NCBI RefSeq assembly: GCF_046290335.1
Contig: NZ_JBKAGH010000009.1
Span: 65,869-129,868 of the forward strand
DNA from: Ilumatobacter sp.
Lineage (GTDB): Bacteria > Actinomycetota > Acidimicrobiia > Acidimicrobiales > Ilumatobacteraceae
Length of the DNA: 64,000 nucleotides
Direction of reading: 5' to 3'
Shown here: positions 1 through 64,000 of the stretch, piece by piece
How positions within the stretch are numbered: position 1 is the stretch's first letter
How the letters are laid out: the number at the start of each line of letters is the position of its first letter
Notes under the pieces: model-generated
Database searches by the model: none
What the model was told of the DNA's origin: nothing
The model's input: the letters and a program-made list of their open reading frames with translations, nothing else
Program-made: the position numbers and the translations under genes

Positions 1-603
1 GAGGGACTCGAGGAGGGGGGCGAAGGAGTGGACGGGGGCGCTGCGGAGCGTTGAGTCCTTGGCGAGGTCGTCCCAGCGACGGAGGTCGGCGGCCGCGGCC
101 GCACCGTCGAGGGAGCGAAACGCCTCGACTTCGTCAGGATCCATCGGGCCGCCCTGCACGACGAGGCTTGCCACCGATGCCGGCGACAGCGTCGAGTGAT
201 ACGCGTCGTCGACCGCACACAGGTACCGCTTCGCGTCGACGTGGAGGCGGATGGGCTCGGTCACGGCCTTCGGGAACCATGACGACAAGAAACGCGCCGC
301 CACGTCCTCGTGATGCAGATCCCGTTCGAGAAAGTCCGGGCGATCGTCGTGCTCGTCGAGCAGCAGATGGCCGAGGTCGTGTAGTAACGCCGCCGCGACG
401 AGTTCGTCGGACGCACCGGCAGCTCGTGCCAGTTCAGCGGTCTGCACTGCATGCTCGTTCTGCGTGACGGCCTCGTCGTAGTGTTCGCCGCCCTTGGCCT
501 CGAACACGGCGATGATCCGGTCGACGAGGTCGTCGACCTCGGTGATCTGTCGCCAAGGGGTCGCGACCGCGTCGCGAGCGGTCTCGCGGACAGGATCGCT
601 CAC
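1..603 (-). CDS. phnZ: HD-domain phosphonate dioxygenase PhnZ-like; 3' end runs off the window, absent from the ORF track
   Basis: Hand translation from GTG at 603 (GTGA overlap with the upstream stop) gives 201 open codons: EHYDEAVTQNEHAVQ...LLHDLGHL...HHED...LHVDAKRYL...RRWDDLAK, matching the PhnZ di-iron ligand pattern. Confidence 0.88.
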   Translation of the reverse strand, partial: MSDPVRETARDAVATPWRQITEVDDLVDRIIAVFEAKGGEHYDEAVTQNEHAVQTAELARAAGASDELVAAALLHDLGHLLLDEHDDRPDFLERDLHHEDVAARFLSSWFPKAVTEPIRLHVDAKRYLCAVDDAYHSTLSPASVASLVVQGGPMDPDEVEAFRSLDGAAAAADLRRWDDLAKDSTLRSAPVHSFAPLLESL

Positions 604-1424
604 GAGAGCGCTCCGATCTCGCGGAGTTGTTCGACGGTCGGTTCGATCCCGTCGAACCCACCCACCGTGCTCACCCGAGTCGATGGCGCACCGGTCTCGG
701 CGAAATACCGGAGCTTGTCGGCGTAGTACTGCTCACGCAGGTCGCCCTCGCGTGCGGCGTTGTAGGTACAGAACAGCGCCCGGCGCGTCGTCGACGTGAG
801 ATTCGGGCCACTGCGATGCGGAGCGAGCGAATGGAACCACAGCAGATCTCCGGCTCGCATCGGCAGCGCCAGCCAATCGAGACCCACCGCCACGTTCGGA
901 TCGACGCAACCGTCACCGTCGTCGGGCAGCAGCTCGTCGTGCAGACCGGCGACGGCTTCGAGGCAACCGTTGTCGAGCGTGGCATCGTCGATCGCCACCA
1001 TGCACGTGAGATGCATGTCGACGAACTTGTACGCCGGCGCATCCTGGTGGGCGATGAAACCCGCCCCACCCGACAGCTTGTAGTTGATCTTCTCCTTGTA
1101 GAGCACGATCGGTTCGCCGAGCAGACGCCCGCCCATCTCGACGAGCGTGCCCTGCGCGATCAAGTCCCGGAAGCCGCCGTGATCCAGCAGGTTCTCGGAA
1201 CGTGCGATCTGCGGGCCGGCGTCGCCGACCTCGTAGTGCTGCAGCAGACCGCCGTCGCCGTACGGCCGAGTCGCGACGTCGTCGACCCACGACCGCAGCT
1301 CGGCGAGTCGATCGGCGTCGAACACGCCAGGGACATGAAGAAATCCGTCGCGCCGCCACGCGTCGACGTCGAGTTCAACGGCTGGTGCCTGACCCTGGGT
1401 GTTGGGGGTGGTCGAGATGCTCAT
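600..1424 (-). CDS. phnY: PhyH-family Fe(II)/2-oxoglutarate dioxygenase, PhnY*-like phosphonate hydroxylase
   Basis: Start at MSISTT (ATGA overlap with phnM stop). Motifs LYKEKINYKLSGGAGFIAHQDAPAY (HxD), NGCL, distal HRSGPN and RRALFCTYN. Directly upstream of phnZ. Confidence 0.82.
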   Translation of the reverse strand: MSISTTPNTQGQAPAVELDVDAWRRDGFLHVPGVFDADRLAELRSWVDDVATRPYGDGGLLQHYEVGDAGPQIARSENLLDHGGFRDLIAQGTLVEMGGRLLGEPIVLYKEKINYKLSGGAGFIAHQDAPAYKFVDMHLTCMVAIDDATLDNGCLEAVAGLHDELLPDDGDGCVDPNVAVGLDWLALPMRAGDLLWFHSLAPHRSGPNLTSTTRRALFCTYNAAREGDLREQYYADKLRYFAETGAPSTRVSTVGGFDGIEPTVEQLREIGALS

Positions 1425-2692
1425 GAGATGAATCCTTCTGCGAGCGTGTTCGAGGACAGTGTGCCTGCCAGCGGTCGATCGGCGACACCGGCTTGGCTGA
1501 CGACGAGACGGACCGTCGGAATCGATCCGTGGAACTCGACGACGGCGATGTCGCCGCGATAGCCGGCTTCCAGACGGCCTCGATCGGTGAGGCCGACCGT
1601 GTCGGCGGGCCCGAACGTGACGAGGCCGACGGCCGTGGCCAGATCGCAGACACCGCGATCCACCAACGCTGCAACGGCACCGAACAACGTCGACGGCAGA
1701 TAATCGGAGGCGAGGACGTCGCACAGGCCGAGCCCCACCAGTTCACGCGCGCTCACGTTGCCCGAATGGCTCTCGCCGCGCAACGCGTTCGGCCCACCGC
1801 ACACGATCGGCAATCCGTGCTCGCGCGATGCTCGTGCGGCCACGACAGTAGTCGGGAACTCCGAAATGGTGACGCCGCTCTCGAGCGCCTCGTCGATCTC
1901 GTCCACCTCTGCGGGGTCGTGGCACATCAGCCGGATCTTCGACGCCAGTGCCTGCTCGGCCAGCCAGGGAACGGCCCGGTCGCGCTGACCGAGTTGGGCT
2001 TCGCGTGCCTCGAGAATGTCGTCGATGTAGGACTCCGAATCCTCATCCGACAGGCCCTTCACGTCGGCGACGTAGCGCTCGTACCAGCGACGATCGGCGT
2101 ACTGGCCGCGTCCCGGCGTGTGGTCCTCGTACGAGACGAGTGGCGACTCGGCGTGCAGTCCGTGCGAGCGATCGAGGTCGCCGGCACTTCCGGGTATCAG
2201 GTCGGCGAGGCGGTCCTGTAGGCCGGCCAGACCGTCGGCGTCGCGCACGTCGAGTCGATGCAGGATCCGGTGGTCGACGATGGCGCGCCCCGACCGGGCG
2301 ATGCCGTCGATTGCGGCGCACATGGCCTGCGCCTGCTCGACGGAGCGTTCGTACTTGGCTCCGTTCTCGAAGCCGATGCCGTGGTACACGGTGGTGACCC
2401 CGGCGCCGCGGACTCGACCTTCGAACGAGCGCAGCGCGAACTCGATCGGAAGCTCGACGCCGGGCCGTGGTCGCAACTCCTTCTCGAGGCCGTCGGAATG
2501 GAGGTCGATCGCTCCGGGCACGGTGACCGCGCCGCGGGCGTCGATGGCATCACTCGGCCGAGCGGCTCCGGTCGAGACCTCGACGATGAAGCCGCCTCTG
2601 ACGACCACGGTCGCGTCGTGGAGCACTCGATCGGGCAGCACCGCTGTCGTGTTGACGATGGTGAAGTCGGTGGGGGTGGGGACGGTGTTCAT
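1421..2692 (-). CDS. phnM: Alpha-D-ribose 1-methylphosphonate 5-triphosphate diphosphatase
   Basis: Amidohydrolase fold with PGAIDLHSD, SYEDHTPGRGQY, CHD, SEFPT, GGPNALRGESHSGN, LASDY; position in the phn operon. Confidence 0.93.
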   Translation of the reverse strand: MNTVPTPTDFTIVNTTAVLPDRVLHDATVVVRGGFIVEVSTGAARPSDAIDARGAVTVPGAIDLHSDGLEKELRPRPGVELPIEFALRSFEGRVRGAGVTTVYHGIGFENGAKYERSVEQAQAMCAAIDGIARSGRAIVDHRILHRLDVRDADGLAGLQDRLADLIPGSAGDLDRSHGLHAESPLVSYEDHTPGRGQYADRRWYERYVADVKGLSDEDSESYIDDILEAREAQLGQRDRAVPWLAEQALASKIRLMCHDPAEVDEIDEALESGVTISEFPTTVVAARASREHGLPIVCGGPNALRGESHSGNVSARELVGLGLCDVLASDYLPSTLFGAVAALVDRGVCDLATAVGLVTFGPADTVGLTDRGRLEAGYRGDIAVVEFHGSIPTVRLVVSQAGVADRPLAGTLSSNTLAEGFIS

Positions 2693-3474
2693 CAGCGGGC
2701 GACTCCGGTCAGTTCGGGAAGGACGAGGGATGGGGGTCCGGTGCGGACGATGCGACCGGCGTCCATGAGCGCGACGGCCGAGGCGAGACGCGACATCGCG
2801 TCGAGGTCGTGGAACACCGACAGCACGGCGACACCGAGATCGGTCAAGTCGGCGATCAAGGCGAGTGCAGCGTCGCGATTCGTCGGATCGAGCGCCGACA
2901 CCGGTTCGTCGAGCAGCAGCAGCCGAGGTGGCGACACGGTGCCCGCAGCGAGATTGACCCGCTGCTTCTCCCCGCCCGACAGCACGCTCGCGTACACATC
3001 CCAGAGGGACTCGTCGAGTTGCAACCGCGACAGTGCGTCGGCGGCAGCGTCTCGAGCGTCGGCTCGGTCGATGCCACGGAACACCGCTGCGCGCATCACG
3101 ATCTCGATCGGCGAGCGCCGAGGCTCCGGATGCAGGAACTGCGACACGTACCCCAACTCACGGCCCCGCAGCAGCGCCATCTCGCGATCCGGCAACGCTG
3201 CGATGTCGACGATCTCACCCATGCCGAGTCGCAGCTCGACCGATCCCGCAGACGGGAGGTAGGTGCGATAGATGCACTTCAGCAACGACGACTTGCCGGC
3301 CCCGCTCGAACCAGCGAGCGCCACGTGCTCGCCCGGGTGGACGTCGAGATCGACGCCACGCAAGCCCTCGACGACGCGGCCGTCGACGTTGTGCATCACG
3401 AACTGCTTCTCGAGCCCGGTGACACGCAGCACCGGTAACGGTAACGATGCGCCGTCGGAGAGATGCACGCTCAT
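2692..3474 (-). CDS. phnL: C-P lyase ABC-type ATPase PhnL
   Basis: Start MSVHLS at 3474 (ATGA overlap). Walker A GSSGAGKS, CIYRTY, YVSQFL, LSGGEKQRVNLA, LLLDEP. Confidence 0.92.
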   Translation of the reverse strand: MSVHLSDGASLPLPVLRVTGLEKQFVMHNVDGRVVEGLRGVDLDVHPGEHVALAGSSGAGKSSLLKCIYRTYLPSAGSVELRLGMGEIVDIAALPDREMALLRGRELGYVSQFLHPEPRRSPIEIVMRAAVFRGIDRADARDAAADALSRLQLDESLWDVYASVLSGGEKQRVNLAAGTVSPPRLLLLDEPVSALDPTNRDAALALIADLTDLGVAVLSVFHDLDAMSRLASAVALMDAGRIVRTGPPSLVLPELTGVAR

Positions 3475-4316
3475 GCTCGTGCCGCCGCGACCAGACGCTG
3501 GCTGTACGGGTGGATCGGATCTTCGAAGAGTTGGTCGGTCAGACCACGCTCCACGACCCGTCCGTGGTGCATGACGAGACACCTCGTCGTCAACATGTCG
3601 ATCACTCCGAAGTCGTGGGAGACGACCACCGCAGCCAAGCCGAGGTCGTCGAGCAGGTTGCGGATCAGGTCGAGTACGCCGGCGGCAACCGACGCGTCGA
3701 GGCCGGTCGTCGGCTCGTCGAGCAGCACGAGCACCGGATTGTTCGCCAACGCTTTCGCCAACTGGACGCGCTGACGCATCCCGCCGGAGAACTCGCGCAC
3801 GAGATCGTCCATACGGGTGATCGGCACCTCCGTCTTGTCGAGGAGGGCCGCTGCCCGCGCTCGGATGTCGCCGAAGTGTCGCCATCCGGCAGCGGTGAGT
3901 GGCTCGGCGATGTTGCCGCCGGCCGTGATCCGCATGTCGAGTCCTTCGGCCGGGTCCTGGTAGACGATCGACAGGTCGTCGATGCGCAAGGCTCGGCGCT
4001 CGGCGGGCGACAGTCGGAACAAATCGGTCATCCGGCCGTCGTGGCGGCGCAACATCGCGGTGCCGCTGGTCGGCTCCAGGTCACCGGCGATGCAGCGCAT
4101 CACCGTCGACTTGCCCGAACCGGATTCGCCGATCAGCCCGATCGCCTCGCCGGGTGCGACGTCGAACGACACGTCCCAGGCGGCAACGATCGTGCCCGTC
4201 GGGCCGTGCTTGGCCGTGCCGTGTTCGGGCCCGGTCTGCTCGATCGCCTCGGGTGACAGACGTCCGAAGACCCTGCCCAGCCCCTCGACGCGCAGCACGT
4301 CGTCGGACCCGCTCAT
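3471..4316 (-). CDS. phnK: C-P lyase ABC-type ATPase PhnK
   Basis: Start MSGSDD at 4316 (ATGA overlap). GESGSGKS, YQDPAEGL, FSGGMRQR, LDEPTTGLD, C-terminal DPIHPYSQRLV. Confidence 0.92.
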   Translation of the reverse strand: MSGSDDVLRVEGLGRVFGRLSPEAIEQTGPEHGTAKHGPTGTIVAAWDVSFDVAPGEAIGLIGESGSGKSTVMRCIAGDLEPTSGTAMLRRHDGRMTDLFRLSPAERRALRIDDLSIVYQDPAEGLDMRITAGGNIAEPLTAAGWRHFGDIRARAAALLDKTEVPITRMDDLVREFSGGMRQRVQLAKALANNPVLVLLDEPTTGLDASVAAGVLDLIRNLLDDLGLAAVVVSHDFGVIDMLTTRCLVMHHGRVVERGLTDQLFEDPIHPYSQRLVAAARA

Positions 4317-5290
4317 CGCGCCACCCCGTTCTGATCGTCGTGCCCGTTCTGATCGTCGTGCCCGTTCGGCTCGACGTGTTCGTCGGTTCTCGGCGTGGCG
4401 TCCACTCGCTGCCGTCGACACCACGAGGTGTCGCTGCACACCCACCGGTCGCCGCTCGCACCGGGTATGGCAACGAGGTACGACTCGGTCGTTCCACATC
4501 GTTCACACGCCGCGCCGTCGGTGCGCTCGACCTCGAAGGGGACGTCGTCGAACGTCATCGGCACCACGTCGGTGTCGGGCGGGATCGCGTAGATCCGCTT
4601 CTCCCGACCGGCGCCGAACAGCGACAGGAATGGTGCGTGATGCAGGCGGGGGATGTCCCAGCGAGGGATCGGCGTGGTGGCGACGACATAGCGACCACCC
4701 ACCAGGCACGGATACCCGGTGGTCTGGGTGATCACGCCGTTGCGGACCTTGTCCTCGTACAGGCTCACCCACATCTTCGAGTAGTCGGCCTCGGCGTGCA
4801 TCCGGGCGAGTTCGCGCATGTCCCGCTCGACGCCGCGCAACGGCTCGGGCACCGGCACCTGCAAGATGAGGACCTGCCCGTCGCCCAACTCGTCTTCCGG
4901 GATGCGGTGCCGAGTCTGGATCAGCGTCGCTTCCTCCGGCTCGGAGGTCTCGGTCGCGCCGGTCGCGCCCATGACGAGGCGTCGCAGGTTGACCGCGTTC
5001 ACGCCCTCGTCATCGCCCTGGTCGATGACCTTGACGCAGTCGTCGGCGCCCGCGAGCGCCAGCGTGATCTGCAACCCGCCGGACCCCCAGCCGCGAGCGA
5101 CCGGCATCTCCCGCGATCCGAACGGCACCTGATACCCGGGGACGGCGACGGCGGTGAGCACCGCTCGACGGATCTCGCGTTTGGCGTCGTCGTCGAGCAC
5201 GGTCTGCCCGCGAGCCGGGCCGACGAGATCGGCGACCCGGGTCGGCGTCTCGGCGACGGTCGGTGCGTCGTCGGGTGCGATCAGCGTCAT
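4313..5290 (-). CDS. phnJ: Alpha-D-ribose 1-methylphosphonate 5-phosphate C-P lyase (radical SAM)
   Basis: Start MTLIAP at 5290 (ATGA overlap). PGYQVPFGSREMP, RGWGSGG, QTRHRIPE, FGAGREKRIYAIPP, Cys cluster CERC-x19-C-x5-C. Confidence 0.95.
   Translation of the reverse strand: MTLIAPDDAPTVAETPTRVADLVGPARGQTVLDDDAKREIRRAVLTAVAVPGYQVPFGSREMPVARGWGSGGLQITLALAGADDCVKVIDQGDDEGVNAVNLRRLVMGATGATETSEPEEATLIQTRHRIPEDELGDGQVLILQVPVPEPLRGVERDMRELARMHAEADYSKMWVSLYEDKVRNGVITQTTGYPCLVGGRYVVATTPIPRWDIPRLHHAPFLSLFGAGREKRIYAIPPDTDVVPMTFDDVPFEVERTDGAACERCGTTESYLVAIPGASGDRWVCSDTSWCRRQRVDATPRTDEHVEPNGHDDQNGHDDQNGVAR
4325..4367. repeat. 18-bp tandem repeat (about 2.4 copies) in the phnJ 3' end, encoding NGHDDQ units
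   Basis: cccgttctgatcgtcgtg twice, then cccgttc. Confidence 0.85.
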
Positions 5291-6468
5291 GCCGACACCT
5301 GCGCTTCCTGTGAGCGTGCGTGCGGTGAGACGTCGTCCTGCACGAGTGGGCGACGGTCGAGCGGGCCGCGAGCCGCGTCGCGGACCGCCATCTTTCGTTC
5401 GACCATCGAACGGAACGTCACGTAGTGCGGCAGCTTGAGATGCTCCAGGAACCCCGTCGCGTCGAGGCCGTCGGTGGTCAAGAGGAGCGACTGCTCGAGT
5501 TGGCTCCGGCCGGCGTCCCGGTGACATGCGATGTCGAGATTGGCCATTGCGATCGCCTTCTTCTCGTTGTGGCCGAGACACATGCCGTAGCCGACGTCGA
5601 AGCGGGCACGATCCTCGTCGGCCCCGTCGAGGTCCTCGATCGCCTCCACCTCGGTCACGCGTACCGATCCGATCGCGACCGGCTGGCCGGTCATCGGGTG
5701 CTCGACGCGCACCGGGAGACGGCCGTGGCGCACCTCACCGAGCGTGATCTCGTGGAGGTAGCCGTCGGGTCCGAGGATGTTGCGGTACCAGAGGTTGACC
5801 AGCGCCCCCGTCTCCGCTCGTGCCATCACGGCGAGTCGCGCCGAGCGCGGCGCCGGCGGGCGCACGGCCCGTCGGGTGATGTCGAACGGCTCTGGATCGT
5901 CGGTGCGGCGGCGGTCGACGACGAGTTCGAGGTCACGCAGCAGGTCGAGCAGCCGTGAGGGGCGACGATCGATCGCCGCGTCGACGGTGTCCGTGCTGTC
6001 GACGGTGTCGGTGACGGGGCGATGCGGGGCCGACGCGTCGCGCGTCGAGGGTTCGACCATCTGCACCGGAGGATCGAGATCGAGGAGCCGCCCGCTGTAG
6101 TCGGACGTGCGCCCCAACAGTTGTGGGCCGGGCGGTTGTTGATAGGCCGGCACGACACGACGCAGCACCTCGAGTTCGTCGGCATCAGCGACATCGGAGT
6201 ACTCGAATCGCGGCATCGTCGAGCGATGGGCCCGCAGCAGATGCGCCGCCTCGATGGTGTCGCCTTCGGCTTGACGGAGCGCCGCGGCGGCCAGCTCAGG
6301 GTCCCACAACCCGCCTTCGCCCATCACCCGATCGACGGCGGCGCCGAGCCGCTGCGTGATCTGGTCGTCGCTGAGCGGGGTCGAACTCGCCGACTCCCGC
6401 TCGCGCCGGATCAGCGACTCGGCAGCGACGATCGCGTCGCGGCCGCCACGCGCTGCTACGTAGCCCAT
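5287..6468 (-). CDS. phnI: C-P lyase complex subunit PhnI
   Basis: Start MGYVAARGG at 6468. VMGEGGLW, RRVVPAY, LARAETG-like MARAETG, GHNEKKAIAMA, GFLEHLKLPHYVTF. Confidence 0.93.
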   Translation of the reverse strand: MGYVAARGGRDAIVAAESLIRRERESASSTPLSDDQITQRLGAAVDRVMGEGGLWDPELAAAALRQAEGDTIEAAHLLRAHRSTMPRFEYSDVADADELEVLRRVVPAYQQPPGPQLLGRTSDYSGRLLDLDPPVQMVEPSTRDASAPHRPVTDTVDSTDTVDAAIDRRPSRLLDLLRDLELVVDRRRTDDPEPFDITRRAVRPPAPRSARLAVMARAETGALVNLWYRNILGPDGYLHEITLGEVRHGRLPVRVEHPMTGQPVAIGSVRVTEVEAIEDLDGADEDRARFDVGYGMCLGHNEKKAIAMANLDIACHRDAGRSQLEQSLLLTTDGLDATGFLEHLKLPHYVTFRSMVERKMAVRDAARGPLDRRPLVQDDVSPHARSQEAQVSA

Positions 6469-7148
6469 CAGCGTGCTCCTTGGGCGAGACCGATCGAACA
6501 ACTCCGCGGGATGGCGACGACCGTGCCGTCCGGCGCCACGACCCACGCGTCGACGCCAGCAGGAAACGAGCCGTTGAGCGCCGACACGAACTCGAGCACC
6601 GTGCGATCGAGCCCCGCGAGCCCCACGATGCGTCCGTCCGAGGCCCCGGGCCCCGTCACTCGCACGTACAGCACCGGATCGTCAGGTCGGAGCTCGTCGT
6701 CGGAGGCCGCGACGTGGATGTCGTCGCACGCAACGAACAACTTGGCCCCACGCTCGGGCTCGTGGTGGTTGCCGACACGCAACGCGAGCAGGTCACCGGA
6801 GGTGGTGCCCGCTCCGGCGAGCACCAGGTCGGCGGCGGCGACGTCGCTGGTCAGCCGAGCGCCTGTCGAGCGGGCGATTCGACGACCCAGTCCGAGCGCG
6901 TCGTGTTCGTCCGTCATCCGGTCGACACCGACGACCGCGACGGTGACGTCGATGTCGGCGAGCGAGAGCAGGGGAAGCGCGACCATCGGCAGATCGCCCG
7001 TTCGAAGATCGCCCACTCGAATGTCGTCGCCGTTGTCGAGATCGAGCGAGAACGGCCGGCCCGGGTGGGACACCGCGTCGAGCAACGTCCGGAAGACGGA
7101 GAGGGAGGACTCGGGCGTGAGCCGCGGCGCAGGGAACGCAGAGGTCAT
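6468..7148 (-). CDS. phnH: C-P lyase subunit PhnH
   Basis: FRTLLDAVSHPG, EPERGAKL, VTGPG, FPAGVD, AIPRS; lies between phnG and phnI. Confidence 0.88.
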   Translation of the reverse strand: MTSAFPAPRLTPESSLSVFRTLLDAVSHPGRPFSLDLDNGDDIRVGDLRTGDLPMVALPLLSLADIDVTVAVVGVDRMTDEHDALGLGRRIARSTGARLTSDVAAADLVLAGAGTTSGDLLALRVGNHHEPERGAKLFVACDDIHVAASDDELRPDDPVLYVRVTGPGASDGRIVGLAGLDRTVLEFVSALNGSFPAGVDAWVVAPDGTVVAIPRSCSIGLAQGAR

Positions 7149-7149
7149 C

Positions 7150-7590
7150 TCAGTCCAGTTCCTCGAACGTCACGCGGGTCGGAGCGAGTGCAGCCCACTC
7201 TGCGTGCGCCTCGTCGGCGAGTCGCGCCTCCACCCGGTCGCACAGGTCGGCCACGGCCTCGCTGCCGCCGTCGAGTTCGGCAGCAGCGTCGCACAGGGCA
7301 GCGGCGACCGCTGCACCTCGGTCGCAGCCGAGCCGCATCGACCATCCCGCCGAACCGAGCCACATCACCTCGGCGCGGCTCACGACCACCTCGCCCACAT
7401 GGAACCGATCGCGACACACCGGTTCGCGCACTTGCAGCATGACGAGCCCGGTCTCGGGTGGGGAGGTGACGGTCGGAGCGCCGAGTCGTCCGAGCAGGTC
7501 GTCGGCGACCTGCTCCAGCTCGGTGGCCGCCGCGAGCGACAACAACTCGGCACGACGCTCTCTGGTTCGGGCGAGGGACACTTCGTTCAT
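7150..7590 (-). CDS. phnG: C-P lyase subunit PhnG
   Basis: PETGLVMLQVRE, FHVGEVVV, C-terminal PTRVTF; first gene of the operon. Confidence 0.9.
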   Translation of the reverse strand: MNEVSLARTRERRAELLSLAAATELEQVADDLLGRLGAPTVTSPPETGLVMLQVREPVCRDRFHVGEVVVSRAEVMWLGSAGWSMRLGCDRGAAVAAALCDAAAELDGGSEAVADLCDRVEARLADEAHAEWAALAPTRVTFEELD

Positions 7591-7613
7591 GCACCGAGCG
7601 TGCCAGCGCCAGG

Positions 7614-7625
7614 TTGTCTAGACAA
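7614..7625. promoter_or_regulatory. Perfect palindrome TTGTCTAGACAA, putative GntR/HutC-subfamily (PhnF-type) operator
   Basis: 12-bp palindrome just upstream of the phnG start; fits the HutC-subfamily GT-N-TA-N-AC core. Confidence 0.65.
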
Positions 7626-7629
7626 GTAA

Positions 7630-7673
7630 TCCAGGTGAAGTCTCGGCGACGAGTGCCTGAACTCTCGGCGATG
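7630..7673 (-). promoter_or_regulatory. PHO-box-like array of 11-bp direct repeat units upstream of phnG
   Basis: Minus-strand units CATCGCCGAGA / GTTCAGGCACT / CGTCGCCGAGA / CTTCACCTGGA; a 14-bp repeat recurs at 22-bp spacing. Resembles the streptomycete GTTCACC unit. Confidence 0.5.
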
Positions 7674-7694
7674 CGCCGTAGCGTTGCATCTTCG

Positions 7695-8708
7695 ATGACC
7701 GCACCACCCCTGTCGCCCACACCGGCCAGCGAACCTGCCCACACCACCACGACCGGACCTGCGGGCGCGCCCGTCGGTGCGTCGTTGAGCGTCTGGGCGT
7801 ACGTCGCCTTCACCGGGGTGGTCTTCGGCGTCGGCGGATTGCTCGCCAAAGGCTTGATCGATGACGGCGTCGACGCGTTCACCGTCACCTGGTTTCCGTT
7901 CCTGGTCAGCGGTCTGATCGGCATGGCCGCGGCGCTGGTGCGCAAGCAACTGACCGCCGCCGCAGCCGGGCCCGCCATCGTGCTCGGCATCACGGCATCG
8001 GCCGGCCCTGCGCTGCTGTTCAACATCGGCTTCGAAGACCTCCCGGCCGGCATCGTCACGCTGCTCATCTCACTCGGCCCCGTCTTCACGGCCGTCGTCG
8101 CGCACTTCGTGTTCGCCGACGAACGCTTCAACGTCGTGAAGGCGAGCGGCCTCGCGCTCGCCATCGTCGGTGTCGGCGTACTCGCCACCGGGTCGATCGA
8201 CGGTGGCGGCTCGCCGACGAGACTCGCGATCGTGCTGATCGGCGCGCTGATCGCCGGCACTGCCGCCGTGCTCGCCCGCCGTCTGGTGATGCAGCACGGC
8301 GCTGCAGCCCTGATCGGGCCCCAGATGCTCACCGCCGGCGTGGTCGCGCTCGCACTCTCCCCGGTACTCGGCCGCGAGCTCGCACCCGAGGGCGGCTACG
8401 AGACGTGGCACGTGCTCGCGATGGCCGGCTTCGGCGTGTCGACGTACCTCGGGTTCCGCTCGATGCTCATCGCCAACCAGGTCGGCACGACCGGCCAGGT
8501 GTCGGTGATCGGCTACTGCGTGCCCGTGTTCGGCGTGATCGGCGGCATCTTCGTGTTCGGCGACGATCTCACGCTGAGCCTCGTGCTCGGCGGGCTACTG
8601 ATCCTGGTGTCGGTCTGGGTGATCGCCGTCGGCAGCCGCCCGCGACTCCTCCCGGTCGCTGCTCCGCTGCCGACCGCACCGACCGATCAGACACTCACGC
8701 CGCCGTAG
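7695..8708 (+). CDS. DMT/EamA-family transporter (about 10 TM)
   Basis: Two hydrophobic repeats; LGPVFTAVVAHFVFADERF and VPVFGVIGGIFVFGDDL are EamA-type. Start chosen at MTAPPL. Confidence 0.85.
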   Translation: MTAPPLSPTPASEPAHTTTTGPAGAPVGASLSVWAYVAFTGVVFGVGGLLAKGLIDDGVDAFTVTWFPFLVSGLIGMAAALVRKQLTAAAAGPAIVLGITASAGPALLFNIGFEDLPAGIVTLLISLGPVFTAVVAHFVFADERFNVVKASGLALAIVGVGVLATGSIDGGGSPTRLAIVLIGALIAGTAAVLARRLVMQHGAAALIGPQMLTAGVVALALSPVLGRELAPEGGYETWHVLAMAGFGVSTYLGFRSMLIANQVGTTGQVSVIGYCVPVFGVIGGIFVFGDDLTLSLVLGGLLILVSVWVIAVGSRPRLLPVAAPLPTAPTDQTLTPP

Positions 8709-10306
8709 GCGACCCCGGTGAGGTGATGCATCTCTCGGTCGAAGGTCGTCAGGTCGTCGATCGAGAACTCGCCGAGCGCCCGATGCCCGCAGGCCCGCGC
8801 CAGTACCTGCATCAGCTCGGTCGACGCACCGAAGAATCGCTCGAGTCGATCGGCCGCGTCGCGGACCGGTAGTCGGGCGCGCAGCACCGGGTTCTGCGTC
8901 GCGATCCCGACCGGACAGTTGTTGGAGTTGCACGCCCGCATACCGATGCAGCCGATCGACTGCATCGCTGCGTTCGACACGGCCACCGCATCCGCGCCGA
9001 GTGCGAGTGCCTTCGCGAAGTCCCACGGCGTTCGGAGCCCTCCGGTGATGACGAGCGTGACGTCGGTGCGGCCGAGCGCATCGAGGTGGCGCCGGGCTCG
9101 TGCGAGCGCCGGGATCGTCGGCACGCTGATGTTGTCGCGGAAGATGACGGGTGCGGCACCGGTCCCGCCACCGCGGCCGTCGAGGATCACGTAGTCGACG
9201 CCGATCTCGAGCGCGGCGTCGATGTCGGCCTCGATGTGTTGCGCGCTGAGCTTCGCCCCGATCGGGATGCCCCCGGTCGCCGCCCGCACCTCGTCGGCGA
9301 CCCGACGGAAGTCGTCGGCGGTGACGAGGTCGGGGAACGTCGCCGGGCTGACCGCGTCCTGACCGGGGTCGAGGCCGCGGACCTCAGCGATCTTGCCGAT
9401 CACCTTCGAGCCGGGCAGATGGCCTCCGGTGCCGGTCTTCGCGCCCTGCCCGAACTTGAAGTGGAACGCCTGCACGTCGGTGACCTTCGAGATGTCCCAG
9501 CCGAAACGACCCGATGCCAGTTCGTAGAAGTACCGATCGTTGGCCGCCTGCTCCTCGGGCAACATGCCGCCCTCGCCGCTACAGATCCCGGTGCCAGCCT
9601 GTTGCGCGCCCATCGCCAGCGCGACCTTCGCTTCTTCCGACAGCGCACCGAAACTCATGTCGGACACGAAGATCGGCAGGTCGAGTTCGAGCGGTCGGGC
9701 GGCGTTCGGACCGATCACGGTGGTCGTCGACACCGGCTCGTCGTCGAGCAGCGGACGCCGTGCGACCTGGGCCGTGACGAACTGGATGTCGTCCCATGTC
9801 GGGAGTCGGTCGCGCGGGACCCCCATCGACGCGACGGTCCCGTGGTGCCCGAGCACCGACAATCCTTCGGCGGCCAGGCGACGGATCAGCCCGACGTGTG
9901 GCTCCTCCGGAGCGCCGTGCACGTCCTGGTAGGCACCTTGGTAGGCGTCACGGTCGTACGGTTGGGGATGCTCGCGCTCCCACGCCGCGATCTCGTCGGC
10001 GTCGACCAGGAGACGGTCGTCCTCGACCCAACTGGTGAACTTCTCCAGTCGTTCGGAGTTGTCGTAGGCACTGATGCCGGACTCGATGCCGTAGTCCCAT
10101 CCGTGGAGACCGCAGATCAGGTTGTCGCCGTCGAGATGGCCATCCGCCATGAGCGCTCCGCGATGGAGGCACCGACCGGAGAGAACGGAATGTTCGGCGT
10201 GGTCGTCGCCGTAGCGGATCACGACCAGATCGACGTTGCCGACGAGAGCTGGTCGTGGTGCTCGGCTCGGAATCTCGCTCCATGTTGCGATCGCAAGGGG
10301 TTGCAT
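8687..10306 (-). CDS. Rieske [2Fe-2S] domain fused to an FMN-binding glutamate-synthase-like domain
   Basis: N-terminal RCLHRG...CGLHGW. Later SDMSFGALS, SGEGG, KFGQGAKTGTGGHLPG, DGRGGGTGAAP and [3Fe-4S] motif C-x5-C-x4-C (CIGMRACNSNNC). Confidence 0.88.
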   Translation of the reverse strand: MQPLAIATWSEIPSRAPRPALVGNVDLVVIRYGDDHAEHSVLSGRCLHRGALMADGHLDGDNLICGLHGWDYGIESGISAYDNSERLEKFTSWVEDDRLLVDADEIAAWEREHPQPYDRDAYQGAYQDVHGAPEEPHVGLIRRLAAEGLSVLGHHGTVASMGVPRDRLPTWDDIQFVTAQVARRPLLDDEPVSTTTVIGPNAARPLELDLPIFVSDMSFGALSEEAKVALAMGAQQAGTGICSGEGGMLPEEQAANDRYFYELASGRFGWDISKVTDVQAFHFKFGQGAKTGTGGHLPGSKVIGKIAEVRGLDPGQDAVSPATFPDLVTADDFRRVADEVRAATGGIPIGAKLSAQHIEADIDAALEIGVDYVILDGRGGGTGAAPVIFRDNISVPTIPALARARRHLDALGRTDVTLVITGGLRTPWDFAKALALGADAVAVSNAAMQSIGCIGMRACNSNNCPVGIATQNPVLRARLPVRDAADRLERFFGASTELMQVLARACGHRALGEFSIDDLTTFDREMHHLTGVAYGGVSV

Positions 10307-10362
10307 TCCCCCTGCCTAGTCGATCGGCGGAGCCGTTCTGGACCCTCGCGGTGAACGGGCCG

Positions 10363-10845
10363 TCAGTCGTCGAGTGGATCGGGGGTGCCGGCGCGTCCGC
10401 TCTGCACCCACGCGCCGGTCATCGGCTCCGCGATCTCTTCGATCTTCGACCAGTCGTGGCGCAGCGTGCGGTGTTCGATGCGCCACTGCCCGTCGCGCTC
10501 GGTCGCCCGGTCGATGTAGCGCCCTGCGAACGTGAGCAGCCGGTCACCACCGTCGCTCGTCTGCACGTGGGAGGCGAGCACGTAGGTCTCGACGCGGGCG
10601 CCACCGTCGGTCTCCTCGATCCGGGTATTGCTGATGCGATGCTGCGTGGCCGTGAACTTCGCTCCCAGCGAGGCCAACGCGTGCTCGACGAACGTCTCGA
10701 TCGACATCACCGTCGGCGCGTACCCCTCGAGCTGCGCGCCGGGGTGAAACGCTGCGCTGACGGCCCCCGCGTCGAGACGATCGATGCCCCGGCAATAGGA
10801 GAGCAGTGCGTCGTGGATCTGCTGGCGGCTGCTGACGTCGAACAT
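10363..10845 (-). CDS. SnoaL/NTF2-like family protein
   Basis: IHDALLSYCRGIDRLD, TQHRISN, GRYID, WRIEHR. Confidence 0.8.
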   Translation of the reverse strand: MFDVSSRQQIHDALLSYCRGIDRLDAGAVSAAFHPGAQLEGYAPTVMSIETFVEHALASLGAKFTATQHRISNTRIEETDGGARVETYVLASHVQTSDGGDRLLTFAGRYIDRATERDGQWRIEHRTLRHDWSKIEEIAEPMTGAWVQSGRAGTPDPLDD

Positions 10846-11002
10846 GAACGAGACCTCCTCGTGACGGCTGGGGCGCGCCCGACCGTAGGGGCAGGCAGCA
10901 GGCCGGCACGAAGCGGCCGCGCCGCCACGACGCCGAGATGTTCTCGGCCTCCGATCCTGGCGACCGCGAGCCGGTGAACCGGAGCCGAGATCAGCGCAGG
11001 GC

Positions 11003-11494
11003 TCAGTCGGGTCGGGTGTGCTGGGCGTAGTGCTCGAGCAGCCGTGGGCCGTCGAGGCTCGCGACGTAGCGCAGCGGGTCGAGCCCTGCTTCGATGACGA
11101 ACGTCGTGAGTTGCTGGGTGATCACCGCGACCAACTCCTCCGGATCCCACGGCTTGGCGAAGTACCAGTCGAGTCCGGCATGGTTGATCGCACGGATCGT
11201 GTCGTCGTGGCCCGCCTGCCCGGTGATGAGGATCGACCGCGTCGCCTGCAACGTCGGCTGGTCATGGATCCACACCAGCAGGTCGACCCCACTCTCACCC
11301 GGGAGTCGATGGTCGGCCAACACGAGCCCCACCCGATCACCGCCTGCGGCCGCTTCGTCCATCGCCGCCCGCGCATCGTCGGCGGTGTCGGCCTCGTCGA
11401 CTCGGACTGCGCCGGCGAGTGGCGCGAGGTCACGCACGATCGCTGCTCGCACTTCGGGCTCGTCCTCCACCACCACGATCACCAGTTCACCCAT
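11003..11494 (-). CDS. Stand-alone response regulator (receiver domain with short C-terminal tail)
   Basis: VVVEDE, LADHRLPG, LITGQA, FAKPW. RBS caggag precedes ATG 11494. No DNA-binding domain. Confidence 0.88.
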   Translation of the reverse strand: MGELVIVVVEDEPEVRAAIVRDLAPLAGAVRVDEADTADDARAAMDEAAAGGDRVGLVLADHRLPGESGVDLLVWIHDQPTLQATRSILITGQAGHDDTIRAINHAGLDWYFAKPWDPEELVAVITQQLTTFVIEAGLDPLRYVASLDGPRLLEHYAQHTRPD

Positions 11495-13454
11495 TGTCTG
11501 CTCCTGTCGGTAGTTGGACCACGAAACGTGTCTGGCCATCCGCGCTGTCGACGGTGATCGACCCGCCGTGGTCGCCGACGATCTGTCGGCTGATCGACAG
11601 ACCGAGGCCGAGTCCGAACTGCACGCGTCCCCCCTTGGTCGTGAAGCGCGGTGCGAAGATCCGTTCTCGGAGCTCGGCGGGCACGCCCGGGCCGTTGTCG
11701 ATGATCCGCACGACGACGGATCGCGCCACGCCAGGCTCGCCGGCGGCTCCCCCTTCGCCCGCCTCGACCTCGACCGTGATCTGAGCATCGGCGTGCCCGT
11801 CGAGCGCGTCGAGCGCATTGGCGGCGAGGTTGGTCCAGACCTGCTGGAGTTCGCCGGGCCGAGCGACGATGAGCGGCGTCGGCGAGTAGCGGCGAACCAA
11901 CTCGACGTTGCCCATCCGATGGGTCAGCAATCGGATGGCATCGTCGATGCTGGCAGCGACATCGACGTCGTCGACGATCGGACCGCGACCGTCAACACCT
12001 CGCGAATACGAGCGAAGGCTCTCGACCAGCGTCTGGATCCGACCAGCTGCGGACTGGACCGTCTGCAGCGATCGTCCCAGACGCGCCCCGGCGATCAGCC
12101 GTTCCAACGACTCGGGCCCCTCCGACGCCGCCACCGTCGCCGTCGCCTCGGCAACCGAGCGAACGCCCAGCTCGACGAGCTGGTCGGCGAGGACCCGGTC
12201 ACCGATGGCATCGGTGAGCAGCCGGCGCAGCTCGCGACGCTGCGTCGTCGTGAGCTCCGGCGCGGCGAGGTGTCGCTCGATGCGCTCGCGGACCTCGACG
12301 TCGGTGACCACCGCCGAGATGTCGTCGGCGACATGTTCGACCGCTCTCGCCAACGCTGACGTCGGGTTGTTCAACTCGTGTGCCATTCCCGCAGCGATCT
12401 CACCGAGCGCCGCGAACCGCGCCGATGCAACGAGTTGGGCACGCGCCTGCGACAGTGCCGCCAGGCTCTCGTCGAGCTCCATCTGGAGTTCGTCGGAGCG
12501 ACGAAGACGGCGAGCCAACGACCCGACGAGGACCCGAGTGAGCAAGCTCGCCAACTCGGGTTCGTCATCCAATGCTTCCGCAAGTTGGTCGAGCGTGATG
12601 GGTATGGCCCTGACCTCGGTGATCGCCCGACACGTGAGCATCGCTCGACGGCGGCTGGCCAGCGACAGCAACCCGATGATCGCGCCGGTCGACTTCTCGT
12701 GGAGGATCTGCTCGCCGGTGTCGGTGCGTGTGCTGAGGCGGACGATGCCGTCGAGGAGAACGTAGATGCCGCCGACGTCGTCGCCGGCTTCGATCATCAC
12801 CGAACCGGGCGCCACCCGAATGCGTGGCGGATGCCCGAGGCTTCGATCGAGGAGTTCGACCATCCGACGTTCGATCTCGGCGTCGTCGATGGAGTGGTCG
12901 AGGAGAAGCGGCGTGGAGGACGGACGGCGCCTCACCGCCGCTCGCTGCAACGCCACCTTCGAGCGGGCGGCGCTGCGCACGTCCGCGTCGAGGAGTGCGT
13001 CGAACGCTCCGAGCCGGTCGGGTGCGTGCTCGATCAGGAACGCGGCGAGGTTGGCGGCCAACTGTGCCCGCAGACCCGAGGTCGTCCAGGGGCGGGTCAG
13101 CATCCCGTGAATCGCTCCGCGCTGCAGCGCGCGGTCGACCCCGTGCAGCGACGCCTTCGAGCTGACGACCACGTTGCGTGTCCGGTCGAGGCCGCGAGCT
13201 TCGTGCACCTCGACGACCGTGGCACTCGGGTCGACACCGGCGTCGACGTCGACGAACGCCACGGCGACCAGCCCGCCGCTGCGCTCGATCGCGCCCGCTC
13301 GCTCCTCTGCGCTCGACACGTCGGCGACGACCTCGACGACGGCGGACCCGGCCAACAGCCGATCGAGGTCCGCGGCAAGGATCTCTCCGTCCGCGCCGTC
13401 ATCGTCGACCACCAGGATCATGATGGGCCCGAACGCGAGCGGCGCGAGGCTCAC
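11487..13454 (-). CDS. Cytoplasmic sensor histidine kinase: receiver-like, cNMP-like, HisKA and HATPase domains
   Basis: GTG start overlaps the SLC13 stop. ILVVDDD...TRPW; cNMP-like region MIEAGDDVGGIYVLLDG; AHELNNP; N box VWTNLAANA; DNGPG; FTTK; GLGL. Confidence 0.88.
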   Translation of the reverse strand: MSLAPLAFGPIMILVVDDDGADGEILAADLDRLLAGSAVVEVVADVSSAEERAGAIERSGGLVAVAFVDVDAGVDPSATVVEVHEARGLDRTRNVVVSSKASLHGVDRALQRGAIHGMLTRPWTTSGLRAQLAANLAAFLIEHAPDRLGAFDALLDADVRSAARSKVALQRAAVRRRPSSTPLLLDHSIDDAEIERRMVELLDRSLGHPPRIRVAPGSVMIEAGDDVGGIYVLLDGIVRLSTRTDTGEQILHEKSTGAIIGLLSLASRRRAMLTCRAITEVRAIPITLDQLAEALDDEPELASLLTRVLVGSLARRLRRSDELQMELDESLAALSQARAQLVASARFAALGEIAAGMAHELNNPTSALARAVEHVADDISAVVTDVEVRERIERHLAAPELTTTQRRELRRLLTDAIGDRVLADQLVELGVRSVAEATATVAASEGPESLERLIAGARLGRSLQTVQSAAGRIQTLVESLRSYSRGVDGRGPIVDDVDVAASIDDAIRLLTHRMGNVELVRRYSPTPLIVARPGELQQVWTNLAANALDALDGHADAQITVEVEAGEGGAAGEPGVARSVVVRIIDNGPGVPAELRERIFAPRFTTKGGRVQFGLGLGLSISRQIVGDHGGSITVDSADGQTRFVVQLPTGADNG

Positions 13455-14911
13455 AGCAACCCCACCGTCTCCCAGACCGTCGGCATCACGAACACGATGA
13501 GTGCGAGGCCGAGCGCTCCGACGGTGAGACCGACGACGGCGAGGTCCTTCGCCTCGATCGCCCCGGACGCGTAGGCGACGGCGTTCGGCGGGGTGCTGAC
13601 CGGCAAGGCCATCGCCAGCGAGCACGCGACCGCGATCAGGAGACCAGCGAGCAGCGGGTCGAGATCGACCGCGTCGGAGAACGCCAGGCTGATCCCCACC
13701 GGCACGAGCAGGTTGGCCGTCGCCGAGTTCGAGATGACCGTACTGAACACCAGTGCGAGGCCGGCCATGGCGAACATCAACAGCAACGTCGGCATCGAAC
13801 CCCAGTCGAGTCGGTCGACGAACCAGACGTCGAGTCCCGTGCTCGACACGCCGTTGCCGAGTGCGATGCCACCGCCCACGAGCCACAGGATGTGCCAGTT
13901 CAGGCGACGGAGATCGTCGACGGTGAACACGTTGGTGGCGAGCAGCACGACCACCGGAGCGAAGCCGACGATCGCCGAGGGCACGCCGTGGATCGGCTCG
14001 GTCATCCAGCCGAGCACCGTCAGTCCGAACGCCACGTAGAGGATCCGGGCGGGGAGGGTTCGGTCGAACGCTCCACCGAGACGGATGGTCACCGCCGGTG
14101 CCGACGACGGATACCGGCGTACGAGCAACCGCCACGCGACCACCAACAGCAGCACGGCCACCGGCACACCGAATGCCATCCATCGAACGAAGTCGACCTC
14201 GATGCCCTGGTCGTCGAGGCGGCCGAGCGCGATCGCATTGGGCGGCGAGCCCACCGGTGTACCCAGCCCACCGATGTTCGCCGCGACCGGAACGGACAAG
14301 ACGAGCGCGATGCGGAACCGATCGGCGTGGTCCAGGCTCGCTGCCACCGGCAACACCACGGCCATCATCGCCGCGGTGGTCGCCGTGTTCGAGACGAACA
14401 TCGAGAGCAGCGCGGTGATCAACATCAAACCGCCGAGGAGGGCGGCAGGCTTCGTTCCGAACGGGCGCAGCATCAGGCCCGCGAGGTTCCGATCGAGGCC
14501 GTACTTGGCCGCCGCATCGGCGAGGACGAACCCGCCGAGGAACAACATCAGCACCGGGCTCGCCAAGGTCGCGTAGATGCTCTCGTAGGTCGGCGCGTCG
14601 AAATCGGCAGGCAACGAGAGCAACGCCTCGTCGGAGATCATCAACACCTGAGCGAAGATCACGAAGATCGAGGTGGCCGACAGGGGAATCGCCTCGGAGA
14701 TCCAGAGCGCCACCGCCGCGCCGAAGATGGCGAGCATCCGGCTCGCCGGCGTGGTCAAGTCGCCGGCGTCACCGATCGCCAAGACGACCGCGAACCAAGT
14801 GACGGCTGCGGCCACGCCGATCGTCGAGCGCTGTCGCCACCAGCCTGATCTTGGGCCCGGGCTCGATCCTGGTCTCGCCCCCTCGCGAGCAGAGGGGGAC
14901 GCTGTTGCCAT
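13451..14911 (-). CDS. SLC13/DASS family anion:Na+ symporter
   Basis: LSMFVSNTATTA, GGLGTPVGSPPNAIA, ISNSATA, LPVSTPPNAVAY. Confidence 0.9.
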   Translation of the reverse strand: MATASPSAREGARPGSSPGPRSGWWRQRSTIGVAAAVTWFAVVLAIGDAGDLTTPASRMLAIFGAAVALWISEAIPLSATSIFVIFAQVLMISDEALLSLPADFDAPTYESIYATLASPVLMLFLGGFVLADAAAKYGLDRNLAGLMLRPFGTKPAALLGGLMLITALLSMFVSNTATTAAMMAVVLPVAASLDHADRFRIALVLSVPVAANIGGLGTPVGSPPNAIALGRLDDQGIEVDFVRWMAFGVPVAVLLLVVAWRLLVRRYPSSAPAVTIRLGGAFDRTLPARILYVAFGLTVLGWMTEPIHGVPSAIVGFAPVVVLLATNVFTVDDLRRLNWHILWLVGGGIALGNGVSSTGLDVWFVDRLDWGSMPTLLLMFAMAGLALVFSTVISNSATANLLVPVGISLAFSDAVDLDPLLAGLLIAVACSLAMALPVSTPPNAVAYASGAIEAKDLAVVGLTVGALGLALIVFVMPTVWETVGLL

Positions 14912-14999
14912 GGGTTCGACGCTAGTCCTGGCGGTCGTTGCCCCGCCCGGGTCATCGGACCCTGATCACCCGACGCGGAAGTTGGGTACTGTGGTGGAG

Positions 15000-16115
15000 G
15001 TGACGCAGCCCATCCGACGCATCGCGTTGTCGACCGGTGGCGGCGATGCCCCCGGCCTCAACGCTGTCATCCGAGCCGCCACGATGGCCGCGATCAATCG
15101 CGGTTGGGAGGTGATCGGCATCCGCGATGGGTTCAACGGACTCTTGCACCCTGAGCAGTATCCGAACGGCGGGCTCCTCCGTCTCGACCGCGAGTCCGTG
15201 CGCGGGATCGTCCACACCGGCGGCACGATCCTCGGTACCACCAACCGGGGCAGCCCGATCGCGTACCCGGTCGAGCAGCCCGACGGCAGCTGGGTCGAGG
15301 TCGATCGCAGCCTCGAACTCATCGAGTTGTTCGACGCGAACGGCATCGACGCGCTGATCACGATCGGTGGTGACGGCTCCCTCGCCATCGCCAACCACCT
15401 GCATCAGGCCGGTCTTCGCGTGGTCGGTGTGCCGAAGACGATCGACAACGACCTGGAGCGGACCGCGTCGACCTTCGGATTCGACACCGCGGTCGGGTTC
15501 GCGTCAGAGTGCATCGACCGGCTGTTCTCGACGGCGACCTCGCACGGTCGGGTGATCGTCGTCGAGGTGATGGGCCGCTACGCCGGCTGGATCGCGTTGC
15601 ATGCCGGGCTCTCCGCCGGCGCCCACGCGATCCTGATCCCGGAGATCCCGTACTCGATCGAGGCCGTGGCCGACGTGGTTCGCCGCCGCGACGAGCGGGG
15701 CGCTCGGTTCTCGATCGTCGTGGTCGCCGAAGGCGCGGTACCGGCCGATGGTGACGTGTCGGTCATCGGCAAGTCGGTCGGCCAAGCGGAACGGCTGGGC
15801 GGAGTCGGCGCAAAGGTGACCGCGGAGCTCGAAGCCTTGACCGGCAAGGAGTCGCGCCTCGTCGTGCTCGGTCACCTCCTCCGTGGCGGTTCGCCGAGCG
15901 CGTTCGACCGGATCCTCGGTCAGCGATTCGGCGCTGCCGCCGTACGCGCCCTCGACGAGGGCGAGAACGGCATCATGATCGCGCTCAACGAGCCGTCGAT
16001 GGACTACGTACCGTTGCGGGAGATCGCCAAGCGGCAGCGGCACGTGCCACTGAACTGCGACACGATCCTGACCGCCCGCGAGATCGGCGTGTCGTTCGGC
16101 GACCCTGTGGCCTGA
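15000..16115 (+). CDS. pfkA: 6-phosphofructokinase, probably ATP-dependent
   Basis: GTG after a ggagg RBS. TGGGDAPGLN, GGTILGTTN, IGGDGS, PKTIDND, EVMGRYAG, LGHLLRGG. Confidence 0.92.
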   Translation: MTQPIRRIALSTGGGDAPGLNAVIRAATMAAINRGWEVIGIRDGFNGLLHPEQYPNGGLLRLDRESVRGIVHTGGTILGTTNRGSPIAYPVEQPDGSWVEVDRSLELIELFDANGIDALITIGGDGSLAIANHLHQAGLRVVGVPKTIDNDLERTASTFGFDTAVGFASECIDRLFSTATSHGRVIVVEVMGRYAGWIALHAGLSAGAHAILIPEIPYSIEAVADVVRRRDERGARFSIVVVAEGAVPADGDVSVIGKSVGQAERLGGVGAKVTAELEALTGKESRLVVLGHLLRGGSPSAFDRILGQRFGAAAVRALDEGENGIMIALNEPSMDYVPLREIAKRQRHVPLNCDTILTAREIGVSFGDPVA

Positions 16116-16116
16116 T

Positions 16117-16168
16117 CCGCGACCTGTCACCGCGACCCGTTACCACGACCTGTTGCCACGACCTGTTG
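16117..16168. repeat. Four 13-bp tandem units between convergent genes
   Basis: ccgcgacctgtca / ccgcgacccgtta / ccacgacctgttg / ccacgacctgttg. Confidence 0.85.
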
Positions 16169-16200
16169 CCACGGGATCGAGGCGCGGTCCGCCGCCCTGA

Positions 16201-17139
16201 TCAGGTGCCGGCGAGCGCCGCGACCACCGGCGCGAACGATGCAAGCGCGTCGGACTGCACCGTCACGTACGAGCCCTGCCAGCGTTCGCGCTGCTCGGCG
16301 AGTTCGTCGGCGATCTGTTCGGCGGAGCCGACCAGCGTGTGCGGGCTGGCCAGCAGCGTCTCGGGCGCCATCCCCATCCCAGCAGCGACCTTCGCGGCGA
16401 CGGCGTCACGGTCGTCGGTCACGATCGTGACGAACTTCAAGATGCTGATCTCGAGGTCGTCGAAGCGGTCGCCGGCGGCGGCGCGTACCCAGCCCAACTT
16501 CTCCTCGGTCGCCTCGGCCGACATCGAGGCAACCGCCTCCGGGCCGACCTTGCCCTCGCCGACGTTCGGGTTCACCCCGACGATGTCCGCGAGGCGGGCC
16601 GCGGTCGACAGCACCCGCTTGCCGCCGCCGCCGACGATGATCGGTGGACCGCCCGCCTGCACCGGCTTGGGCAGGCCGTTCATCTCGCTGATGGTGTAGT
16701 GCTCGCCGTCGAACGAGAACGCGTCATCACCCCACAGCCCCCGCAGCACCTCGATCGACTCGATCATCCGGTCGATGCGCACACCGGCTCGGTCGTGGGC
16801 GACGCCGGTCCAGGCGTAGTCCTCGGTCATCCAGCCGGCACCGACGCCGACCTCGAGACGACCGTCGCTCAACAGATCGAGCGTCGCTGTCTCCTTGGCG
16901 AGCACCGCCGGATGCCGGAAGTCGTTGGCGAAGACGAGCGTGCCGACGCGTAGCGACGTGGTGGCAGCTGCTGCCATCGACAGTGCTGGGACGGGCGCGA
17001 GTTGATCGCCGAAGTGGTCGGGCATCAGCAGCGCCGAGTAGCCGAGGTCCTCGGCTTGCTTGGCGGTGTCGATCCACTCGGACGAGGAGCGGGCGCGGGC
17101 GGCCATCACTCCGAAACGGAACGGTCGTGGGTGCGTCAT
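16201..17139 (-). CDS. LLM-class, probably F420-dependent, oxidoreductase
   Basis: FRFGV, MPDHF, FRHPAVLAKETATLDLLSDGRLEVGVGAGW, PIIVGGGG. Confidence 0.88.
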   Translation of the reverse strand: MTHPRPFRFGVMAARARSSSEWIDTAKQAEDLGYSALLMPDHFGDQLAPVPALSMAAAATTSLRVGTLVFANDFRHPAVLAKETATLDLLSDGRLEVGVGAGWMTEDYAWTGVAHDRAGVRIDRMIESIEVLRGLWGDDAFSFDGEHYTISEMNGLPKPVQAGGPPIIVGGGGKRVLSTAARLADIVGVNPNVGEGKVGPEAVASMSAEATEEKLGWVRAAAGDRFDDLEISILKFVTIVTDDRDAVAAKVAAGMGMAPETLLASPHTLVGSAEQIADELAEQRERWQGSYVTVQSDALASFAPVVAALAGT

Positions 17140-17167
17140 GCGGCGAGCCTGGCACACCGACCGCCGG

Positions 17168-18838
17168 TCATTCGAGTGGGCGCGACGTGTCGACCCAGAC
17201 GCTCACGTCGACCGGCACGACACCGCCCTCGCCGAGCGGTGCCGAGGACAACAACACGAGTCCCTTCGGACACGGCACCTCGTCCGGCCCGAAGTTGGTG
17301 ACGCACACCACGCTCCCCCGCTCGAACTCGATCACCCCTCCACCACCTGGGGTCAGGCCCCAGGTGGTGTCGATTGCCGCAAGAGCCAGCCGTTCGCGGC
17401 GGATCGCGAGCGCCGCGCGATAGAGCTCGAGCGTCGAGCCGGCCACGCCGGACTGAGCGCCGACCGACATCGCACCGAACCACGCCGGCTGCGGCAGCCA
17501 CGGCGCAGCGTCACCGAATCCGAACGACGGTCCGTCCGGCCTCCACGGGATCGGCACACGGCAGCCGTCGCGGCCGCGCAACGTGTGACCCGAACGTTCC
17601 CAGATCGGGTCGTCCAGCACCTCGTCGGGCAGATCCGTCACCTCGGGGAGACCGAGTTCTTCGCCCTGGTACAGGTACACCGAACCCGGCAGCGCCAGCA
17701 TCAACAACGCCGCAGCGCGAGCGCGACGCAGCCCGGCGTCGGCATCGAGTTCCGCCGACGAGTCGCCGATCGCCAAGCCGACCTCAGCCTCGGTGTTCGA
17801 CTGTGCGAACCGGGTGGCATGGCGCACGACGTCGTGATTCGACAACACCCAGGTCGGCAGCGAACCGGTCTCGCGGTACACCTCGATCGCCCGCTCGATG
17901 ACCTCTCGACGCTCCGGCGCAGCCCACGGGGCCAGCAGGAAGTCGAAGTTGAACGACTGGTGGTACTGGTCGGGTTCCAGGTACATCGACAGCCGCTCGG
18001 GGCTCACCCAGGCTTCGGCGACCAGCACCTTGTCGTCGTCGTAGGAATCCGCGACGGCGCGCCACTCGCGGATGATGTCGTGGACGTCGTCGCGGTCCCA
18101 GTACGGATGGCTGCCGTCTTCGGTGAGCGCGAACGGAGGCACATCAGGGTCGACGTCGGGGAACGCAGAGTCCTTCGTGAGCGCGTGGGCGACGTCGACG
18201 CGGAACCCGTCGATGCCGCGATCGAACCAGAACCGGAAGATGTCGAGGAACTCCGAACGCACCTCCGGATGCGACCAGTCGAGGTCGGGTTGGCTGACGT
18301 CGAACAGATGGAGGTACCACTCACCGCCGTCGCTTCGTTCCCACGCCGATCCACCGAAGACCGCTCGCCAGTTCGTCGGTGGCTCCGCGCCATCGGCACC
18401 ACGACCGGGTCGGAACACGTAACGCGAGCGAGCCGGATCGCCGGGTGCCGCCGCCAACGCCTCCACGAACCACTCGTGCTCGATCGACGTGTGGTTCGGC
18501 ACGAGGTCGGCGACGACCCGCAACCCGAGCGCGTGTGCCTCCGCGATCAGCGCGTCGGCGTCGGCGAGCGATCCGTAGCGGGGGTCGATCGACCGATAAT
18601 CGGCGACGTCGTACCCGCCGTCGTGAAGCGGCGAGCGATACCACGGGTTGATCCAGATGGCATCGACACCGAGATCGCGAAGGTAGGGCAGACGCGAACG
18701 GAGTCCCGCCAGGTCACCCGTGCCGTCGCCGTCGCCGTCGGCGAACGATCGGATGTACACCTGATAGGTGACGGCCGAGCGCCACCACGCCGCCCTCGCG
18801 TCCACCGTGTCCGTCTCGCTCCGCTGCTGCATCGTCAT
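17168..18838 (-). CDS. GH13 alpha-glucosidase / alpha-amylase family hydrolase
   Basis: WWRSAVTYQVYIRSFAD, DLVPNHTS, GFRVDVAH, VAEAW, LSNHD, YQGEELGL, GRDGCRVPIPW. Confidence 0.92.
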   Translation of the reverse strand: MTMQQRSETDTVDARAAWWRSAVTYQVYIRSFADGDGDGTGDLAGLRSRLPYLRDLGVDAIWINPWYRSPLHDGGYDVADYRSIDPRYGSLADADALIAEAHALGLRVVADLVPNHTSIEHEWFVEALAAAPGDPARSRYVFRPGRGADGAEPPTNWRAVFGGSAWERSDGGEWYLHLFDVSQPDLDWSHPEVRSEFLDIFRFWFDRGIDGFRVDVAHALTKDSAFPDVDPDVPPFALTEDGSHPYWDRDDVHDIIREWRAVADSYDDDKVLVAEAWVSPERLSMYLEPDQYHQSFNFDFLLAPWAAPERREVIERAIEVYRETGSLPTWVLSNHDVVRHATRFAQSNTEAEVGLAIGDSSAELDADAGLRRARAAALLMLALPGSVYLYQGEELGLPEVTDLPDEVLDDPIWERSGHTLRGRDGCRVPIPWRPDGPSFGFGDAAPWLPQPAWFGAMSVGAQSGVAGSTLELYRAALAIRRERLALAAIDTTWGLTPGGGGVIEFERGSVVCVTNFGPDEVPCPKGLVLLSSAPLGEGGVVPVDVSVWVDTSRPLE

Positions 18839-18984
18839 GTCTCACTAGCTATCACCTCACAGGGGAATCGTGCGACCATCGGAATCGTGCGACCATCGGC
18901 GAGAGCACCGCACGTCGGAACCGCCGACGCTCGTCCTCTATGCTGAGTGACTGGAGCGACCAGCCTCGCTCAGCCGCCGCAACG

Positions 18985-20313
18985 ATGTCCGACGTCCTTC
19001 CCCAGATCATCCTCGTGGTGGTGCTCGTCTTCGTCAACGCAGCCTTCGCCGGTACCGAACTCGCCTTGGTGTCGCTGCGTGAAGGGCAGCTCCAACGTCT
19101 CGAAGCCCGATCGGCGACCGGCGCCCTCCTCGCTCGCCTGGCCCGCCAACCCAACCAGTTCCTGGCGACCATTCAGATCGGCATCACGCTCGCGGGCTTC
19201 CTCGCCTCAGCGGCAGCTGCCGTCTCGCTCGCCGAACCGCTCGAGGAGCCTCTCGACTTCCTTGGTGGCGCAGCCCGTCCGGCCTCGATCATCGTGGTGA
19301 CGCTGATCCTGTCGTACCTGACCCTGGTGTTCGGCGAACTGGCACCGAAACGGGTTGCCATGCAGCGCGCCGAGAAGTGGGGCATGGTCATGGCCCGCCC
19401 GCTCGCGGTGCTGTCGACGATCACCCGCCCCGTGGTGTGGCTGTTGTCGAAGTCGACCGACGTCGCCGTGAAGCTGATGGGAGGCGACCCGCACCGCCAG
19501 CGAGAAGAGGTCACCGAAGAGGAACTGCGCGACATGGTCGCAGCGCAAGACAGCTTCACGCCGGAGCAGCGACAGATCATCGACGGCGCCTTCCAGATCG
19601 TCGAGCGCACGCTCAGCGAGGTGCTGATCCCGCGCAGCGACGTGTTCGTCCTCGACTCGACCTGGACGTGCGAACGGGCGCTGACCGCGCTCGCCGAGTC
19701 GGGACACACGCGGGCGCCGGTCGCACCGAACCGCAATCTCGACGAGGTGCTCGGCTTCGTCCACCTCCGCCAGTTGCTCGACTGCGGCGACCGCCTCGTC
19801 ACCGAGACCCCGATGACGACCGCCGCGTTCCCCGACGCCGCACGAGTGCTCACGGCCATGCGCGAACTCCAACTCCAACGACTCCAGATCGCACTCGTGA
19901 TCAACGAGCACGGCGGCGCGGCCGGCATCGTCACCGTCGAGGACCTGATCGAGGAGCTGGTCGGCGAGATCTACGACGAGACCGATCCCGACCACGTCAC
20001 GGTCCGGCACGAAGCCGACGGCACGCTCGTGCTGCCGGGCCGCTATCCGATCCACGACCTCCCCGACATCGGGGTCGAACTGCCGTCGGGCAACTACGCG
20101 ACGGTCGCCGGCTTGATCCTCGACCGGCTGGGCCACATCCCGAAGGTCGGCGACCTCGTGCCCGTCGACGGATGGATCCTCGAGGTCCGCGCGATGAACG
20201 GTCACTCGATCGCCGACGTCGCCGTGGTTCGCAGCGCGTCCGAGGAGACCGACGACACCGACGCCGCCGGCGCGACCTCAGTCGGCGCGAACGGCGTCGA
20301 TGATGATCTGTGA
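18985..20313 (+). CDS. Hemolysin/CNNM family protein (DUF21, CBS pair, CorC/HlyC)
   Basis: FAGTELALVSLR, TIQIGIT, FGELAPKRVA, VINEHGGAAGIVTVEDLIEELVGEIYDE, YATVAG. Confidence 0.9.
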   Translation: MSDVLPQIILVVVLVFVNAAFAGTELALVSLREGQLQRLEARSATGALLARLARQPNQFLATIQIGITLAGFLASAAAAVSLAEPLEEPLDFLGGAARPASIIVVTLILSYLTLVFGELAPKRVAMQRAEKWGMVMARPLAVLSTITRPVVWLLSKSTDVAVKLMGGDPHRQREEVTEEELRDMVAAQDSFTPEQRQIIDGAFQIVERTLSEVLIPRSDVFVLDSTWTCERALTALAESGHTRAPVAPNRNLDEVLGFVHLRQLLDCGDRLVTETPMTTAAFPDAARVLTAMRELQLQRLQIALVINEHGGAAGIVTVEDLIEELVGEIYDETDPDHVTVRHEADGTLVLPGRYPIHDLPDIGVELPSGNYATVAGLILDRLGHIPKVGDLVPVDGWILEVRAMNGHSIADVAVVRSASEETDDTDAAGATSVGANGVDDDL

Positions 20314-21198
20314 CAGCTGCGGCGCGGCGTCTTCCTGAAAGAAGTGGTGCGCTCCCGCGACGGTGACGTGCGGACTGCGGGCAGCCCCCGGCACGACCTT
20401 GCGGAACGGGGCGTCACCTCCGGCCGTGACCGGGTCGCCGTCGCTGAAGCAGGTGATGAACGGCTTGTCCCACGCTGCGAAGACCTCCCAGGCAGCGAGA
20501 TTCGCCGGTACCGCCGGATCGTCGGCTGATGTCGGCACCAACGACGGGAAGATGCGCGCCCCCTCCTTGTACGTCTCGTCGGGGAACGGCGCGTCGTAGG
20601 CCGACACCTCGGCATCGCTGAGCACCGTGTTCGTGGCTCCCTGGAGGATCTGGCCGATCGGGAACACCGGCGACTCCTGACTGAACTTCTGCCACGCGAG
20701 GAAGGCGTCGCTCGGCGTGCCCTGGCCGTTCGGCAGACCGGTGTTGCCGATCACGACGCGAGCGAATCGATCCGGGTGCTCGGCGACGAGGCGCAGCCCG
20801 ACGAGTCCGCCCCAGTCCTGTCCGAAGAAGGTGGCGTCGCGCAGGTCGAGGTGATCGACGATCACTTCCTGCATCCAGGCGACGTGGCGGGCATAGGTGT
20901 AGTCGCTCTTGCGTGTCGGCTTGTCGCTCTTGCCGAAGCCGACCAGATCGGGAGCGACGACACGCAGGCCCGCGTCGACCAGCACCGGGATCATCTTGCG
21001 ATAGAGGTAGCTCCACGACGGCTCGCCGTGCATGCACAACACGACGGGTCCGTCCGCGGGACCCTCGTCGAGGTAGTGGACGCGCAGCACGCCTCCGGGC
21101 TCCTCGTCGTCGCGGTCCGAGATCTCGACGTAGTTCGGCTCGAACGGATAGTCGACCAGATCGGCGAACCGTTCGTCAGGTGTGCGCAGTGCGTGCAT
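20278..21198 (-). CDS. Haloalkane dehalogenase (alpha/beta hydrolase)
   Basis: LRTPDERF, HYLDEG, HGEPSWSYLYRKMI, DLVGFGKSDKP, nucleophile motif QDWGG, AHHFFQED. Confidence 0.9.
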   Translation of the reverse strand: MHALRTPDERFADLVDYPFEPNYVEISDRDDEEPGGVLRVHYLDEGPADGPVVLCMHGEPSWSYLYRKMIPVLVDAGLRVVAPDLVGFGKSDKPTRKSDYTYARHVAWMQEVIVDHLDLRDATFFGQDWGGLVGLRLVAEHPDRFARVVIGNTGLPNGQGTPSDAFLAWQKFSQESPVFPIGQILQGATNTVLSDAEVSAYDAPFPDETYKEGARIFPSLVPTSADDPAVPANLAAWEVFAAWDKPFITCFSDGDPVTAGGDAPFRKVVPGAARSPHVTVAGAHHFFQEDAAPQLSQIIIDAVRAD

Positions 21199-21217
21199 GT
21201 CGTCTCCATGTGCTGGG

Positions 21218-21250
21218 CGTAACGGTTTGTGTCAGACACAAACCGTTACG
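21218..21250. repeat. Perfect odd-length palindrome (16-bp arms, central A)
   Basis: CGTAACGGTTTGTGTC-A-GACACAAACCGTTACG, intergenic. Confidence 0.85.
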
Positions 21251-21270
21251 GGCGTCGTGGCGGTGGTGGG

Positions 21271-22140
21271 TCATGGAATCTCGACGCGGTGGAGGTCGTC
21301 GCCGAGTTCGATCGCGCCGTCGAAGTGGGCGGCGGCCAGCGCTTTCCAGTCGGCGCCGTCGCCTCCGGTCGGGATCGGTGGGACGTAGTGAGTGAGGACG
21401 AGCGTGCTGAGGCCTGCACGGGCGGCGGTCGCGGCAGCCTCCTCCGGCGACGAGTGGTAGTCGAGCGTGTCCTGCATCCGCTGCAGCGCGATGTTCGCGA
21501 TGATGTCCTTGCGGATCACGGTATGCACGAGCGCGTCGGCGCCCACACAGAGTCGGTCGAGTCCGTCGCACGGCACCGTGTCGCCGGCAACCACCACGCT
21601 GGCGTCTCCGTGATCGAAGCGATACCCGATGCTGGGTTCGACCGGCTTGTGATCGGTCTGATCACACCGAATCGTCACCGCACCGCCTTGGCCGTCGGGC
21701 AGTTCGACCGCGCCGTCGACCACTTCGATCACATGCACGGGCGGCGCGTGATCGAGGTCGTCGTGATGCGCCATGCGATAGTCGATGTCGGGAGCGAGCG
21801 ATGCCAGCAGGTGCCCCACCACCGAGCGGGTGCCGACCGGTCCCACGATCGTCAAGGGTGTTTCCGTGAACGTCATGACCCAGCGCATCGTGATCACGTC
21901 GTTGAGGTCGGTGATGTGATCGCTGTGGAGATGGGTCAACAGCACCGCGTTCAGATTCGGAGCACCGAGCCCGCAAGCAGCAAGTCGCATCAACACGCCG
22001 CGGCCCGCATCGACGAGGTAGTGCTCGGCGTCCGCGCCGTCGCCGGTCGAGATCAGCGTCGCCGGGCCGGCTCGATCGGGACTGGGCACCGGTGAGCCGG
22101 TCCCGAGCAGCGTGATGGACAACCCTGTTGCGTCGCTCAC
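21271..22140 (-). CDS. Metallo-beta-lactamase fold hydrolase (RNase Z / AtsA-like sulfatase type)
   Basis: LLGTGSP, LVDAGRG, THLHSDH, VAGDTVP, YHSS, VLTHYVP. GTGA overlap with the arylsulfatase stop. Confidence 0.82.
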
Positions 22141-24413
22141 TGCCGGCTCATCTCGCTCGCGGCCTCGGCGTCGAGCGCTTCGGCATCCTGTCGGCTCAGG
22201 AGTTGGATGACCACCTCGTGCAGTTCACCGGCGAAGGGGAACGGCGCCGAGTACCGCGTCGACACCGGCGAGCCGTGGTCGTAGCCGATGCTCGGTCCGA
22301 CCGATGACATCATCCGCATGAACAGGTCGAGATCCGCGGAGCCAGCCGGCACACCGTCGACCGCGACCGACATCGAACCGGTCATCCCGGAGCGGCGACG
22401 CACCCGAACGGTGACGGTGCAGTCGCCGGGTGGAAGGTCGACGTCGGACTCGAGCACCGTGTGTTCGTCGAACGCGTTGTAGTCGACGACGAGCCGGTCG
22501 TGCTGGACGAACACCGACAGCCCCGAGTTCTCCGTCCCGGTCGCGAAGATCACGCCGTCGTCGCCGTGCGAACGGGTGACGCTCGCGGTCAGATCGAACG
22601 AGCGACCGGCGATCGCCGCCGACGCCTGTCCGGGCATCGGCGACATCGGTGGGCGATACACGTAGCGGCGGTCGGGCGGGTGCGGCGAGTTCGGACGGAA
22701 ACGAGCGCCGAACAGCTCGACCAGCCGGTCGTCGAGCGGGAGCACGCCATGTCGATCGGCCTCCTGCCACCACAGCTCGATCAGCTCGGCCAACTTCTCC
22801 GGGTGCGCGTCGGCGAGGTCGTTGCACTCCGACCAGTCGTCGCTCAACCGGTACAGCTCCCACGTCTCGGTGTCGTAGTCGGCACCCGGCTGGTGCTTGC
22901 ACACGGCCTTCCACGAGACGTCACCGTCGGTCGCGACCAACGCACGGCTACCCGCCATCTCGAAGTACTGCAGGGTGTTGGCCGCAGGCGCTGCTGCGTC
23001 GTCGAACACGGAGGCGAACGAGCGTCCCGTCACCGGCAGTTGTTCGACGCCTCGGTACGTCTCGGGCGGCGTGACGCCGACGAGGTCATAGATCGTCGGC
23101 ACGATGTCGGAGACGTTGACGAACTGGCGGCGCTGCGACCCGGCCTCGCCCTCGGGCACGAACCGCGGCGCCCGCACCACGAGCGGCACGTGGACGCCGC
23201 CTTCGTGCGTGTTCTGCTTGTACCACTTGAACGGCGTGTTGCCGCACTGCGCCCAGCCCCACGGATAGTTGGTGTGGCTGTGCGGCCCGCCGATGTCGTC
23301 GATCTTGTCGATCGCTTCGTCGGGGGTCTCGAAGATCCCGTTGAAGAACTTCATCTCGTGCATGACGCCGAACGGACCACCCTCCTGTGACGCTCCGTTG
23401 TCGGCGCAGACGATGAAGATCGTGTTGTCGAGCTGACCGAGATGGCGCAGCCCGGCGACGAGGCGGCCGATCTGAGCGTCGGTGTGGTCCAAGAACGCGG
23501 CAAACGCCTCCTGCAGTCGGGCGGCGAGGCGACGCTGATTCTCCGGGAGGTCGTCCCACGCGTCGACGCCGGGATTGCGCGGGGCGAGGCGCGTGCCCTC
23601 GGGGATCACGCCGAGTTCGAGTTGCCGCTCGAACCAGCGTTGGCGGATCACGTCCCATCCTTCGTCGAAACGGCCGCGGTACTTCTCCAGATACTCGGGC
23701 GGCGCCTGATGGGGTGCATGGGTCGCGCCGAAGGGGACGTAGGCGAAGAACGGCCGGTCAGGGCGTACGCCCTTGCTGTCGCTGACCATGGTCAACAACT
23801 GATCGACGAGGTCCTCGCTCACGTGGTATCCGCTATCGGGCCCACCGGGAGGCGTGATCGGATGGTTGTCGCACACCAGTTCCGGATGGAACTGGTCGGT
23901 CTCGCCTTCGAGAAATCCGTAGAAGCGGTCGAAGCCCCGCGCGAGCGGCCACTGATCGAACGGCCCGGCCGCGGAACACTGCTCCATCGGCGCGAGATGC
24001 CACTTGCCGACGCAGAAGGTGGCATAGCCCCGGTCGCGCAAGACTTCGGCGACGGTGGCGGCGTGGTTCGAGATGTGGCCGAGCTGGTTCGGAAATCCCG
24101 TTCGGAAGTTCGACACCGACCGCATCCCGACCGCGTGTTGTGAGCGCCCCGTGAGCAACGACGCACGGGTGGGTGAGCACAACGGTGTCACGTGGAAGTT
24201 CGTGAACTGGAGTCCGTCGGCGGCGAGCGCATCGACGTTGGGCGTGTCGATGTCGGAGCCGTAGCACCCGAACTGCGCGAAGCCGGTGTCGTCGAGCAGC
24301 ACGAGCACGACGTTGGGTGCGTCGTCGCCTGGATGAGGCGGCTCGTCGAACCACGCCTCCGACTCCGCGACCGTGCGGCCGATCGTTCCCTCGAAACGCG
24401 ATGGACGACTCAT
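22137..24413 (-). CDS. Arylsulfatase (formylglycine-dependent)
   Basis: LDDTGF, signature [33 protein letters not shown]. Confidence 0.92.
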
Positions 24414-24563
24414 CGCGAGCACCTTAAACGGTTCGACAATGAATTGCGAGTAGTAATCTCATAACCAGAGGGAGCGGCCCGGAGCCACCGCCGGGATGCG
24501 ATGATGACCAACGGTTCGAGATCGTCTCGAACGCCCTGTCGCCCACGGAAACGGAGCACCACC

Positions 24564-24785
24564 ATGTCGTCCCTCTTCGAGATCGACACCACCGCGTCGA
24601 TGACCCGCGAGCAAGCTGCTGCTCAGCTCCGCAAGATCGCGGACCAACTCGAACGCCACAACGAACTGGAGTTCACCCGCGAAGGTCTGCGCTACACCGT
24701 CGACGTCGCCGACCAGGTCACGGTCGAGATCGAACTCGAGATCGGCGCCGACGGCAACGAGTTGGAGATCGAGATCACGTGGTGA
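24564..24785 (+). CDS. Amphi-Trp domain-like small acidic protein
   Basis: 73 aa; MTREQAAAQLRKIADQL and C-terminal ELEIEITW; ggag RBS. Confidence 0.75.
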   Translation: MSSLFEIDTTASMTREQAAAQLRKIADQLERHNELEFTREGLRYTVDVADQVTVEIELEIGADGNELEIEITW

Positions 24786-24824
24786 GCTGACGCCACTCCG
24801 ACCGCACGTCAGACCGTCACGCAC

Positions 24825-24870
24825 CATCACCGCGCAGCATCACCCGGCGCGGCATCACCGCGCAGCATCA
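24825..24870. repeat. Imperfect 13-15 bp tandem repeats, intergenic
   Basis: catcaccgcgcag / catcacccggcgcgg / catcaccgcgcag / catca. Confidence 0.65.
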
Positions 24871-25009
24871 TCGGGCCAGGCCGCGTGCGACATCACCGCA
24901 CGAGACCACCGCGTCAGCTCACGATGCGGGACAGCGGCGCACCGCACCTCGGGATGGAACTCGTTGCTCGGTGGGGTGAGGGCGATCGTCGGCGCTCCAT
25001 ACTGAACCG

Positions 25010-26065
25010 GTGACTGGAACACCCGCCGAGACGCGTGCCGACACCACGGGGAGCCCGACCTACGACGCGCTCTGCGTGGTGAGTTTCGGCGGGCCGAACG
25101 GTCCCGACGACGTGATGCCGTTCCTGCGAAACGTCACGGCCGGCCGCAACGTCCCCGACGAACGGCTCGCGGTCGTGGCCGAGCAGTACGAACAGTTCGG
25201 CGGGCGCTCGCCGATCAACGAACAGAACCTCGCGCTCATCGACGCCCTGCGAACCGAGTTCGAGCAGCACGGCATCGAGCTGCCGATCTACTTCGGCAAC
25301 CGCAACTGGGAGCCGTACCTGAGCGACACCGTCGCGCAGATGGCCGACGACGGGGTGCAGCGAGCACTGGTGTTGGCGACCTCGGCGTTCTCGTCGTACA
25401 GCGGCTGTCGGCAGTATCGAGAAGATCTCCAACAGGCGAGCGCCACGGTCGGCGACCGAGCACCCGAGCTCCACAAGCTCCGGCTGTACTACAACCATCC
25501 GGGGTTCATCGACGCCGTCGAAGCACGGATCGCCGAGGTTCACCGGCCCGGGGCGCGCCTCGTGTTCACCGCGCATTCGATCCCGCTGTCGATGGCGCGG
25601 TGGTGTGACTACGAGTCCCAACTGAACGAGATGGCCGCGCTCCTCGCCGAGCGTGCCGGCGCCGAGTGGGACCTCGCGTTCCAGAGCCGCAGCGGGCCGC
25701 CGCAGGTCCCGTGGCTCGAACCCGACATCAACGACCATCTCGTCGCCCTCGCCGAATCCGGCGTCACCGACGTGACCCTCGTGCCGCTCGGCTTCATCAG
25801 CGATCACATGGAAGTGCAGTTCGACCTCGACCATCAGGCAGCGCAGACCGCTGCCGACGCCGGGATCGACCTGCGGCGCGCACCCACGGTCGGAACGCAT
25901 CCCACCTTCGTCAGCGGGTTGCGCCAGCTCGTCGAGGAGAAGATCGCCGACGGCCCGGTGCTGTGGGTCGGCGACGCCGGGCCGTGGCCCGACCCGTGCC
26001 CCGACGGCCACTGCCTCGCCCCACCCGGCACCGAGCCCACCGGCAGACCGGGTCGACCGACGTAA
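25010..26065 (+). CDS. hemH: Ferrochelatase (likely coproporphyrin-type in Actinobacteria)
   Basis: SFGGPNGPDDVMPFLRNV, GGRSPIN, GNRNWEP, FTAHSIP, FQSRSG, PWLEPD, GFISDHMEV. Confidence 0.92.
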   Translation: MTGTPAETRADTTGSPTYDALCVVSFGGPNGPDDVMPFLRNVTAGRNVPDERLAVVAEQYEQFGGRSPINEQNLALIDALRTEFEQHGIELPIYFGNRNWEPYLSDTVAQMADDGVQRALVLATSAFSSYSGCRQYREDLQQASATVGDRAPELHKLRLYYNHPGFIDAVEARIAEVHRPGARLVFTAHSIPLSMARWCDYESQLNEMAALLAERAGAEWDLAFQSRSGPPQVPWLEPDINDHLVALAESGVTDVTLVPLGFISDHMEVQFDLDHQAAQTAADAGIDLRRAPTVGTHPTFVSGLRQLVEEKIADGPVLWVGDAGPWPDPCPDGHCLAPPGTEPTGRPGRPT

Positions 26066-26132
26066 CCAACCGGCTACCAACCGGCTCGACCGCTGGTGCT
26101 CGAACCAGGTCAGGAGCGATCGCCCACCGCGC

Positions 26133-27350
26133 TCAGGGGGTGCGGGTGACGACCGTCGTGTCCTGGGCGACCATGTAGTCGTAGTGATAGCTCATGTACG
26201 ACGGGTTCCCGAAGTAGAACGTGAGGTCGAACACTTCCGGTCGGGCGATGTCGAGCGTGGCGAGATGCAGATCGTCCGGGATCGATTCACTGATCCACGT
26301 GCCGTCGTGGTCGCGTACTTCGTACACATCGTTCGCCCCGTCGAGGAAGTGGATGGTGTCGGGGTACGGGAAACCATGGTCCGGGTCCGTGCCGCCGTCA
26401 CAGATCTCGACACCATCGATCGACCCGAACTGCCGATGGCCGCTCGAGTAGGTCAGGACGAACGGGACCGGCTCGAACGTCCAAGCCTGAGCAGCAGCGT
26501 CATCGTTCCCGCTGAAGGAAAGGCACGAGCCCACGATCTCGGCCACGTCGGCGCCAACGGGGAGATCGACACCGAACCAGACACTGTCGCCGTTGCCGAC
26601 ACCGGTCGGAGCGTCGCCGAACAGAGCCGTCACCGTCGACTGGAACGTCAGTCCGACGAGTTGGACCGCCGGCGCCCCATCCGCCCCGTCGACGCCCGGT
26701 GCGCCGTCGGCACCGTCGACTCCGTCCTTCCCGTCGACTCCGTCCTTGCCATCGACGCCGTTGTCGCCGTCGGCTCCGTCCTTGCCGTCGGCTCCCGCTG
26801 GCCCGGCCGGACCGGTCTTGCCCACCGCTCCGGTGACCCCGGCTCCACTGAGCGTGTGGTAGCCGCCGATGTCGACGATGACGTGCGTCGGAACCGACGC
26901 GTGCAGTTCGAACGTGCCCTTGGCCGACAACTTCACCGTGGTGGTGTTGGCGATGGCCGATCGGGTGCCGTCGAAGTTCAACGACGACACCTTGCTCTGT
27001 TCGCCGTCGGGCCACGCCGACAGGAACCCTCGATCCGCGTGGCCGACGGCGGTCAACGTCAGCGTCACCGCGATGGCATCGGCAGGCACGTCGCAATCGC
27101 CACCCACCACCTCGATCGTCCGCGTTTCCGCGTCGGCGAACGCCCGATCCTCGTCACGAGTGTCGTGGAGTCGACAACCGTCGATCGGCGTGAAGGTGGA
27201 CGCGGTCGAGGCTCCTTCGGCCGAGGCGAAGAGCGCTCCACCCGCCCCCAACGACACCGCCAGCGCTGCGCCGACCGCTGCCCAACGCGAGCGACTCGGG
27301 ACAGGATGGGAGGCACGCTGGGTACGACCGGAACCGCGCTGACGAATCAT
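26133..27350 (-). CDS. Secreted protein with a central collagen-like Gly-X-Y stalk
   Basis: Signal-peptide-like N-terminus; domain TFTPIDGCRLHDTR...NFD...IANTTTV...HVIVDIGGY; 19 G-X-Y triplets; unrecognised acidic/aromatic C-terminal domain. Confidence 0.8.
   Translation of the reverse strand: MIRQRGSGRTQRASHPVPSRSRWAAVGAALAVSLGAGGALFASAEGASTASTFTPIDGCRLHDTRDEDRAFADAETRTIEVVGGDCDVPADAIAVTLTLTAVGHADRGFLSAWPDGEQSKVSSLNFDGTRSAIANTTTVKLSAKGTFELHASVPTHVIVDIGGYHTLSGAGVTGAVGKTGPAGPAGADGKDGADGDNGVDGKDGVDGKDGVDGADGAPGVDGADGAPAVQLVGLTFQSTVTALFGDAPTGVGNGDSVWFGVDLPVGADVAEIVGSCLSFSGNDDAAAQAWTFEPVPFVLTYSSGHRQFGSIDGVEICDGGTDPDHGFPYPDTIHFLDGANDVYEVRDHDGTWISESIPDDLHLATLDIARPEVFDLTFYFGNPSYMSYHYDYMVAQDTTVVTRTP
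26670..26840 (-). repeat. Collagen-like repeat (G-X-Y x19)
   Basis: GVTGAVGKTGPAGPAGADGKDGADGDNGVDGKDGVDGKDGVDGADGAPGVDGADGAP. Confidence 0.9.
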
Positions 27351-27506
27351 GCACCCCGACCGTGCCAAGCGTTCGGGCCCGCGCACGAAACCGACGAGAT
27401 TCACGTATCGGAATCATCAGCCATGGCGCTCATGAACCGTTCGGAGATACACCCGGCGGCCGATTCGTGCTGAACTGTCGTGGACAGCACGATCGAGGAG
27501 ACCACG

Positions 27507-28286
27507 ATGACCACGACCGCGAACACGACCAAGAATCCGACCGAGAACACGACGCAACTCGAGCGTCGAACGTACCCCGACACCGGCGCCAAGCCCGCGC
27601 CCGACCTGCATCCGCGCGGCGTGAACCACCTGGCGATCTCGACCGCCGACATGAAGACCCAACTCACGTTCTGGAGCGACGTGCTGGGCTGTCCGACCAA
27701 GGCGCTCTACTGGATGCACGGCGTCCCGAACACGTTCCACGGCTTCGTCGAGTTGGCTCCCGACAGCTACATCGCCTTCGTCCAGACGCCGGCCAACCCG
27801 ACGGAGCCGCAGTGGGGTATCAGCCACGCGGGCAACGCCGGCGACCCGGTGACGGCCGGCGCGATGCAGCATCTCGCGCTGCACGTCGACAGCCTCGACG
27901 AACTCCTCACGATGCGCGACCGCATTCGCCATCACGGCATCCAGGTGATGGGGCCGATCGACCACGGGTTCTGCCAGTCGATCTACTTCGGCGGCCCAGA
28001 GCACCTCGCGCTGGAAGTCACGACGGGCTCGGCGATCGATGCGTCCCAGTGGATCGACCCCGAGGTCCAAGGCCTGTGCGGCATCAGCAACGACGAACTC
28101 GCCCGGCTCATGCGACCGGACGAGTTCGAGCGTCCCGACGAGGCAGTCTCACAGCCGCCGTACGACCCGGATCTTCCGAACCTGCACTATCCGGAGGTGA
28201 TCCGCGACGCGCTCATGGGGATGCCCGACGCGGAGATGTGGTCGAAGGTCAGTTTCCCCGACCCGCCGGTAGCGCCGGCGGAGTGA
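27507..28286 (+). CDS. VOC/glyoxalase family protein
   Basis: GVNHLAIS, MQHLALHV, DHGFCQSIYF, LEVT; gaggag RBS. Confidence 0.82.
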   Translation: MTTTANTTKNPTENTTQLERRTYPDTGAKPAPDLHPRGVNHLAISTADMKTQLTFWSDVLGCPTKALYWMHGVPNTFHGFVELAPDSYIAFVQTPANPTEPQWGISHAGNAGDPVTAGAMQHLALHVDSLDELLTMRDRIRHHGIQVMGPIDHGFCQSIYFGGPEHLALEVTTGSAIDASQWIDPEVQGLCGISNDELARLMRPDEFERPDEAVSQPPYDPDLPNLHYPEVIRDALMGMPDAEMWSKVSFPDPPVAPAE

Positions 28287-28605
28287 CGACGCGACCGGCG
28301 CCGTTCCCGTCTCGATCATCTCGATCGAACCCATCCCCGCAGTCGCCTCCACGCTCCCGTCGAGAATCGACGATCGGCGCCACCGAGCACCACGGGTCAG
28401 CCCAGCCGTGTTCGACGATGTACCGACCCATGTCGTCGAGCCAGCGGTCGAGTCGGATGCGCATGGCCGAGATCATCGACGACGCGAGTGGCGTCGAGAT
28501 GGAGCCGAGCTTGCGTCGAGGTGGCGCGTCGGCGAACGCTGGATGAATCGCACCGTCGACGCTCCGAGGCGAGCACCGCACCGACGACCGACGATGATGA
28601 CGGGC

Positions 28606-29142
28606 ATGACGGAGGCCGACGGCGACGACACGAGCGAGTACACCGACAGCTACGAAGACGTCTCGATGTTCACGCTGTCAGACGAGCGCGAGCAGACGCT
28701 GCTCGACACGCAGACCGAGTGCACATTCATGTGGTCGACGCGCGATGGCGATCCGGTCGGCGTGATCATGAACTTCGTCTACCTCGACGGTGCGTTCTGG
28801 CTGACCTGTACTCGGCGACGCAAACGCGTCCCGGCGATCGAGGCCCGACCTCGCGTCGCCGTCGCCATCTCGAGTCGCGGCACGAACATCGGGATCAGCC
28901 AGGCGGTCACGTACAAGGGCACGGCCACCGTGTTGGACGACGAGACGACTCGCTCGTGGTTCTACCCCGTCCTCGCGGCAAAGGTGCGGCCGGCCAACCC
29001 TGAGGCACAGGCCGCCTTCGCTGCACATCTCGACTCACCGGGGCGCGTCGTCATTCGCATCGATCCCGACGCTCGCATCGGATTCGACTCCGAGGCGATG
29101 TTCGCCAACTCCCCCGCGGGTTCGACGACGAGCAACGTCTGA
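28606..29142 (+). CDS. Pyridoxamine 5'-phosphate oxidase-like split-barrel protein (possibly F420-binding)
   Basis: ECTFMWSTRDGDPVGV, RKRVPAIEARPRVAVAI, RVVIRIDP. Start uncertain among ATG 28594, 28597 and 28606. Confidence 0.72.
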   Translation: MTEADGDDTSEYTDSYEDVSMFTLSDEREQTLLDTQTECTFMWSTRDGDPVGVIMNFVYLDGAFWLTCTRRRKRVPAIEARPRVAVAISSRGTNIGISQAVTYKGTATVLDDETTRSWFYPVLAAKVRPANPEAQAAFAAHLDSPGRVVIRIDPDARIGFDSEAMFANSPAGSTTSNV

Positions 29143-29157
29143 GTTCGTCTGAACGAT

Positions 29158-29520
29158 TCAGGCCGTCTGCGGGATCACCCGGCGGACGCGCCGGATGGTG
29201 GTGGTCCGAGTCGACCTCGAAACCGCTCGCGAGCGGAGCGGCTTGGTCGGCTTGCCGCCACGAACGGCCAACTCGATGACAGCGCGGCGATCCCGCTTCG
29301 TGCGCAACTTGGCGAACACGAGCGGTTGCTTCGAGGCCGGGTTGACCACGACGACTGGGCCGCTGCAGATGCCGACGCAGGCCAGATCGACGACCGTGCA
29401 CTGGTCGTCGAGTTCGGAGCGGAGCTTGCCGAACTCCTTGCGTTTGCGGCAATCCTTGCCCGCACACAGCGCGACGGTGGTGACGCCAGATGCCGTGACA
29501 GACAGCTTCGACGCGCCCAT
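29158..29520 (-). CDS. Thioredoxin-like [2Fe-2S] ferredoxin domain protein with a basic C-terminal tail
   Basis: CAGKDC (C-x4-C) and CVGICSGP (C-x3-C-x-GP); starts 1 nt after the ferritin-like stop. Confidence 0.75.
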   Translation of the reverse strand: MGASKLSVTASGVTTVALCAGKDCRKRKEFGKLRSELDDQCTVVDLACVGICSGPVVVVNPASKQPLVFAKLRTKRDRRAVIELAVRGGKPTKPLRSRAVSRSTRTTTIRRVRRVIPQTA

Positions 29521-29521
29521 G

Positions 29522-29956
29522 TCAGCCGATGGTGTAGTCGCGGAGGAGCTTGTTCATCTCGATGACGTGCAGCTCTTCGGAGCCGATCTGCGTCCGGGCG
29601 TACTCTTCGAGGTAGACCGAGTTGCCTTCGGACAGCCCGAGCAACTGACGATAGAGGTCGAGTGCCCGGCGCTCATGCTCGATCGATTCCCGCAGGATCG
29701 TCTCGATCGCGTGGTCGTGGGATTCTTCGATCGGGCGAATTCCCTGCGTCGGGTGGCCGCCGAGTCCGGTCAGGATCTCCCCGGCCTGACGAGCGTGGAG
29801 CAACGACTCGTCGGCTTGGGCCTGCATGAACGCGACGAGCGGCAGGCGGTTCGGGCCGGTGATGACCAGCGAGTAGTGGGTGTAGCGAACGACGCCCGAG
29901 AGTTCGGCGAGCATGATCTCGTTGAGAACCGGGATGACGTGTTCGGTGTTGATCAT
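29522..29956 (-). CDS. Ferritin-like (bacterioferritin-related) protein
   Basis: Four-helix pattern ELSGVVRYTHY, ESLLHA, LGGHP, HERRALDLY, EELH. Confidence 0.85.
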   Translation of the reverse strand: MINTEHVIPVLNEIMLAELSGVVRYTHYSLVITGPNRLPLVAFMQAQADESLLHARQAGEILTGLGGHPTQGIRPIEESHDHAIETILRESIEHERRALDLYRQLLGLSEGNSVYLEEYARTQIGSEELHVIEMNKLLRDYTIG

Positions 29957-30000
29957 CGAATCGACCATCTGCGCATCCTACACCGCTCCCCGGCCGAACG

Positions 30001-30019
30001 TTAAGTCCGCCTAACCTTC
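30001..30019. promoter_or_regulatory. Putative IdeR/DtxR iron box
   Basis: Minus strand GAAGGTTAGGCGGACTTAA matches 15 of 19 positions of consensus TWAGGTWAGSCTWACCTWA, upstream of the ferritin-like gene. Confidence 0.65.
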
Positions 30020-30087
30020 GAACTCAACGGAGATTTGCAGTGCGTCCGACCCGAGCCGCCGCCGGCACCGCGGACACACTGGCCACC

Positions 30088-30909
30088 ATGACGATGCCGC
30101 CCGCAACGCCCAGCCAGCACACGCCCAGCGAGCATCTGGCACGCAGCACACCAGAGTTGTTCGACATGTCCGAGCACGTCGCGGTGATCACCGGCGGGGG
30201 TCGCGGCATCGGCGAAGGCATCGCCACCTCCTTCGCCGAGGCCGGTGCGGCGGTCGTCGTCGCCGCCCGACGCACCGAGGAGATCCAGCGGGTCGCAGCG
30301 TCCATCCGTGACGCCGGCGGTCGAGCGATCGCCGTGACCACCGACGTGACCGACGACGACGCACTCGAAGCGCTCGCTGTCGCTGCCGTGTCAGAATTCG
30401 GCCGCCTCTCCACCTGGGTCAACAACGCTGGTGGATCACCGATGCGGATGCCGCTGAGCGAGCTTCCCCGAGAGGAATGGGATCGAACGATCGCGCTCAA
30501 CCTGACCTCGGTCTACGTCGGCTCGATGACGGCAGCTCGCCACATCGACACCGGGTCGATCATCAACATCTCCTCCGGCGCCGGCACCGGCCCGGTGCCC
30601 GGCAGCGCGCACTATGGCGCGGCCAAGGCGGCGACGAACTCGCTCACCTGGACGCTGTCGGCCGAGCTCGCGCCGAAGATCCGGGTGAACGGCGTCGCGC
30701 CTGGCGCAATCCCGACCGAGGTGATGCTCACGGCGATCGGTCGTGACGAAAGCGAACTCGACGAGATCCTCGAGGACTGGAACATCCCCCTCGGTCGCCT
30801 CGGTACGCCCCAAGACATCGGAGCGGCGTGCGTGTACCTCGCGTCCGACGCGGCCAGTTGGGTGAGCGGCGAGATCCTGCGCGTCGGTGGCGGCGCGAAG
30901 CCACGCTGA
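30088..30909 (+). CDS. Classical SDR oxidoreductase
   Basis: TGGGRGIG, NNAG, NISS, YGAAK, RVNGVAPG. Confidence 0.9.
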   Translation: MTMPPATPSQHTPSEHLARSTPELFDMSEHVAVITGGGRGIGEGIATSFAEAGAAVVVAARRTEEIQRVAASIRDAGGRAIAVTTDVTDDDALEALAVAAVSEFGRLSTWVNNAGGSPMRMPLSELPREEWDRTIALNLTSVYVGSMTAARHIDTGSIINISSGAGTGPVPGSAHYGAAKAATNSLTWTLSAELAPKIRVNGVAPGAIPTEVMLTAIGRDESELDEILEDWNIPLGRLGTPQDIGAACVYLASDAASWVSGEILRVGGGAKPR

Positions 30910-30933
30910 TCCGCAGCCCTTGCCGGCGCAGCG

Positions 30934-33096
30934 TCAGGCGGTGGCCGACGCGGCGAGACGCCATCTCGTCGGCGACGAGCCCTCGACGAGTCGAACCCTC
31001 GAGCCGTCACCGAGCGCGTCTCGTGTCGAGCCGTCCACGATCACCCCGAACTCGTTGCGTTCGCTGCTGATCGCCAGCGCCTGCCGCACCGGTGCCCCCC
31101 AAGCAGCGAACGTCAGCGAGCCGCGTTGGAGCAGGCCTGTGCCGACCTCGCCGCTCGCCATCCCGACGACAACCCGCGCGCGCAGCTCCGCGTCACCGTG
31201 CACACCGTCACCGTGCACAGCGTCACCGTGCACAGCGTCGACCACCGCCTGCGCGAAGCCGATCGCCGCGTCCGCGCACGGCCCGTCGCTGCCGATCCCG
31301 ACGAGGAACAAGAATCGATCAGCAGCGCCGCGCACGAGTTCGACGCCGTGATCGGCCGCGACGGCCACGATCCGGCGCGCGGCGGCGACCAGGTCGTCGT
31401 CGCGGTCGTCGTCGCTCTCGACGACGACCTCCACGGCAACCACGGTCGCATCCTCGAGCACGTCACCCGAACCGGTGACCTCCCCGTCGGCACCGACGAC
31501 ACGCTTGGGGAGAAACGCTTCGAGGAGCTGGCGCTTCGCGTCGTACTCCTCGACCAGCGCCGCCTCTTGCGCGCCGAGCCGCCGAGCCATCTGAGCCAGC
31601 CGGCGGGAGAGATCGGCGAACTCGTCGTTCGTCGACGAATCGATCTGCGGATCCCGCTCCCCGTCGAGCACGGCGCGCGCCGCGGCGATCACGGGCGGAA
31701 TCGGGCGAGTCATGCGACGCGACAACCACCAGCCGATCGCTCCGGCGATCGGCAGGGTGAGCATCAGCACGAGCCCGAGCCGCCGAGCGTAGGCAGACAG
31801 CGGTGAGGCCACGTCGCTGTTGGGCACATCGACGACGACCGCCCAATCGACGCCGACAACGTCGATCGGCGTCGCGAAACTGAACGTCGACTCGCCGAGG
31901 TAGTTCGTCGCCGACCCCTCGAAATCGCGCCCATCCCGCGCCTCGCGCGCTGGCTCGGTGTCGACCTGTTGCACGCCGATAGGGGACCCGAACCCCTCGA
32001 TGAGCGTTCGGGTCACCGGGTCGTCGACCCGAGACAGATAGTCGTCGGGGTCCTCGATCCAGCGACGGCTCTCGCTGCGCAACAGCAGGTCGGCGCCCAC
32101 CACGTAGCTCTCGCCGCCGCCGAGACCGACGAGTTCCCACTGTTCGTCAGCGGTCGTCACCCGAGTCAGCGCGTCGACGTCGATCTCGACCACGAGCGCA
32201 CCGATCACCTCGGTCTCGAGCCGAACCGCTGCGGCGATGAACGCGACCGACCGGCCCGCCGCCGGGAGATAGCGTTCGAAATCGGCGATGACCGCGTCGC
32301 CGACACGCACGCGATCGAGACCATCGCGCAACGCCACCGCGAGGTTGGACGTTGCGAACGGCCCATCGGCGAACGAGGTCCCGACGTCGACGCGCTTGTT
32401 GACCGAATACACAACGTTGCCCTGTGCATCGACGAGCAGCAGGTCGCCGACGCCGACGGCGTCGGACAGCGAACGCAGGAACGGATGCTGGCGAGCGTGC
32501 ACCTCGGTGTACGCCGACCCGTCGCCGGGATCGACCACGGCGCGCCGCTCCACGCGGTCTACCCCGGCGAGCGTGTACACGCCCTGCAGGTACCGCTCCC
32601 GCGGATCGGTCGGCTCGAGCCGCTCCGGGTCGACTTTGTCGAGGCCCGCGACCGTGGCGACGTCGCCGGCGGTGAGCGGATCGATCACGTCCTGGGCATA
32701 GAACTCGCTGAGCGCCACGTCCGTCGGCTCGTCGAGCGTGTCGTCCATCGCCGCGAACGCATCGGCGAAGTCGTCGAGCGCGAAGGACACCGCCAGGTCC
32801 GACGCGAGCACCGACACCTCGGTCACCAGCGATTCCGCCCCCAGCTCGATCGCATACGCGCGAGCTCGACCGATGTCGACGAGTTGCTCCTTCGTACCAT
32901 CGTCGAGAAGATCGCGTGCAGCAACGAAGTTCAGACTGCCGATCAACAACACCGAGACCGCAGCCACGCCGACGAACACACCGGTGAGTTGACGACTCAG
33001 CCGCCGGGGCCGATGCCACCAACGCGTCCGCACCGTCGCGTCGGAGCGATCGCTGGTCGTGTCGGCTGGCTCGCTGGAGTCGATCAGTCCGGTCAC
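30934..33096 (-). CDS. Membrane protein: TM, Cache-like, TM, HAMP and highly degenerate class III cyclase-like domain (copy B)
   Basis: Two TM helices flank a large extracytoplasmic region; HAMP MTRPI...NDEFADL; cyclase remnants ATVVAVE, VRGAADRF, VGMASG, FAAWGAPV. Confidence 0.75.
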   Translation of the reverse strand: MTGLIDSSEPADTTSDRSDATVRTRWWHRPRRLSRQLTGVFVGVAAVSVLLIGSLNFVAARDLLDDGTKEQLVDIGRARAYAIELGAESLVTEVSVLASDLAVSFALDDFADAFAAMDDTLDEPTDVALSEFYAQDVIDPLTAGDVATVAGLDKVDPERLEPTDPRERYLQGVYTLAGVDRVERRAVVDPGDGSAYTEVHARQHPFLRSLSDAVGVGDLLLVDAQGNVVYSVNKRVDVGTSFADGPFATSNLAVALRDGLDRVRVGDAVIADFERYLPAAGRSVAFIAAAVRLETEVIGALVVEIDVDALTRVTTADEQWELVGLGGGESYVVGADLLLRSESRRWIEDPDDYLSRVDDPVTRTLIEGFGSPIGVQQVDTEPAREARDGRDFEGSATNYLGESTFSFATPIDVVGVDWAVVVDVPNSDVASPLSAYARRLGLVLMLTLPIAGAIGWWLSRRMTRPIPPVIAAARAVLDGERDPQIDSSTNDEFADLSRRLAQMARRLGAQEAALVEEYDAKRQLLEAFLPKRVVGADGEVTGSGDVLEDATVVAVEVVVESDDDRDDDLVAAARRIVAVAADHGVELVRGAADRFLFLVGIGSDGPCADAAIGFAQAVVDAVHGDAVHGDGVHGDAELRARVVVGMASGEVGTGLLQRGSLTFAAWGAPVRQALAISSERNEFGVIVDGSTRDALGDGSRVRLVEGSSPTRWRLAASATA
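31191..31235. repeat. Three 15-bp tandem units encoding VHGD(A/G) within cyclase copy B
   Basis: cgtcaccgtgcaca(c/g) x3. Confidence 0.85.
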
Positions 33097-34613
33097 GACG
33101 AGACCTCCCGATCGGTCGCACCAAGGCTGCTACCCCGGCCAGGTTCAGCGATGTGGCTGGTATCGGCCGCGAGGAGTCGCTCGAGTCGATGGCGCCGGAC
33201 CTCGGTGATCCGGTTGAGCGCTGCCGACAACGCCGCGCTGCGAGACACCACCTCACCGGCCACGTCGGCATCGACGATCACCACGTCGCAGTCGGTCATC
33301 GCCCGGATCACCAGATCACGGCCAGCGACACCCGAACCGTCGAGCAGGCCCATCACGTCTCCGCTGCGCAGGTCCGACACGGCGACATCCGGTCGATCCG
33401 GCCCGACCAACTGGAGCAATGCCGTCCCGTCGACCAACACCACCAGGTCGCGGCTGCCTGCCGACGCTCGCAACAGTTCCTCGCCGACGGCATAGCGCAG
33501 GGCGTGGCCCGCGTTCGCCAAGAGGTCGAGTTGGTCGTCGTCGAGCGACGCGAGCAATGGCGACGCGGCAAGCCGCGCTCGGAGTTCGGCCGTGGTCGGC
33601 GTGCTCGACGCGGCGGTCGTGACACCGTCGTAGATGAAGAGATCTTGAGCAGGGCTGGGGAGCCCGACACCGTGACGGTGCGACTGGTACCAGACCAATG
33701 AACCGAAATCGCTCGACACGCGCGGAGCGATCGCGTAGTCCTCGATCCACATGTCGACCTCGTAGGTCATCAACGGGTCGTCGACCTGCACGACCCGAAC
33801 CGCGGGCGGGGGATCGGCCACCACTCCGCGTGTTCCGCGGGCGGCGTCGAGCAGCATCGCCTTCGCCAGCGTCGGCGGATTGTGGAACGCGACCTGCACC
33901 GACACCACGACCCGATGGAGCGCATCGGGCGAGGAGTAGTTGACCACGCTCGCACCCGCCAGCTCGCTGTTGGGCACGATCACCGTGTCGCCGTCACGGG
34001 TCAGGATCCGGGAGGTCCGCCAGTTGATGTCGACGACCTTGCCTTCCACATCTCCCGCACGGATCCAGTCACCCGGCTGGAACGGTTGATCCGACAGCAG
34101 CAGCAAACCAGCAGCCAGGCCGCTGAGCGTGTCTTGCAATGCGAAGGAGATCACGAGCGAGGTGACGCCGAGCGCGGTGAGCGCGGCCGACAGGTCGACA
34201 CCCCACACATCGTCGACCAGCAACCACGCGGCGACGAGAATCGTGGCGATCTTCGGCAGGGCCAACACGAGCTGTGGCACGGCGCGACGTCCCGGGACAG
34301 CTGGCCGGGAACGCACGTCGGCCACGAGGCGACCGATGACGCCGTACACCGCGACGGCGATCGACAACACCAGTCCGGTGCCGGCCGCGCGCACGACGAA
34401 GTCACCACCGTCGAGTCCGAGCACCGGGACGAGCAGCGCCCAGATCGCGAAGAACGGGAGGGTCCAGTTGCGAAGCGTGACGACCGACGACCGAAGCGCG
34501 GACTCGCGCTGGCGGAGTCGCTCGTCGAGCTCGGCCACCACGATGATCGCCAGGGGGACCACCACGATCACGACCACTGCCCAGAGTGCGCTCGTGTCGC
34601 CGAACGACCTCAC
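33093..34613 (-). CDS. MscS-family channel with a C-terminal cNMP-binding-like domain
   Basis: SFALQDTLSGL, PFQPGDWI, GKVVDINWRTSRI, VPNSELA; C-terminal region DLVVLVDG...GDVMG...IRAMTD. GTGA overlaps at both ends. Confidence 0.88.
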   Translation of the reverse strand: MRSFGDTSALWAVVVIVVVPLAIIVVAELDERLRQRESALRSSVVTLRNWTLPFFAIWALLVPVLGLDGGDFVVRAAGTGLVLSIAVAVYGVIGRLVADVRSRPAVPGRRAVPQLVLALPKIATILVAAWLLVDDVWGVDLSAALTALGVTSLVISFALQDTLSGLAAGLLLLSDQPFQPGDWIRAGDVEGKVVDINWRTSRILTRDGDTVIVPNSELAGASVVNYSSPDALHRVVVSVQVAFHNPPTLAKAMLLDAARGTRGVVADPPPAVRVVQVDDPLMTYEVDMWIEDYAIAPRVSSDFGSLVWYQSHRHGVGLPSPAQDLFIYDGVTTAASSTPTTAELRARLAASPLLASLDDDQLDLLANAGHALRYAVGEELLRASAGSRDLVVLVDGTALLQLVGPDRPDVAVSDLRSGDVMGLLDGSGVAGRDLVIRAMTDCDVVIVDADVAGEVVSRSAALSAALNRITEVRRHRLERLLAADTSHIAEPGRGSSLGATDREVSS

Positions 34614-36790
34614 GTCAGCACCCCCGGCACCTCGCGGCGAACCGTCCACAGCGGCACGTCGTCACGCAGCGGGTCGAGCGTCACTGCGCCGTCGGGCAGT
34701 CTCGAACGCACGGCATCGGAGACGACGATCGTTCCCGCCGTGCCTCGTCGAGCGAGCGCATGCGCCACGGTGACCGTGTCGCCCCACACGTCGTAGAGCA
34801 GGTGGTTGGCCCCCGTGAGCCCTGCGGTGACCGGACCGGTGTGCACGCCGACGCCGAGGCGCACATCGACACCTTCGAGTTCTCCGAACCGCGCGACACG
34901 GTCGAGGAGTTCCTCGGCGAAGGCGACGGAGCGCGGTGCGTGGTCGATGTAGGGCCGGTCGTGGCCACAGGAGGCGTAGTAGGTGTCACCGATCAACTTG
35001 ATCCGGTCGAGTCCGTGACGGAGGGCGACGGCGTCCACCTCGTAGAGGAGTTCGTCGACCCTCGATCTGGCCGATCCCGTGTCATCGTCGACGACCTCGT
35101 CGAGGCCGTCGAACACGACCACGGCGATCGTGGCCTGTCGGACCTCCTCCGGTGCGTGCTCCTCGCCGAGGATCACGCGTTCGGCCTCCGCTGGCGGCAG
35201 CAGTTCCCGCAACACCCGCAGCCGTTCGGCAAGCGCCCGCTCGAGCTCTGACTGCTGCTCGGCCAGGGTCGCTGCCATCGTCTCGAAACCGATCGCCAGC
35301 TCCGCGAACTCGATCGGGCTCTGCGGCGGGATCTCGATGGGATCGCCGATCGAACCCGAAGATCCGAGCCGATCGCTGATCGAGCGAATCGGCCGCACGA
35401 CGGAATTGGCCCATGCGACGGCGGCGAACGCGAGCAGGACGACGAAGATCGCAGCGCCGACGGTGAGCAAGCGTCGAAAGTCGTCGAAGCCTCCCTCGGC
35501 CGCCTCGACCTCGATCTCGGACACGACCAGCCAGTCGAGTCCACCGAAGCTCAACGGCGCCGACGTCGACACCACGTCCACGCCGACGATCGACGCACGA
35601 CGGTCGACCGTGGCCGCTCCCCCTCGGCCGGCGTTGACGGTGTCGTCGCGAGCACGCAGGACGGTCGCGACGGTGCCGGTCGAGCCGATCGTCGAGCGTT
35701 CGTCGGCGGTGAGGCGCCCCAGGTCTTCGACGGCGTCGAGATATGCGGCTGGCGACTCCAGATACCCCCTGGGGTCGCTGCGCAGCGTGCCGTCGGGGCC
35801 AACGAGGTAGGTGTCTGCGCCTTCCGGGAAGCCAGCGGCTGGCCAGTTCTCACCCGCGGTGATGCGTTCCGTCAGGTCGCTTCCGCGGAACATCAGCACG
35901 AGCGCCCCCGCCGCGTCGCCCGTGGCGGGCTCGAAAACGGCGTGCGCCACCACGCCGACCGGCTCACCCAGAGCCGGCAGGTAGTCGGCCAGATCGCTCA
36001 CCTCGACGCCCTCGTCGGGCGCTTCGAGGACGGCGGACACGGTGACGTCGAGCACCGAGCCGCTGAACGGACCGGTAGCGAGATCAGTGCCGATCTCGGG
36101 GTGCTTCTCCACCGAGTAGACCACTCGGCCCGAGTCGTCGACGAGCAGGAGATCGAACAGCCCCAGTCGCGAAGCGACGTCGCGATAGACCGGATGCACT
36201 TCTCGATGCGACTCACTCCAGAGGCTGCCGTCGCCTGCGTCGTCGAGCGCTCGCGGCGCTGCGACGTTGTCGGGATCGCTGGCATACAGCAGCTGCACTC
36301 GCGCCGCCGCGTCATCGGCCGGCACGACGTCGCGCAACTCGACGTCGCGACCCAGTTGCCGCTGCGGTTCGACGAATCGTTCGAGATACGACACCGCGAG
36401 CCGCTCGCGCTCGGCAGCGCTCGGCGCGACATCACCGATCTCGTCGAGTGTCGAGCTGAGCCGCTCGATGACGACCCCCGCCTGCGGACTCGCCGCCAAC
36501 GCACTCGTCGTACGCGACAACGACCCGAAGTAGGAGGAGATGTCGACGTCACCCGACAGCCGAAGCGCAGCGATCTGATCGTTCGTCAGTTCCGTGTCGA
36601 GGTCGCTGCCTGCGTCGACGCCGACGACGGTCGCCACACCGAGCGAGCCGATGCCGACGAGGACGGCTGCCGCCGCGATCCGAGTCGCCATCGACACGCC
36701 ACGACGGGATCGGGCGCCCGGCGTACGGCGTTGCACGAACCGGCGACGAGGCTTGCGTGCCGACGACGCTGGGTGCACAGCGTCTGTCAC
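34610..36790 (-). CDS. Membrane protein: TM, Cache-like, TM, HAMP and class III cyclase-like domain (copy A)
   Basis: IKLIGDTYY, GVHTGPVTAG, YDVWGDTV; same architecture as copy B. Start chosen at GTG 36790. Confidence 0.85.
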   Translation of the reverse strand: MTDAVHPASSARKPRRRFVQRRTPGARSRRGVSMATRIAAAAVLVGIGSLGVATVVGVDAGSDLDTELTNDQIAALRLSGDVDISSYFGSLSRTTSALAASPQAGVVIERLSSTLDEIGDVAPSAAERERLAVSYLERFVEPQRQLGRDVELRDVVPADDAAARVQLLYASDPDNVAAPRALDDAGDGSLWSESHREVHPVYRDVASRLGLFDLLLVDDSGRVVYSVEKHPEIGTDLATGPFSGSVLDVTVSAVLEAPDEGVEVSDLADYLPALGEPVGVVAHAVFEPATGDAAGALVLMFRGSDLTERITAGENWPAAGFPEGADTYLVGPDGTLRSDPRGYLESPAAYLDAVEDLGRLTADERSTIGSTGTVATVLRARDDTVNAGRGGAATVDRRASIVGVDVVSTSAPLSFGGLDWLVVSEIEVEAAEGGFDDFRRLLTVGAAIFVVLLAFAAVAWANSVVRPIRSISDRLGSSGSIGDPIEIPPQSPIEFAELAIGFETMAATLAEQQSELERALAERLRVLRELLPPAEAERVILGEEHAPEEVRQATIAVVVFDGLDEVVDDDTGSARSRVDELLYEVDAVALRHGLDRIKLIGDTYYASCGHDRPYIDHAPRSVAFAEELLDRVARFGELEGVDVRLGVGVHTGPVTAGLTGANHLLYDVWGDTVTVAHALARRGTAGTIVVSDAVRSRLPDGAVTLDPLRDDVPLWTVRREVPGVLT

Positions 36791-36870
36791 CGCACCGCCT
36801 GTCGAGGCCCCCGTGGATTCACGAGACCGACGATAGTGCTGCCGGCGGTGCCAGCGCAGGCTCGCTCGCG

Positions 36871-38502
36871 TCAGGTCGCGACGAGTGGTCGCACCACGAC
36901 GCGGTTGCGGCCGAGGCGTTTCGCATCGAGCAGACGCGCATCGGCTTCGACGAGCAACTGGCGAACGTCCGACAACACGCCCACGGCGACGCCGCCGCTC
37001 ACCGTGAGCTCGAGGCCACTGGCGATGCTCTCCCAGTCGTGCGTGGCGATGGTGAGACGGACACGCTCGGCCGCCGACCACCCGAGCGACGCGACGTCGT
37101 CACCGACCTCAACGACGTCGAGGTCGCACATGACGACGACGAATTCTTCGCCGCCGACACGGGCGACCGCCGCCGCCGGCCCGACGCTCACGCGCAACAG
37201 CTCGGCGAACCGAGCGAGCACGTCGTCACCGACGTGATGCCCGAACGTGTCGTTGACGACCTTGAAGTGATCGATGTCGAACATCATCGCGACGCCGAGC
37301 CCCGGAGTCCGTTCGAGTTCGCTCAGTCGGCGGTCCAACCATCGGCGCGACTTCACGCCGGTCAGAGCATCTCGATCGATGTCGTCGGCGAGACGCTCGG
37401 CGATGTCCCGCAGCACCGAACTCGACCGTTCCAGCTCGGCTCGGCGGCGGATCTGGTCGCCGAGACGGCCGACCTGCTCGAGATGCCAGGCTCGCGACAA
37501 GCGCGCCAGCCGTAGCGCATCGGCGCTTGCACGATCGTGTTGACCGAGCGCGGCAAGCGCCCGCGACCGCTCCTCCAGTGCTCGCGCCAGGCAATGGTTG
37601 TCAGCACTCGCTTCGAGGCCCGGAATCGCCAGATCGAGCAGTTCGACCGTCGTCCCCGGAGCGTCCTGGCGCGCCGCGTGCATCGCCCGGACGAGCCGGT
37701 GCCAGGCGACGAGATCGGGTGCTGCGTCGCGATAGTGGCGTTCGGCAGCATCGAGCACCATTCGATCCATCGGCTCGTCGACCACCACCGCCGCTTCGCC
37801 TGCCAGCCCATCAGCCAGCATCGTGCGCGACACCTCGTCGACGCCGTCACGACGAAGCCACTCGATCGCGGCGGTGACGTCGTTCATGTAGCACGCTCGC
37901 CGAATCGGGTCCTTCGTGGCGTACGCCGCTTCTACGCTCATGTAGCCGAACGAATAGGCGACCGGATCGACGGGCACCCCTGCAAGATGTCGGGCCCCCT
38001 CGAACGCATGGCGGCCCGAGTCGACCGCGAGTTCGAACGCGCCGAGCCGCATGAAAAACCCCGACACCCCGAGCGCGGCTCGCACCGCGTCGACGTCGGC
38101 GATGGGTTCCGGGCCCTCCGAGAGGTCGGCGAGCATCACCAACGCATCGACGACGTGGTCGACCGCTGCCGCCGACTCGCCGATCTGGTCGAGGAACACC
38201 GCCGCCATCGACGACGCGAATGCCGCGACAGAGATCTCGCCTGCTGCGACCAGGTACGGCACGGCCTCGCGAGCCGAGGCAGCCTGGAGCGATGCGTCGC
38301 CGCGCCCCTGCAACGCCACGCAGCGGGCGACGAGTAACTTGCCGAGTTCCGCTGGATCGCTGACCGGAGAGGTGGCCGCGATGGCGGCGTCGATTCGAGT
38401 GACCACGTCGTCGTCGGGCGCGAGCGACATACGGCGTGCCGCCGCGGTCAGCTCCTCACTCGACTCGATCGTCATCTCGACCCGATCCTCATCTCGACTC
38501 AC
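36871..38502 (-). CDS. Diguanylate cyclase (GGEEF) with a helical/TPR-like N-terminus
   Basis: FDIDHFKVVNDTFGHHVGD, ARVGGEEF, TVSGGV, AKRLGRNR. Confidence 0.9.
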   Translation of the reverse strand: MSRDEDRVEMTIESSEELTAAARRMSLAPDDDVVTRIDAAIAATSPVSDPAELGKLLVARCVALQGRGDASLQAASAREAVPYLVAAGEISVAAFASSMAAVFLDQIGESAAAVDHVVDALVMLADLSEGPEPIADVDAVRAALGVSGFFMRLGAFELAVDSGRHAFEGARHLAGVPVDPVAYSFGYMSVEAAYATKDPIRRACYMNDVTAAIEWLRRDGVDEVSRTMLADGLAGEAAVVVDEPMDRMVLDAAERHYRDAAPDLVAWHRLVRAMHAARQDAPGTTVELLDLAIPGLEASADNHCLARALEERSRALAALGQHDRASADALRLARLSRAWHLEQVGRLGDQIRRRAELERSSSVLRDIAERLADDIDRDALTGVKSRRWLDRRLSELERTPGLGVAMMFDIDHFKVVNDTFGHHVGDDVLARFAELLRVSVGPAAAVARVGGEEFVVVMCDLDVVEVGDDVASLGWSAAERVRLTIATHDWESIASGLELTVSGGVAVGVLSDVRQLLVEADARLLDAKRLGRNRVVVRPLVAT

Positions 38503-38631
38503 ACCTCATGTATGAATGTCGGCCCGACGACACGTGGGCTTGACGGCCTCGTCCCGAGGCTGACGATTCCTTGATCGTCGCACCACCCTCCGCGGCCGGT
38601 TCGCGGACTGCGAGCGCCTAGCGTGCGACCC

Positions 38632-39489
38632 ATGGGATTCCGATTGGCCAACATCGACGGCCGAGCAGCACTACTCGACGACCGAGATCGGTACCACGAC
38701 CTCGAGTCACTCAGCGGCGGTGCGATCGGATCCGACCCGATGACCGCCCTGGCCGACGAAGCCGGGGTGCGCGCTGCCACCGAACGGCTCGCCGACGCCG
38801 AGCCGACCGGCGAGCTCGCCGACGTGGTACTCGGCGCACCCGTCCCGCGCCCGCGCAACGTGTTCGCCGTCGGGTTGAACTACTCCGACCACGCCGCCGA
38901 GTCGAACCTCACCCCTCCCGAGCAACCGTTGGTCTTCACGAAGTTCCCGTCGAGCATCTGCGGTCCGGCGACCGACATCGAACTGCGCAGCGAATTCGTC
39001 GACTACGAGGTCGAGGTGATCGTCGTGATCGGGCGGGGAGGCCACGACATCAGCGAGGCAGACGCGTGGTCGCACGTCATCGGCCTGACGATGGGCCAGG
39101 ACGTCTCCGATCGTCGCATGCAGTTCGCTTCGAGCCCGCCCCACTTCGACCTCGCGAAGTCGTTCGACACCTTCGGGCCGATGGGGCCATGGTTGCGGTC
39201 GCTCGACGGATTCGACGACCCCGACTCGCTCCGATTGACATGCTCCGTCAACGGCGACCTCCGCCAGGACGGCAACACCGGCGACCTCATCTTCGGCGTT
39301 CCGAAGCTGATCAGCTATCTCTCGCACATCACCACGCTGAGCGCCGGCGACATCATCTGGACCGGCACGCCGGCCGGTGTCGGCGCAGCGACAGGAGCGT
39401 TCCTGCGCGACGGCGACGTGGTCGAGACCTCGGTGACCGGGCTCGGCACCATGACCAACCGCTGTGTCCGAATCGGAGACCACGCGTGA
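38632..39489 (+). CDS. Fumarylacetoacetate hydrolase family protein
   Basis: AVGLNYSDHAAE, VFTKFPS, DYEVE, QDVSDR, AKSFDTF, TGTPAGVG. Confidence 0.9.
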   Translation: MGFRLANIDGRAALLDDRDRYHDLESLSGGAIGSDPMTALADEAGVRAATERLADAEPTGELADVVLGAPVPRPRNVFAVGLNYSDHAAESNLTPPEQPLVFTKFPSSICGPATDIELRSEFVDYEVEVIVVIGRGGHDISEADAWSHVIGLTMGQDVSDRRMQFASSPPHFDLAKSFDTFGPMGPWLRSLDGFDDPDSLRLTCSVNGDLRQDGNTGDLIFGVPKLISYLSHITTLSAGDIIWTGTPAGVGAATGAFLRDGDVVETSVTGLGTMTNRCVRIGDHA

Positions 39490-40586
39490 CCTCGTCGCAC
39501 CACGACTCGACCTCCACGACGCCGAGCCAGCCGACGAGCCCGCCGGTCGTGGTGTTCATGGTCGCGTTCCCCGCTCCTCCGGCGCTCGCCGAATCCCTCA
39601 CGGCGATCCATCCCGACGCCGAGTTGCTCTGGACGCCCTACACCGAATCCGAGGCGCTGCGATCCGCGCGGGGGCACCACGGCGGCCGGAACCCCGACGG
39701 ACTCGAGACGCCGGAGATCACCGACGAGATGCGCGCCCATTGGCAACGCGCCACGATCGCCGTCGCAATGGACCTGCCCGAAGGTCTCGACGAGTTGATG
39801 CCGAACCTCCAATGGGTGCAGAGCATCACGGCCGGCGTCGACAAGTACGACCTCGACGCATTCGATCGACAGGGTGTGCTGCTCACCAACGCCAGCGGTC
39901 TCGGTTCGGCCGGCATCGCCGAGTTCGTGATCGCCCGCCTGCTCCAGGAGTGGAAGAACCTCCGCACGTTCGACGCGCAGCAGCGCGAGCATCGCTGGGA
40001 GGGCATGTTCGGCACCGAGCTCACCGGACGCACCCTGGGGATCGCTGGTCTCGGCGCGATCGGCCGCGAGGTCGCTCGCCGTGCGCGAGCGTTCGACATG
40101 ACCGTGCTCGCGACGCGCGCCAGCGCGAAGCCCGGTGACACCGACGATGCCGTCGACGAACTGTTCCCGGCCGACGCTCTCGACGAGATGCTCGCTCGTT
40201 GCGACGCCGTCGTGTCGACGTTGCCGTCCAACCCGTCGACGATCGGGCTGTTCGACGCCGACCGGTTCGCCGCCATGCCAGCTGGCTCGCTGTTCTGCAA
40301 CGTCGGGCGAGGGGCCCACGTCGTCGAAGCCGACTTGATCGCCGCGCTCGAGTCCGGTCACCTTCGCGCTGCGGCCCTCGACGTCACCCACGTCGAACCG
40401 CTCCCCATGGACGATCCGCTGTGGGACGCTCCGAACATCTACATCTCGCCGCACTCGTCGGTCTCGCTCGACCGTTACGTCCAGAACCTCGAGGCGCTGT
40501 TCGTGGCGAACCTCGGCCACTTCTTCGCCGCCGAACCGCTCGTCAACGCCGTCGACACGGCCGACACGGCCGACACGAACTCATGA
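39486..40586 (+). CDS. D-2-hydroxyacid dehydrogenase
   Basis: GTGA overlap with the FAH gene. GLGAIG, NVGRG, LDVTHVEP, SPHSS (R/E/H catalytic set). Confidence 0.9.
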   Translation: MTSSHHDSTSTTPSQPTSPPVVVFMVAFPAPPALAESLTAIHPDAELLWTPYTESEALRSARGHHGGRNPDGLETPEITDEMRAHWQRATIAVAMDLPEGLDELMPNLQWVQSITAGVDKYDLDAFDRQGVLLTNASGLGSAGIAEFVIARLLQEWKNLRTFDAQQREHRWEGMFGTELTGRTLGIAGLGAIGREVARRARAFDMTVLATRASAKPGDTDDAVDELFPADALDEMLARCDAVVSTLPSNPSTIGLFDADRFAAMPAGSLFCNVGRGAHVVEADLIAALESGHLRAAALDVTHVEPLPMDDPLWDAPNIYISPHSSVSLDRYVQNLEALFVANLGHFFAAEPLVNAVDTADTADTNS

Positions 40587-40596
40587 ACGAACCGGC

Positions 40597-40995
40597 ATGA
40601 ATTTGTCCGACTGGCTCGACGACACCGATGCGCTGGCGGCACTCGACGCTGCGTATGCAGCGGCGTGGGCCTCGACCGACGCTGAGCTTCTCGCGCTGTG
40701 CCGAGACCGGATCGCGATGCTGCTGCGTCACGGGCCGACGGTCGAGGCGATGACCGACGACGATCGTCGCGAGCTCTCCCGCTGGGCCACCTCCGCCACG
40801 TTCACCGATCGCGAACGCGCCGCGCTCGACTTCACCGAGCAGTACGTGGTCGACGTCGCCGCGATGTCCGACGAGCAGGCCGGGCGGTTGCGTGAGCACC
40901 TCGGCGACGAAGAGCTCGTGAGTTTCGTCAACGCGATCCTCGTGCTCGAACAACGAATGACGCTCGAACTCGCCTTCGCCGGAGTGCTGCCGTGA
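40597..40995 (+). CDS. CMD/AhpD-like protein lacking the CxxC motif
   Basis: LCRDRIAMLL, FTDRERAALDFTEQY, LREHLGDEELV follow the CMD helical pattern; only one Cys. Confidence 0.75.
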   Translation: MNLSDWLDDTDALAALDAAYAAAWASTDAELLALCRDRIAMLLRHGPTVEAMTDDDRRELSRWATSATFTDRERAALDFTEQYVVDVAAMSDEQAGRLREHLGDEELVSFVNAILVLEQRMTLELAFAGVLP

Positions 40996-41519
40996 ACGCG
41001 TCGCCGCGCCCGGATGGAGCGTCTCGTTCGGCGCGCGTCGCCGCCGGAACACGAGCCGCACCCGCACTCGTCGGCGCGCTGATGGACTTCGCAGCCGCGG
41101 CCGTACGCAACGACCGTGTCGACCCCATCACCACCGAACTCGTTCGGCTGCGCTGCGCGACGGCGCACGACTGTCGTACTTGACTGTCGCTGCGCTCGGC
41201 AGTTGCCGAGCAACATGGTCTCGACGAAGACCTCGTCGCTCAACTCCACGCACCCGACCCGCAGCTCACCGATGCACACGTCGCAGCGATCGACTTCGCA
41301 ACTGCGATGATCGTCGACCCGGCCGGCATCACGGCGGAGCTCGGCGACCGGCTGCACCAACACTTCACCACGGGGCAGATCGTCGAACTCGCGCTCGACG
41401 TCATGAAGTGGAGCTACCAGAAGGTGACCGTCGCGCTCGGCACCGACCGCGAGATCGTTCCGGGCCAACTCACGCCACTGCGCTTCGACGACGACGGCAA
41501 CTGGATCCGCCCCACCTGA
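40992..41519 (+). CDS. CMD/AhpD-like probable selenoprotein (CxxU, Sec at residue 64 of 175); split into two ORFs in the track
   Basis: ORFs 40992..41183 and 41307..41519 are in the same frame with no other stop between them. Reads ELVRLRCATAHDCRT-[TGA]-LSLRS...AAIDFATAM...HFTTGQIVEL. A SECIS-like hairpin follows the TGA. Confidence 0.8.
41184..41220 (+). promoter_or_regulatory. Putative bacterial SECIS element
   Basis: 7-bp stem GCTCGGC (41194-41200) / GCCGAGC (41205-41211) with apical loop AGTT, 17 nt after the UGA; a weaker lower stem is possible. Confidence 0.7.
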
Positions 41520-41641
41520 CCCCCACCGATGAGCTTCATCCGCTCGCTACCGGATCATCCTCATCGCTTCGAGGTGCTCTGCCTCGGGGGTCACCAGAGC
41601 ATCGTCGTACGATCGCAGGAACACCTGGAAGAGGGATCGAC

Positions 41642-43867
41642 ATGACGAGCACCATCAACGAAGTCAGCATCGACGCACCGAGCGACAACGACGCGGCGAT
41701 CGAGGTGAAGCGATCGTTCTGCCGGATCTGCCACGCGGCCTGTCCGATCGACGTGCACCTCGACGGCAGCCAGGTCGTCAAGATCAGTGGCGTCGACGAC
41801 GATCCGCTGTTCAAGGGCTACACGTGCATCAAGGGTCGCCAGATTCCCGACCAGATCCACGATCCCGCCCGACTCCGCCATGCGCTCAAGCGCAGTCCGA
41901 ACGGCACGCTCGAGGAAGTCGCGAGCAGCGACGCTCTCGACGAGGTGGCCGCGAAGCTCCACGCGATCCTCGACGAACACGGCCCGCGTGCCATCGCCTC
42001 CTACACCGGCACCGGCGGCTACCAGAACGCACCGTCGCACCCCGTGGCGCAGGCGTTCCACCGGGCGGTCGGCTCCATCAGCTACTACACGTCGGTCACC
42101 ATCGACCAGCCGATGAAGGCCACTGCGCCGATGCGCATGGGCATGTGGGAAGCGGGCCCGCAGAACTTCAGCACCGCCGACGTCATGTTGGCGATCGGCT
42201 ACAACCCGATGGTGTCGAGCTTCGCTCCCTACGGCGGCCTCCAGGGCACCGACCCGTTCCAGACGCTGCGTCGCCGCAAAGCCGAGGGCCTCAAGGTGAT
42301 CGTCATCGACCCGCGCCGCACCGAACTCGCCAAACAGGCCGACATCCATCTCCAGGTGAAGCCCGGCGAAGACCCTGCGCTGCTCGCTGCGCTCCTCCAC
42401 GTGATCCTCACCGAGGACCTCCACGACGCGGCGTTCTGCGACCGCTGGGTCGAACCGGGCCATCTCGACGTGCTGCGGGCGACGGTCGAGCAGTTCACGC
42501 CCCACTACGCCGCCGAGCGGTGCGGCGTCGACGCCGACGACATCGTCGCGGCCGCCCGGCTGTTCGCCGCGGGCCCGACCGGGTCGAGCGGGTCCGGAAC
42601 CGGGCCGAGCATGTCGCCGCACGCCAGCTTGATGGAACACCTGTCGCTGTGTCTCAACGTCGTTTGCGGGCGCTACCTACGCGAAGGACAGCAGATGGAC
42701 TCGGGGGGTCTGTTGCCACCCGCCGCGCCGAAGCGAGCGCAGGTCATCGGCCCGTTCGGCAACCCGAAGGGCCCTCAGAGCCGATTTCGCGGGCTGCACG
42801 GCTACAACGGCGAAATGCCCTGCTCGACGCTGGCACAAGAGATCACCACGCCCGGCCCCGAACAGGTGCGAGCTCTGATCGTCAACGGTGGCAACCCCGT
42901 GGCTGCCTGGCCGGATCAGATCAAGTCCATCGCTGCGATGGAGTCACTCGAGTTGCTGGTCGTGATCGACCACCGCCTCACCCAGACCGCCGACTACGCC
43001 GACTACGTCTTCGCGCCGCGCTTGTCGCTCGAGCGTGCCGACGTTCCGCCGTTCATGGACCGCTGGTTCCGCGAGCCCTACGCCTGCTACACGCCCGCTG
43101 TCGTGACCGAGCCCGAGGGCGACCTGCTCAACGACTGGGAGGTCTACTGGGAGATCGCCGAACGACTCGGCGTCGACATCGAACTCCCGGGCGGGTCGAT
43201 TCCGCACCGTCACGCCGACGGGTCACGGCCGAGCGATGACGACGTCCTCGACCTCGTCTACGCGAAGTCTCGGGTGCCGTTGTCAGAGGTGCGCGCGAAG
43301 AACGGCACGGTCGTGCCCGAGTACGCGATCACCGTCTCGCCGGCAGATCCGGATGCATCGGGCCGGTTCCACGTCGCGCTCGACGACCACATGGAGGAGT
43401 TGCACGCCGTCCGTAGCGAGACGACCTCCGCCGAGGTGATGGCGGGGTTCGACCCGGCGGTCCACACCTTCCGACTGATCAGCCGGCGGTTGAAGTCGCA
43501 CCTCAACTCGCTCGGCCGCGAGCTGCCCGGGCTGGCTCGCAAGAACTCGACCAACTACGCGTACATGCATCCCGCCGACCTCGACGACCTCGGCATCGCC
43601 GACGACGACCTCGTACGGATCGCTTCCCCCCATGCCGAGTTGATCGGTGTCGTGAAGGGTGCTCCCGACGTGCGCCGCGGCGTCATCTCGATGGCGCACA
43701 GTTGGGGCTCGTCGAACGGCACCGACGAGAAGGTGCGCGACATCGGCGCACCGACCAATCGACTCATCGACGTCGACAACGGCTACTGCACGATCACCGG
43801 CCAAGCGGTCCAGAGCGCGATCCCCGTCAGCGTCGAACCCGTGAGCGAGGACGCACTCCTCCCCTGA
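41642..43867 (+). CDS. Cytoplasmic molybdopterin (DMSO reductase family) oxidoreductase with an N-terminal [4Fe-4S] site
   Basis: CRICHAAC...CIKG, GYNP, VIDPRRTELA, VNGGNP, TADYADYV, C-terminal RR...NS, MHPADL. No Tat signal. Confidence 0.9.
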   Translation: MTSTINEVSIDAPSDNDAAIEVKRSFCRICHAACPIDVHLDGSQVVKISGVDDDPLFKGYTCIKGRQIPDQIHDPARLRHALKRSPNGTLEEVASSDALDEVAAKLHAILDEHGPRAIASYTGTGGYQNAPSHPVAQAFHRAVGSISYYTSVTIDQPMKATAPMRMGMWEAGPQNFSTADVMLAIGYNPMVSSFAPYGGLQGTDPFQTLRRRKAEGLKVIVIDPRRTELAKQADIHLQVKPGEDPALLAALLHVILTEDLHDAAFCDRWVEPGHLDVLRATVEQFTPHYAAERCGVDADDIVAAARLFAAGPTGSSGSGTGPSMSPHASLMEHLSLCLNVVCGRYLREGQQMDSGGLLPPAAPKRAQVIGPFGNPKGPQSRFRGLHGYNGEMPCSTLAQEITTPGPEQVRALIVNGGNPVAAWPDQIKSIAAMESLELLVVIDHRLTQTADYADYVFAPRLSLERADVPPFMDRWFREPYACYTPAVVTEPEGDLLNDWEVYWEIAERLGVDIELPGGSIPHRHADGSRPSDDDVLDLVYAKSRVPLSEVRAKNGTVVPEYAITVSPADPDASGRFHVALDDHMEELHAVRSETTSAEVMAGFDPAVHTFRLISRRLKSHLNSLGRELPGLARKNSTNYAYMHPADLDDLGIADDDLVRIASPHAELIGVVKGAPDVRRGVISMAHSWGSSNGTDEKVRDIGAPTNRLIDVDNGYCTITGQAVQSAIPVSVEPVSEDALLP

Positions 43868-43873
43868 ACCACC

Positions 43874-43902
43874 CAGGTCATCGTGCCAGGCACCATGACC
43901 TG
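43874..43902. repeat. REP-like palindrome, family A, copy 1
   Basis: CAGGTCATCGTGCC-A-GGCACCATGACCTG (one mismatch). Confidence 0.85.
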
Positions 43903-43977
43903 CATCATGAGCTTCGGGTCGATGGGGCGTGGAATCCCGTCGCTCGCGTGGCCGCCGGGCGCAGTACGGTCGACCGT

Positions 43978-45156
43978 GTGAACGACCTCGACGACGTCGA
44001 TGCCGCCGTCGGTTGCGAGCTCGAGTTGCTGGACCCCGGGTGCCGCGCCGAACCCAATCGGGTGGCATCGCTGCTCGACGACGACTTCGTCGAGATCGGC
44101 AAGTCGGGGCGCGAGTACGGCCGCGACGACATCGTTGCGGCGCTCGCCGCCGAGCCGGGCCTCGACGGCGTCACCGTCGGTCCGATGAGCGGCCATCTGG
44201 TCACTGCCGGACTCGTCGTCGTGCGGTACACGACCCACCACGACGACGGTCCGGGTGCCGTCCACCGCACCGGATGGTGGCGGCAGACGACGGACGGATG
44301 GCGGTGCTGCTTTCATCAGGCGACCGTGGCAGCCGAGCTTGCCGGCGAGGCTGGCGCTGTGGCCAGAGGGGACCGGCCCGTCACCCAGACCGACGTCGAG
44401 GCGTCGCTGCGCACGGCCGGCGTGGCGACTGGATCGACGGTGATCGTGCACTGCTCACTGTCGGCGCTGGGATGGGTCGTCGGCAACGCGGTCGCAGTGG
44501 TTCGGGCACTGCGTTCGGTCGTGGGCGATGGTGGCACGATCGTCATGCCAGCGCAGACGGGCCTCAGCGACCCGTCACAGTGGCAGGCTCCGCCGGTGCC
44601 GAAGGATTGGTGGCCGACGATCCGAGCGCACTGGCCGGCGTTCGACCCGGTGATCACCCCGATGCGAGGGATGGGGGCCGTCGCCGACTGCTTCTCTCGA
44701 CTTCCCGGTGTGGTGCACAGTGGTCATCCGGCGCTCGGGTTCATCGCCCACGGACCACGCGCCCCCGAGTTGATGCACCCACACGACCTGGTCGACGGCC
44801 TCGGCGACCGATCGCCGCTGGCGAGACTCGAAGCGGCGGGGGCGGACATCGTGCTGATCGGCGTCGGCCATGGCAACAACACCGCACTCCATCTGGCCGA
44901 AGTCCGCGCCCTGGGCGCCGATGCACCGACGAGACGAGACGGTGTGCCGATGCTGGTGGACGGCCAGGACCGTTGGGTGGAGTTCTCCCACGTCGACGTC
45001 GACGAGCGTGACTTCGTGCTGCTCGGCGATGCCTACACCGCCGCTGGCGGGACCCAGACGCGGGCACCGCTCGGCGCGGCCGAGGTTCGTCGGCTGCCGA
45101 TGCCCGAGCTGATCGACTTCGCCACGAGATGGATCGCAGCGCACCGACCGCGCTGA
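43978..45156 (+). CDS. Fusion of an NTF2-like (DUF4440-type) domain and an AAC(3)/YokD-family N-acetyltransferase
   Basis: N-part ELELLDP...LLDDDFVEIGKSG...WRCCFHQAT; C-part VIVHCSLSALGWV, GTIVMP, GMGAVA, SGHP, NTALHLAE. One uninterrupted frame. Confidence 0.82.
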   Translation: MNDLDDVDAAVGCELELLDPGCRAEPNRVASLLDDDFVEIGKSGREYGRDDIVAALAAEPGLDGVTVGPMSGHLVTAGLVVVRYTTHHDDGPGAVHRTGWWRQTTDGWRCCFHQATVAAELAGEAGAVARGDRPVTQTDVEASLRTAGVATGSTVIVHCSLSALGWVVGNAVAVVRALRSVVGDGGTIVMPAQTGLSDPSQWQAPPVPKDWWPTIRAHWPAFDPVITPMRGMGAVADCFSRLPGVVHSGHPALGFIAHGPRAPELMHPHDLVDGLGDRSPLARLEAAGADIVLIGVGHGNNTALHLAEVRALGADAPTRRDGVPMLVDGQDRWVEFSHVDVDERDFVLLGDAYTAAGGTQTRAPLGAAEVRRLPMPELIDFATRWIAAHRPR

Positions 45157-45187
45157 AGGACGACGGCCCACACGATTCGGCGTAGCG

Positions 45188-46477
<1,290 letters not shown>

Positions 46478-46602
46478 CGAATCACCATATGCGTGCGACG
46501 AACCCAAGGCCACGCACGAGCCACGCACGAGCCGAACTCACGACCCCGCTGAACTCCTGCAGAGCCGACGGTCGGCTACGGATACTGTCGCTGCAGATTC
46601 CG

Positions 46603-47880
46603 ATGGACAGCGCCCCGCTCCCGACCGGCTCGCGCCCCGAACACCGTGTTCGCCGCCGCATCTACGGGCTCGGCTTCGTCGACGAATTCGGTCCGATCTA
46701 CGCGCTGTACACCATCCTGTTCGTCGACAACGGCATCACCACTGCGCAGATCTCCACCGTCTTCCTGCTGTGGTCGGTCGTCGCCATCGTGTTCGAGGTG
46801 CCGAGCGGTGCACTCGCCGATCTCGTCGATCGGCGAAAGCTCGTGGCGTTCGCGTTCGTGTTGCGAGGCATCGGCATCGCGGTGTGGCTGGTGGAGCCGA
46901 GCTATGCGGGCGTGATCATCGGCGCGCTGCTGTGGTCGATCCATTCGTCGCTGGCGAGCGGAGCCTGGGAAGCGTTGATCCACGACGAGTTGACCGCTGC
47001 CGACGACGAAGCCGGCTATCCGACGGTGATGGCCAGAACGCATCAGTTCTCCAACGCAGGCATCGCGCTGGGAACGCTCGTTGCGACAGCCGGGGTCGCA
47101 CTCGGCGCGACCATCGAGCATCTGGGTTGGCTCACGGTCGCGATCCACCTCGTGTCGATCACCCTGGTGCTCCGGCTCCCCGACGTCCGCTGGGTCAAAC
47201 ACACCGACGCACCAGCCGCGACCGACACGCGAGAGTCGATCGACGCGATCGACGCGATCGGCGCGATCGACGCGGTCGGCACGACGTCGCTGTCGAGTTG
47301 GGTCTCGACGCTGCGCGGCGGGCTCCGCCACGCGCGGCGCTCTCCGGTCGCCATGCGATTGATCATCCTGGGCGCGTTGCTCGAAGGGCTGTTCGTCATC
47401 GACGAGTACGTCCCGCTCTTGGCGGCCGACCGAGGGGCGGCGACGGGCATCATTCCGGTTTTCGTCCTGGTCGTCTTCGTCGGCCTGATGATCGGCGACG
47501 AGTACGCGGCGCGGCGCCCGGGGGTGTCCGCCCGGGCGACCGGCGTCGCGTTGATGATCGGCGCTGCGCTCATCGCCGTCGCCGTGATCGTCACGCCGCT
47601 GTGGCCGCTCTTGCTGATCGGGGTCGGCTATGCCACGTTGGAGGTGACGTGGATCATCGGCGACGCCCGTTTCCAACAGCAGCTCCCGCGACGCACGCGT
47701 GCCACGGTCACGAGCGTCCGCGCGTTCGGCTCAGGGATCGTGAGCGTCGCTGCGTTCGCGTTGTTGACCGTTACGTCGATCGACGACACGGCGCCCATCG
47801 CGGGGCTCGTCGTCATGGCCGGCGCGCTGTTCCTCGCTGGAGCACTCGCCACGCGCTGGATCCCGCGAAGCACACCGTGA
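46603..47880 (+). CDS. MFS transporter
   Basis: FEVPSGALADLVDRRK, SLASGAWEALIHDEL, RATVTS; about 12 TM; short IDA repeats in the central loop. Confidence 0.87.
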   Translation: MDSAPLPTGSRPEHRVRRRIYGLGFVDEFGPIYALYTILFVDNGITTAQISTVFLLWSVVAIVFEVPSGALADLVDRRKLVAFAFVLRGIGIAVWLVEPSYAGVIIGALLWSIHSSLASGAWEALIHDELTAADDEAGYPTVMARTHQFSNAGIALGTLVATAGVALGATIEHLGWLTVAIHLVSITLVLRLPDVRWVKHTDAPAATDTRESIDAIDAIGAIDAVGTTSLSSWVSTLRGGLRHARRSPVAMRLIILGALLEGLFVIDEYVPLLAADRGAATGIIPVFVLVVFVGLMIGDEYAARRPGVSARATGVALMIGAALIAVAVIVTPLWPLLLIGVGYATLEVTWIIGDARFQQQLPRRTRATVTSVRAFGSGIVSVAAFALLTVTSIDDTAPIAGLVVMAGALFLAGALATRWIPRSTP

Positions 47881-47885
47881 TCGCT

Positions 47886-47930
47886 CACACCCAAAGGTCA
47901 TCGTGCCTGGCACGATGACCTTTGGGTGTG
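47886..47930. repeat. REP-like palindrome, family A, copy 2 (22-bp perfect arms) between convergent genes; possible terminator
   Basis: CACACCCAAAGGTCATCGTGCC-T-GGCACGATGACCTTTGGGTGTG. Confidence 0.9.
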
Positions 47931-47938
47931 GGCGTGGG

Positions 47939-49174
47939 TCAGACGCGTTCGATGATGATGGCCGGGGCCATGCCACCGCCGGCGCACATCGTGATGAGGC
48001 CGACCTGCTTGTCGGTGCGCTCCAATTCGTCGAGCACCGTGCCGATGAGGATCGCTCCGGTCGCACCGATCGGATGCCCGAGCGCCATCGCTCCACCGTT
48101 GACGTTGACCTTGTCACGGTCGAGGTCGAGGTCGCGCTGGAACTTCTCCGACACCACGGCGAACGCCTCGTTGATCTCGAAGATGTCGATGTCGGCCAGC
48201 GTCATGCCCGCCCGCTCGAGGACCTTGCGAGCGGCCGGAACGGGAGCATTGAGCATCAGCGTCGGGTCGTCGCCCATGTTCGCGGTGGCGACGACTCGCG
48301 CCCGCGCCGAGAGGCCGTGCGCCTTCGCGTAGCTCTCGCTGGCGAACAAGATCGCGGCGGCTCCGTCGACGACGCCCGAGGAGTTGCCGGCGTGGTGGAC
48401 ATGCTGGATGTCGAGGTCGGGGTAGCGCTGGTTGATCAGCTCACGGAACGACTTCGGCACCGTGCCGTCTTCGGACGTGTGTCGGTAGTCGGCGATCGCC
48501 GGAAAGCTCGGCGGCAGCTTGGCGAGCGACTCCAGCGTCGTACCAGGACGCGGGAACTCCTCACGATCGAGAGCGATCGAACCGTCGAGGTTCAGCACGG
48601 GGACGAGTGACTTGTCGAAACGGCCCTCGCGGATGGCCACGTCGGCGCGTCGCTGCGACTCGACGGCCAGCGCGTCGAGGACCTCGCGCGGGATTCCCTC
48701 GAGCGTGGCGATCGCGTCGGCGCAGACGCCCTGGTGCGATTGCGGATGCAGCTCCTGCAGGTGCGCGTTGTTCGCACCCATCGGCAAGATGCCCTTCTTC
48801 GGCAGCGACATCATCTCGGTGCCGCCGGACACGACGAGATCTTCCATCCCCGCCATCACCGAATGCGCGGCGAAGTTCGCCGTGGTGATACCCGACCCGC
48901 AGAACCGGTCGAGGGTGGCGCCGCTGGCGGTGATGTCGTAGCCGGCATCCAGCGCCGCCATGCGGCCCAGGTCGCCGCCCTGCTCGCCGACCTGCGAGCT
49001 GGTTCCCCACACGACGTCGTCGACGTCGGCGGTGTCGAACCCGTTGCGTTCGACCAGTGCCTTGAGCACGGTCGCCGCGACGTGTTGCGGATGCAGGTGG
49101 GCGAGTGCCCCCTTGCCTTGCTTGCCGATACCGCGAGGCGTACGGCAGGCGTCGATGATCAATGCGTCAGACAT
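47939..49174 (-). CDS. Acetyl-CoA C-acyltransferase (thiolase)
   Basis: RFCGSG, NSSGVVDGAA, EINEAFA, GHPIGATG, CAGGG. Confidence 0.93.
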   Translation of the reverse strand: MSDALIIDACRTPRGIGKQGKGALAHLHPQHVAATVLKALVERNGFDTADVDDVVWGTSSQVGEQGGDLGRMAALDAGYDITASGATLDRFCGSGITTANFAAHSVMAGMEDLVVSGGTEMMSLPKKGILPMGANNAHLQELHPQSHQGVCADAIATLEGIPREVLDALAVESQRRADVAIREGRFDKSLVPVLNLDGSIALDREEFPRPGTTLESLAKLPPSFPAIADYRHTSEDGTVPKSFRELINQRYPDLDIQHVHHAGNSSGVVDGAAAILFASESYAKAHGLSARARVVATANMGDDPTLMLNAPVPAARKVLERAGMTLADIDIFEINEAFAVVSEKFQRDLDLDRDKVNVNGGAMALGHPIGATGAILIGTVLDELERTDKQVGLITMCAGGGMAPAIIIERV

Positions 49175-49249
49175 GGGCTCGACGTTACGTCTCGCGACGC
49201 CACCGCGAAGAAGGCGGCGACGCCGCAGCGCAGCGACGCGAGCGCGACG

Positions 49250-50704
49250 TCAGGGGTCGAGCACACCGGCGTAGCGAAACGCGGCGTCGATCACGGCGAA
49301 CAGGTCCCGACCCGATCCGGGTTCGTCGCCACTGACCGTGATCGCCCACGTGATCCCGTCGGGGCGGCGCACGGTCATCGCACTCGTGCTCTCGAGCGTT
49401 CCGGTGTGCCCGTACGACCCGGGGCCGAAGATCATCAGGCCCATGCCGTAGCCGCTCGTCGGTGGCACCGGCACGACGGTCGGCGGCGGGACGCTCGACG
49501 TCGCACCAGGCGACTCACCCGGTGATGTGGCAGGCGGCTCGGGGTCGACGGTGATCGTGGTCATCGCGCCGAGCGCAGCCGGGCCGAGCGGCTTCCACCC
49601 CGGCGTCGTGAGGTCCAGCGAGTCGATGATCACCGCCACGTCGGTCGACGAAGCGATCCACGAGCCCGCGCCGTCGAGCACCTCCATGTAGTTCCGTCCC
49701 GCATCGGAGTCGTGTTCGACGTCGCCGTCGCCGAGGTCGAACGTCCCGGCGAGTCGCATCCCGTCGAGCCCGAGCGGCGTCAGGAGCTCGCGGGCGACCA
49801 CGTCGACGTACCGCTCCCCGGTCACGTCCTCGATCAACTCGCCGAGCAGACAGAAGTTGACGTTGCTGTAGCGAAACGTCGTCCCCGGGAGCCGCTCGAG
49901 TCCTCGGCCGAGCGCCATCGCTCCGGCAGCCGGACACGACTCGACCTGACGTCGGAACATCAGGTCCTCGTACTGGCCGATGCCCGACCGGTGCGTGAGC
50001 AGTTGCCGCAGCGTGATCCGAGCGACATCGCTCGTCGCGGTGACGCCGACGCGTGCGGCAAGGCGTTCCCCGACCGGCGCGTCGAGATCGATCAAGCCCG
50101 CCTCGACCAGTTGCAGCATCGTGATCGCGGTGATCACCTTGCTGATGCTCGCGACCCGATACCGGTCGCCGATCGTCACCGGGTCCGACCCGTCCAGCAG
50201 ACGGTTACCCATGGCGACCTCGTGGACGATCTCGCCATCGCGCAGCACCGTCGCCGAGACGGCGCTCGACCCGCCCGCGAGCAACGTCTGCAGGTGCAGA
50301 TCGAACGCCGGCCAGCCCGACACCTGCGGCAGCACCACCGCACCGGCAGCGTTGCCCGCAGATGAGCCGGTCGAGAGACCGGTCGAGATCCCAGTCGACT
50401 CTGGGCGAGCGATCGTGTCGAGCACCGTCTCGGATGCGACGGTGCTGACCGGGCCGGCATCGTGCGTGACGACCGGTGAACTCGTGGGGGCTGCGTCGAC
50501 CGGCACGAACGCCGGAGCAGACGCGGCGACCGGCCCGGTCGGCGTCGCCGGGTCGGCCACGCCTGGCACGGCGACCACATCGGTGCCGCCACACGACCCG
50601 ACCACCAGCGACACCAGCGAGAGCAGTGCGGCACCCGTTCGCGTCGGCCTGCGCGCCGTCGACACCGGGACAGCCTTCGACGGCGAGTTCGAGCGAGCGG
50701 ACAT
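49250..50704 (-). CDS. Beta-lactamase / D-Ala-D-Ala peptidase family serine hydrolase, probable lipoprotein
   Basis: Lipobox-like VVGSC; P/T/S linker; ASISK, LLTHRSG, YSN, GHTG. Confidence 0.85.
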   Translation of the reverse strand: MSARSNSPSKAVPVSTARRPTRTGAALLSLVSLVVGSCGGTDVVAVPGVADPATPTGPVAASAPAFVPVDAAPTSSPVVTHDAGPVSTVASETVLDTIARPESTGISTGLSTGSSAGNAAGAVVLPQVSGWPAFDLHLQTLLAGGSSAVSATVLRDGEIVHEVAMGNRLLDGSDPVTIGDRYRVASISKVITAITMLQLVEAGLIDLDAPVGERLAARVGVTATSDVARITLRQLLTHRSGIGQYEDLMFRRQVESCPAAGAMALGRGLERLPGTTFRYSNVNFCLLGELIEDVTGERYVDVVARELLTPLGLDGMRLAGTFDLGDGDVEHDSDAGRNYMEVLDGAGSWIASSTDVAVIIDSLDLTTPGWKPLGPAALGAMTTITVDPEPPATSPGESPGATSSVPPPTVVPVPPTSGYGMGLMIFGPGSYGHTGTLESTSAMTVRRPDGITWAITVSGDEPGSGRDLFAVIDAAFRYAGVLDP

Positions 50705-50742
50705 CGTCGACCATCGTGGCAGCGACAGCTGCGCTCGCGGTG

Positions 50743-51897
50743 TCAGTCGCGAGCCGACGTCGAGGCCAGCAGCGCACCGAGCGTGACCAGGCCGAGCGCG
50801 GCGGCGCCGCCGAACGCCCAGCCGGGCGAGTCGGCGAGCAGCGGCACCCAGATCACCGGCCCGATCGCGTGGCCGAAGAACCGGAACGACAACACCGACG
50901 ACAGCGCACCACCCCGGTTGTCCGGTACCGCGATCGCCGCGAGGTGCTGCAGATTGACCGGCACGAACCCCACCAGCGCCGAGCCGACGACCCACGCTGC
51001 TGCCAGCCACCACGAGTTGCCGATGAGCCCGAGCGGCGCGGTCAGCACCGTGACGCTCAACGCCGACACCAGCGCGGCGCGGCGCGGACCCCAGACGTCG
51101 ATCAGGCGGCCCCAGGTCGGACTCAACGCCATGGTCGACAAGCCGGCGACGAGCAACACGATCCCCGTCGTCGACGAACTGACACCGAACTCGTCACGCA
51201 GGTGCACGCCGATCAGCACGCCGAGACCGATCGGCCCCGCTGCAGCCGAGAGTGCGGCGAGCCACAGCGCCGACATCCGTCGCGTGAGCAACGGGCGGAT
51301 CGGCGGCGCCGATGCGGCGGGCCGCGGCTCGCCGCTCGGCGGACGGAACGCGAGCGTGACCGCGACCGCACCGATCACGACGTAGGTGAGGCGCCAATTG
51401 ACGACGGCCGCCAGCCCGCTGATGAAGGGAGCCATCGCGCCGCCGGCCGCCTGGAACCCGGCGTACACGCCGACAGCGCGTCCGAGACGGGAGGGGGCGA
51501 TCACTTCCGACAAGCCCGCGATCAGCAACGGCGTGATGAACGCGTTGCACACCCCCTGCATGACGCGAGCGGCGATGAACAGGCCGAGGTTCGGTGCGAG
51601 GGCGCACAGCACCGACGCGATCGCATAGCCGATGAAGGTGATCCGAGTGACCCGACGACGGCCGTAGCGCTCGCCGATGGTGCCCGACACGAGCATCAGC
51701 GCCGCCATCGGCAGGAGGTAACCGCTCAGCGACCAGTTGACGGCGCTCGTCGACGCATCGAAGGTGTCGCGCAGCTCCGGATAGATCGAGATGACACTCA
51801 TGGTCCCGACCGGTCCGAGGAACCCGCCGAGCAGGAACGGCAACGTGGCCACGGTGATCACACGAGACGACTGCTCTCGTGCGACCGTGTCCGACAT
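50743..51897 (-). CDS. MFS transporter (drug:H+ antiporter-like)
   Basis: GTIGERYGRRRV, ARVMQG, WRLTY, GRLIDVWGPRR. Confidence 0.87.
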   Translation of the reverse strand: MSDTVAREQSSRVITVATLPFLLGGFLGPVGTMSVISIYPELRDTFDASTSAVNWSLSGYLLPMAALMLVSGTIGERYGRRRVTRITFIGYAIASVLCALAPNLGLFIAARVMQGVCNAFITPLLIAGLSEVIAPSRLGRAVGVYAGFQAAGGAMAPFISGLAAVVNWRLTYVVIGAVAVTLAFRPPSGEPRPAASAPPIRPLLTRRMSALWLAALSAAAGPIGLGVLIGVHLRDEFGVSSSTTGIVLLVAGLSTMALSPTWGRLIDVWGPRRAALVSALSVTVLTAPLGLIGNSWWLAAAWVVGSALVGFVPVNLQHLAAIAVPDNRGGALSSVLSFRFFGHAIGPVIWVPLLADSPGWAFGGAAALGLVTLGALLASTSARD

Positions 51898-51978
51898 CGG
51901 CTCATTCTTGCCGGTCGTGCCGGTGCGCAAGTCAGTCGGCCACCTCGGGGCGCCACCCACCCAGCGCCGGCGAGGCGG

Positions 51979-52689
51979 TCAGGGTCGATGCGTCGCTCGG
52001 TACGCGGACGGCGACGTGCCGACGACGCGCCGGAAATGTCGGCCGAAGGCGCTCTGGTCGTAGTAGCCACACGCGTGCGCGACGTCGGCGATCGGGTCCG
52101 ATGTGGTGACCAACAGCTGCAACGCTCGCTCCACACGGAACCGCATGATCAACTGCTTGGGTGTGAGACCCAGCACCCGCCGAGCCGTGCGTTCGAGTTG
52201 TGCGACGGTCATGTCGGCGGCCACGGCCAGATCACTGACGAGGAGTTGCTCCGCGTATCGCCGCCGTGCGACGTCGACGGCCGCCGCGAGCTGCGCGTGG
52301 GGCGCTGCGGCATCGACAGGCGTTCGCAAGTCGATCGACACACTGACGACTCCGACCGGCACCCCGTCGGTATCGGTCCAGCGAGACTTCGACGTCAAGA
52401 ACCACCCGAAGGATCGGTCGGGACGGGTGATCACCTCCAGCTCGTTGGTGAGCATGCGACCGGAGTGCAGTACCTCGTCGTCTTGGCGCTCGTACTGCTC
52501 GGCCAACTCGAACGGAAAGAGTTCGCGGGCGCGGCGCCCGACCACGTCGCCTGGGTGATCGACGCCGGCGCGATCGGCGAACGCCTGGTTGGCCGACAGG
52601 TACCGGCCATCGCTCGACTTGACGCAGAACATGACGTGTGGCGTGGTCGCGAGCACGTCGGTCACCGCCTCGAGCGAGCGATCCAGCAT
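51979..52689 (-). CDS. AraC-family regulator with an N-terminal PAS domain
   Basis: FCVKSSDGRYLSANQAF (PAS); C-terminal IADVAHACGYYDQSAFGRHFRRVVGTSP. Confidence 0.9.
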   Translation of the reverse strand: MLDRSLEAVTDVLATTPHVMFCVKSSDGRYLSANQAFADRAGVDHPGDVVGRRARELFPFELAEQYERQDDEVLHSGRMLTNELEVITRPDRSFGWFLTSKSRWTDTDGVPVGVVSVSIDLRTPVDAAAPHAQLAAAVDVARRRYAEQLLVSDLAVAADMTVAQLERTARRVLGLTPKQLIMRFRVERALQLLVTTSDPIADVAHACGYYDQSAFGRHFRRVVGTSPSAYRATHRP

Positions 52690-52702
52690 CGCACCATCAC
52701 AC

Positions 52703-52793
52703 CACATCGCGGTGCGACATCGCGGTGCGACATCGCCGTGCCACATCGCCGTGCCACATCGCGGTGCCACGTCGTGCTGCCGTATCGCGATGC
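52703..52793. repeat. 13-bp tandem array (5 near-perfect plus 2 degenerate units) in the divergent araC-putA spacer
   Basis: (c/g)acatcgc(g/c)gtgc x5, then cacgtcgtgctgc and cgtatcgcgatgc. Confidence 0.9.
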
Positions 52794-52898
52794 AACGACG
52801 GCTCCCGAGGCTGGCTCAGGCCGCACCGGTACGAATCCTCGTTCCGGTGCGGCGAATCGATACAAGACCCGGGCCGGGATCTCGATTTGCCTGGATAC

Positions 52899-55800
52899 AT
52901 GGAGACCGTACCGTCCGAGATCGATCGCGATCACGCCCCCATCTGGTCAGACCACGACCATGACACCGACGCGAAGCTCGCCGACCGCGCCGTCGCGCTC
53001 GCCCGCACACTGCTGGCCGACAGCCTCGAGGACATGTCTCGGTCCGAACGTCGACGACAGGCGCGGCTCGGAGCGCTCCTGGCCGACCCGTCCGGACGAG
53101 AGATGATCTTCGCGCTCACCGATCAGGTCGTGCGGATCGACTCGCCGACCGCTGCGGCGAAGACGTTCGCCGACGTCGTACGGCGTCACCCGACGACCGC
53201 GGTCGGGCGCGTCGACCAGCTCCTGCTTCGCGTCGGCGCACTCGTCGCACCACTGCTCCCGCGTCTCGTGATGCCACTCGTCGTCCGCCGGATCAAGCAC
53301 GAGACGCGCGGCATCGTGCTCCCCGCCCGCGACCCGGCCTTCGCCGACCACGTCGCACAGCGCAGCGAGGAAGGCGTACGGCTCAACGTCAACCCGCTCG
53401 GCGAAGCCATCCTCTCCGATCACGAAGCCGACGAGCGGATGCGGATCGTCTGCGAACGAATCGAGGGCGCCGACGTCGACTACGTGTCGGTGAAGGTCTC
53501 GGCGATCGTCGCCAACCTCGACGCGCTGGCCTTCGAACATTCGCTGGCTCGCATCGAAGACCGGCTGCGCCAGGTGTACCGACGGGCCGAGGCCGCGCAG
53601 CCGCGCACGTTCGTCAACCTCGACATGGAGGAGTATCGCGACCTCGAACTCACGCTCCAGGCGTTCATGCAAGTGCTGAGCGAGCCGGAGTTCCAGGCGA
53701 TCGATGCCGGCATCGTCCTGCAGGCGTACCTCCCCGACTCCCACCAGGCGCTCGAGCGACTCGGCGCGTGGGCGGCGACGCGCCACGAAGCAGGCGGGGG
53801 TTGCGTGAAGGTCCGCCTCGTCAAGGGAGCGAACCTGGCGATGGAGCGCGCCGAGGCCGAACTCCACGGCTGGACGGCCGCGCCCTATCCGACCAAGGCC
53901 GACGTCGATGCGAGCTACAAGGCGATCCTCGACTCGGCGTTGCGTCCCGAGTGGGCTGAGTCGCTGCGGATCGGTCTCGCGAGCCACAACTTGTTCGACG
54001 TCGCCTGGGCGTTGACCATCGGCGCCGAGCGCGACGCGCTCGACCAGCTCCAGTTCGAGATGCTCGAAGGCATGGCACCGGCCCAGGCCCGACAGGTCCA
54101 CGCTCACGCGGGCGACCTGTTGATGTACGCGCCGGTGGTCGACGACGACGACTTCGACGCCAGCATCGCGTATCTCACACGACGCCTCGACGAGAACACA
54201 CAACCGGAGAACTTCCTCCGATCACTCTTCACCCTGACGCCGCACTCCCCGCTGTTCGCCGAGGAGGCCGAACGCTTCAGGCGCAGCGTCGACGAGCGCC
54301 ACTCCGTCGCGACGCGTCGACGCCGCGCTCCGATCTCCCACGATCACCACGACGCCGATCGCGTCGACCCTGCGTCGACGGCGTCCCCGTCGGGGGCATT
54401 TCACAATGCCGCCGACAGCGACGTGACCGACACCGCTGTGCGCTCGGCGATCACGGCCGCCCTCGCCGATCCTCCCCAGCCGGTCGTCGACCGCGTCACC
54501 GCCGAGGCGCGCATCGACGAGATCGTCGCGACCGCAACCGAGTCGTTCGCGTCTGCCGACCACGATCGTGCGACGCGCCGACGCTGGCTGCTCGACGTTG
54601 CCGATCTGATGGAGCGCGAGCGCGCCGCGACGATCGGCCTCATGGCCCACGACGTCGCGAAGACCGCGCACGAGGCCGACCCCGAGGTGAGCGAAGCGAT
54701 CGACTTCTGCCGCTACGACGCCACCGCCGGAAGCGACGCGCTCGATCACGCCGAGGCGAACGGATCTATCGTGACCGGTCGCGGCGTGATCGTCGTCGTC
54801 GGACCCTGGAACTTCCCGTACGCGATCCCGACCGGCGGCGTGGCCGCGGCGATCGCGGCAGGCAACTCGGTGATCCTCAAGCCGGCACCGGAGTCGGTCG
54901 CGACCGGCGCGTGGATCGCCGAGCAGTTCTGGCGTGCCGGCGTGCCTCGCGACGTGCTGCAGCTGGTCGTGTGCGACGACGGCCCGGTGGGCACGCGACT
55001 CGTCACGCATCGCGACGTCGACACCGTCGTGTTGACCGGCTCGTACGACACCGCCTCGATGTTCCTCGATTGGCGGCCTGATCTCCGCCTACTCGCGGAG
55101 ACGAGCGGCAAGGACGCGCTCGTGATCACACCGGCGGCCGATCTCGATCAGGCGATCGCCGACCTCGTGCGCTCCGCATTCGGCCACGCTGGCCAGAAAT
55201 GCTCGGCCGCGAGTCTCGGCATCGTGGTGGGCGAGGTGTACGACAACCCGAGTTTCCAGCGACGGCTCCGTGACGCGGTGACCAGCTTGCGGCTCGGTCC
55301 GGCGACCGACCCGGCGACGATGATGGCACCGCTCGTCCAAGCGCCGACCGGGGCGCTCGAGCGAGCGCTGACGACACTCGAACCCGGCGAGACGTGGCTG
55401 GTCGAGCCCCGTTGTCTCGACGCCGACGGCCGAGCGTGGTCACCGGGGGTGCGTCTCGGGGTGAGCGAGGGGTCGTGGTTCCATCGCACGGAGTGCTTCG
55501 GGCCGGTGCTCGGGTTGATACGCGCCGACGACCTCGATCACGCGATTCGTCTGCAGAACGCCACGGCATTCGGGCTCACCGGCGGGATCCACTCGCTCGA
55601 CGACGCCGAGGTGGCGCAGTGGCTCGCCGCGGTCGAGGTCGGCAACGCCTACGTCAACCGCCACATCACCGGCGCGATCGTGCAGCGCCAGCCGTTCGGC
55701 GGATGGAAGCGGTCATCGGTCGGCGGCGGAGCGAAAGCGGGCGGGCCGGGCTACGTCGCGCAGTTCGCACGCGTCGCCAGCTCCGAGGCAGCGCTCACCG

Positions 55801-56243
55801 ATCTCGACGGTGTCCGCCGCGCCTATCGGACCGCGTGGGCCGACTGGTTCACGCAACAGCACGACCCGTCCGGCTTGGCGGTCGAGTCGAACGTGCTGCG
55901 CTACGTGCCGCTCGACCACGTCGCCGTCCGATGCGCAACGATCGACGCTGTCGCCATCGACGTGCTGAAGGCCGCAGCCGAGATCACCGGTGTCGACGTC
56001 GAGAGTTCGACACCTCAGGAGTCGAGCGACCTCGCATTCGCCGAGCACGTGATCGCGCGCGGCGTCGATCGGGTTCGACTCCTGACAGAGATGTCCGACG
56101 AAGCACGACGTCTCCTCCACCGTGCCGACATCGCCATCGACACGACACCGCCCGTTGCCGACGGCCGACTCGAGCTCCAGCACTGGGTCAAAGAACAGGC
56201 GATCAGCACGACGATGCACCGCCACGGCCGTCTGCTGCACTAG
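52899..56243 (+). CDS. putA: Bifunctional proline dehydrogenase / P5C dehydrogenase
   Basis: NLDMEE, VRLVKGAN, ASHNLFD, RRLDEN; ALDH part PWNFP, ETSGK, AGQKCSA, ECFGP, FGLTGG, QPFGGWK. Start chosen at ATG 52899. Confidence 0.93.
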   Translation: METVPSEIDRDHAPIWSDHDHDTDAKLADRAVALARTLLADSLEDMSRSERRRQARLGALLADPSGREMIFALTDQVVRIDSPTAAAKTFADVVRRHPTTAVGRVDQLLLRVGALVAPLLPRLVMPLVVRRIKHETRGIVLPARDPAFADHVAQRSEEGVRLNVNPLGEAILSDHEADERMRIVCERIEGADVDYVSVKVSAIVANLDALAFEHSLARIEDRLRQVYRRAEAAQPRTFVNLDMEEYRDLELTLQAFMQVLSEPEFQAIDAGIVLQAYLPDSHQALERLGAWAATRHEAGGGCVKVRLVKGANLAMERAEAELHGWTAAPYPTKADVDASYKAILDSALRPEWAESLRIGLASHNLFDVAWALTIGAERDALDQLQFEMLEGMAPAQARQVHAHAGDLLMYAPVVDDDDFDASIAYLTRRLDENTQPENFLRSLFTLTPHSPLFAEEAERFRRSVDERHSVATRRRRAPISHDHHDADRVDPASTASPSGAFHNAADSDVTDTAVRSAITAALADPPQPVVDRVTAEARIDEIVATATESFASADHDRATRRRWLLDVADLMERERAATIGLMAHDVAKTAHEADPEVSEAIDFCRYDATAGSDALDHAEANGSIVTGRGVIVVVGPWNFPYAIPTGGVAAAIAAGNSVILKPAPESVATGAWIAEQFWRAGVPRDVLQLVVCDDGPVGTRLVTHRDVDTVVLTGSYDTASMFLDWRPDLRLLAETSGKDALVITPAADLDQAIADLVRSAFGHAGQKCSAASLGIVVGEVYDNPSFQRRLRDAVTSLRLGPATDPATMMAPLVQAPTGALERALTTLEPGETWLVEPRCLDADGRAWSPGVRLGVSEGSWFHRTECFGPVLGLIRADDLDHAIRLQNATAFGLTGGIHSLDDAEVAQWLAAVEVGNAYVNRHITGAIVQRQPFGGWKRSSVGGGAKAGGPGYVAQFARVASSEAALTDLDGVRRAYRTAWADWFTQQHDPSGLAVESNVLRYVPLDHVAVRCATIDAVAIDVLKAAAEITGVDVESSTPQESSDLAFAEHVIARGVDRVRLLTEMSDEARRLLHRADIAIDTTPPVADGRLELQHWVKEQAISTTMHRHGRLLH

Positions 56244-56273
56244 CGACAGAGTGGGTCAGACCCACTCTGTCGC
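56243..56273. repeat. REP-like palindrome, family B, copy 1
   Basis: GCGACAGAGTGGGTC-A-GACCCACTCTGTCGC; begins on the last base of the putA stop codon. Confidence 0.9.
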
Positions 56274-56281
56274 AGGTGTCG

Positions 56282-56713
56282 TCAGCGCAACACCGAGCGC
56301 AACAGCAGACTCGACTCGGAGTTGATCACCCCATCGCAACTGCGGATGCGCAGCAGCACGTCGTCGAAGTCGCGCAGCGACGCGCACCGGATCTCGGCCA
56401 CCAGGTCCCAACCGCCGTTGGTCGTGTGGAGCGACTGCAATTCCGGCATGCCTCGCAGCTGCTTGATGACCTCGGTCGTGTTGCGGCCCTGCACTTCGAT
56501 CAGCGACACCGCGCGGACGTCGTCGTCGCCGTAGTCCTCACGCACGCGCACGGTGAACCCGAGGACTGCGCCAGACTCGATCAACCGATCGAGGCGGTTG
56601 TTGACCGTTGCACGGGTGACGCCGAGTCGTCGCGCGAGCGTCGTGACGGGCGCTCGCCCATCGGTGCGCAACAGCGCGATCAGTCGCCGGTCGGTGTCAT
56701 CGAGATCGAGCAC
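56282..56713 (-). CDS. Lrp/AsnC family transcriptional regulator
   Basis: LDDTDRRLIALLRTDGR, LGVTRATVNNRLDRL, TNGGWDL. GTG 56713 preferred as start; the track uses 56746. Confidence 0.9.
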   Translation of the reverse strand: MLDLDDTDRRLIALLRTDGRAPVTTLARRLGVTRATVNNRLDRLIESGAVLGFTVRVREDYGDDDVRAVSLIEVQGRNTTEVIKQLRGMPELQSLHTTNGGWDLVAEIRCASLRDFDDVLLRIRSCDGVINSESSLLLRSVLR

Positions 56714-56821
56714 GTTTTGATCATAGTGAGTGTATTGGGTGCACATCTTGCGCTATTTACGCTCACTTTTCTCCCGCTCTGACGATTGAGAGTGCACATC
56801 GATCAGCCGTAGCGTTGGGCC

Positions 56822-57877
56822 ATGGTCCGCTTCGTCAACGTTCATCACCTCGCTCGATGGGTCGCCGACACCGGCATCGAGGCTCTCCTCGTCGACCTCG
56901 TCACCGCGATGGAAGAGGACTTCCGCCGCTGGCCGGAGTTCGACAAGACCCCAAGGGTCGCCAGCCACTCCCGCCACGGTGTCATCGAGTTGATGCCGAC
57001 CAGCGACGGTGTCACGTACGGCTTCAAGTTCGTCAACGGCCACCCGATCAACTCCACCCGCGGGCTGCAGACCGTCACCGCGTTCGGCGCGCTCGCCGAC
57101 GTCGACACCGGCTACCCGCTGATGCTGTCGGAGATGACGTTGCTCACTGCGCTGCGCACGGCGGCGACGTCTGCCATGGCAGCCAAGGTGCTCGCCCCCG
57201 CCGGGGCGTCGACGATGGGCATGATCGGGACCGGCGCGCAGAGCGAGTTCCAGGCGTTGGCGTTCCGAGCGGTGCTCGGCATCGACACGCTGCGGATCTG
57301 GGACGTCGACCCCGCAGCGATGGACAAGTTCGAGCGCAACGCCACGTCGATGGGCTTCGACGTCACCGTGTGCACTGGGCCGGAGCAGGCGGTCGCTGGT
57401 GTCGACGTGATCACCACGTGCACCGCCGACAAGCGCAACGCGACGATCCTGACCGACGAGATGGTCCGAGCCGCCCGGACCGGCCCGAGCGGACTCCGCG
57501 GCTTGCACATCAACGCGATCGGCGGCGACTGCCCCGGCAAGACCGAACTCGAACTCGACCTCGTCAAGCGGGCGACCCTCTTCGTGGAGTACCCCGAGCA
57601 GTCGTTCATCGAAGGCGAGATCCAATTCCTGCCTCGCGACTGGCCGGTCACCGAGCTGTGGCAGGTCCTCACCGGTGATCGCCCTGGCCGCACGTCGACC
57701 GACGAACTCACCGTCTTCGACTCGGTCGGGTTCGCGATCGAGGACTTCTGCGCGCTGCGGTTCCTCAACGATCGACTCACCGGCACCGACTACTTCGACG
57801 AGATCGATCTGATCGCGGAGCCGGCCGATCCGAAGAACCTGTTCGCCCTGCTGCCCGTTCCCGTGGCGGGGGCCTGA
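56822..57877 (+). CDS. ocd: Ornithine cyclodeaminase
   Basis: GVIELMP, YGFKFVNGHP, TALRTAATS, IGTGAQSEFQ, GGDCPGKTE, FDSVGFAIEDF. Confidence 0.92.
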   Translation: MVRFVNVHHLARWVADTGIEALLVDLVTAMEEDFRRWPEFDKTPRVASHSRHGVIELMPTSDGVTYGFKFVNGHPINSTRGLQTVTAFGALADVDTGYPLMLSEMTLLTALRTAATSAMAAKVLAPAGASTMGMIGTGAQSEFQALAFRAVLGIDTLRIWDVDPAAMDKFERNATSMGFDVTVCTGPEQAVAGVDVITTCTADKRNATILTDEMVRAARTGPSGLRGLHINAIGGDCPGKTELELDLVKRATLFVEYPEQSFIEGEIQFLPRDWPVTELWQVLTGDRPGRTSTDELTVFDSVGFAIEDFCALRFLNDRLTGTDYFDEIDLIAEPADPKNLFALLPVPVAGA

Positions 57878-58815
57878 TGGCACTCGCGACCCGCACGAGC
57901 GTCCAGGCGCCGCGCGCGGTCGTGATGATCCGACCGCACCACTTCGAACCCAACGAACAGACACGCGTCGACAACGTCTTCCAGACCGACGCACCGATCG
58001 ACGCGGCGGCGATGACCGTGTCTCGCGACGCGTTCGACGAAGCAACTGCAGTGGCCGACGTCCTGCAGCGACACGGCATCGCGGTGCACCTGTTCGACGA
58101 CGACGGCCACGCCACGCCCGACAGCGTGTTCCCGAACAATTGGTTCTCGACGCACCACGGCGGCCACGTCGCCGTGTTCCCGATGTGCACGCCGAACCGG
58201 CGGCTCGAACGTCGCAGCGATGTCATCGAGATGCTCAAGCAGGCGTACCGGGTGCAGGACGTCATCGACTACTCAGGCTTGGAAGTCGACGGGCTCTTCC
58301 TCGAAGGCACCGGTGCGATGGTGCTCGATCATCTCGATCGAATCGCGTACGTGGCGCGTTCGCATCGAGCCGATCCGATCGTGCTCGAGCGGTTCTGCAC
58401 CAACTTCGGCTACGAACCGATGGCGTTCGACGCCGTCGATCCGGCCGGCATCGCGATCTATCACACGAACGTCTTGATGTGTGTCGCCACCTCGTTCGCG
58501 TTGGTCGGTCTCGACGCCATCGTCGACGCGACCCGACGCGACGAGATCGTGGAGCGACTCGCCGGATCGGGGCGCGACGTCATCGCGCTGCGGCACGATC
58601 AGGTCGCCGATTTCGCTGGCAACGCGTTCGAGCTCACCGGGTCGAGCGGGTCGGTGCTGGCGATGTCGACGCGGGCACGACGAGCGTTGACCACTGAGCA
58701 GATCGAACGCATCGAGGAGTGGTCGACGATCGTCGACGTGGACATTCCCACCATCGAACTCGCCGGCGGATCGGTGCGCTGCATGCTCGCCGGCATCCAC
58801 CTGCAACCGCGCTGA
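57877..58815 (+). CDS. ctlX: Citrulline utilization hydrolase CtlX-like (amidinotransferase fold)
   Basis: VMIRP, VFPNNWFSTH, LEGTGAMVLD, IYHTNV, IELAGGSVRCM; TGATG coupling to ocd. Confidence 0.85.
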   Translation: MALATRTSVQAPRAVVMIRPHHFEPNEQTRVDNVFQTDAPIDAAAMTVSRDAFDEATAVADVLQRHGIAVHLFDDDGHATPDSVFPNNWFSTHHGGHVAVFPMCTPNRRLERRSDVIEMLKQAYRVQDVIDYSGLEVDGLFLEGTGAMVLDHLDRIAYVARSHRADPIVLERFCTNFGYEPMAFDAVDPAGIAIYHTNVLMCVATSFALVGLDAIVDATRRDEIVERLAGSGRDVIALRHDQVADFAGNAFELTGSSGSVLAMSTRARRALTTEQIERIEEWSTIVDVDIPTIELAGGSVRCMLAGIHLQPR

Positions 58816-58851
58816 CCCGCCTCACTGGCCCGGCCGTCGACCCGACTCGAG

Positions 58852-58882
58852 GCGACAGAGTGGGTCTGACCCACTCTGTCGC
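58852..58882. repeat. REP-like palindrome, family B, copy 2
   Basis: GCGACAGAGTGGGTC-T-GACCCACTCTGTCGC. Confidence 0.9.
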
Positions 58883-58918
58883 TTCGCTCGTTTCGACCAG
58901 GCGACCAGCCGCATCATC

Positions 58919-58962
58919 GTTCGCCGACAGTTCACACTTCGGACGCTGCACGTTCATGGCGG
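58919..58962 (+). promoter_or_regulatory. PHO-box-like 11-bp direct repeats upstream of the phosphatase-like gene
   Basis: GTTCGCC (58919), GTTCACA (58930) and GTTCATG (58952) in 11-bp phase. Confidence 0.55.
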
Positions 58963-59003
58963 CGTCGCTTCCGCGACGACTCCGGCTGCTCCGATGAGCC
59001 GTT

Positions 59004-60797
59004 GTGAAACCACGCACCCTCATCATCACCGCCGCAGCGACGTCTGTCGGTCTGCTCGGCGCCAGCCCATTCCTTGGTTCGGCGCAAACCGACGTCGACG
59101 AAGGACTCACGGCGCTCGGCGTCTACGACAGCGGTGATGGCGAAGGAGGATCCGAGATCATCGCATTCGACGCCGTCACCAACCAGATGTTCACGACCAA
59201 CGGTGTCGACAACACGATCGATGTCGTGGACGTCTCCAACCCGGCGGCGCCCACGCTGGTGACGCAGCTCGACATCTCGTCGTATGGCGCCGGTATCCAG
59301 AGCGTGGCGGTCGGCGACGGGCTCGTCGCCGCAGCGGTCGCCAACGCCGACCCCGTGTTGCCGGGTGCCGTCGCCGTCTTCACCACCGCCGGCGCCTTCG
59401 ACCAGGTGTACACGGTGGGCGTGCTGCCCGACTCGATCGCCTTCACGCCTGACGGTCGCTACATCGTCGTCGCCAACGAGGCCGAGCCGGTGTGTGACGG
59501 AACGTCACTCGACGTCGACCCGGCCGGTTCCATCTCGATCATCGACACGCAGAACGACACCGTCGCAACCGCCGACTTCACCGATTTCGACGGCACGGAG
59601 GCGGCGATGCGCGCCGAGAACATCCGTATCTTCTTCCCCGGATCGACGGCCTCGCAGGACCTCGAGCCGGAGTACGTCGCGATCACGCCCGACGGCACCA
59701 CCGCACACGTCACGCTCCAGGAGAACAACGCGATCGCGGTCGTCGACATCGCCACCGCGACCGTGACCGACATCGTGCCGCTCGGCTACAAGGACCATTC
59801 GCTCGACGGCAACGGCCTCGACCCCTCGAACCGCGACAACGCCGAAGCGATCGCGACGTGGAACGTGCTCGGCATGTACCAGCCCGACGCCATCTCGGTG
59901 GTCGACATCGACGGCACCTTGTACACCGTCTCGGCCAACGAAGGCGACGCTCGTGACTACGACTGCTTCTCCGAAGAAGAGCGAGTCGGCGACTTCGGCG
60001 TCGCGCAGCCGCCGTATGCCGCAACCGACGGCGACGACGAGAACCTGGGCCGCCTCCGCACGACGAGTGCGTTCCCGACGACGTTCAACGGTGCCGGTGA
60101 GATCGAGCAGGTCTATTCCTATGGCGCTCGTTCGTTCACGATTCGGGCGCTCGACGGCACGGTCGTGTTCGACAGCGGCGACGACTTCGAGCAGCGTCTG
60201 CTCGGTACCGATTTCTTCAACCTCGACGAACTCGAGACCGACGAACGCAGCGACGACAAGGGCCCCGAGCCCGAGGCGCTCGCCGTCGGTGTGATCGAAG
60301 GGCGCACGTTCGCCTTCATCGGCCTCGAACGGTCGGGGGGCGTGATGATGTACGACATCAGCACGCCGAGCGCACCGGTGTTCATCGACTACCTCAACAC
60401 GGCGGAGACCACCGATCAGGCTCAGAACCTGGTGACCGGCGGTGGAGACGTGTCACCGGAAGGCATCGCGTTCATCAGCGCCGCCGACAGCCCGACCGGG
60501 GTGCCGCTTCTCGCGGTGTCGTTCGAGGTCAGCGGCACGTCTCGGCTGATGCGCGTCGACGTCGCGCCAGCTCCGGTCGACACGACGACCACCACCACGA
60601 CGATGCCAGATGCGACCACCACGATGCCGCCGGCGACTGCGACGCCGACCACCGCCGCCCCGGTCACCACAGCCAACCCGGTGACCGAGTTGCCTGCCAC
60701 CGGTTCGTCCAACTCGAACACGGCGTTGATTGCGCTGCTCCTGTTGTGCGGAGGTGGCGCGGTGCTCATCGCCGCACGCCGTCGCCCGCTCACCTGA
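59004..60797 (+). CDS. Choice-of-anchor I (alkaline-phosphatase-associated beta-propeller) protein with an LPXTG sorting signal
   Basis: Signal peptide; SEIIAFD, VGVLPDSIAFTPDG, ANEAEP, DLEPEY, YQPDAI, ANEGDAR, YGARSF, RSDDKGPEPE, GLERSGG; Thr/Pro linker; LPATG, TM and RRR tail. Confidence 0.88.
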   Translation: MKPRTLIITAAATSVGLLGASPFLGSAQTDVDEGLTALGVYDSGDGEGGSEIIAFDAVTNQMFTTNGVDNTIDVVDVSNPAAPTLVTQLDISSYGAGIQSVAVGDGLVAAAVANADPVLPGAVAVFTTAGAFDQVYTVGVLPDSIAFTPDGRYIVVANEAEPVCDGTSLDVDPAGSISIIDTQNDTVATADFTDFDGTEAAMRAENIRIFFPGSTASQDLEPEYVAITPDGTTAHVTLQENNAIAVVDIATATVTDIVPLGYKDHSLDGNGLDPSNRDNAEAIATWNVLGMYQPDAISVVDIDGTLYTVSANEGDARDYDCFSEEERVGDFGVAQPPYAATDGDDENLGRLRTTSAFPTTFNGAGEIEQVYSYGARSFTIRALDGTVVFDSGDDFEQRLLGTDFFNLDELETDERSDDKGPEPEALAVGVIEGRTFAFIGLERSGGVMMYDISTPSAPVFIDYLNTAETTDQAQNLVTGGGDVSPEGIAFISAADSPTGVPLLAVSFEVSGTSRLMRVDVAPAPVDTTTTTTTMPDATTTMPPATATPTTAAPVTTANPVTELPATGSSNSNTALIALLLLCGGGAVLIAARRRPLT

Positions 60798-60815
60798 GCT
60801 GACCACCGACTCGAA

Positions 60816-60846
60816 GCGACAGAGTGGGTCTGACCCACTCTGTCGC
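60816..60846. repeat. REP-like palindrome, family B, copy 3
   Basis: GCGACAGAGTGGGTC-T-GACCCACTCTGTCGC; shares the 5' flank CCGACTCGAR with copy 2. Confidence 0.9.
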
Positions 60847-60874
60847 TCCATTCGTCGCTTCGTAGAGTGGCGGC

Positions 60875-61663
60875 GTGATCGACAGCGACACGTCCCGCCG
60901 AATCGTGGTGCGTCCACCGAGCCCGAGACTCGCCGACGGAGAGATCAGCTACGTCGATCGTCAACCGGTCGACGTCGCTCTGGCCGAGCAGCAGTGGGCG
61001 CACTACGTCGACGCGTTCCGGACCGCCGGCTGGGACGTCATCGAGGTTCCCGCACTCGACGACCACCCCGATGGTGTGTTCATCGAAGACAACGTCGTCG
61101 TACATCGCGAGCTTGCGATCGTGTGTCGGCCGGGCGCCGAGTCGCGACGCGGCGAGATCGACGCGATCGGCGACCGCTTCAGCGAACTCGGCTACAGCGT
61201 GGCGTCGATCGAGGCGCCGGGCCACCTCGACGGCGGCGACGTGTTGAAGGTCGGTGGCACCGTGTACGTCGGGCGCAGCGCTCGATCCGACGCCGCCGGG
61301 ATCGAGCAGTTCCGTCGGCTGCTCGAAGCCGAAGGAGCGACGGTCGTCGAGGTCCCGGTCACCGCAGCGTTGCATCTCAAGTCGTGCCTGACCGCGCTCC
61401 CCGACGGAACGATCGTCGGCTACGCGCCGCTGGTCGACGAACCGGACGCGTTCGCTCGGTTGTACCTGGCGCCGGAGGAGTCGGGCGCGCACGTCGTCGA
61501 TCTCGGCGACGGCCGGATCCTCGTCGCGTCGAGTTGCCCGACATCAGCCGAGCACTATCGATCGCTCGGCTACGACGTCGTTGCCGTCGACATCAGCGAG
61601 TTCGAGAAACTCGAAGGCTGCGTGACCTGCCTCTCGATCCGCCTCCACGACGGCGTCGACTGA
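60875..61663 (+). CDS. ddah: N(G),N(G)-dimethylarginine dimethylaminohydrolase
   Basis: DGVFIED, SRRGE, HLDGGDV, LHLKS, EFEKLEGCVTCLS (Asp/His/Cys set). Confidence 0.88.
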   Translation: MIDSDTSRRIVVRPPSPRLADGEISYVDRQPVDVALAEQQWAHYVDAFRTAGWDVIEVPALDDHPDGVFIEDNVVVHRELAIVCRPGAESRRGEIDAIGDRFSELGYSVASIEAPGHLDGGDVLKVGGTVYVGRSARSDAAGIEQFRRLLEAEGATVVEVPVTAALHLKSCLTALPDGTIVGYAPLVDEPDAFARLYLAPEESGAHVVDLGDGRILVASSCPTSAEHYRSLGYDVVAVDISEFEKLEGCVTCLSIRLHDGVD

Positions 61664-61676
61664 CCCCGGGTACCCC

Positions 61677-61709
61677 CATAGGTCATCGTGCCTGGCACGA
61701 TGACCTGTG
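61677..61709. repeat. REP-like palindrome, family A, copy 3, between convergent genes
   Basis: CATAGGTCATCGTGCC-T-GGCACGATGACCTGTG. Confidence 0.88.
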
Positions 61710-61711
61710 CG

Positions 61712-63451
61712 TCAGCTGCGGACGAGGCGGCCTGGTCGCACTCCCGTGAACTCGTCGCGTTCGCGGGTGATCTGGCCGGCCACGATCGTCGCCGTGTAGC
61801 CCTCGGCCGCCTGCAGCAGCCGGGTCCCACCGGCTGGCAGGTCAGCCACCAGCCGAGGCTCGCGTAGCCGGAGGTTGTCGAAGTCGATCACGTTGATGTC
61901 GGCACGCTTGCCCACCGCGAGCACGCCACGGTCGGTGAACCCGAACAGTGCCGCGGTGTCGGCCGTCATCTTCTTGACGACGTGCTCGAGTGAAAGACGC
62001 GGCCCGCGGCTGCGATCACGTACCCAGTGCGTGAGCATCCACGTCGGCGTCGACGCGTCGCAGATGAAGTTGGCGTGTGCGCCGCCGTCGGCGAGTCCGA
62101 GCACGGCGGCCGGGTGCGTCAGCATCTCGTAGAGCGCATCACCGTTGCCGTGTGCGTAACCGAGGAACGGCATCATCATCAGTGCCTCGCCGTCGCGATC
62201 ACGCAGGCGCTCGTACAACTCCTCGATCGGCTCGACGCCGTTGGCCGTGGCTTGCGCCGCGATCGAACGGTCGGGCGTCGGCTCGTAGTCGACCGGATCG
62301 CCCAGCAGGTACTGGCGCTCGTAGGAGTTCACGACCTGGTACGCCATCGGTTGGGTCTCGCGGACGCTCTCCATCACCGCGGTCGACTCGGCGATGAGTC
62401 GGGCCTTGAGGTCGGGGTCACCCATCGCTGCCGCCTGCTCGGCGAACGAGAGATCGCGCAGCGATGCGAAGCTCGGCATGTCCTTGAAGCGATGCTTCGT
62501 CGAGAGCCCGATCAGGATGCCGAAGGGGCGACCGGCGACCTGCGGGATGACCTGGCGCCCGGCGTCTTGCGCCTGCTGCGACAGCTCCATCAGCTCCTTC
62601 CACTCGTCGGGTTCCACCATGTTCTGCAACATCAGCCACGTGACCGGCCGACCGATCTCGTCGGCCAGACGACAGATCCAGTCGACCTCCTTCTTCGGCG
62701 CCACGAGGTCCTCGCCGGCCAGACCTGCAGGCGCCACTTCGAACACGCCCTTGCCGGCGCGCTGCAGCGCCCGGCCGATCGTGAACAGCTCGTCTTCTGC
62801 GGCGAACGTGCCGGGCACTGGGTCACCGTTCATCGCCCGGTGACCGATCGTGCGGCTGGTCGAGAACCCCATCGCGCCCGCTTCGACGGCTTCCTGGACC
62901 AGGGCCGCCATCTGGGCGATGTCATCGGAACTCGCGGGTTCGTTGTCGGCCCCACGCTTGCCCATCACGTAGGTGCGCAGCGGGCCGTGGGCGATCATCG
63001 CTGCGACGTCGGCGGCGTACTCACCGCGGTCGAGTTCGTCGAGATACTCCGGAAAGCTCTCCCAGTTCCACGAGATGCCCTCGCTCAATGCGGCGCCGGG
63101 GATGTCTTCGACGCCTTCCATCAGCTCGATCAGGAACTCGTGCTCGTCGCGCTTGGCCGGAGCGAACCCGACACCACAGTTCCCCATCACCACCGTGGTG
63201 ACGCCGTGCGGGGTCGACGGCTCGAGCTCGCCGTCCCATGTGGCCTGACCGTCGTAGTGCGTGTGGATGTCGACGAAGCCGGGCGTGACGATCTGCCCCG
63301 CAGCGTCGATCTCGCGACGGCCCGGGCCGATGTCGGCGTCCGGCCCGATCCCGGTGATCGTCGAACCGTCGACCGAGATGCTCATGCCGTCGACCGGCGC
63401 AGCGCCGGTTCCGTCGACGATCCGGCCGTTGCGAATCACGAGATCATGCAT
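61712..63451 (-). CDS. N-acyl-D-amino-acid deacylase family amidohydrolase
   Basis: [48 protein letters not shown]. Confidence 0.9.
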
Positions 63452-63496
63452 CGACACATCCTCGCGCAGCGTCGGAGCTGCCCTACGAGTCAACGC

Positions 63497-63856
63497 TCAG
63501 TTCGCGGCGGCTTCGCGGGCCTGGCGGGCGGCGCGGAACGACAGAATCGACAGCACCAGGAAGACGGTGGCAACCGCAACGGTCGCCAGCTGGGCGAACA
63601 GGGCCCACCCTGTGCTGCCCCGTCCGATGGCCGATCCGAGGCTGCCCAGGATCGCGAGCAGTGCGAGCGCGGCGGCGGCGTGCATCAGGTGATGATTCAG
63701 ATCGGGCTTCGCTCGCCCGAGCGCACCGAGCACGACGAACACCACGCCGATGAAGGCCGGAATCAGCGCCGTGACGCTGCCGGAGTCGGACACGAGCGTG
63801 ACGAAGACGCCCACGACGATCAGGATCGCACCGGCGATCATCGAGTTCTGAGCCAT
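63497..63856 (-). CDS. Small four-TM membrane protein of unknown function
   Basis: Four hydrophobic segments; TALIPAFIG, HHLMH, SFRAARQAR. Confidence 0.7.
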   Translation of the reverse strand: MAQNSMIAGAILIVVGVFVTLVSDSGSVTALIPAFIGVVFVVLGALGRAKPDLNHHLMHAAAALALLAILGSLGSAIGRGSTGWALFAQLATVAVATVFLVLSILSFRAARQAREAAAN

Positions 63857-63943
63857 CCGGCAATTCTACGGCCGCCCCGAGCAACCCGAGCCTGGCGCCA
63901 GACGAATTCAGGATCGTCGTCGTCGCTGGTGAGGCGAATCGGA

Positions 63944-64000
63944 TCAGGTGCGGAACGGCGGGTCGAGGACGTCGCCGACCCGGTGGTTCAGCGCGCGGAT
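63944..64000 (-). CDS. 3' end of a gene entering from the right edge
   Basis: Reads IRALNHRVGDVLDPPFRT-stop; too short to identify. Confidence 0.4.
   Translation of the reverse strand: MRALNHRVGDVLDPPFRT

What the first reader, a model, noticed from the sequence alone, without database searches (positions are those of the whole stretch)
1..1424. Oxidative PhnY*/PhnZ pair hard-wired onto the end of a C-P lyase operon
Seen: phnM-phnY*-phnZ are joined by ATGA and GTGA start/stop overlaps, continuing the chain of overlaps that runs from phnH onward. Known: C-P lyase (radical SAM, releases hydrocarbon) and PhnY*/PhnZ (O2-dependent) are independent C-P cleavage chemistries. Inference: one transcript supplies both routes, either switching with oxygen or substrate, or with PhnY*Z handling aminoalkyl/hydroxyalkyl phosphonates that the lyase handles poorly. 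For methylphosphonate this would set the methane versus formate outcome.
Basis: partly seen in the sequence, partly recalled or inferred. Interest (0 to 1): 0.65.

Follow-up and report, generated by a model that had tools for sequence, protein, structure and literature searches.

The report
Oxidative PhnY*/PhnZ pair inside C-P lyase operon
An Ilumatobacter-type actinobacterium carries two different ways of breaking carbon-phosphorus bonds in one tightly coupled gene string, a layout kept across a whole clade of related freshwater and marine bacteria, so counting their lyase gene alone may mis-state how much methane they make from methylphosphonate.

Summary
On the minus strand, phnM, a PhyH-type Fe/2-oxoglutarate dioxygenase (600-1424) and an HD-domain gene (1-603, ending 17 nt beyond the window) are joined by ATGA and GTGA overlaps. 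These end an unbroken chain of junctions of 1 nt or less from phnG.

The HD protein passes the curated PhnZ-family model. It has all six di-iron ligands and the family's fifth His. The dioxygenase has the HxD...H...R motif and matches only the PhnY* model.

Neither protein reaches the curated cut-off of a characterised enzyme, so the substrate is unknown.

The pair is not at the end of the cluster, because phnF-phnDCE follow it.

The same order, with the same 4-nt phnM/phnY* overlap, recurs in at least 12 other Acidimicrobiia assemblies. Three of these carry Y* and Z as one fused ORF. The PhnY* and PhnJ+K trees agree, which indicates long co-inheritance.

In 7 of 8 sampled species with a C-P lyase, the phn cluster holds a PhnZ-like HD gene. 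In three of them it is a lone, divergent HD gene overlapping phnM. None has PhnP or PhnN.

Most likely this is a parallel oxidative route that shares importer and regulator with the lyase. It is a new variant of a known kind, of moderate interest.

The parts
1..603 (-). phnZ-type HD-domain di-iron oxygenase gene. GTG start at 603; the last 5 codons and the stop lie 17 nt beyond the window start. Complete length 206 aa (L008 12603..11983).
   Evidence: TIGR03276 scores 215.3 bits against a cut-off of 214.6. PDB matches: TmpB 6npa 4.8e-31 and PhnZ 4mlm 7.5e-22, over the full length. The ligands H51, H75, D76, H98, H121, D178 and the fifth His H79 align.
600..1424 (-). phnY*-type PhyH-family Fe(II)/2-oxoglutarate dioxygenase gene, 274 aa.
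   Evidence: PF05721 scores 87.4 bits. NF052437 scores 258 bits over model positions 9-255 of 260, below its 500-bit cut-off. H126-x-D128, H203 and R214 are invariant in the family alignment and align with PhyH-type structures.
1421..2692 (-). phnM (ribosyl-phosphonate triphosphate diphosphatase).
   Evidence: NF011984 scores 300.7 bits against a cut-off of 260.
2692..3474 (-). phnL
   Evidence: The best NCBIfam hit is TIGR02324. The K/L junction is ATGA.
3471..4316 (-). phnK
   Evidence: The best NCBIfam hit is TIGR02323, 226.9 bits.
4313..5290 (-). phnJ (radical-SAM C-P lyase subunit).
   Evidence: PF06007 scores 383 bits.
5287..6468 (-). phnI
   Evidence: PF05861 scores 328.5 bits.
6468..7148 (-). 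phnH
   Evidence: PF05845 scores 82 bits.
7150..7590 (-). phnG
   Evidence: PF06754 scores 85 bits.
7612..7625 (-). TTGTCTAGACAACC, a candidate HutC/PhnF-type operator about 28 nt upstream of the phnG start.
   Evidence: The box occurs once in the 5.5-Mb genome. It is conserved, exactly or nearly so, upstream of phnG in L049, L054-L056, L058 and L059. Binding is inferred, not shown.
7636..7671 (-). Two direct copies of TCGCCGAGA(G/C)TTCA, proposed as PhoP-like boxes by another first-stage note.
   Evidence: The sequence was read. Its function was not tested here.

Best explanation
The two genes encode a PhnY*/PhnZ-type two-step oxidative C-P cleavage module. The PhyH-type Fe(II)/2-oxoglutarate enzyme hydroxylates the carbon bound to phosphorus of a phosphonate. 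The HD-domain mixed-valent di-iron oxygenase then cleaves the 1-hydroxyphosphonate with O2 into phosphate and a carboxylic acid. In a clade of Acidimicrobiia (Ilumatobacteraceae and kin) this module has become a fixed, translationally coupled part of the phosphonate operon phnGHIJKLM-Y*-Z-phnF-phnDCE. It is therefore made together with the radical-SAM C-P lyase. It is fed by the same PhnDCE importer and controlled from the same phnG promoter region, which holds a unique conserved PhnF-type box and PhoP-like repeats. The most likely logic is division of labour by substrate. The cheap oxygenase route would take the phosphonate(s) that PhnY* accepts, and 1-hydroxyphosphonates directly. The costly lyase, which here lacks PhnO, PhnP and PhnN, would take the rest. 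What is shown: gene order, the overlaps, family membership, intact catalytic residues, conservation, fusions and co-phylogeny. What is inferred: enzyme activity, co-transcription, the substrate (methylphosphonate/hydroxymethylphosphonate and 2-aminoethylphosphonate about equally likely, others possible) and the physiological rationale.
For: Overlaps and SD-like motifs. No terminator-like site between phnG and phnZ. The HD protein passes TIGR03276; its best PDB relatives are TmpB and PhnZ, with all ligands and the fifth His. The dioxygenase matches only the PhnY* model strongly and has the HxD...H...R motif. The pair is an autonomous, obligately coupled module: about 65 loci hold it without a lyase, and fusions occur in both orders. 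The same embedded order is found in L049, L050, L052-L059, L140-L142 and G139. The embedded PhnY* proteins form a clade (SH-aLRT 99) that the PhnJ+K tree mirrors. L065 shows phnDCE-Y*-Z, so linkage of the pair to the importer recurs on its own. The conserved, genome-unique box lies upstream of phnG.
Against: TIGR03276 is passed by only 0.7 bits. The equivalog cut-offs of the characterised enzymes are missed: 258/500, 187.5/300 and 161/300. The substrate loop reads Y-D-E, one residue shorter than the YxxE of PhnZ and TmpB (PMC8177086). A strong hairpin lies 13 nt after the phnZ stop (-45.8 kcal/mol for the 91-nt stretch folded, z -3.3), so phnF-phnDCE may be a separate unit in this genome. A route redundant with a broad-spectrum lyase needs a selective reason that is not demonstrated.
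Confidence: 0.7

Rival explanations
1. The HD protein is a metal-dependent phosphodiesterase that stands in for the missing PhnP by opening 5-phosphoribosyl 1,2-cyclic phosphate. The dioxygenase would be an accessory of unknown role.
For: No PhnP or PhnN reaches its cut-off in the own genome or in 16 other Acidimicrobiia C-P lyase genomes. A PhnZ-like HD gene sits in 7 of 8 sampled clusters, and in G016, G024 and G032 it is alone and overlaps phnM. The H..HD..H..H..D motif also occurs in some bimetallic hydrolases (PMC11203657).
Against: The protein passes the oxygenase family model, has the family-specific fifth His and is closest to TmpB and PhnZ. It is always overlapped with or fused to a 2-oxoglutarate hydroxylase, including in about 65 loci with no lyase. 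Lack of PhnP/PhnN does not vary among these genomes, so it cannot be correlated with anything.
Confidence: 0.08
2. The pair works on intermediates of the lyase pathway itself. It would hydroxylate and oxidatively cleave 5-phosphoribosyl-1-alkylphosphonate, the PhnM product. That would give ribose 1,5-bisphosphate directly and bypass both the oxygen-sensitive PhnJ and the absent PhnP.
For: The pair lies immediately after phnM with a conserved 4-nt overlap. A distinct lyase-linked clade co-evolves with PhnJ/K. PhnP and PhnN are absent throughout.
Against: Close relatives of the same family work as stand-alone pairs in genomes without lyase genes nearby. Known PhnZ and TmpB bind a free phosphonate across the two irons (PMC8177086). 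No residue evidence points to a ribosyl pocket. The operon keeps an intact phnJ.
Confidence: 0.06
3. The pair cleaves a non-phosphonate substrate (another C-X bond), and its place in the phn operon does not reflect phosphonate use.
For: Neither protein reaches any equivalog cut-off. Plasmid-borne relatives in Dietzia and Rhodococcus sit with MetE-like, 2OG-oxygenase and YaaH-transporter genes and no phn genes. Earlier notes of this scan argue that some marine PhnZ-like branches are not phosphonate enzymes.
Against: The position between phnM and phnF/phnDCE is conserved, with translational coupling, in more than 12 assemblies, and the pair shares its phylogeny with PhnJ/K. TIGR03276 is passed.
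Confidence: 0.07
4. The pair is transcribed or translated separately, or is a decaying remnant.
For: There are no expression data. L049 shows frameshifted phnM and phnY*.
Against: There is no intergenic space for a promoter or terminator. All catalytic residues are invariant across 23 to about 70 homologues. The L049 frameshifts occur in one assembly and affect phnM as well.
Confidence: 0.03

Closest known systems
PhnY*/PhnZ of uncultured bacterium HF130_AEPn_1 (2-aminoethylphosphonate to glycine plus phosphate; PhnZ structures 4mlm, 4n6w)
   Same: The architecture is the same: a PhyH-type 2OG hydroxylase followed by an HD-domain di-iron oxygenase, with overlapping genes. All six metal ligands and the catalytic fifth His are conserved.
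   Different: The phmmer score to PhnZ is only 81.5 bits. The Tyr/Glu substrate loop is one residue shorter. The pair is embedded in a C-P lyase operon instead of standing with a transporter only. The substrate is unknown.
GmPhnY*/GmPhnZ1 of Gimesia maris and the Prochlorococcus MIT9301 pair (methylphosphonate to hydroxymethylphosphonate to formate plus phosphate)
   Same: These are the best-scoring specific NCBIfam models (NF052437 258 bits, NF052439 187.5 bits). Linkage to phnDCE is shared with Prochlorococcus (PMC3266647, PMC6581173).
   Different: Both scores are far below the equivalog cut-offs of 500 and 300. Ten diverse family representatives score the same 198-290 bits, so no special closeness is shown.
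TmpA/TmpB of Leisingera caerulea (PDB 6npa for TmpB)
   Same: TmpB is the closest solved structure to the HD protein (4.8e-31, residues 25-202).
   Different: TmpA is a BBOX/TauD-type hydroxylase, not PhyH-type. The TmpB equivalog model scores only 161 of 300 bits.
PhoF-type fused PhnY-PhnZ enzymes (Fonsecaea multimorphosa; review PMC10574752)
   Same: In L057-L059 the embedded pair is one fused ORF of about 490 aa. Many fused relatives exist.
   Different: The window's genes are separate and joined by a GTGA overlap. The fused forms here are bacterial and sit inside the lyase operon.
TIGR03276 'Phn-HD' proteins, and orphan phnZ in phnWX/phnWAY clusters (PMC8154272, PMC11203657)
   Same: The family was named for its association with phosphonate degradation operons. 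Source names read 'phosphonate degradation associated HDIG domain protein'. Lockwood et al. 2022 (PMC9381506) note in one sentence that a substrate-specific hydrolase gene can lie within a C-P lyase operon.
   Different: Those reports do not describe a complete hydroxylase-oxygenase pair translationally coupled to phnM, its clade-wide conservation, or the lack of PhnP/PhnN.

Membership tests
PhnZ-type HD-domain mixed-valent di-iron oxygenases (TIGR03276) | The family HMM is matched above the curated cut-off. | tested here: met
   215.3 bits against 214.6, a marginal pass. The genome scan gives 215.2 bits.
PhnZ-type HD-domain mixed-valent di-iron oxygenases (TIGR03276) | Six metal ligands H...HD...H...H...D. 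| tested here: met
   H51, H75, D76, H98, H121 and D178 align with the ligands of PhnZ 4mlm and TmpB 6npa. They are conserved in about 70 homologues.
PhnZ-type HD-domain mixed-valent di-iron oxygenases (TIGR03276) | The fifth conserved His (PhnZ H62), the clade marker. | tested here: met
   H79 in HDLGH. Its role as clade marker is taken from PMC11203657.
PhnZ-type HD-domain mixed-valent di-iron oxygenases (TIGR03276) | The YxxE substrate-gating loop. | tested here: inconclusive
   The loop reads Y42-D43-E44. Tyr and Glu are present but spaced one residue closer, throughout the actinobacterial clade.
PhnZ-type HD-domain mixed-valent di-iron oxygenases (TIGR03276) | O2-dependent cleavage of a 1-hydroxyphosphonate. 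| not testable with these tools
   This needs an enzyme assay.
PhnY*-type phosphonate hydroxylases (PhyH fold) | A PhyH domain with the HxD...H iron triad and the 2-oxoglutarate Arg. | tested here: met
   PF05721 scores 87.4 bits. H126, D128, H203 and R214 are invariant and align with solved PhyH-type enzymes.
PhnY*-type phosphonate hydroxylases (PhyH fold) | Genetic coupling to a PhnZ-type gene. | tested here: met
   GTGA overlap here. A 4-nt overlap is the norm across about 70 loci, and fusions occur in both orders.
Methylphosphonate hydroxylase equivalog (NF052437, G. maris type) | Score at or above the 500-bit equivalog cut-off. | tested here: not met
   258.3 bits, the same range as 10 other family representatives. 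The protein is not filed as this enzyme.
Hydroxymethylphosphonate dioxygenase (NF052439) and TmpB (NF049941) equivalogs | Score at or above the 300-bit cut-offs. | tested here: not met
   187.5 and 161.2 bits.
C-P lyase operon (E. coli phnCDEFGHIJKLMNOP type) | The core genes phnGHIJKLM are present and contiguous. | tested here: met
   Pfam and NCBIfam hits for all seven genes.
C-P lyase operon (E. coli phnCDEFGHIJKLMNOP type) | The downstream enzymes PhnP and PhnN. | tested here: not met
   The best genome-wide scores are 27.9 bits (cut-off 272) and 24.2 bits (cut-off 156). Both are also absent in 16 related genomes.

The most novel reading that the evidence does not exclude
In Acidimicrobiia the PhnZ-like HD gene, with or without PhnY*, is not a parallel route but a working part of a PhnP- and PhnN-less C-P lyase pathway. 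It would act on a ribosylated intermediate: either oxidative cleavage of 5-phosphoribosyl-1-(hydroxy)alkylphosphonate, or opening of the cyclic phosphate product. That would explain why 7 of 8 sampled lyase clusters carry such a gene, in five of them (counting the window) overlapping or directly following phnM.
Probability: 0.1. Interest if true: 0.8.

Novelty: new variant of a known kind. Interest (0 to 1): 0.45.

Why it matters
Surveys of the 'methane paradox' count phnJ as potential for methane release from methylphosphonate, and Ilumatobacteraceae are among the main phnJ carriers in at least one large lake (PMC10734540). If their operons always co-express an oxidative route, part of the phosphonate flux may go to formate, glycine or another acid instead of a hydrocarbon. 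The arrangement also gives a natural system for asking how a cell divides substrates between a costly radical-SAM complex and a cheap oxygenase pair. It also raises the question of how C-P lyase works without PhnP and PhnN. One public source names a carrier of the same operon Ilumatobacter fluminis, so a cultured strain may be at hand for tests.

Tried and rejected
- Phylogeny against the characterised PhnY* proteins (HF130 ACU83549, G. maris, MIT9301 ABO17878): their sequences could not be fetched. As a substitute I scanned 10 diverse representatives from the 1.84-billion-protein search against NCBIfam. None reached the G. maris equivalog cut-off and all scored 198-290 bits. The 258 bits therefore says 'PhnY* family', not 'methylphosphonate type'.
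- PhnP replacement by correlation: PhnP and PhnN are absent in every genome tested, with or without the pair, so there is no contrast to use.
- The 33-nt perfect palindrome after phnZ as a PhnF operator: rejected. It is not conserved in related operons. Its core is a dispersed repeat with at least 27 copies in this genome, so it is a REP-like element.
- Importer specificity from PhnD: the closest solved proteins are PtxB and PhnD types at 88 bits or less, which is not informative.
- Horizontal transfer by base composition: GC is flat at 64-70% across the cluster and its flanks.
- The primary papers on PhnZ, TmpAB and GmPhnY*Z are not held.

Full report
**Observation**

The genes lie on the minus strand. 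phnM (1421-2692) ends in TGA at 1423-1421. The next gene starts with ATG at 1424-1422, giving TCATGAGC. That gene (600-1424, 274 aa) ends in TGA at 602-600, and the following gene starts with GTG at 603-601, giving TCGTGAGC. SD-like AAGGA and GGAG motifs precede both starts.

The whole string is tight: G/H has a 1-nt gap, H/I is TGATG, I/J, J/K and K/L are ATGA, L/M is TGATG, M/Y* is ATGA and Y*/Z is GTGA. The window cuts the last gene. In the genome (window = G000:C9:65869-129868) it is 206 aa.

**What the two genes are**

- **The HD protein** matches TIGR03276, 'phosphonate degradation HD-domain oxygenase', at 215.3 bits against a cut-off of 214.6. The G. maris hydroxymethylphosphonate dioxygenase model scores 187.5 of 300 bits and the TmpB model 161 of 300.
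- Its closest solved structures are TmpB (6npa, 4.8e-31) and PhnZ (4mlm, 7.5e-22), aligned over the full length.
- H51, H75, D76, H98, H121 and D178 align with the six di-iron ligands, and H79 with the catalytic fifth His. The Tyr/Glu gating loop reads Y-D-E, one residue shorter than YxxE (PMC8177086).
- **The dioxygenase** is a PhyH-domain protein (PF05721). Its only strong NCBIfam hit is the methylphosphonate hydroxylase model: 258 bits over model positions 9-255 of 260, against a 500-bit cut-off. The next family scores 34 bits.
- H126-x-D128, H203 and R214 are invariant and align with PhyH-type structures.
- Ten diverse representatives of the family also score 198-290 bits on that model. 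The score therefore places the protein in the PhnY* family but says nothing about its substrate.

**Surroundings**

- Upstream are phnG to phnM.
- Downstream of the HD gene, on the same strand, are a GntR/HutC regulator (phnF-like), phnD, phnC and a fused double phnE. The pair therefore sits between the lyase genes and the regulator and importer genes, not at the end.
- No terminator-like site lies between phnG and phnZ.
- About 28 nt upstream of the phnG start lies TTGTCTAGACAACC. It occurs once in 5.5 Mb and is conserved upstream of phnG in related operons. I read it as a candidate PhnF-type operator.
- Two PhoP-like direct repeats noted by another first-stage reader lie just upstream of the box.
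- In the 93-nt gap between phnZ and phnF there is a perfect 33-nt palindrome that forms a strong hairpin (-45.8 kcal/mol for the 91-nt stretch folded, z -3.3). It is not conserved elsewhere. Its core belongs to a dispersed family with at least 27 copies in this genome, so it is a REP-like element rather than an operator. It could still attenuate read-through into phnF-phnDCE.

**Relatives**

- A scan of species-representative genomes with a PhnY* profile gave 80 loci, nearly all from Actinomycetota and mostly Acidimicrobiia MAGs.
- Ten of them (L049, L050, L052-L059) have the identical order phnGHIJKLM-Y*-Z-GntR-phnDCE. So do three contigs carrying a 65%-identical protein that one source names Ilumatobacter fluminis, and genome G139.
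- In all 9 readable phnM/Y* junctions the genes overlap by 4 nt. The Y*/Z overlap of 4 nt is the norm in about 70 pairs.
- In L057-L059 the two proteins are one ORF inside the operon. Fusions in both orders are common in the wider family.
- About 65 loci hold the pair with no lyase gene within 10 kb, so the pair is an autonomous module.
- In a PhnY* tree the embedded copies, together with L081, L065 and L051, form a clade with SH-aLRT 99, apart from the stand-alone ones. A PhnJ+PhnK tree reproduces the inner groupings. The module has therefore been inherited with the lyase genes over PhnY* divergence down to about 55% identity.

**A wider pattern**

- C-P lyase is rare in the group: 6 of 61 family genomes and 4 of 401 class genomes have PhnJ. 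Five genomes of the same genus have none, so the cluster is accessory.
- Eight sampled species carry PhnJ.
  - G000 and G139 have M-Y*-Z.
  - G012 has HD-Y* upstream of phnG.
  - G442 has a divergent layout with Y*-like and Z genes.
  - G016, G024 and G032 have a lone, divergent PhnZ-like HD gene directly after phnM, with no PhyH gene beside it. It scores 125-132 bits on TIGR03276 and lacks the loop Tyr. In G016 and G032 it overlaps the phnM stop by 4 nt.
  - G059 is undetermined because its contig is cut.
- None of 17 genomes has PhnP or PhnN above cut-off.
- An earlier first-stage note (e1-5235548) reports the lone-HD layout in another genome.

**Mechanism**

The best-supported reading is a genuine hydroxylase-plus-di-iron-oxygenase route for C-P cleavage. 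It is co-expressed with the lyase and shares its importer and regulator. Division of labour by substrate is the likeliest rationale. Linkage of such pairs to phnDCE is known from Prochlorococcus (PMC3266647) and recurs here in L065.

Activity, co-transcription and substrate are inferences. Four rivals remain open at low probability each:
- the HD protein is a PhnP surrogate;
- the pair acts on ribosylated intermediates of the lyase pathway;
- the pair cleaves a non-phosphonate substrate;
- the pair is expressed separately or is decaying.

The constant presence of an HD gene in PhnP-less lyase clusters is the one observation that the parallel-route reading does not specifically explain.

**Known or new**

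The chemistry and both families are known (PMC10574752, PMC8177086). The HD family was named for its association with phosphonate operons (source names; PMC11203657). Lockwood et al. remark in one sentence that substrate-specific genes can lie within C-P lyase operons (PMC9381506).

I found no description of a complete PhnY*/PhnZ pair translationally coupled to phnM, of its clade-wide conservation, of its fused forms in the operon, or of the PhnP/PhnN-less context. I rate it a new variant of a known kind, of moderate interest. Its main value is for interpreting phnJ-based estimates of methane production in Ilumatobacteraceae (PMC10734540).

**Limits**

- The characterised PhnY* sequences and several primary papers were not available.
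- The trees were 'quick' searches with SH-aLRT support only.
- Most relatives are MAGs. L049 has frameshifts in phnM and phnY*.

Noticed in passing
L008:11936-11968 (32-64 nt beyond the window start, between phnZ and phnF): A perfect 33-nt palindrome, ACGTCAATCTGGTGTCAGACACCAGATTGACGT. Its core TGGTGTCAGACACCA occurs at least 27 times in the genome with no more than 1 mismatch, often as pairs about 35 nt apart. It is a REP-like dispersed palindromic element family.
   Followed up: partly
window 7612-7625: TTGTCTAGACAACC lies upstream of phnG. It is unique in the 5.5-Mb genome and conserved upstream of phnG in related operons. It is a candidate operator of the cluster's GntR/HutC regulator.
   Followed up: partly
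G000:C7:239490-240863 (L047 9491-10864, minus strand): A second PhnZ-like gene in the same genome. It is a 457-aa ORF with a weak, possibly degenerate PhyH-like N-terminal half and an HD half (TIGR03276 116 bits) interrupted by a DHDASFDHDASSDHDASFDH repeat. It lies next to ribosomal-protein and EF-Tu/EF-G genes, far from any phn gene.
   Followed up: partly
L132 8759-9361, L133 4820-5380, L145 about 1498-2022: In three other Ilumatobacteraceae species, phnM is followed by a lone, divergent PhnZ-like HD gene with no hydroxylase gene beside it (in L132 and L133 by a 4-nt overlap). It keeps the metal ligands but has no loop Tyr. Its role is open: an orphan 1-hydroxyphosphonate oxygenase or a PhnP substitute.
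   Followed up: partly
own genome and 16 related genomes: No PhnP or PhnN homologue above cut-off was found in any Acidimicrobiia genome with a C-P lyase. How the cyclic phosphate product is processed there is unexplained.
   Followed up: partly
L057, L058, L059: PhnY* and PhnZ are fused into one ORF of about 490 aa inside the lyase operon. L057 and L058 come from the same MAG, so that bin holds two copies or two strains.
   Followed up: partly
L138 (Dietzia sp. DQ12-45-1b plasmid pI) and L139 (Rhodococcus sp. NJ-530 plasmid): A PhyH-HD pair at 47-48% PhnY* identity on plasmids of cultured strains. It sits in a conserved block with a MetE-like gene, another 2OG oxygenase, a GPR1/FUN34/YaaH transporter, a PQQ propeller protein and a MurR/RpiR regulator, with no phn genes. 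It is annotated only generically.
   Followed up: no
G000 versus G028, G127, G131, G162, G384: The whole phn cluster is absent from five other genomes of the same genus, with no GC anomaly in the cluster. It is an accessory trait whose route of acquisition is unclear.
   Followed up: no
L081 and L136 (G442): A third cluster layout. GntR-phnGHIJKLM lies next to an extra, divergent phnM-like gene, a PhnY*-like gene, phnDCE and a PhnZ gene. L081 also holds a second Y*-like/Z set.
   Followed up: no

Follow-up and report, generated by a model that had tools for sequence, protein, structure and literature searches.

In the 64,000-nucleotide stretch of Ilumatobacter sp. DNA analyzed here (hereafter, the window), three genes, denoted A, M and B, form a conserved, translationally coupled operon. 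In the best reading of this locus, which as a whole we hold with about even confidence, the operon encodes a receptor-channel unit that works without a cyclic nucleotide. A and B are paralogous receptors with cyclase-like domains, and M is an MscS-type channel with a tail resembling cyclic nucleotide (cNMP)-binding domains. No published description of the A-M-B unit was found in the literature.

A conserved, translationally coupled operon

The genes and their junctions, in window coordinates, are:

34610..36790, minus strand, gene A (open reading frame and translation)
33093..34613, minus strand, gene M (open reading frame)
30934..33096, minus strand, gene B (open reading frame)
34610..34613, minus strand, GTGA overlap of the A stop and the M start (read directly)
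33093..33096, minus strand, GTGA overlap of the M stop and the B start (read directly)

The preliminary description of this DNA had the three genes chained by GTGA overlaps, and this is what we found: the open reading frames occupy these coordinates, and both junctions read GTGA. Shine-Dalgarno-like runs (GGGGG, GGGAGG) are located 8-13 nt upstream of the A/M and M/B junctions. That A, M and B make up a conserved, coupled unit is borne out by the related loci, where the 4-nt overlap recurs at the A-M junction, in frame, in 55 of 67 cases and at the M-B junction in 64 of 66, and where A, M and B keep this order in every locus with sufficiently long flanks (among the 80 best of 171 species-level loci, mostly from Acidimicrobiia). 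The same order is present in 13 genomes of the genus to which the window belongs, and in the genomes of this genus, the three genes are jointly present or jointly absent; the genes flanking the unit show no conservation among the related loci. Cultured carriers of the triad include Ilumatobacter nonamiensis YM16-303. A possible alternative start of A, an ATG, lies 33 codons further downstream (MATRIAAAA).

All three genes evolve under purifying selection, with dN/dS of 0.06-0.32 (medians of ~0.14 for A, ~0.11 for M and ~0.16 for B); the corresponding ranges are 0.03-0.14 for the N-terminal and channel part of M and 0.09-0.34 for the cyclase-like domain of B alone. The suggested check for relaxed selection on B detected none, the values being like those of A, and given this dN/dS range, B is not a decaying duplicate. 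Because the A clade and the B clade are each monophyletic, the duplication is old and both copies have been retained.

Two paralogous receptors

A (726 aa) consists of an N-terminal transmembrane (TM) helix, a periplasmic double-Cache sensor, a second TM segment, HAMP, a coiled-coil LLP transducer element and a cyclase-homology domain; B (720 aa) has the same architecture and is 29% identical to A over 549 aa (BLASTP, E=4e-30). Thus, the two proteins are paralogous receptors of the dCache-HAMP type, each with a domain of the class III cyclase fold. Near full-length orthologues were collected for both (n=81 for A and n=76 for B). The receptor features are:

35501..36691, minus strand, periplasmic double-Cache sensor of A, approximately residues 34-430, with an extra helical insert (AF2 and Foldseek)
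35261..35410, minus strand, HAMP of A, residues 461-510 (Pfam HAMP and homology to the B HAMP)
34661..35158, minus strand, cyclase-homology domain of A (Pfam, PDB sequence matches and residue alignment)
30982..31479, minus strand, degenerate cyclase-homology domain of B (AF2, Foldseek and PF00211 matches of orthologues)
31190..31239, minus strand, 15-nt tandem repeat, 3.3 copies, within the cyclase-like domain of B (AVHGDAVHGDGVHGD; TRF score 93)

The Pfam dCache_1 match in A is below the cut-off. In the AF2 model (pLDDT 92.5, from a 69-sequence alignment), the sensor nevertheless is a true dCache fold: all top Foldseek matches are dCache ligand-binding domains (Mlp37, DctB, PctA/C/D, Tlp3; probability 1.00), with target TM-scores of about 0.5-0.58. 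The HAMP of A scores 19.2 bits (E=0.0015) against a Pfam cut-off of 25 bits and is homologous to that of B, which passes with 28.4 bits. The cyclase domain of A matches Pfam Guanylate_cyc with 82 bits over profile positions 33-160 only, and its nearest solved relatives by sequence are the C1 domains of mammalian AC5/AC9 and Rv1625c. For the cyclase domain of the window's own B, there was no Pfam or PDB sequence match; it is one of the 2 failures among 67 B proteins, the other 65 of which match PF00211. Its AF2 model (pLDDT 89.8) retrieves sGC, Rv1625c, Cya2, CyaC and RhGC in Foldseek (probability 1.00, E 5e-12 to 1e-8) and, as modeled, the domain is a true cyclase fold. The 15-nt repeat is a genome-specific insertion that is absent from the orthologues and coincides with a low-pLDDT loop of the model.

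Catalytic residues of A and B

Catalytic positions were set by alignment to a canonical cyclase from the same genome (C7:61162-61680; FAD...KVLGD...VVNVAAR). In A, the first metal-binding Asp is replaced by V559, with the Gly of the GxT motif in register, whereas K598, the second metal-binding Asp (D602) and the adenine-specifying D667 are retained; T674 and A678 occupy the positions of the transition-state Asn and Arg, and R681, one helix turn (three residues) past the Arg position, is conserved. Among 77 A orthologues, the first metal Asp is found in none (Val in 56), the second in 72, the Lys in 68 and the specificity Asp in all 77; Asn and Arg at the transition-state positions occur in only 4 and 7, respectively, and the shifted Arg in 68. 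The six positions of B hold E556, R589, D593, A664, R671 and A675, and in the 73 B orthologues, no canonical catalytic position holds its standard residue throughout: the first metal Asp is present in 5 and the second in 49, Arg (55/73) and Gly (45/73) prevail at the positions of the substrate-specifying Lys and Asp, and the canonical Asn and Arg are never found (0/73 each); in 59, the Asn is replaced by a conserved Arg.

Hence neither A nor B has both metal-binding Asp on one subunit or the transition-state Asn and Arg, and the substrate-specifying Lys and Asp are present in A but not in B. These counts agree with the preliminary description in its calls for A (Lys, second metal Asp and specificity Asp kept; Val at the first Asp; Asn and Arg lost) and for B (Glu at the first Asp; Asn and Arg missing) and in its claim that no combination of A and B restores a complete catalytic set. 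It was correct on the losses and overlooked the conserved Arg residues of A (68/77) and B (59/73). As read from the residues, A and B appear to have lost catalysis. The adenine pocket that remains in A (the Lys, the Asp and one metal Asp) may accommodate a nucleotide that it does not turn over.

Two paralogous domains with asymmetric loss of residues are also found in the obligate heterodimeric class III cyclases, namely, AC C1/C2, sGC alpha/beta and the chytrid rhodopsin-cyclases (PMC8815786), and YDVWGDTVTVAHA of A resembles FDVWSNDVTLANH of AC C1, with Asn replaced by Thr and Arg lost. Those heterodimers, however, keep one complete active site, whereas neither composite site of A and B has both metal Asp or the Asn/Arg pair.

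The channel and its altered cassette

M (506 aa) is an MscS-type channel to which additional TM helices are appended at the N-terminus and a cNMP-binding-like domain at the C-terminus:

33666..34217, minus strand, pore helix and MscS beta and alpha-beta domains of M, residues 133-316 (Pfam, PDB and alignment)
33204..33581, minus strand, cNMP-binding-like domain of M, approximately residues 345-470 (CRP alignment, 86 orthologues and NCBIfam)

Pfam identifies MS_channel_2nd (73.7 bits), MS_channel_3rd (22 bits) and, at E=0.037, cNMP_binding (PF00027). The PDB sequence matches are MscS, YnaI, MscM and MscK (MscS and YnaI at E 1e-18 to 1e-20), and the pore motif LGVTSLVISFALQDTLSG is almost invariant among orthologues. 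The identity of the tail is supported by matches of NCBIfam encapsulin-2B/CRP-type models to the window's M and by precomputed PF00027 matches on most M orthologues. In an alignment of 86 orthologues with E. coli CRP, the M cassette reads G-L-L where CRP has G-E-L, with L423 at CRP E72. Compared with an intact phosphate-binding cassette (G-E ... R-S/T-A), the Glu is present in 0, the Arg in 33 and the Ser/Thr in 8 of the 86, and no substitute conserved Arg was detected in the cassette region. The loss of the Glu that the preliminary description noted in the window (GLL for GE) extends to all 86 orthologues, and the M tail has probably lost cNMP binding. Because they hold in 77 A, 73 B and 86 M distinct orthologues, the residue patterns of the three proteins are not due to chance.

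M shares the pore and vestibule core with MscK, MscM and YnaI, which supply its best sequence matches among solved structures, but those channels are gated by membrane tension, and none of them is known to lie between two genes for dedicated receptors. With the bCNG channels (Caldwell et al. 2010 and Malcolm et al. 2012, as cited in PMC13591265), M has in common an MscS pore and vestibule that lead into a cNMP-binding-type domain at the C-terminus, and bulkier residues in place of the Gly/Ala packing of the pore helix. It differs in that the cassette lacks the Glu in 86/86 and the Arg in most, and in that M is always flanked by two cyclase-like receptors. As cited in the same review, bCNG channels were published as cyclic nucleotide-gated (Caldwell 2010); according to that 2026 review, they have no structure and the role of the nucleotide in gating is unresolved (PMC13591265).

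A related receptor-channel pair in mycobacteria

A homologous receptor gene lies directly upstream of a homologous MscS/cNMP-like gene in Mycobacterium lacus, Mycolicibacterium rutilum and M. crocinum; among the Mycobacterium genomes sampled, 53 of 61 have the pair (M. lacus and 52 others of the genus). A is 28-31% and M 28-30% identical to the proteins of M. rutilum, M. crocinum, M. lacus and Agromyces, encoded in the same order, and the mycobacterial receptor (~730 aa) is of the same size as A. Rv2435c has been described as a mammalian-type cyclase with a dCache_1 domain (PMC4822843, PMC3961136). The Rv2435c/Rv2434c-type pair named in the preliminary description therefore exists in these genomes, but does not serve as a canonical comparator, being non-canonical at both cyclase and cassette: in the mycobacterial cyclase, Asn takes the place of the second metal Asp and Arg that of the Lys, and the cassette lacks the Glu. 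The mycobacterial relatives keep the first metal Asp, which A has lost, along with the specificity Asp and, in many cases, Asn or Arg, and their channel cassette has a conserved, shifted Arg (LTRQP). B is absent from these pairs, whereas in the Acidimicrobiia-type loci it comes after M wherever the flank is of sufficient length. Some mycobacteria have, rather than a triad, two complete receptor-channel pairs arranged in tandem, and the Agromyces relative likewise has a single receptor.

Proposed mechanism and alternative readings

Messenger-free signaling is probable because A and B lack catalytic residues and the M tail has lost its binding residues. An extracellular solute would be sensed by the Cache domains, and HAMP and the transducer helix would relay the signal to the dimerized cyclase-like domains, which would act on M without a diffusible cyclic nucleotide, via contact with the cNMP-like tail. 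M is the sole effector or output module of the conserved unit. We infer that A and B pair, make physical contact with M and gate it. In a more specific form, which we advance tentatively, as possible rather than probable, a heterodimer of receptor pseudo-cyclases docks on the vestigial cNMP domains of a heptameric MscS-type channel, opening or closing it in response to the extracellular solute, which would make the unit a bacterial multi-protein ligand-gated channel. One argument against the receptor-channel unit working without a cyclic nucleotide is that A keeps the Lys, the Asp and the second metal Asp, residues that would be dispensable in a domain with a solely structural role; considering also the conserved Arg residues of A and B, a non-canonical active site may exist. 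The published cyclic nucleotide gating of bCNG channels and the canonical cyclases encoded in the same genome, which could supply cAMP, likewise count against it.

In the foremost alternative, which as a whole we consider unlikely, A and B, probably as a heterodimer, would be a non-canonical but active cyclase that makes cAMP or a different nucleotide product locally, and M would bind this product non-canonically, making a private maker-reader pair as in the textbook model. In its favor, the adenine-specifying residues and second metal Asp of A are almost invariant, Arg is conserved at the Asn position of B and at +3 from the Arg position of A, cNMP domains of the Epac type lack the cassette Glu and still bind cAMP, the Lys of A and the Arg of B co-vary (counts 53/6/0/6), and the mycobacterial relatives retain the residues listed above, including the LTRQP Arg. 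Yet both metal Asp are needed on one subunit, the first is missing from all A and all but 5 B orthologues with no conserved acidic substitute nearby, the cassette Arg is found in a minority of M proteins with no other conserved Arg there, and the co-variation comes from about two independent lineages.

Next in order, and rather improbable, is that A and B each form homodimers, as separate receptors with different ligands that serve the same channel, without an A/B heterodimer. The single receptors of the mycobacterial and Agromyces relatives must homodimerize, the sensors of A and B are only ~30% identical, and tandem complete pairs occur in mycobacteria. Still, A and B invariably occur together, on either side of M, and their losses are asymmetric (the purine pocket is kept in A, not in B), as in AC C1/C2 and sGC alpha/beta; the HAMP-to-LLP spacing is 38 residues in both (hand count), which permits heterodimers without proving them.

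A conserved binding pocket devoid of catalytic residues is the usual pattern of pseudoenzymes. It is seen in A, which conserves the Lys and Asp that specify adenine, plus one metal Asp, but has lost the transition-state residues, so that the cyclase-like dimer might sense an intracellular adenine nucleotide, e.g., ATP, and couple the energy state and the external signal to the channel. The B half of the pocket is not conserved, however, and we regard this reading as improbable. Decay of B, or a non-functional locus, suggested by the failed Pfam and PDB searches with the window's B, its repeat insertion and the frameshifts in all three genes in two genomes of the genus, is refuted and of negligible probability, given the intact B in >70 species, the dN/dS values overall and in the cyclase-like domain, the confident AF2 model, the PF00211 matches in 65/67 and the old, monophyletic B clade.

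Implications

The sites of maker and reader are both degenerate, yet they are maintained by purifying selection in well over a hundred species. If the receptor-channel unit indeed works without a cyclic nucleotide, the maker-messenger-reader logic of cAMP signaling would have been replaced by direct coupling with all domains kept. The unit offers a testable case of a pseudoenzyme function for cyclase-homology domains, hints at the role of the uncharacterized Rv2435c/Rv2434c pair of mycobacteria, and bears on the question, raised by the 2026 review (PMC13591265), of the nucleotide role in bCNG gating. Should other such pairs, including those of mycobacteria, function in this way, many so-called bCNG channels would be hard-wired outputs of sensors rather than readers of free cAMP.

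Organization and distribution of the triad

In this wholly computational analysis, the three genes lie on the minus strand of the window, which belongs to contig 9 of a 5.5 Mb genome whose GTDB genus includes Ilumatobacter nonamiensis and has a G+C content of 65-70% within the window.

Features of the triad and its surroundings
30934-33096, minus strand: B, ORF of 720 aa, dCache-HAMP receptor with a cyclase-homology domain
31190-31239: 3.3 copies of a 15-nt unit repeated in tandem and in frame (AVHGDAVHGDGVHGD), inserted in a loop of the cyclase-like domain of B, absent from orthologues
33093-34613, minus strand: M, ORF of 506 aa, MscS-type channel with a tail resembling cyclic nucleotide (cNMP)-binding domains
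34610-36790, minus strand: A, ORF of 726 aa, receptor paralogous to B
36871-38502, minus strand: GGDEF (diguanylate cyclase) protein, 543 aa, ending 80 nt upstream of A

The preliminary description linked the genes by GTGA overlaps, and GTGA is indeed present at both the A-M and M-B junctions of the window sequence, so that the stop of each gene overlaps the start of the next; Shine-Dalgarno-like runs are located 8-13 nt 5' of each junction start. The start of A is annotated as a GTG at 36790, with a rival ATG 33 codons downstream (MATRIAAAAVLVG), directly before the first transmembrane helix (window 36692-36790). A scan of the window for promoters found none, and the terminator-like sites amounted to a single weak one, fewer than expected by chance.

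A search with the M alignment, using one genome per species, yielded 171 loci. Among the best 80 of these 171, nearly all came from Acidimicrobiia (Ilumatobacter, Ilumatobacteraceae), and a few were labelled Actinotalea or Jiangellales. The order A, M, B is retained in every one of these 80 with enough flanking sequence, with in-frame 4-nt overlaps at the A-M junction in 55 of 67 loci and at the M-B junction in 64 of 66. Within the genus, the three genes are present or absent together, and in the phylogenetic tree the A sequences form one monophyletic group and the B sequences another. Clearly, A, M and B constitute one functional unit. The genes flanking the triad are not conserved, and the two neighbors considered as further members, the upstream GGDEF protein and an SDR encoded on the opposite strand past the 3' end of B, were placed outside the unit because their adjacency to the triad is not conserved in related loci.

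Complete triads labelled as originating outside Acidimicrobiia were found in Actinotalea sp. M2MS4P-6 (locus L068), in metagenome-assembled genomes (MAGs) of Jiangellales (L069) and Nanopelagicales (L067), and in a record labelled Saprospiraceae (L108). One of these records is a cultured Micrococcales isolate, so that horizontal transfer of the whole triad is likely, at least in this case, and some of the MAG labels may be binning errors.

Catalytic positions of the cyclase-homology domains

The Pfam cyclase domain is recognized in A with 82 bits, although the match is confined to profile positions 33-160, and dCache_1 and HAMP are matched weakly; in B, Pfam detects HAMP only, and a sequence search against PDB returned no match for B even at E=10. 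The two receptors share 29% identity across 549 residues (E=4e-30), the C-terminal domain included. A canonical cyclase encoded elsewhere in this genome (FAD..KVLGD..TAMGD..VVNVAAR) served as the reference for an alignment of every A and B orthologue over the C-terminal domain; the register is fixed by the glycine of DxxGxT, which does not vary in A.

Residues at the catalytic positions, in the window and among 77 distinct A and 73 distinct B sequences
Metal Asp 1: window A V559, window B E556; A, Asp 0/77 (Val 56/77); B, Asp 5/73
Lys: window A K598, window B R589; A, Lys 68/77, Arg 8/77; B, Arg 55/73
Metal Asp 2: window A D602, window B D593; A, Asp 72/77; B, Asp 49/73
Specificity Asp: window A D667, window B A664; A, Asp 77/77; B, Gly 45/73
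Asn: window A T674, window B R671; A, Asn 4/77; B, Arg 59/73
Arg: window A A678, window B A675; A, Arg 7/77; B, Ala 50/73

The changes of catalytic residues reported for A and B were thus called correctly and, given these counts, are traits of the two families that are not peculiar to this genome. In A, an arginine is kept in 68 of 77 sequences at +3 from the Arg position. A resembles the mammalian C1 half-domain, with YDVWGDTVTVAHA where AC5 has FDVWSNDVTLANH. It differs from C1 in having lost metal Asp 1, and B does not provide what C2 contributes. The lysine of A co-varies with the arginine of B at the Asn position, a suggestive pattern in the alignments that is based on about two lineages.

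The cyclase-like domain of B is genuine and evolves under selection. An AF2 model of residues 451-720, built with 67 orthologues, reached a pLDDT of 89.8, and Foldseek matched it to soluble guanylate cyclase, Rv1625c, Cya2, CyaC and rhodopsin-cyclases, all with a probability of 1.00. PF00211 is matched by 65 of the 67 B orthologues, the window copy being an outlier, which the Pfam model may miss in part because of the 15-nt repeat insertion. Pairwise dN/dS values for 12 close species pairs were 0.11-0.31 for A, 0.06-0.18 for M and 0.06-0.32 for B (0.09-0.34 for its cyclase-like domain alone), so relaxed selection on B, which the preliminary description had named as a refuting outcome, was not observed. 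Two genomes of the same genus (loci L035, G027:C8, and L034, G001:C41) carry frameshifts in all three genes, with B split over at least 4 frames, reflecting either decay of the whole unit or assembly errors; the high GC content generates many spurious long ORFs, so that ORF-length statistics of the flanks do not discriminate between the two.

The channel and the sensors

In Pfam searches, M matches MscS domains and, weakly, cNMP_binding (E=0.037); the tail is recognized as a cNMP-type fold in most orthologues. Structure matches include MscS, YnaI, MscM and MscK, and the pore helix is almost invariant. The cNMP site had been described as altered, and this holds across the family: in an alignment with E. 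coli CRP and 86 distinct orthologues, Glu is found at the position of CRP Glu72 in 0 of 86 (Leu, Val, Ile or Met instead), Arg at that of Arg82 in 33, and Ser or Thr at that of Ser83 in 8. In the 12 species pairs, dN/dS of the tail was 0.09-0.35. Two invariant motifs, E-x-x-ERLRQR-x-S in the loop after the first transmembrane helix (residues 28-38, about 34500-34532) and RRxRxxR in an Arg-rich helix that follows the cNMP-like domain (residues 473-479, about 33177-33197), are candidate contact sites.

The periplasmic part of A is modelled as a confident dCache fold (AF2 pLDDT 92.5) that matches Mlp37, DctB and PctA-type sensors; neither A nor B has the RxWY motif of amino-acid sensors in its Cache domain. 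Sensor motifs are common to A, B and the mycobacterial receptors. The motif DxGDGSx(W/Y)xxxHxxxH occurs in A (residues 184-199) and at the corresponding place in B; in the receptors of mycobacteria, Asn takes the place of both His, a swap that hints at a different ligand.

The mycobacterial receptor-channel pair

A second tier of M relatives in the phylum-wide search comprised Mycolicibacterium rutilum, M. crocinum, Mycobacterium lacus and Agromyces intestinalis, in each of which a single receptor gene (product about 730 aa) lies ahead of the channel gene and B is missing. This fits the Rv2435c/Rv2434c pair, Rv2435c being described as a dCache_1 cyclase of mammalian type (PMC4822843, PMC3961136). 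The single cyclase-channel pair that the preliminary description gave for M. tuberculosis has a fitting counterpart in relatives, and of 61 genomes sampled from the mycobacterial genus, 53 contain the receptor. The pair is not a canonical comparator either. The pair cyclase keeps metal Asp 1 (FADIVG), has Arg for Lys and Asn for Asp 2 in IRTxHNGY, and continues with YDMWGAAV(N/S)LAY(Q/R); in the cassette of the channel, G-(L/V/Q)...LTRQP, Glu is absent and Arg is conserved but shifted.

In two genomes of mycobacteria related closely to M. lacus, an apparent cyclase-channel-cyclase triad was rejected. Loci L159 (G567:C3) and L160 (G559:C157) each contain two complete pairs with a mutual identity of about 70%, which follow each other directly in L159 and are separated by about 7.5 kb in L160, a duplication independent of that of A and B.

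Possible mechanism

In our literature searches, we found no paper on the triad or on joint degeneracy of maker and reader sites, and nothing relevant on pseudo-cyclases or operons of MscS and cyclase genes. The asymmetric residue losses, together with the strict co-occurrence, favor an A/B heterodimer, whereas the single-receptor relatives show that homodimers suffice. The spacing from HAMP to LLP, counted as 38 residues in A, B and the M. rutilum receptor alike, makes linker-length co-variation uninformative on this point.

The main alternative is that the active site formed by A and B is non-canonical but functional. In its favor, A has near-invariant Lys, specificity Asp and metal Asp 2, and both B and A have conserved Arg residues, all of which would be superfluous in a purely structural role; a related reading is sensing of adenine nucleotides without catalysis. 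A lacks metal Asp 1, B mostly lacks it and the cyclase of the mycobacterial pair lacks Asp 2, so that each of the three receptor clades is missing at least one metal Asp. The sites for making and reading the cyclic nucleotide are both degenerate, and purifying selection acts on both. The channel is the only output module of the triad. We consider a receptor-channel complex, which would work without a diffusible cyclic nucleotide, to be the most likely mechanism of the triad, with roughly an even chance of being the correct one.

Follow-up and report, generated by a model that had tools for sequence, protein, structure and literature searches.

A split CMD-family selenoprotein beside a molybdoenzyme gene in Ilumatobacter: probably one of three juxtaposed conserved modules

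The window analyzed here, the whole 64,000-nucleotide stretch of Ilumatobacter sp. DNA, carries five genes on the plus strand between positions 38632 and 43867, as read from its open reading frames and sequence. These genes and the features within them are as follows.

38632..39489, plus strand: FAH, fumarylacetoacetate-hydrolase family (Pfam PF01557, FAA_hydrolase, 211 bits)
39486..40586, plus strand: HADH, D-isomer-specific 2-hydroxyacid dehydrogenase (Pfam PF02826/PF00389; 2-Hacid_dh_C 180 bits)
40597..40995, plus strand: CMD1, putative Cys-less AhpD/CMD-fold subunit, 132 aa (predicted fold, profile comparison, pairing with CMD2)
40992..41519, plus strand: CMD2, AhpD/CMD-fold selenoprotein, 175 aa (translation with TGA read as U, Pfam CMD, predicted fold)
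41181..41183, plus strand: UGA selenocysteine codon in CMD2 (aligned with the second Cys of the homologues' CxxC)
41194..41211, plus strand: SECIS-type hairpin (7-bp stem, (A/G)GU(U/C) loop, beginning 11 nt past the UGA)
41642..43867, plus strand: Mo/W-bisPGD (MopB) enzyme, predicted cytoplasmic, 741 aa (Pfam PF04879, PF00384, PF01568)

The coordinates agree with the initial annotation, which had described five co-oriented genes, the first four overlapping or 10 bp apart. The GTG start of HADH and the stop of FAH share the letters GTGA, 10 bp separate the HADH stop from CMD1, and a gap of 122 bp lies between CMD2 and the Mo gene. The sequence likewise bears out a CMD1 without CxxC that is coupled to a CxxU-type CMD2, whose GTG start overlaps the CMD1 stop (GTGA). 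Because the first four genes are so closely spaced and no terminator-like site occurs across positions 38300-44300, co-transcription is likely in this genome.

The last of the five genes encodes a protein matching Molybdop_Fe4S4, Molybdopterin and Molydop_binding, with an N-terminal 4Fe-4S motif. It lacks a twin-arginine signal, and no gene for a small subunit lies near its own, in keeping with the earlier description of a cytoplasmic Mo enzyme without a small-subunit gene. Its subfamily conserves FCRxCHAxCP and YTSxTIDQPxK. All NCBIfam equivalogs score far below their cut-offs, and identity as a formate dehydrogenase was ruled out, the Sec-His position of those enzymes not being conserved. 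The protein is predicted to be a single-subunit, cytoplasmic Mo-bisPGD enzyme distinct from formate dehydrogenase.

CMD2 matches the Pfam CMD family at 28.7 bits (cut-off 23); CMD1 has no Pfam match. AF2 models (pLDDT 96 for CMD1 and 91 for CMD2) suggest that both are AhpD-like in fold, with TM-scores to P. aeruginosa PA0269/7xw1 of 0.78-0.80 for CMD1 (0.80 to 7xw1) and 0.62-0.65 (by query) for CMD2. Comparison of the two profiles by hhalign gave 96.7%, and CMD1 and CMD2 are paralogues. CMD1 lies directly upstream of CMD2 in all 79 assessable loci; stop and start overlap by 4 nt in 57 of these, and in 75 the genes are no more than 20 nt apart. Natural CMD1-CMD2 fusions in the same order account for 75 of the best 150 family cluster representatives, and CMD1 matches their N-terminal domain. 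A Cys-form operon on a proteobacterial-type contig also keeps the CMD1 partner. CMD1 and CMD2 are the conserved unit of the region, and the Cys-less protein is an obligate partner of CMD2. Since the pairing is invariant, the proteins are paralogous, the models are AhpD-like and natural fusions exist, the heteromer foreseen in the initial annotation is supported; it would in effect be a split two-domain AhpD-like selenoprotein.

The pair had also been proposed as a redox or thiol-transfer partner of the Mo enzyme, and this proposal stands in part. In three loci of the closest Mo orthologues (86-88% identity; L119, L121 and L122), CMD1-CMD2(TGA) lies upstream of the Mo gene, and in L122 the CMD2 and Mo genes overlap by 4 bp. 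In the gene set that the window's Mo protein was used to search, eight loci of a Mo clade at 55-62% identity have a different AhpD-like CxxU/CxxC gene 3-1300 bp downstream. A Mo clade at 50% identity has a Cys-type pair upstream, and in G061 the order is CMD1'-CMD2'-TetR-Mo with overlapping stops and starts. The whole genome (5.5 Mb) yields 7 PF02627 matches, so that a chance CMD-Mo adjacency is expected at <1%. Across genomes, the CMD pair and the Mo gene co-occur with an odds ratio of 5.9-8.2, a statistic that ignores phylogeny, and the co-occurrence holds when genomes are compared by size class and when each genus contributes a single genome. However, the adjacency is far from general. No Mo gene lies within 8 kb of the CMD pair in any of 80 loci in other species, and no CMD gene occurs within 5 kb of the Mo gene in ~30 orthologues at 67-83% identity. 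In the sequence available, Mo orthologues at 67-84% identity and L195 (Mo 87% identity) are likewise without a CMD gene. The CMD-Mo link is thus real but facultative. In this sub-lineage the Mo enzyme is co-inherited with the CMD pair, and the Mo genes of other clades have other AhpD-like Cys/Sec proteins as neighbors. The most likely relation, at slightly less than an even chance in our judgment, is a non-obligatory one in which reducing equivalents pass between the CMD heteromer and the N-terminal [4Fe-4S] of the Mo enzyme, or the heteromer keeps the Mo enzyme reduced or repaired; electrons might flow in either direction between the two.

It is quite possible, if somewhat doubtful, that CMD1-CMD2 is instead a stand-alone redox or antioxidant module not specifically tied to the Mo enzyme, such as a reductase of hydroperoxides or disulfides that draws on thioredoxin or lipoamide systems. 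Adjacency would then reflect shared catabolic islands and inherited synteny. Besides the 80 loci and ~30 orthologues above, this reading draws on the heterogeneous neighbors of the pair (P450, SDR, enoyl-CoA hydratase, EthD/DUF4286, DUF2889) and on two genomes of the same genus, G028 and G078, that have no CMD pair at all. The four CMD2 copies adjacent to a Mo gene lie dispersed through one 13-row clade of the CMD2 tree, and one ancestral juxtaposition with subsequent losses, in effect mere synteny inertia, would account for clade A. CMD and Mo genes alike reside in catabolic gene clusters (P450, SDR, FMO, Rieske), which could produce an indirect CMD-Mo association. Yet three CMD subfamilies adjoin three Mo clades, always within ~1.3 kb and in some cases with stop/start overlaps, CMD genes are rare, and co-occurrence survives both controls.

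A further reading takes its cue from FdhD, a CxxC sulfurtransferase required for formate dehydrogenase activity. By analogy, the CMD proteins might help to mature the neighboring enzyme's molybdenum cofactor, or transfer sulfur or selenium to it, rather than act as a catalytic redox partner. Small CxxC/CxxU proteins are indeed recurrently and tightly linked to a MopB enzyme, and facultative links are common for accessory or maturation factors. However, the predicted fold is AhpD-like and not FdhD-like, the pair is common at loci, and occurs in some genomes, that lack this Mo family, and the annotated neighbors include no persulfide-relay genes. We consider such a role improbable.

The two upstream genes have a history of their own. 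In L113, L115 and L118, an FAH orthologue (67-69% identity) lies ahead of HADH and overlaps it by 4 bp. In relatives, FAH-HADH is preceded by a GrdB-like selenoprotein gene and followed by a convergent methyltransferase gene; these orthologues (67-79% identity) have neither CMD nor Mo genes nearby, and CMD genes are never next downstream of HADH orthologues at 71-79% identity. Conversely, neither FAH nor HADH was found within 8 kb of the CMD pair in the 80 loci of other species, nor were their orthologues found near the Mo gene in ~85 Mo loci of other genomes. FAH-HADH adjoins CMD1 in this genome only; in the Ilumatobacter clade and the closest Mo/CMD relatives, P450/SDR genes lie upstream of CMD1 instead. 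FAH-HADH is a separate conserved pair, outside the CMD/Mo unit, which would be translationally coupled and placed 10 bp upstream of CMD1 in this lineage only. The initial annotation had assigned all five genes to one pathway, with FAH and HADH processing a keto/hydroxy-acid product, which the Mo enzyme and CMD proteins would supply, and had named co-occurrence across genomes as a test. The tight spacing from FAH to CMD2 and the terminator-free 38300-44300 interval speak for that pathway. However, because the modules assort independently, it is largely refuted, and we regard it as very unlikely.

The in-frame TGA of CMD2 gives H-D-C-R-T-U-L-S-L-R and the active-site residues E49...C61-R-T-U64...R68. 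The TGA is not a chance occurrence, since all 80 related loci (45-73% protein identity) keep it at the identical codon. CMD2 is conserved in frame on both sides of it, and Cys homologues read HDCRxC, placing the Sec position at the second Cys of CxxC. In the alignment of CMD2 loci, 88% of cells in the SECIS hairpin are paired, compensatory changes occur at 4 of 7 pairs, the loop G and U are invariant, and none of 500 shuffles reached the observed covariation. The genome also holds selA, selB, selC (tRNA-Sec) and selD. The TGA in CMD2 encodes selenocysteine, and the CxxU selenoprotein first proposed from the sequence is upheld. Against this evidence, a true stop or pseudogene lesion dividing CMD2 into two unrelated short ORFs is almost certainly the wrong reading, even though public gene callers on Ilumatobacter MAGs give just a 109-aa C-terminal piece, called "hypothetical protein."

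Overall, three modules, each conserved independently of the others, probably lie side by side in this region: FAH-HADH, the CMD1-CMD2 split selenoprotein, and a Mo enzyme with a facultative CMD link. CMD1-CMD2 would act as a split two-subunit AhpD-like thiol/selenol oxidoreductase, in which Cys-less CMD1 may stand in for the N-terminal, non-catalytic domain and CMD2 would hold the redox center Cys61-x-x-Sec64. Sec64 would be inserted at the UGA through the hairpin 11 nt downstream and the genome's SelA/B/C/D. By position, it would match the attacking cysteine of M. tuberculosis AhpD, Cys133, and resolution of the selenenylsulfide would fall to Cys61. The AhpD spacing Glu-(x11)-Cys-x-x-Cys equals E49...C61..U64, which puts Glu49 at the likely equivalent of AhpD Glu118. 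Arg68 appears where AhpD has its proton-relay His137, and the proton relay would therefore differ.

Known CxxU CMD/AhpD selenoproteins include the "CMD domain-containing protein," "AhpD-like protein" and "hypothetical protein 1" described in the Sargasso Sea selenoproteome (PMC1088965); these are listed in reviews (PMC9312934, PMC13188914). CMD2 resembles them in fold superfamily, in Sec at the second CxxC position, in a bacterial SECIS directly downstream, in occurrence in marine and freshwater bacteria, and in presumed thiol-type redox function. It differs in its motif HDCxTU-xSxR, with Arg replacing the AhpD His, and in its Cys-less obligate paralogue upstream and natural two-domain fusions, neither of which is mentioned in this literature on CMD/AhpD selenoproteins (PMC1088965, PMC9312934, PMC13188914). 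NCBIfam selenoprotein models stay below cut-off for the window's CMD (NF053654, 35.8 vs 310 bits; NF041047, 23 vs 110), and TIGR01926 has no match from its CMD proteins. The all-helical AhpD-like fold is common to the CMD1/CMD2 models, M. tuberculosis AhpD (1knc, 1gu9), which the CMD2 model matches weakly (E ~1), and P. aeruginosa AhpD/PA0269 (7xw1, 2ijc, 2o4d). AhpD enzymes are homomeric and use Cys, whereas CMD1-CMD2 is a two-gene system with Sec; in further contrast to AhpD, no peroxiredoxin family is found among the annotated recurrent neighbor clusters of the CMD pair.

Avi_7169/Avi_7170 (NCBIfam TIGR04030/TIGR04029) are adjacent CMD-family genes that form a conserved pair, one with CxxC. 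In these respects they resemble CMD1-CMD2, but they are described without Sec; the window's proteins match neither model, and the distant CMD2' of G061 alone touches TIGR04030, at 26 bits vs a cut-off of 233. The Mo enzyme shares a three-domain architecture, similar length and one [4Fe-4S] with FdhH (1aa6), acetylene hydratase (2e7z) and PsrA/PhsA (2vpw), and its best PDB sequence matches have E values of 1e-36 to 1e-26. Its family conserves neither the formate dehydrogenase Sec/Cys-His nor the Cys that serves as ligand in PsrA and acetylene hydratase; instead, YTSxTIDQPxK is invariant there, and a His follows the second cluster Cys. Finally, the tetrabromopyrrole debrominase Bmp8 (6ohi/6ohj) is among the predicted-fold matches (TM ~0.56; identity 14-18%) and combines a CMD fold and active-site cysteines with reductive chemistry on a small molecule. 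Bmp8 is a Cys enzyme made of one chain, and halogenase and pyrrole genes are absent from the locus studied here; nevertheless, Bmp8 shows that CMD folds are able to act on catabolic substrates, beyond peroxides.

The initial annotation described five co-oriented genes, and the ORF map, translations and domain scans bear that description out as written. Coordinates throughout are window positions unless a contig or locus is named.

38632-39489, plus strand: FAH, fumarylacetoacetate-hydrolase family, from ORF map, translation and domain scan.
39486-40586, plus strand: HADH, D-2-hydroxyacid dehydrogenase; GTGA overlap with the FAH stop.
40597-40995, plus strand: CMD1, 132 aa, without CxxC; begins 10 bp past HADH.
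40992-41519, plus strand: CMD2; GTGA overlap with the CMD1 stop; in-frame TGA at 41181-41183, read as H-D-C-R-T-U-L-S-L-R.
41642-43867, plus strand: Mo-bisPGD enzyme, 741 aa; N-terminal C-x2-C-x3-C...C cluster motif; without twin-arginine signal.

A promoter and terminator scan of 38300-44300 returned no such site and is uninformative. An Rfam scan of 38000-45500 returned no RNA family, with no Moco riboswitch in the 122-bp spacer between CMD2 and the Mo gene.

Comparison across species indicates that the TGA of CMD2 encodes selenocysteine. The HDCRT-U of CMD2 aligns with the HDCRxC of full-length homologues, with Cys opposite the TGA; the Mangrovimicrobium protein P0044 is a Cys homologue. 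The TGA is kept at the same codon in 80 of 80 related loci from species-representative genomes, nearly all of them Acidimicrobiia. The nearest database entries to CMD2 are 109-aa fragments that begin just past the TGA, and thus gene callers stopped there; the calling of this gene as a 109-aa hypothetical protein is a systematic annotation error, corrected here. A SECIS-type hairpin of 18 nt (41194-41211) lies 11 nt past the UGA, with a 7-bp stem and an (A/G)GU(U/C) loop in which G22 and U23 are invariant. Folding one sequence of the stretch behind the UGA yielded a z of only -1.6, so support for this element had to come from covariation: 88% of stem cells are paired, compensatory and mostly synonymous changes occur at four of the seven pairs, and the observed level of covariation was reached by 0 of 500 shuffles. 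The genome itself carries selA (407 bits) and selB (279 bits) side by side, a tRNA-SeC(tca) at C3:162704-162797 (C numbers denote its contigs) and a selD (370 bits) that has an in-frame TGA of its own (C5:103034-103954).

The selenoprotein comes with a partner. In 79 of the 80 loci the gene immediately before CMD2 is a CMD1 homologue, and the contig of the 80th ends 136 bp upstream of CMD2. Stop and start overlap by 4 nt in 57 of the 79 and are at most 20 nt apart in 75; in the Cys-form operon, which sits on another type of contig, the 125-aa partner is likewise retained and overlaps by 4 bp. The two proteins are distant paralogues (BLASTP E = 3e-6; hhalign of the profiles 96.7%), and CMD1 has lost the cysteines in the stretch opposite the HDCxTU centre. 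Residues conserved in CMD1 include W63, E81, D86 and E118-Q119-R120. CMD2 matches Pfam PF02627 (CMD) at 28.7 bits for a cut-off of 23, and CMD1 has no Pfam match. Their AF2 models (pLDDT 96 for CMD1, 91 for CMD2) match PA0269/7xw1, Atu0492, mlr4105 and D. radiodurans AhpD at a Foldseek probability of 1.0, with the debrominase Bmp8 also among the AhpD-like structural matches. When 1.8 billion representatives were searched by profile for CMD relatives, 137 proteins were retrieved at E ≤ 1e-30, and among the best 150 representatives 75 are 260-360 aa long, with a CMD1-like N-domain ahead of a CMD2-like CxxC C-domain. The CMD1 profile aligns with one natural fusion, protein P0180, at an hhalign probability of 98.6%, and the only name such fusions carry at source is 'alkylhydroperoxidase family enzyme'. 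Fused CMD1-CMD2 genes are rare in Actinomycetota (one other genus, 301 genomes), where they have no Mo gene within 1.5 kb. The CMD1-CMD2 heteromer of scaffold plus selenol subunits, proposed when the genes were first described, is thus supported by four features together: the pairing is obligate, translation is coupled, the two proteins are paralogues, and they are often fused in this same order. The constant Cys-less paralogue of this subfamily, together with the fusion of half of its relatives, suggests a split two-domain enzyme as the quaternary model.

The companion proposal, that all five genes form one operon or pathway, fails when their co-occurrence across genomes is checked. A tblastn search with the five window proteins of the 80 loci and their 8-kb flanks found FAH, HADH or Mo orthologues at none of them; the one FAH paralogue lies 4 kb off on the opposite strand. 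Wider synteny analysis combined all-against-all ORF clustering with a search using each ORF of the window; CMD1 and CMD2 are all that the window and the 80 loci have in common. FAH-HADH is kept elsewhere without CMD or Mo genes, and no Mo locus outside the window's own genome has FAH or HADH nearby. At loci L113, L115 and L118, where the HADH orthologues show 74-79% identity, an FAH orthologue comes first, again overlapping by 4 bp, and the gene after HADH encodes a convergent methyltransferase rather than a CMD protein. In the clade nearest the window, a conserved P450(+)/SDR(-) block stands ahead of the CMD pair instead (L009, L010, L011, L013, L014, L119, L121, L122), and 27 of the 80 loci have P450 genes no more than 8 kb from the pair. 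Since the FAH-HADH of relatives stands without CMD genes and the CMD pair of the nearest clade stands behind P450/SDR, we conclude that FAH-HADH reached CMD1 by rearrangement in this lineage, the breakpoint lying within 10 bp of the CMD1 start. FAH-HADH is probably co-transcribed with the CMD genes here and, as judged from these neighborhoods, is not part of any conserved pathway with the CMD or Mo genes. The tight packing of FAH-HADH-CMD1-CMD2 illustrates that such an arrangement in one genome can reflect recent rearrangement rather than a pathway.

Further features adjoin FAH-HADH in relatives and the Mo gene in the window. Directly before FAH in the same three relatives (L113:2904-4067, and also L115 and L118) is a gene that callers split into ORFs of 151 aa and 229 aa; read through its TGA, it is a GrdB/PrdB-like selenoprotein (VILTPV-U-PLC). 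The GrdB-like gene of the window's own genome lies outside the window on the same contig (C9:647-1804), ∼103 kb from FAH-HADH. Downstream of the Mo gene, an ORF at 43702-45156 (plus strand) encodes a DUF4440/SnoaL-like domain and then an aminoglycoside 3-N-acetyltransferase domain, and a beta-lactamase-fold gene follows at 45188-46528 (minus strand). The latter is shared with L121 at 76% identity, where it adjoins the Mo gene directly downstream; the DUF4440-AAC(3) stretch of the window therefore looks like an insertion. SnoaL-like genes recur beside Mo orthologues (L090, L092).

The Mo enzyme matches PF04879 (Fe4S4, 44 bits), PF00384 (Molybdopterin, 100 bits) and PF01568 (Molydop_binding, 60 bits) and belongs to a large, well-conserved family, whose >3000 homologues at E ≤ 1e-20 include many at 60-88% identity. 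Among solved structures the enzyme is best matched by formate dehydrogenases, PsrA/PhsA and acetylene hydratase, and all NCBIfam equivalogs fall far under their cut-offs (TIGR01591 scores 200 bits for a cut-off of 666). Across the enzyme and 116 homologues, YTSxTIDQPxK and FCRxCHAxCP are invariant, and this family has neither the Sec/Cys-His of formate dehydrogenases nor the Cys ligand of PsrA. A reading as formate dehydrogenase alpha subunit was rejected because the Sec-His of FdhH and of F420-dependent formate dehydrogenase falls on a gap or on the Pro-Met of the invariant TIDQPMK. Asp155 is a candidate metal ligand, and the invariant His after the second [4Fe-4S] Cys (FCRxCHAxCP) occupies what we take to be the position of the catalytic Asp13 of acetylene hydratase. 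In-frame TGAs apparent in some orthologues proved absent from the aligned regions and were dropped. Orthologues neighbor SDRs, Glyoxalase_4, SnoaL_4, Rieske oxygenases, P450 and FMO-like genes; an electron-transfer subunit was never among the neighbors of those examined.

A partnership between the two CMD proteins and this enzyme, the remaining element of the initial interpretation, is possible as a facultative association. Mo genes are found within 8 kb of 0 of the 80 CMD-pair loci. No CMD gene is near Mo orthologues at 75-83% identity (L089-L094) or at about 30 metagenome Mo loci at 67-84%, nor in the 1.9 kb upstream of an 87% Mo fragment (L195), and two same-genus genomes are without the CMD1-CMD2 pair. 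The linkage nevertheless recurs, with three AhpD-like subfamilies. First, in clade A, as we call three metagenome contigs (L119, L121 and L122) whose Mo orthologues are the closest at 86-88%, CMD1-CMD2(TGA) directly precedes the Mo gene in the same orientation: the CMD2-Mo spacer is ∼150 bp in L121, the two genes overlap by 4 bp in L122, and an FMO-like gene lies between them in L119. Second, eight loci of the 55-62% Mo clade, both same-genus genomes included, have a different AhpD-like selenoprotein 3-1300 bp downstream (∼168 aa, QLNECHV-U-LNTR, with an extra C-terminal CGFC), in the Sec form at L128, L129, L132, L133, L134, L137 and L138 and in a Cys form, CEVC, at L131. Third, genome G061, with a Mo enzyme at 50% identity, has the order CMD1'-CMD2'(CGYC)-TetR-Mo with overlapping stops and starts, and a similar pair lies upstream of the Mo gene in genome G071. 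CMD genes are rare (7 PF02627 matches in 5.5 Mb), and no CMD match in the Mo loci is farther than ∼1.3 kb from the Mo gene. Pair and Mo family co-occur among 81 family genomes with an odds ratio of 8.2 (p = 1e-4), and of 5.9 (p = 0.008) with one genome per genus, both statistics ignoring kinship; the association persists within genome-size classes. In the CMD2 tree, the four Mo-adjacent copies all belong to a supported clade of 13 rows, whose other nine members are non-adjacent and interspersed with them, so the adjacency in clade A may reflect a single juxtaposition followed by losses. On balance we give a specific functional link between the CMD pair and the Mo enzyme slightly less than even odds, and regard the recurrent, facultative linkage of three AhpD-like subfamilies to one cytoplasmic Mo family as a first functional lead for both.

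Several observations concern the wider genome and data set. At C5:274941-275405, apart from the Mo gene, lies a 51% homologue, with a TGA, of the AhpD-like selenoprotein found downstream of Mo genes, and at C7:51378-51626 another PF02627 match with an in-frame TGA. Counting CMD2, the C5 AhpD-like gene and the GrdB-like gene, this genome probably has at least five selenoproteins. An ARAGORN call of tRNA-Pyl with a CUA anticodon (C13:20876-20951, complement) could be a suppressor-like or mis-called tRNA. Five MAG contigs labelled Bifidobacterium (L032, L035, L038, L044, L061) carry an Acidimicrobiia-type selenoprotein pair that the tree groups with Ilumatobacteraceae; these labels probably arose from errors of binning or taxonomy.

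Three elements of a possible mechanism are established: selenocysteine coding, a Cys-x-x-Sec centre within an AhpD-like fold, and an obligate partner in the Cys-less paralogue. The CMD1-CMD2 heteromer would be the equivalent of the fused two-domain proteins. Sec64 would attack and Cys61 resolve, yielding a selenenylsulfide to be recycled by an upstream reductant. More speculatively, the pair might exchange reducing equivalents with the [4Fe-4S] cluster of the Mo enzyme, or keep that enzyme reduced. Precedents for coupling between clusters and disulfides are ferredoxin:thioredoxin reductase and heterodisulfide reductase; a further precedent is E. coli BisC, which reportedly needs a thioredoxin-like protein. 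A minor alternative would give the CMD proteins a role in cofactor maturation of the FdhD kind. Redox partnership can be put in a more general form, less probable than the functional link itself and offered tentatively: the FCRxCHAxCP/TIDQP subfamily of single-subunit cytoplasmic Mo-bisPGD enzymes might employ dedicated AhpD-like Cys/Sec proteins for redox exchange or reductive activation; these would dock at its lone [4Fe-4S] cluster, with disulfide-cluster chemistry like that of FTR and Hdr. Different clades would have recruited different proteins, here a heterodimeric Sec "split AhpD." If this is true, molybdoenzymes would gain a new class of partner, and CMD-type selenoproteins a first physiological role.

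It is useful to set the CMD pair beside the known members of its superfamily. Few selenoproteins are as common in aquatic metagenomes as the CxxU proteins of the AhpD/CMD fold, and of these we know none with an identified partner or substrate. The present subfamily passes no curated NCBIfam model: CMD2 scores 35.8 bits for a cut-off of 310 with NF053654 and 23.2 for 110 with NF041047, both Sec-CMD models, and 18.2 for 27.8 with TIGR00778, and has no match to TIGR01926 or NF041238. Catalogues of such CxxU proteins go back to the Sargasso Sea study (PMC1088965), and two reviews list them (PMC9312934, PMC13188914); this cited selenoprotein literature makes no mention of the Cys-less obligate partner, the fusions or the recurrent Mo-enzyme neighborhood. 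A role as gamma-carboxymuconolactone decarboxylase (PcaC) was set aside, since the conserved CxxC/CxxU centre and the AhpD-like fold matches point to redox chemistry. An AhpD of the M. tuberculosis type would be expected to show genomic and functional coupling to the peroxiredoxin AhpC, and the CMD pair shows no such genomic coupling: there is no peroxiredoxin among the annotated recurrent neighbor clusters of the 80 loci or in the window at 36-47 kb, and an AhpC-TSA gene occurs only at the distant Cys-form locus L095, 5 kb away. For the Glu...CxxC...His proton relay of M. tuberculosis AhpD the comparison is mixed: E49, C61 and U64 of CMD2 are spaced like Glu118, Cys130 and Cys133, but at the position of His137 CMD2 has an invariant Arg68.

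What the first reader, a model, noticed from the sequence alone, without database searches (positions are those of the whole stretch)
40992..41519. Hidden selenoprotein: CMD/AhpD-like gene with CxxU and a SECIS-like hairpin
Seen: an in-frame TGA (41181-41183) sits exactly at the second Cys of the family's CxxC (H-D-C-R-T-U). The frame stays open for 111 more codons of CMD-like sequence. A 7-bp hairpin with loop AGUU begins its loop 17 nt downstream. Known: bacterial SECIS elements have a G-containing apical loop about 16-37 nt after UGA, and AhpD-like selenoproteins were reported from marine metagenomes. Inference: Sec insertion; pipelines would call a pseudogene or two fragments. selA/B/C/D are not in this window.
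Basis: partly seen in the sequence, partly recalled or inferred. Interest (0 to 1): 0.9.

Follow-up and report, generated by a model that had tools for sequence, protein, structure and literature searches.

The report
Selenocysteine AhpD-like gene, truncated in databases
The in-frame TGA is almost certainly a real selenocysteine codon in a small AhpD/CMD-like redox protein that nearly all Acidimicrobiia carry and that databases list only as a 109-residue fragment; it is a correct re-annotation of a known kind of selenoprotein, not a new mechanism.

Summary
Window 40992-41519 (+) is a 175-codon CMD/AhpD-like gene with TGA (41181-41183) at the second position of HDC-R-T-U. 111 open codons follow. 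A 7-bp hairpin has its AGUU loop starting 17 nt after the TGA.

The TGA is not an error or decay:
- 79 of 80 species-representative genomes, all Acidimicrobiia-type MAGs at 46-73% identity, have TGA at this codon; one has TGC.
- dN/dS is about 0.2 before the TGA and 0.4 after it.
- These genomes use TGA as an ordinary stop codon elsewhere.

The hairpin is conserved, with compensatory changes in 4 of 7 pairs. Its loop is always AGUU or GGUC. GGUC is the loop of the E. coli fdhF SECIS, at almost the same distance from UGA. The sister Cys clade lacks the hairpin. The predicted fold (pLDDT 94) matches AhpD-like PA0269.

Published tables list SelD, SelA and SelB, and 10-15 selenoproteins, in cultured Ilumatobacter.

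CxxU CMD/AhpD-like selenoproteins have been known since 2005, so I rate this a new member of a known kind, of modest interest. A CxxC-less CMD-like partner gene is always coupled upstream.

The parts
40992..41519 (+). Complete selenoprotein gene: 175 codons (GTG start, UGA = Sec at codon 64, stop TGA 41517-41519), AhpD/CMD-like fold
   Evidence: Pfam CMD. AF2 model pLDDT 93.8. Foldseek hits to PA0269/AhpD-like structures, TM 0.6-0.79.
41172..41183 (+). Redox motif C61-R-T-U64 (TGT CGT ACT TGA); the Sec codon is 41181-41183
   Evidence: Aligned with CxxC of Cys homologs and with Cys48/Cys51 of PA0269. TGA in 82 of 83 distinct orthologous sequences.
41194..41211 (+). Upper SECIS hairpin: stem 41194-41200 / 41205-41211, tetraloop AGUU 41201-41204 (G41202 and U41203 invariant in the family)
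   Evidence: 89.8% of cells paired. 4 of 7 pairs have changes on both sides. Slid controls give 27-46% against 81% for the whole two-helix structure. The loop is AGUU in 63 and GGUC in 19 of the 82 distinct Sec-form sequences. Same loop as E. coli fdhF. Absent in Cys forms.
41182..41220 (+). Possible lower helix of the SECIS: GACUGU (41182-41187) with AUGGUC (41215-41220), starting in the UGA itself
   Evidence: MFE fold. Only 71.5% of cells paired, with little covariation across the family, so this part is weakly supported.
40597..40995 (+). Partner gene: 132-aa CMD-like paralog without the CxxC/U motif, translationally coupled (its TGA stop overlaps the GTG start of the Sec gene)
   Evidence: hhalign to the Sec family: probability 86%, E 5e-6. 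Present directly upstream in 82 of 84 loci. 4-nt start/stop overlap in 67 of 82. Fused in frame in L055.

Best explanation
Window 40992-41519 encodes one 175-residue selenoprotein of the AhpD/CMD-like superfamily.

Proposed mechanism (inferred from the E. coli model): during translation, the UGA at codon 64 is read as selenocysteine. Sec-tRNA(Sec) is delivered by SelB, which is held on the mRNA by the hairpin starting 10-11 nt downstream. The RGUY tetraloop of that hairpin presents an invariant G-U at nt 22-23 counted from the U of UGA.

Proposed function: the product carries a C61-x-x-U64 redox centre at the start of a helix, with an invariant Glu49 and an invariant Arg68 in place of the His of the AhpD proton relay. 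It most likely acts as a thiol/selenol oxidoreductase, reducing a peroxide or a disulfide. It probably works with the CxxC-less CMD-like protein encoded immediately upstream, as a heteromeric pair equivalent to the fused two-domain homologs.

Shown here: the codon, its conservation, the RNA structure, the fold, and the gene pairing.

Inferred: actual Sec insertion, SelB binding, the substrate, and the complex with the partner.
For: (1) UGA at a Cys position. HDCxT-U aligns with HDCxxC in 21 Cys-form relatives and with the CAYC motif of PA0269.

(2) Conservation. TGA is present in 79 of 80 species genomes, down to 46% protein identity, including low-GC marine lineages whose true stops are TAA or TAG. 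On a tree built without the motif columns, the Sec forms lie on one side of a single branch, which fits one Sec/Cys change.

(3) Both halves are translated. Median dN/dS is 0.19 for the 26 codons before the UGA and 0.37 after it. A single confident fold (pLDDT 93.8) runs across the UGA.

(4) TGA is otherwise a stop. The gene's own stop and the partner gene's stop are TGA.

(5) SECIS. The stem covaries. Loop positions G22 and U23 are invariant. Loop nt 1 and nt 4 switch together, AGUU to GGUC, at least 6 times on the tree. The Ala+6, Val+7 and Ala+8 codons use only GCA/GCG, GTT/GTC and GCC/GCT, whereas another invariant Ala uses all four codons. The E. coli fdhF SECIS fetched here has loop GGUC at nt 22-25. 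The four sister-clade Cys genes have no such hairpin.

(6) Machinery in the genus. Table S1/S2 of PMC5029168 lists SelD+, SelA+ and SelB+, with 15 and 10 selenoproteins, for Ilumatobacter coccineus and I. nonamiensis. A preprint finds selA/B/C/D in all 84 complete Actinomarina genomes (class Acidimicrobiia).
Against: None of these genes lies in the window or in the 83 related loci.

No reads could be laid on the site.

No Rfam SECIS family matches. This is expected, because bacterial SECIS elements are poorly covered in Rfam.

The lower helix is poorly conserved. In about a fifth of sequences the upper stem has an internal mismatch.

Sequence alone cannot distinguish Sec from another residue inserted at UGA.
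Confidence: 0.92

Rival explanations
1. Pseudogene, strain-specific nonsense mutation (TGC/TGT to TGA) or sequencing error; the gene is dead or the base is wrong.
For: TGC to TGA is a single-base change. Gene callers treat the locus as a fragment. I could not check reads (closed).
Against: The same TGA is present in 79 of 80 species genomes and in independent assemblies. Selection is purifying on both sides. No frame decay is seen in any of 82 sequences.
Confidence: 0.01
2. Two real genes: UGA terminates a 63-residue peptide, and the 109-111-residue C-terminal part is made from an internal start, as the databases annotate it.
For: Databases hold 96-112-residue products starting 2-3 codons after the TGA.
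Against: The codon used as 'start' is not conserved as a start. Where codon +3 is Leu (half of the sequences) it is CTG, TTG, CTC, TTA or CTT; in other sequences it is Val, and in the window it is CTG. Cys homologs are single chains of 162-185 residues. The catalytic CxxU motif would be cut just before its second redox residue, so the 63-residue peptide would end ...C-R-T and no product would carry the Sec/Cys position. One compact fold spans the site.
Confidence: 0.02
3. SECIS-dependent recoding of UGA to a residue other than Sec (for example Cys through a tRNA-Sec-like tRNA charged with Cys, as described for some bacteria), or low-level near-cognate read-through.
For: Sequence data cannot tell which residue is inserted. 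The own genome's tRNA-Sec and selA were not inspected.
Against: Cultured Ilumatobacter have SelA, SelB and SelD, and many selenoproteins. Keeping a costly UGA plus hairpin for over 80 species only to insert Cys, when a TGC codon would do, is hard to explain. The Cys sister clade simply uses TGC and has lost or never had the hairpin.
Confidence: 0.04

Closest known systems
CMD domain-containing and AhpD-like CxxU selenoproteins of marine metagenomes (Zhang, Fomenko & Gladyshev 2005, PMC1088965; listed again in the 2026 review PMC13188914 as 'CMD-like protein, PF02627, CxxU')
   Same: Same superfamily (PF02627 / AhpD-like). Same CxxU motif, with Sec at the second redox position. In-ORF SECIS with a G in the apical loop. 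Cys homologs are widespread.
   Different: I could not compare sequences with the published examples, so identity of the subfamily is unknown. This clade has the signature HDCxTU...R68. It has an obligate upstream partner gene and is spread across Acidimicrobiia, which the papers I read do not describe.
PA0269, the AhpD-like protein of Pseudomonas aeruginosa (PDB 2o4d, 2ijc, 7xw1; PMC3141380)
   Same: Best structural match (TM 0.60-0.79) and best PDB sequence match (E 1e-10). Its Glu36, Cys48 and Cys51 correspond to Glu49, Cys61 and Sec64.
   Different: PA0269 has Cys, not Sec. Its relay His55 is an invariant Arg (R68) here. PA0269 is a homo-hexamer of one chain, with no separate partner gene. 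Identity is only 21-23%.
E. coli fdhF SECIS (formate dehydrogenase H)
   Same: Hairpin inside the ORF just after UGA. Tetraloop GGUC with G and U at nt 23-24 from the U of UGA in fdhF. Here the loop is GGUC or AGUU with G and U at nt 22-23. The upper stem starts 10-11 nt after the UGA.
   Different: The spacing is one nucleotide shorter. No conserved bulged U equivalent to fdhF U17 is evident. AGUU is the commoner loop. Binding to SelB is not tested.
NCBIfam selenoprotein models of the same superfamily: NF053654 (YciW-related (seleno)protein), NF041047 (GSU3128 family), NF041238 (AhpD-related, Sargasso 'hypothetical protein 1')
   Same: Weak similarity over the catalytic helix pair. All are CxxU/CxxC CMD-like proteins.
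   Different: Scores are 35.8 against a cutoff of 310 and 23.2 against a cutoff of 110, and there is no hit at all to NF041238. The protein is not a member of any of these curated families. This is probably why annotation pipelines do not rescue it.

Membership tests
Bacterial selenoprotein gene (SelB/SECIS-dependent UGA recoding) | In-frame UGA at a position occupied by Cys in homologs | tested here: met
   U64 aligns with the second Cys of HDCxxC / CAYC.
Bacterial selenoprotein gene (SelB/SECIS-dependent UGA recoding) | UGA and both flanking coding parts conserved among orthologs | tested here: met
   79 of 80 species genomes have TGA. dN/dS is 0.19 upstream and 0.37 downstream.
Bacterial selenoprotein gene (SelB/SECIS-dependent UGA recoding) | Stem-loop immediately downstream of UGA with a G-containing apical loop at fixed distance, supported by covariation | tested here: met
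   Compared with fdhF. Absent in Cys forms.
Bacterial selenoprotein gene (SelB/SECIS-dependent UGA recoding) | selA, selB, selC (tRNA-Sec) and selD in the same genome | not testable with these tools
None of these genes is in the window or the loci. Indirect support: Ilumatobacter spp. are SelD+/SelA+/SelB+ in PMC5029168 Table S1.
Bacterial selenoprotein gene (SelB/SECIS-dependent UGA recoding) | Selenium actually incorporated at the UGA | not testable with these tools
   Needs 75Se labelling or mass spectrometry.
AhpD-like / CMD superfamily (Pfam PF02627) | Match to the Pfam CMD model above the gathering score | tested here: met
   28.7 bits against 23, residues 24-85.
AhpD-like / CMD superfamily (Pfam PF02627) | All-helical AhpD-like fold with the redox motif at a helix start | tested here: met
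   AF2 pLDDT 93.8. Top Foldseek hits are 2o4d, 2ijc, 2gmy, 7xw1 and 3c1l, probability 1.00.
AhpD-like peroxidase-related proteins (M. tuberculosis AhpD / PA0269 type) | Proton relay Glu ... Cys-x-x-Cys-x-x-x-His | tested here: not met
   Glu49, Cys61 and U64 are present, but the His position is an invariant Arg68 in both Sec and Cys forms (relay residues from PMC3141380). The protein works like an AhpD-type CxxC protein, but it is not a canonical AhpD.
NCBIfam selenoprotein families NF053654, NF041047, NF041238 | Score at or above the curated cutoff | tested here: not met
   35.8 against a cutoff of 310; 23.2 against a cutoff of 110; no hit. The same holds for fused and Cys relatives.
Rfam SECIS families | Covariance-model match | tested here: not met
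   No SECIS hit at the gathering score or at E up to 10.

The most novel reading that the evidence does not exclude
This may be a distinct selenoprotein family that no current catalogue or annotation model recognises (signature HDCxTU...R). In this reading it is one subunit of a two-subunit, split YciW-like redox enzyme, is near-universal in Acidimicrobiia, and arose from a single Cys-to-Sec switch. Its SECIS tetraloop, whose first and fourth bases always change together around an invariant G-U, would then show what the SelB of this class recognises.
Probability: 0.3. Interest if true: 0.45.

Novelty: new member of a known kind. Interest (0 to 1): 0.3.

Why it matters
Annotation. Every close relative in the public protein collections is stored as a 96-112-residue 'hypothetical protein' that lacks its active site. 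No curated model rescues it. Recognising the full 175-residue selenoprotein corrects the annotation in at least 79 species of Acidimicrobiia. This class is abundant in soils, lakes and the ocean, and the gene adds to the evidence that it depends on selenium.

Method. The alignment of 76 SECIS elements with clear covariation is a clean training set for bacterial SECIS models, which Rfam lacks.

Biology. The redox chemistry (CxxU AhpD-like) is of a known kind, so the conceptual gain is small. The constant pairing with a CxxC-less paralog is the one feature that could lead to new biochemistry.

Tried and rejected
Searching the own genome for Sec machinery: the genome search, the fetch from genomes and the look-up of sequencing runs were closed. 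The whole-genome test and the read check were therefore not done.

Finding the window's own record: the look-up of encoding contigs with the neighbouring molybdoenzyme found nothing on record.

Other UGA-containing genes in the window: a GC3-based scan gave only junk frames and even missed the true site, so I dropped it. The later structure-based scan found only the true site.

Sec machinery in the held DNA: tblastn with E. coli SelA, SelB and SelD and ARAGORN over the window plus 83 loci (about 565 kb) found no Sec machinery. Nothing can be concluded from so little DNA.

Rfam: no SECIS match.

A wider operon or pathway (fumarylacetoacetate hydrolase, 2-hydroxyacid dehydrogenase, molybdoenzyme): rejected as a conserved unit. 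None of these neighbours occurs next to the CMD pair in any of 83 other loci.

Membership in the YciW-related, GSU3128 or NF041238 selenoprotein families: rejected on score.

Full report
**What is in the sequence**

Window 40992-41519 on the + strand is one reading frame of 175 sense codons if the TGA at 41181-41183 is read through.
- The frame starts with a GTG whose last two bases belong to the TGA stop of the preceding 132-codon ORF (GTGA overlap).
- It reads ...RLRCATAHDCRT-TGA-LSLRSAVAEQHGLDE... and ends at a TGA stop at 41517-41519.
- The read-through product matches Pfam CMD (PF02627, 28.7 bits, gathering score 23).
- It matches three NCBIfam models of AhpD-like (seleno)proteins only weakly, far below their cutoffs.
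A possible lower helix starts inside the UGA.
- On its own the fold is only slightly better than shuffled sequence (z -1.7), so the case has to rest on comparison with relatives.

**Relatives**

A search of the protein collection returned two kinds of hit.
- All close relatives (65-73% identity, Ilumatobacter and Ilumatobacteraceae MAGs) are products of 96-112 residues that begin two or three codons after the position of the TGA.
- Relatives at 40-52% identity are full-length (162-185 residues) and have HDCxxC.

Reading the DNA upstream of two such fragments showed the same in-frame TGA and an intact, conserved N-terminal part.

A scan of one genome per species returned 80 loci. Most are titled as Acidimicrobiia or unclassified Actinomycetota MAGs, and a few bins are evidently mislabelled.
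- 79 of the 80 have TGA at this codon and one (L079) has TGC.
- Low-GC marine lineages that end the gene with TAA or TAG still keep TGA at codon 64.
- Median dN/dS is 0.19 over the 26 codons before the UGA and 0.37 after it. Both parts are therefore kept as protein.
- On a tree built without the motif and SECIS columns, the 55 Sec forms lie on one side of a single branch (SH-aLRT 86). Their sister is a small Cys clade (L079, P0010, P0014, P0025), and the more remote Cys forms lie outside.

This excludes a sequencing error or a decaying gene. It also makes a pair of independent genes very unlikely.

**The RNA element**

I aligned 76 distinct 60-nt stretches starting at the UGA; no gaps were needed.
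- The 7-bp upper stem (columns 14-20 with 25-31) is paired in 89.8% of cells.
- Four of its seven pairs show changes on both sides, for example C-G 56 / U-A 16 / G-C 3, U-A 33 / C-G 25, and G-C 67 / A-U 7.
- Sliding the 3' partners by 1-3 columns drops pairing of the whole two-helix structure from 81% to 27-46%. RNAalifold recovers the same core.
- The loop is AGUU in 63 and GGUC in 19 of the 82 distinct Sec-form sequences, with G22 and U23 invariant.
- The first and fourth loop bases never change separately. On the protein tree the switch happened at least six times.
- The loop lies in the codons Ala-Val-Ala. These use only GCA/GCG, GTT/GTC and GCC/GCT. Another invariant Ala, eight codons upstream of the UGA, uses all four codons. 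This is a constraint at the RNA level.
- I fetched E. coli fdhF as a yardstick. Its UGA (codon 140) is followed by a hairpin whose loop is GGUC at nt 22-25 counted from the U of UGA. The family here has the same tetraloop, or AGUU, one nucleotide closer.
- The four genes of the Cys sister clade have no such hairpin and read V-A/T/S-G or T-T-G where the Sec forms read A-V-A.
- The strict pattern (TGA, open frame on both sides, at least 5 bp closing an RGUY loop 14-21 nt downstream) occurs once in the window on both strands. In 501 kb of related loci only one match lies outside the family.
- The lower helix is weak: 71.5% of cells paired and little covariation.
- No Rfam family matches.

**The protein**

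With a 76-sequence alignment, AlphaFold2 gives a confident all-helical model (pLDDT 93.8, pTM 0.88).
- Its best structural matches are the AhpD-like proteins PA0269 (2o4d, 2ijc, 7xw1), Atu0492 and Mlr4105 (TM 0.55-0.79, probability 1.00).
- A profile of the family finds PA0269 at E 1e-10.
- In that alignment Glu36, Cys48, Cys51 and His55 of the PA0269 proton relay (PMC3141380) correspond to Glu49, Cys61, Sec64 and Arg68.
- Glu49, Cys61, position 64 and Arg68 are invariant in both Sec and Cys forms.
- The protein is therefore an AhpD-type CxxC/CxxU redox protein with an Arg in place of the relay His. By that criterion it is not a canonical AhpD.
- From established knowledge of M. tuberculosis AhpD, which I recall and did not test here, the second Cys of the motif is the attacking nucleophile. 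That is the position where Sec would give the largest gain.

**The partner gene**

The 132-codon ORF upstream (40597-40995) is a remote paralog of residues 68-135 of the Sec protein (hhalign probability 86%, E 5e-6). It lacks the CxxC/U motif.
- It lies directly upstream in 82 of 84 loci. The other two loci are cut by contig ends.
- The start of the Sec gene overlaps its TGA stop by four bases in 67 of 82 loci.
- In L055 the two are fused in one frame. A script indicates the same for L057 and L063.
- In the library of 50% representatives, many relatives are proteins of 280-350 residues that match in their C-terminal half, often with two matched stretches.
- The Cys sister clade has the same upstream partner.

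I infer that the two products work as one unit. This is not shown.

The other neighbours in the window (fumarylacetoacetate hydrolase, 2-hydroxyacid dehydrogenase, molybdopterin oxidoreductase) are not found beside the pair in any other locus. I do not support a wider conserved pathway.

**Sec machinery**

The window has no tRNA and no hit to E. coli SelA, SelB or SelD. The 83 loci carry only ordinary tRNAs, none of them tRNA-Sec, and likewise give no Sel hit. That is uninformative for about 565 kb of DNA.

Indirect evidence:
- The window groups with Ilumatobacter and Ilumatobacteraceae sequences.
- Table S1 of Peng et al. 2016 (PMC5029168) lists Ilumatobacter coccineus and I. nonamiensis as SelD+, SelA+ and SelB+. 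Table S2 gives them 15 and 10 known selenoproteins.
- A 2026 preprint finds selA, selB, selC and selD in all 84 complete Actinomarina genomes, which belong to the same class.
- Earlier notes of this scan also report sel operons and Sec-type selD in Acidimicrobiia. I did not verify those and use them only as leads.
- TGA is a normal stop in these genomes, including in this gene and its partner. The recoding must therefore be local, as SECIS-dependent Sec insertion is.

**Comparison with what is known, and verdict**

CxxU selenoproteins of the AhpD-like and CMD-domain kind were described from the Sargasso Sea in 2005 (27 and 4 sequences; PMC1088965). They are listed in current reviews and tables.

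The kind is therefore known, and the mechanism is the standard bacterial one.

What may be new is the particular subfamily. No curated model covers it, all database entries are truncated, and it has a fixed partner gene. I could not check whether this exact subfamily is among the selenoproteins already counted for Ilumatobacter.

I rate it as a new member of a known kind. Confidence that it is a genuine selenoprotein gene is 0.92. Interest is about 0.3.

Noticed in passing
window 40597-40995 (+); L055:2479-3450: A CxxC-less CMD-like paralog is always encoded just upstream of the Sec gene. It usually shows a 4-nt stop/start overlap. In L055 (checked by translation), and in L057 and L063 (script only), the two are fused in one frame. 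Many relatives of about 300 residues elsewhere are two-domain fusions. This suggests a split two-subunit enzyme.
   Followed up: partly
window 41201-41204 and alignment A2 columns 21-24: The SECIS tetraloop is either AGUU or GGUC, never a mixture. The first and fourth bases changed together at least six times on the family tree, while the central G-U is invariant. This may reflect a 1-4 interaction in the loop or a rule of SelB recognition.
   Followed up: partly
window 41193-41195 (Arg68 codon CGC): The His of the AhpD proton relay (His55 of PA0269, His137 of M. tuberculosis AhpD) is an invariant Arg in this whole family, in both Sec and Cys forms.
   Followed up: partly
window 38623-43867: The co-oriented neighbours (fumarylacetoacetate hydrolase 38623-39489, 2-hydroxyacid dehydrogenase about 39600-40586, molybdopterin oxidoreductase 41642-43867) are not next to the CMD pair in any of 83 related loci. 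The apparent five-gene cluster is specific to this genome.
   Followed up: yes
L028, L031, L034, L040, L047, L051 (titled Bifidobacterium), L067 (Neomarinimicrobiota), L049 (Frankiales): Several MAG records carrying the gene have titles that do not fit. The sequences sampled in the tree (L028, L031, L040, L047, L049, L067) group inside the Sec clade with Acidimicrobiia-type sequences, so these bins are probably mislabelled.
   Followed up: no
L001:12146-13526 versus L002:12146-13525: In two near-identical contigs an amidohydrolase is called as one 459-residue gene in one assembly and as two pieces (115 + 351 residues) in the other. This is probably an assembly frameshift.
   Followed up: no
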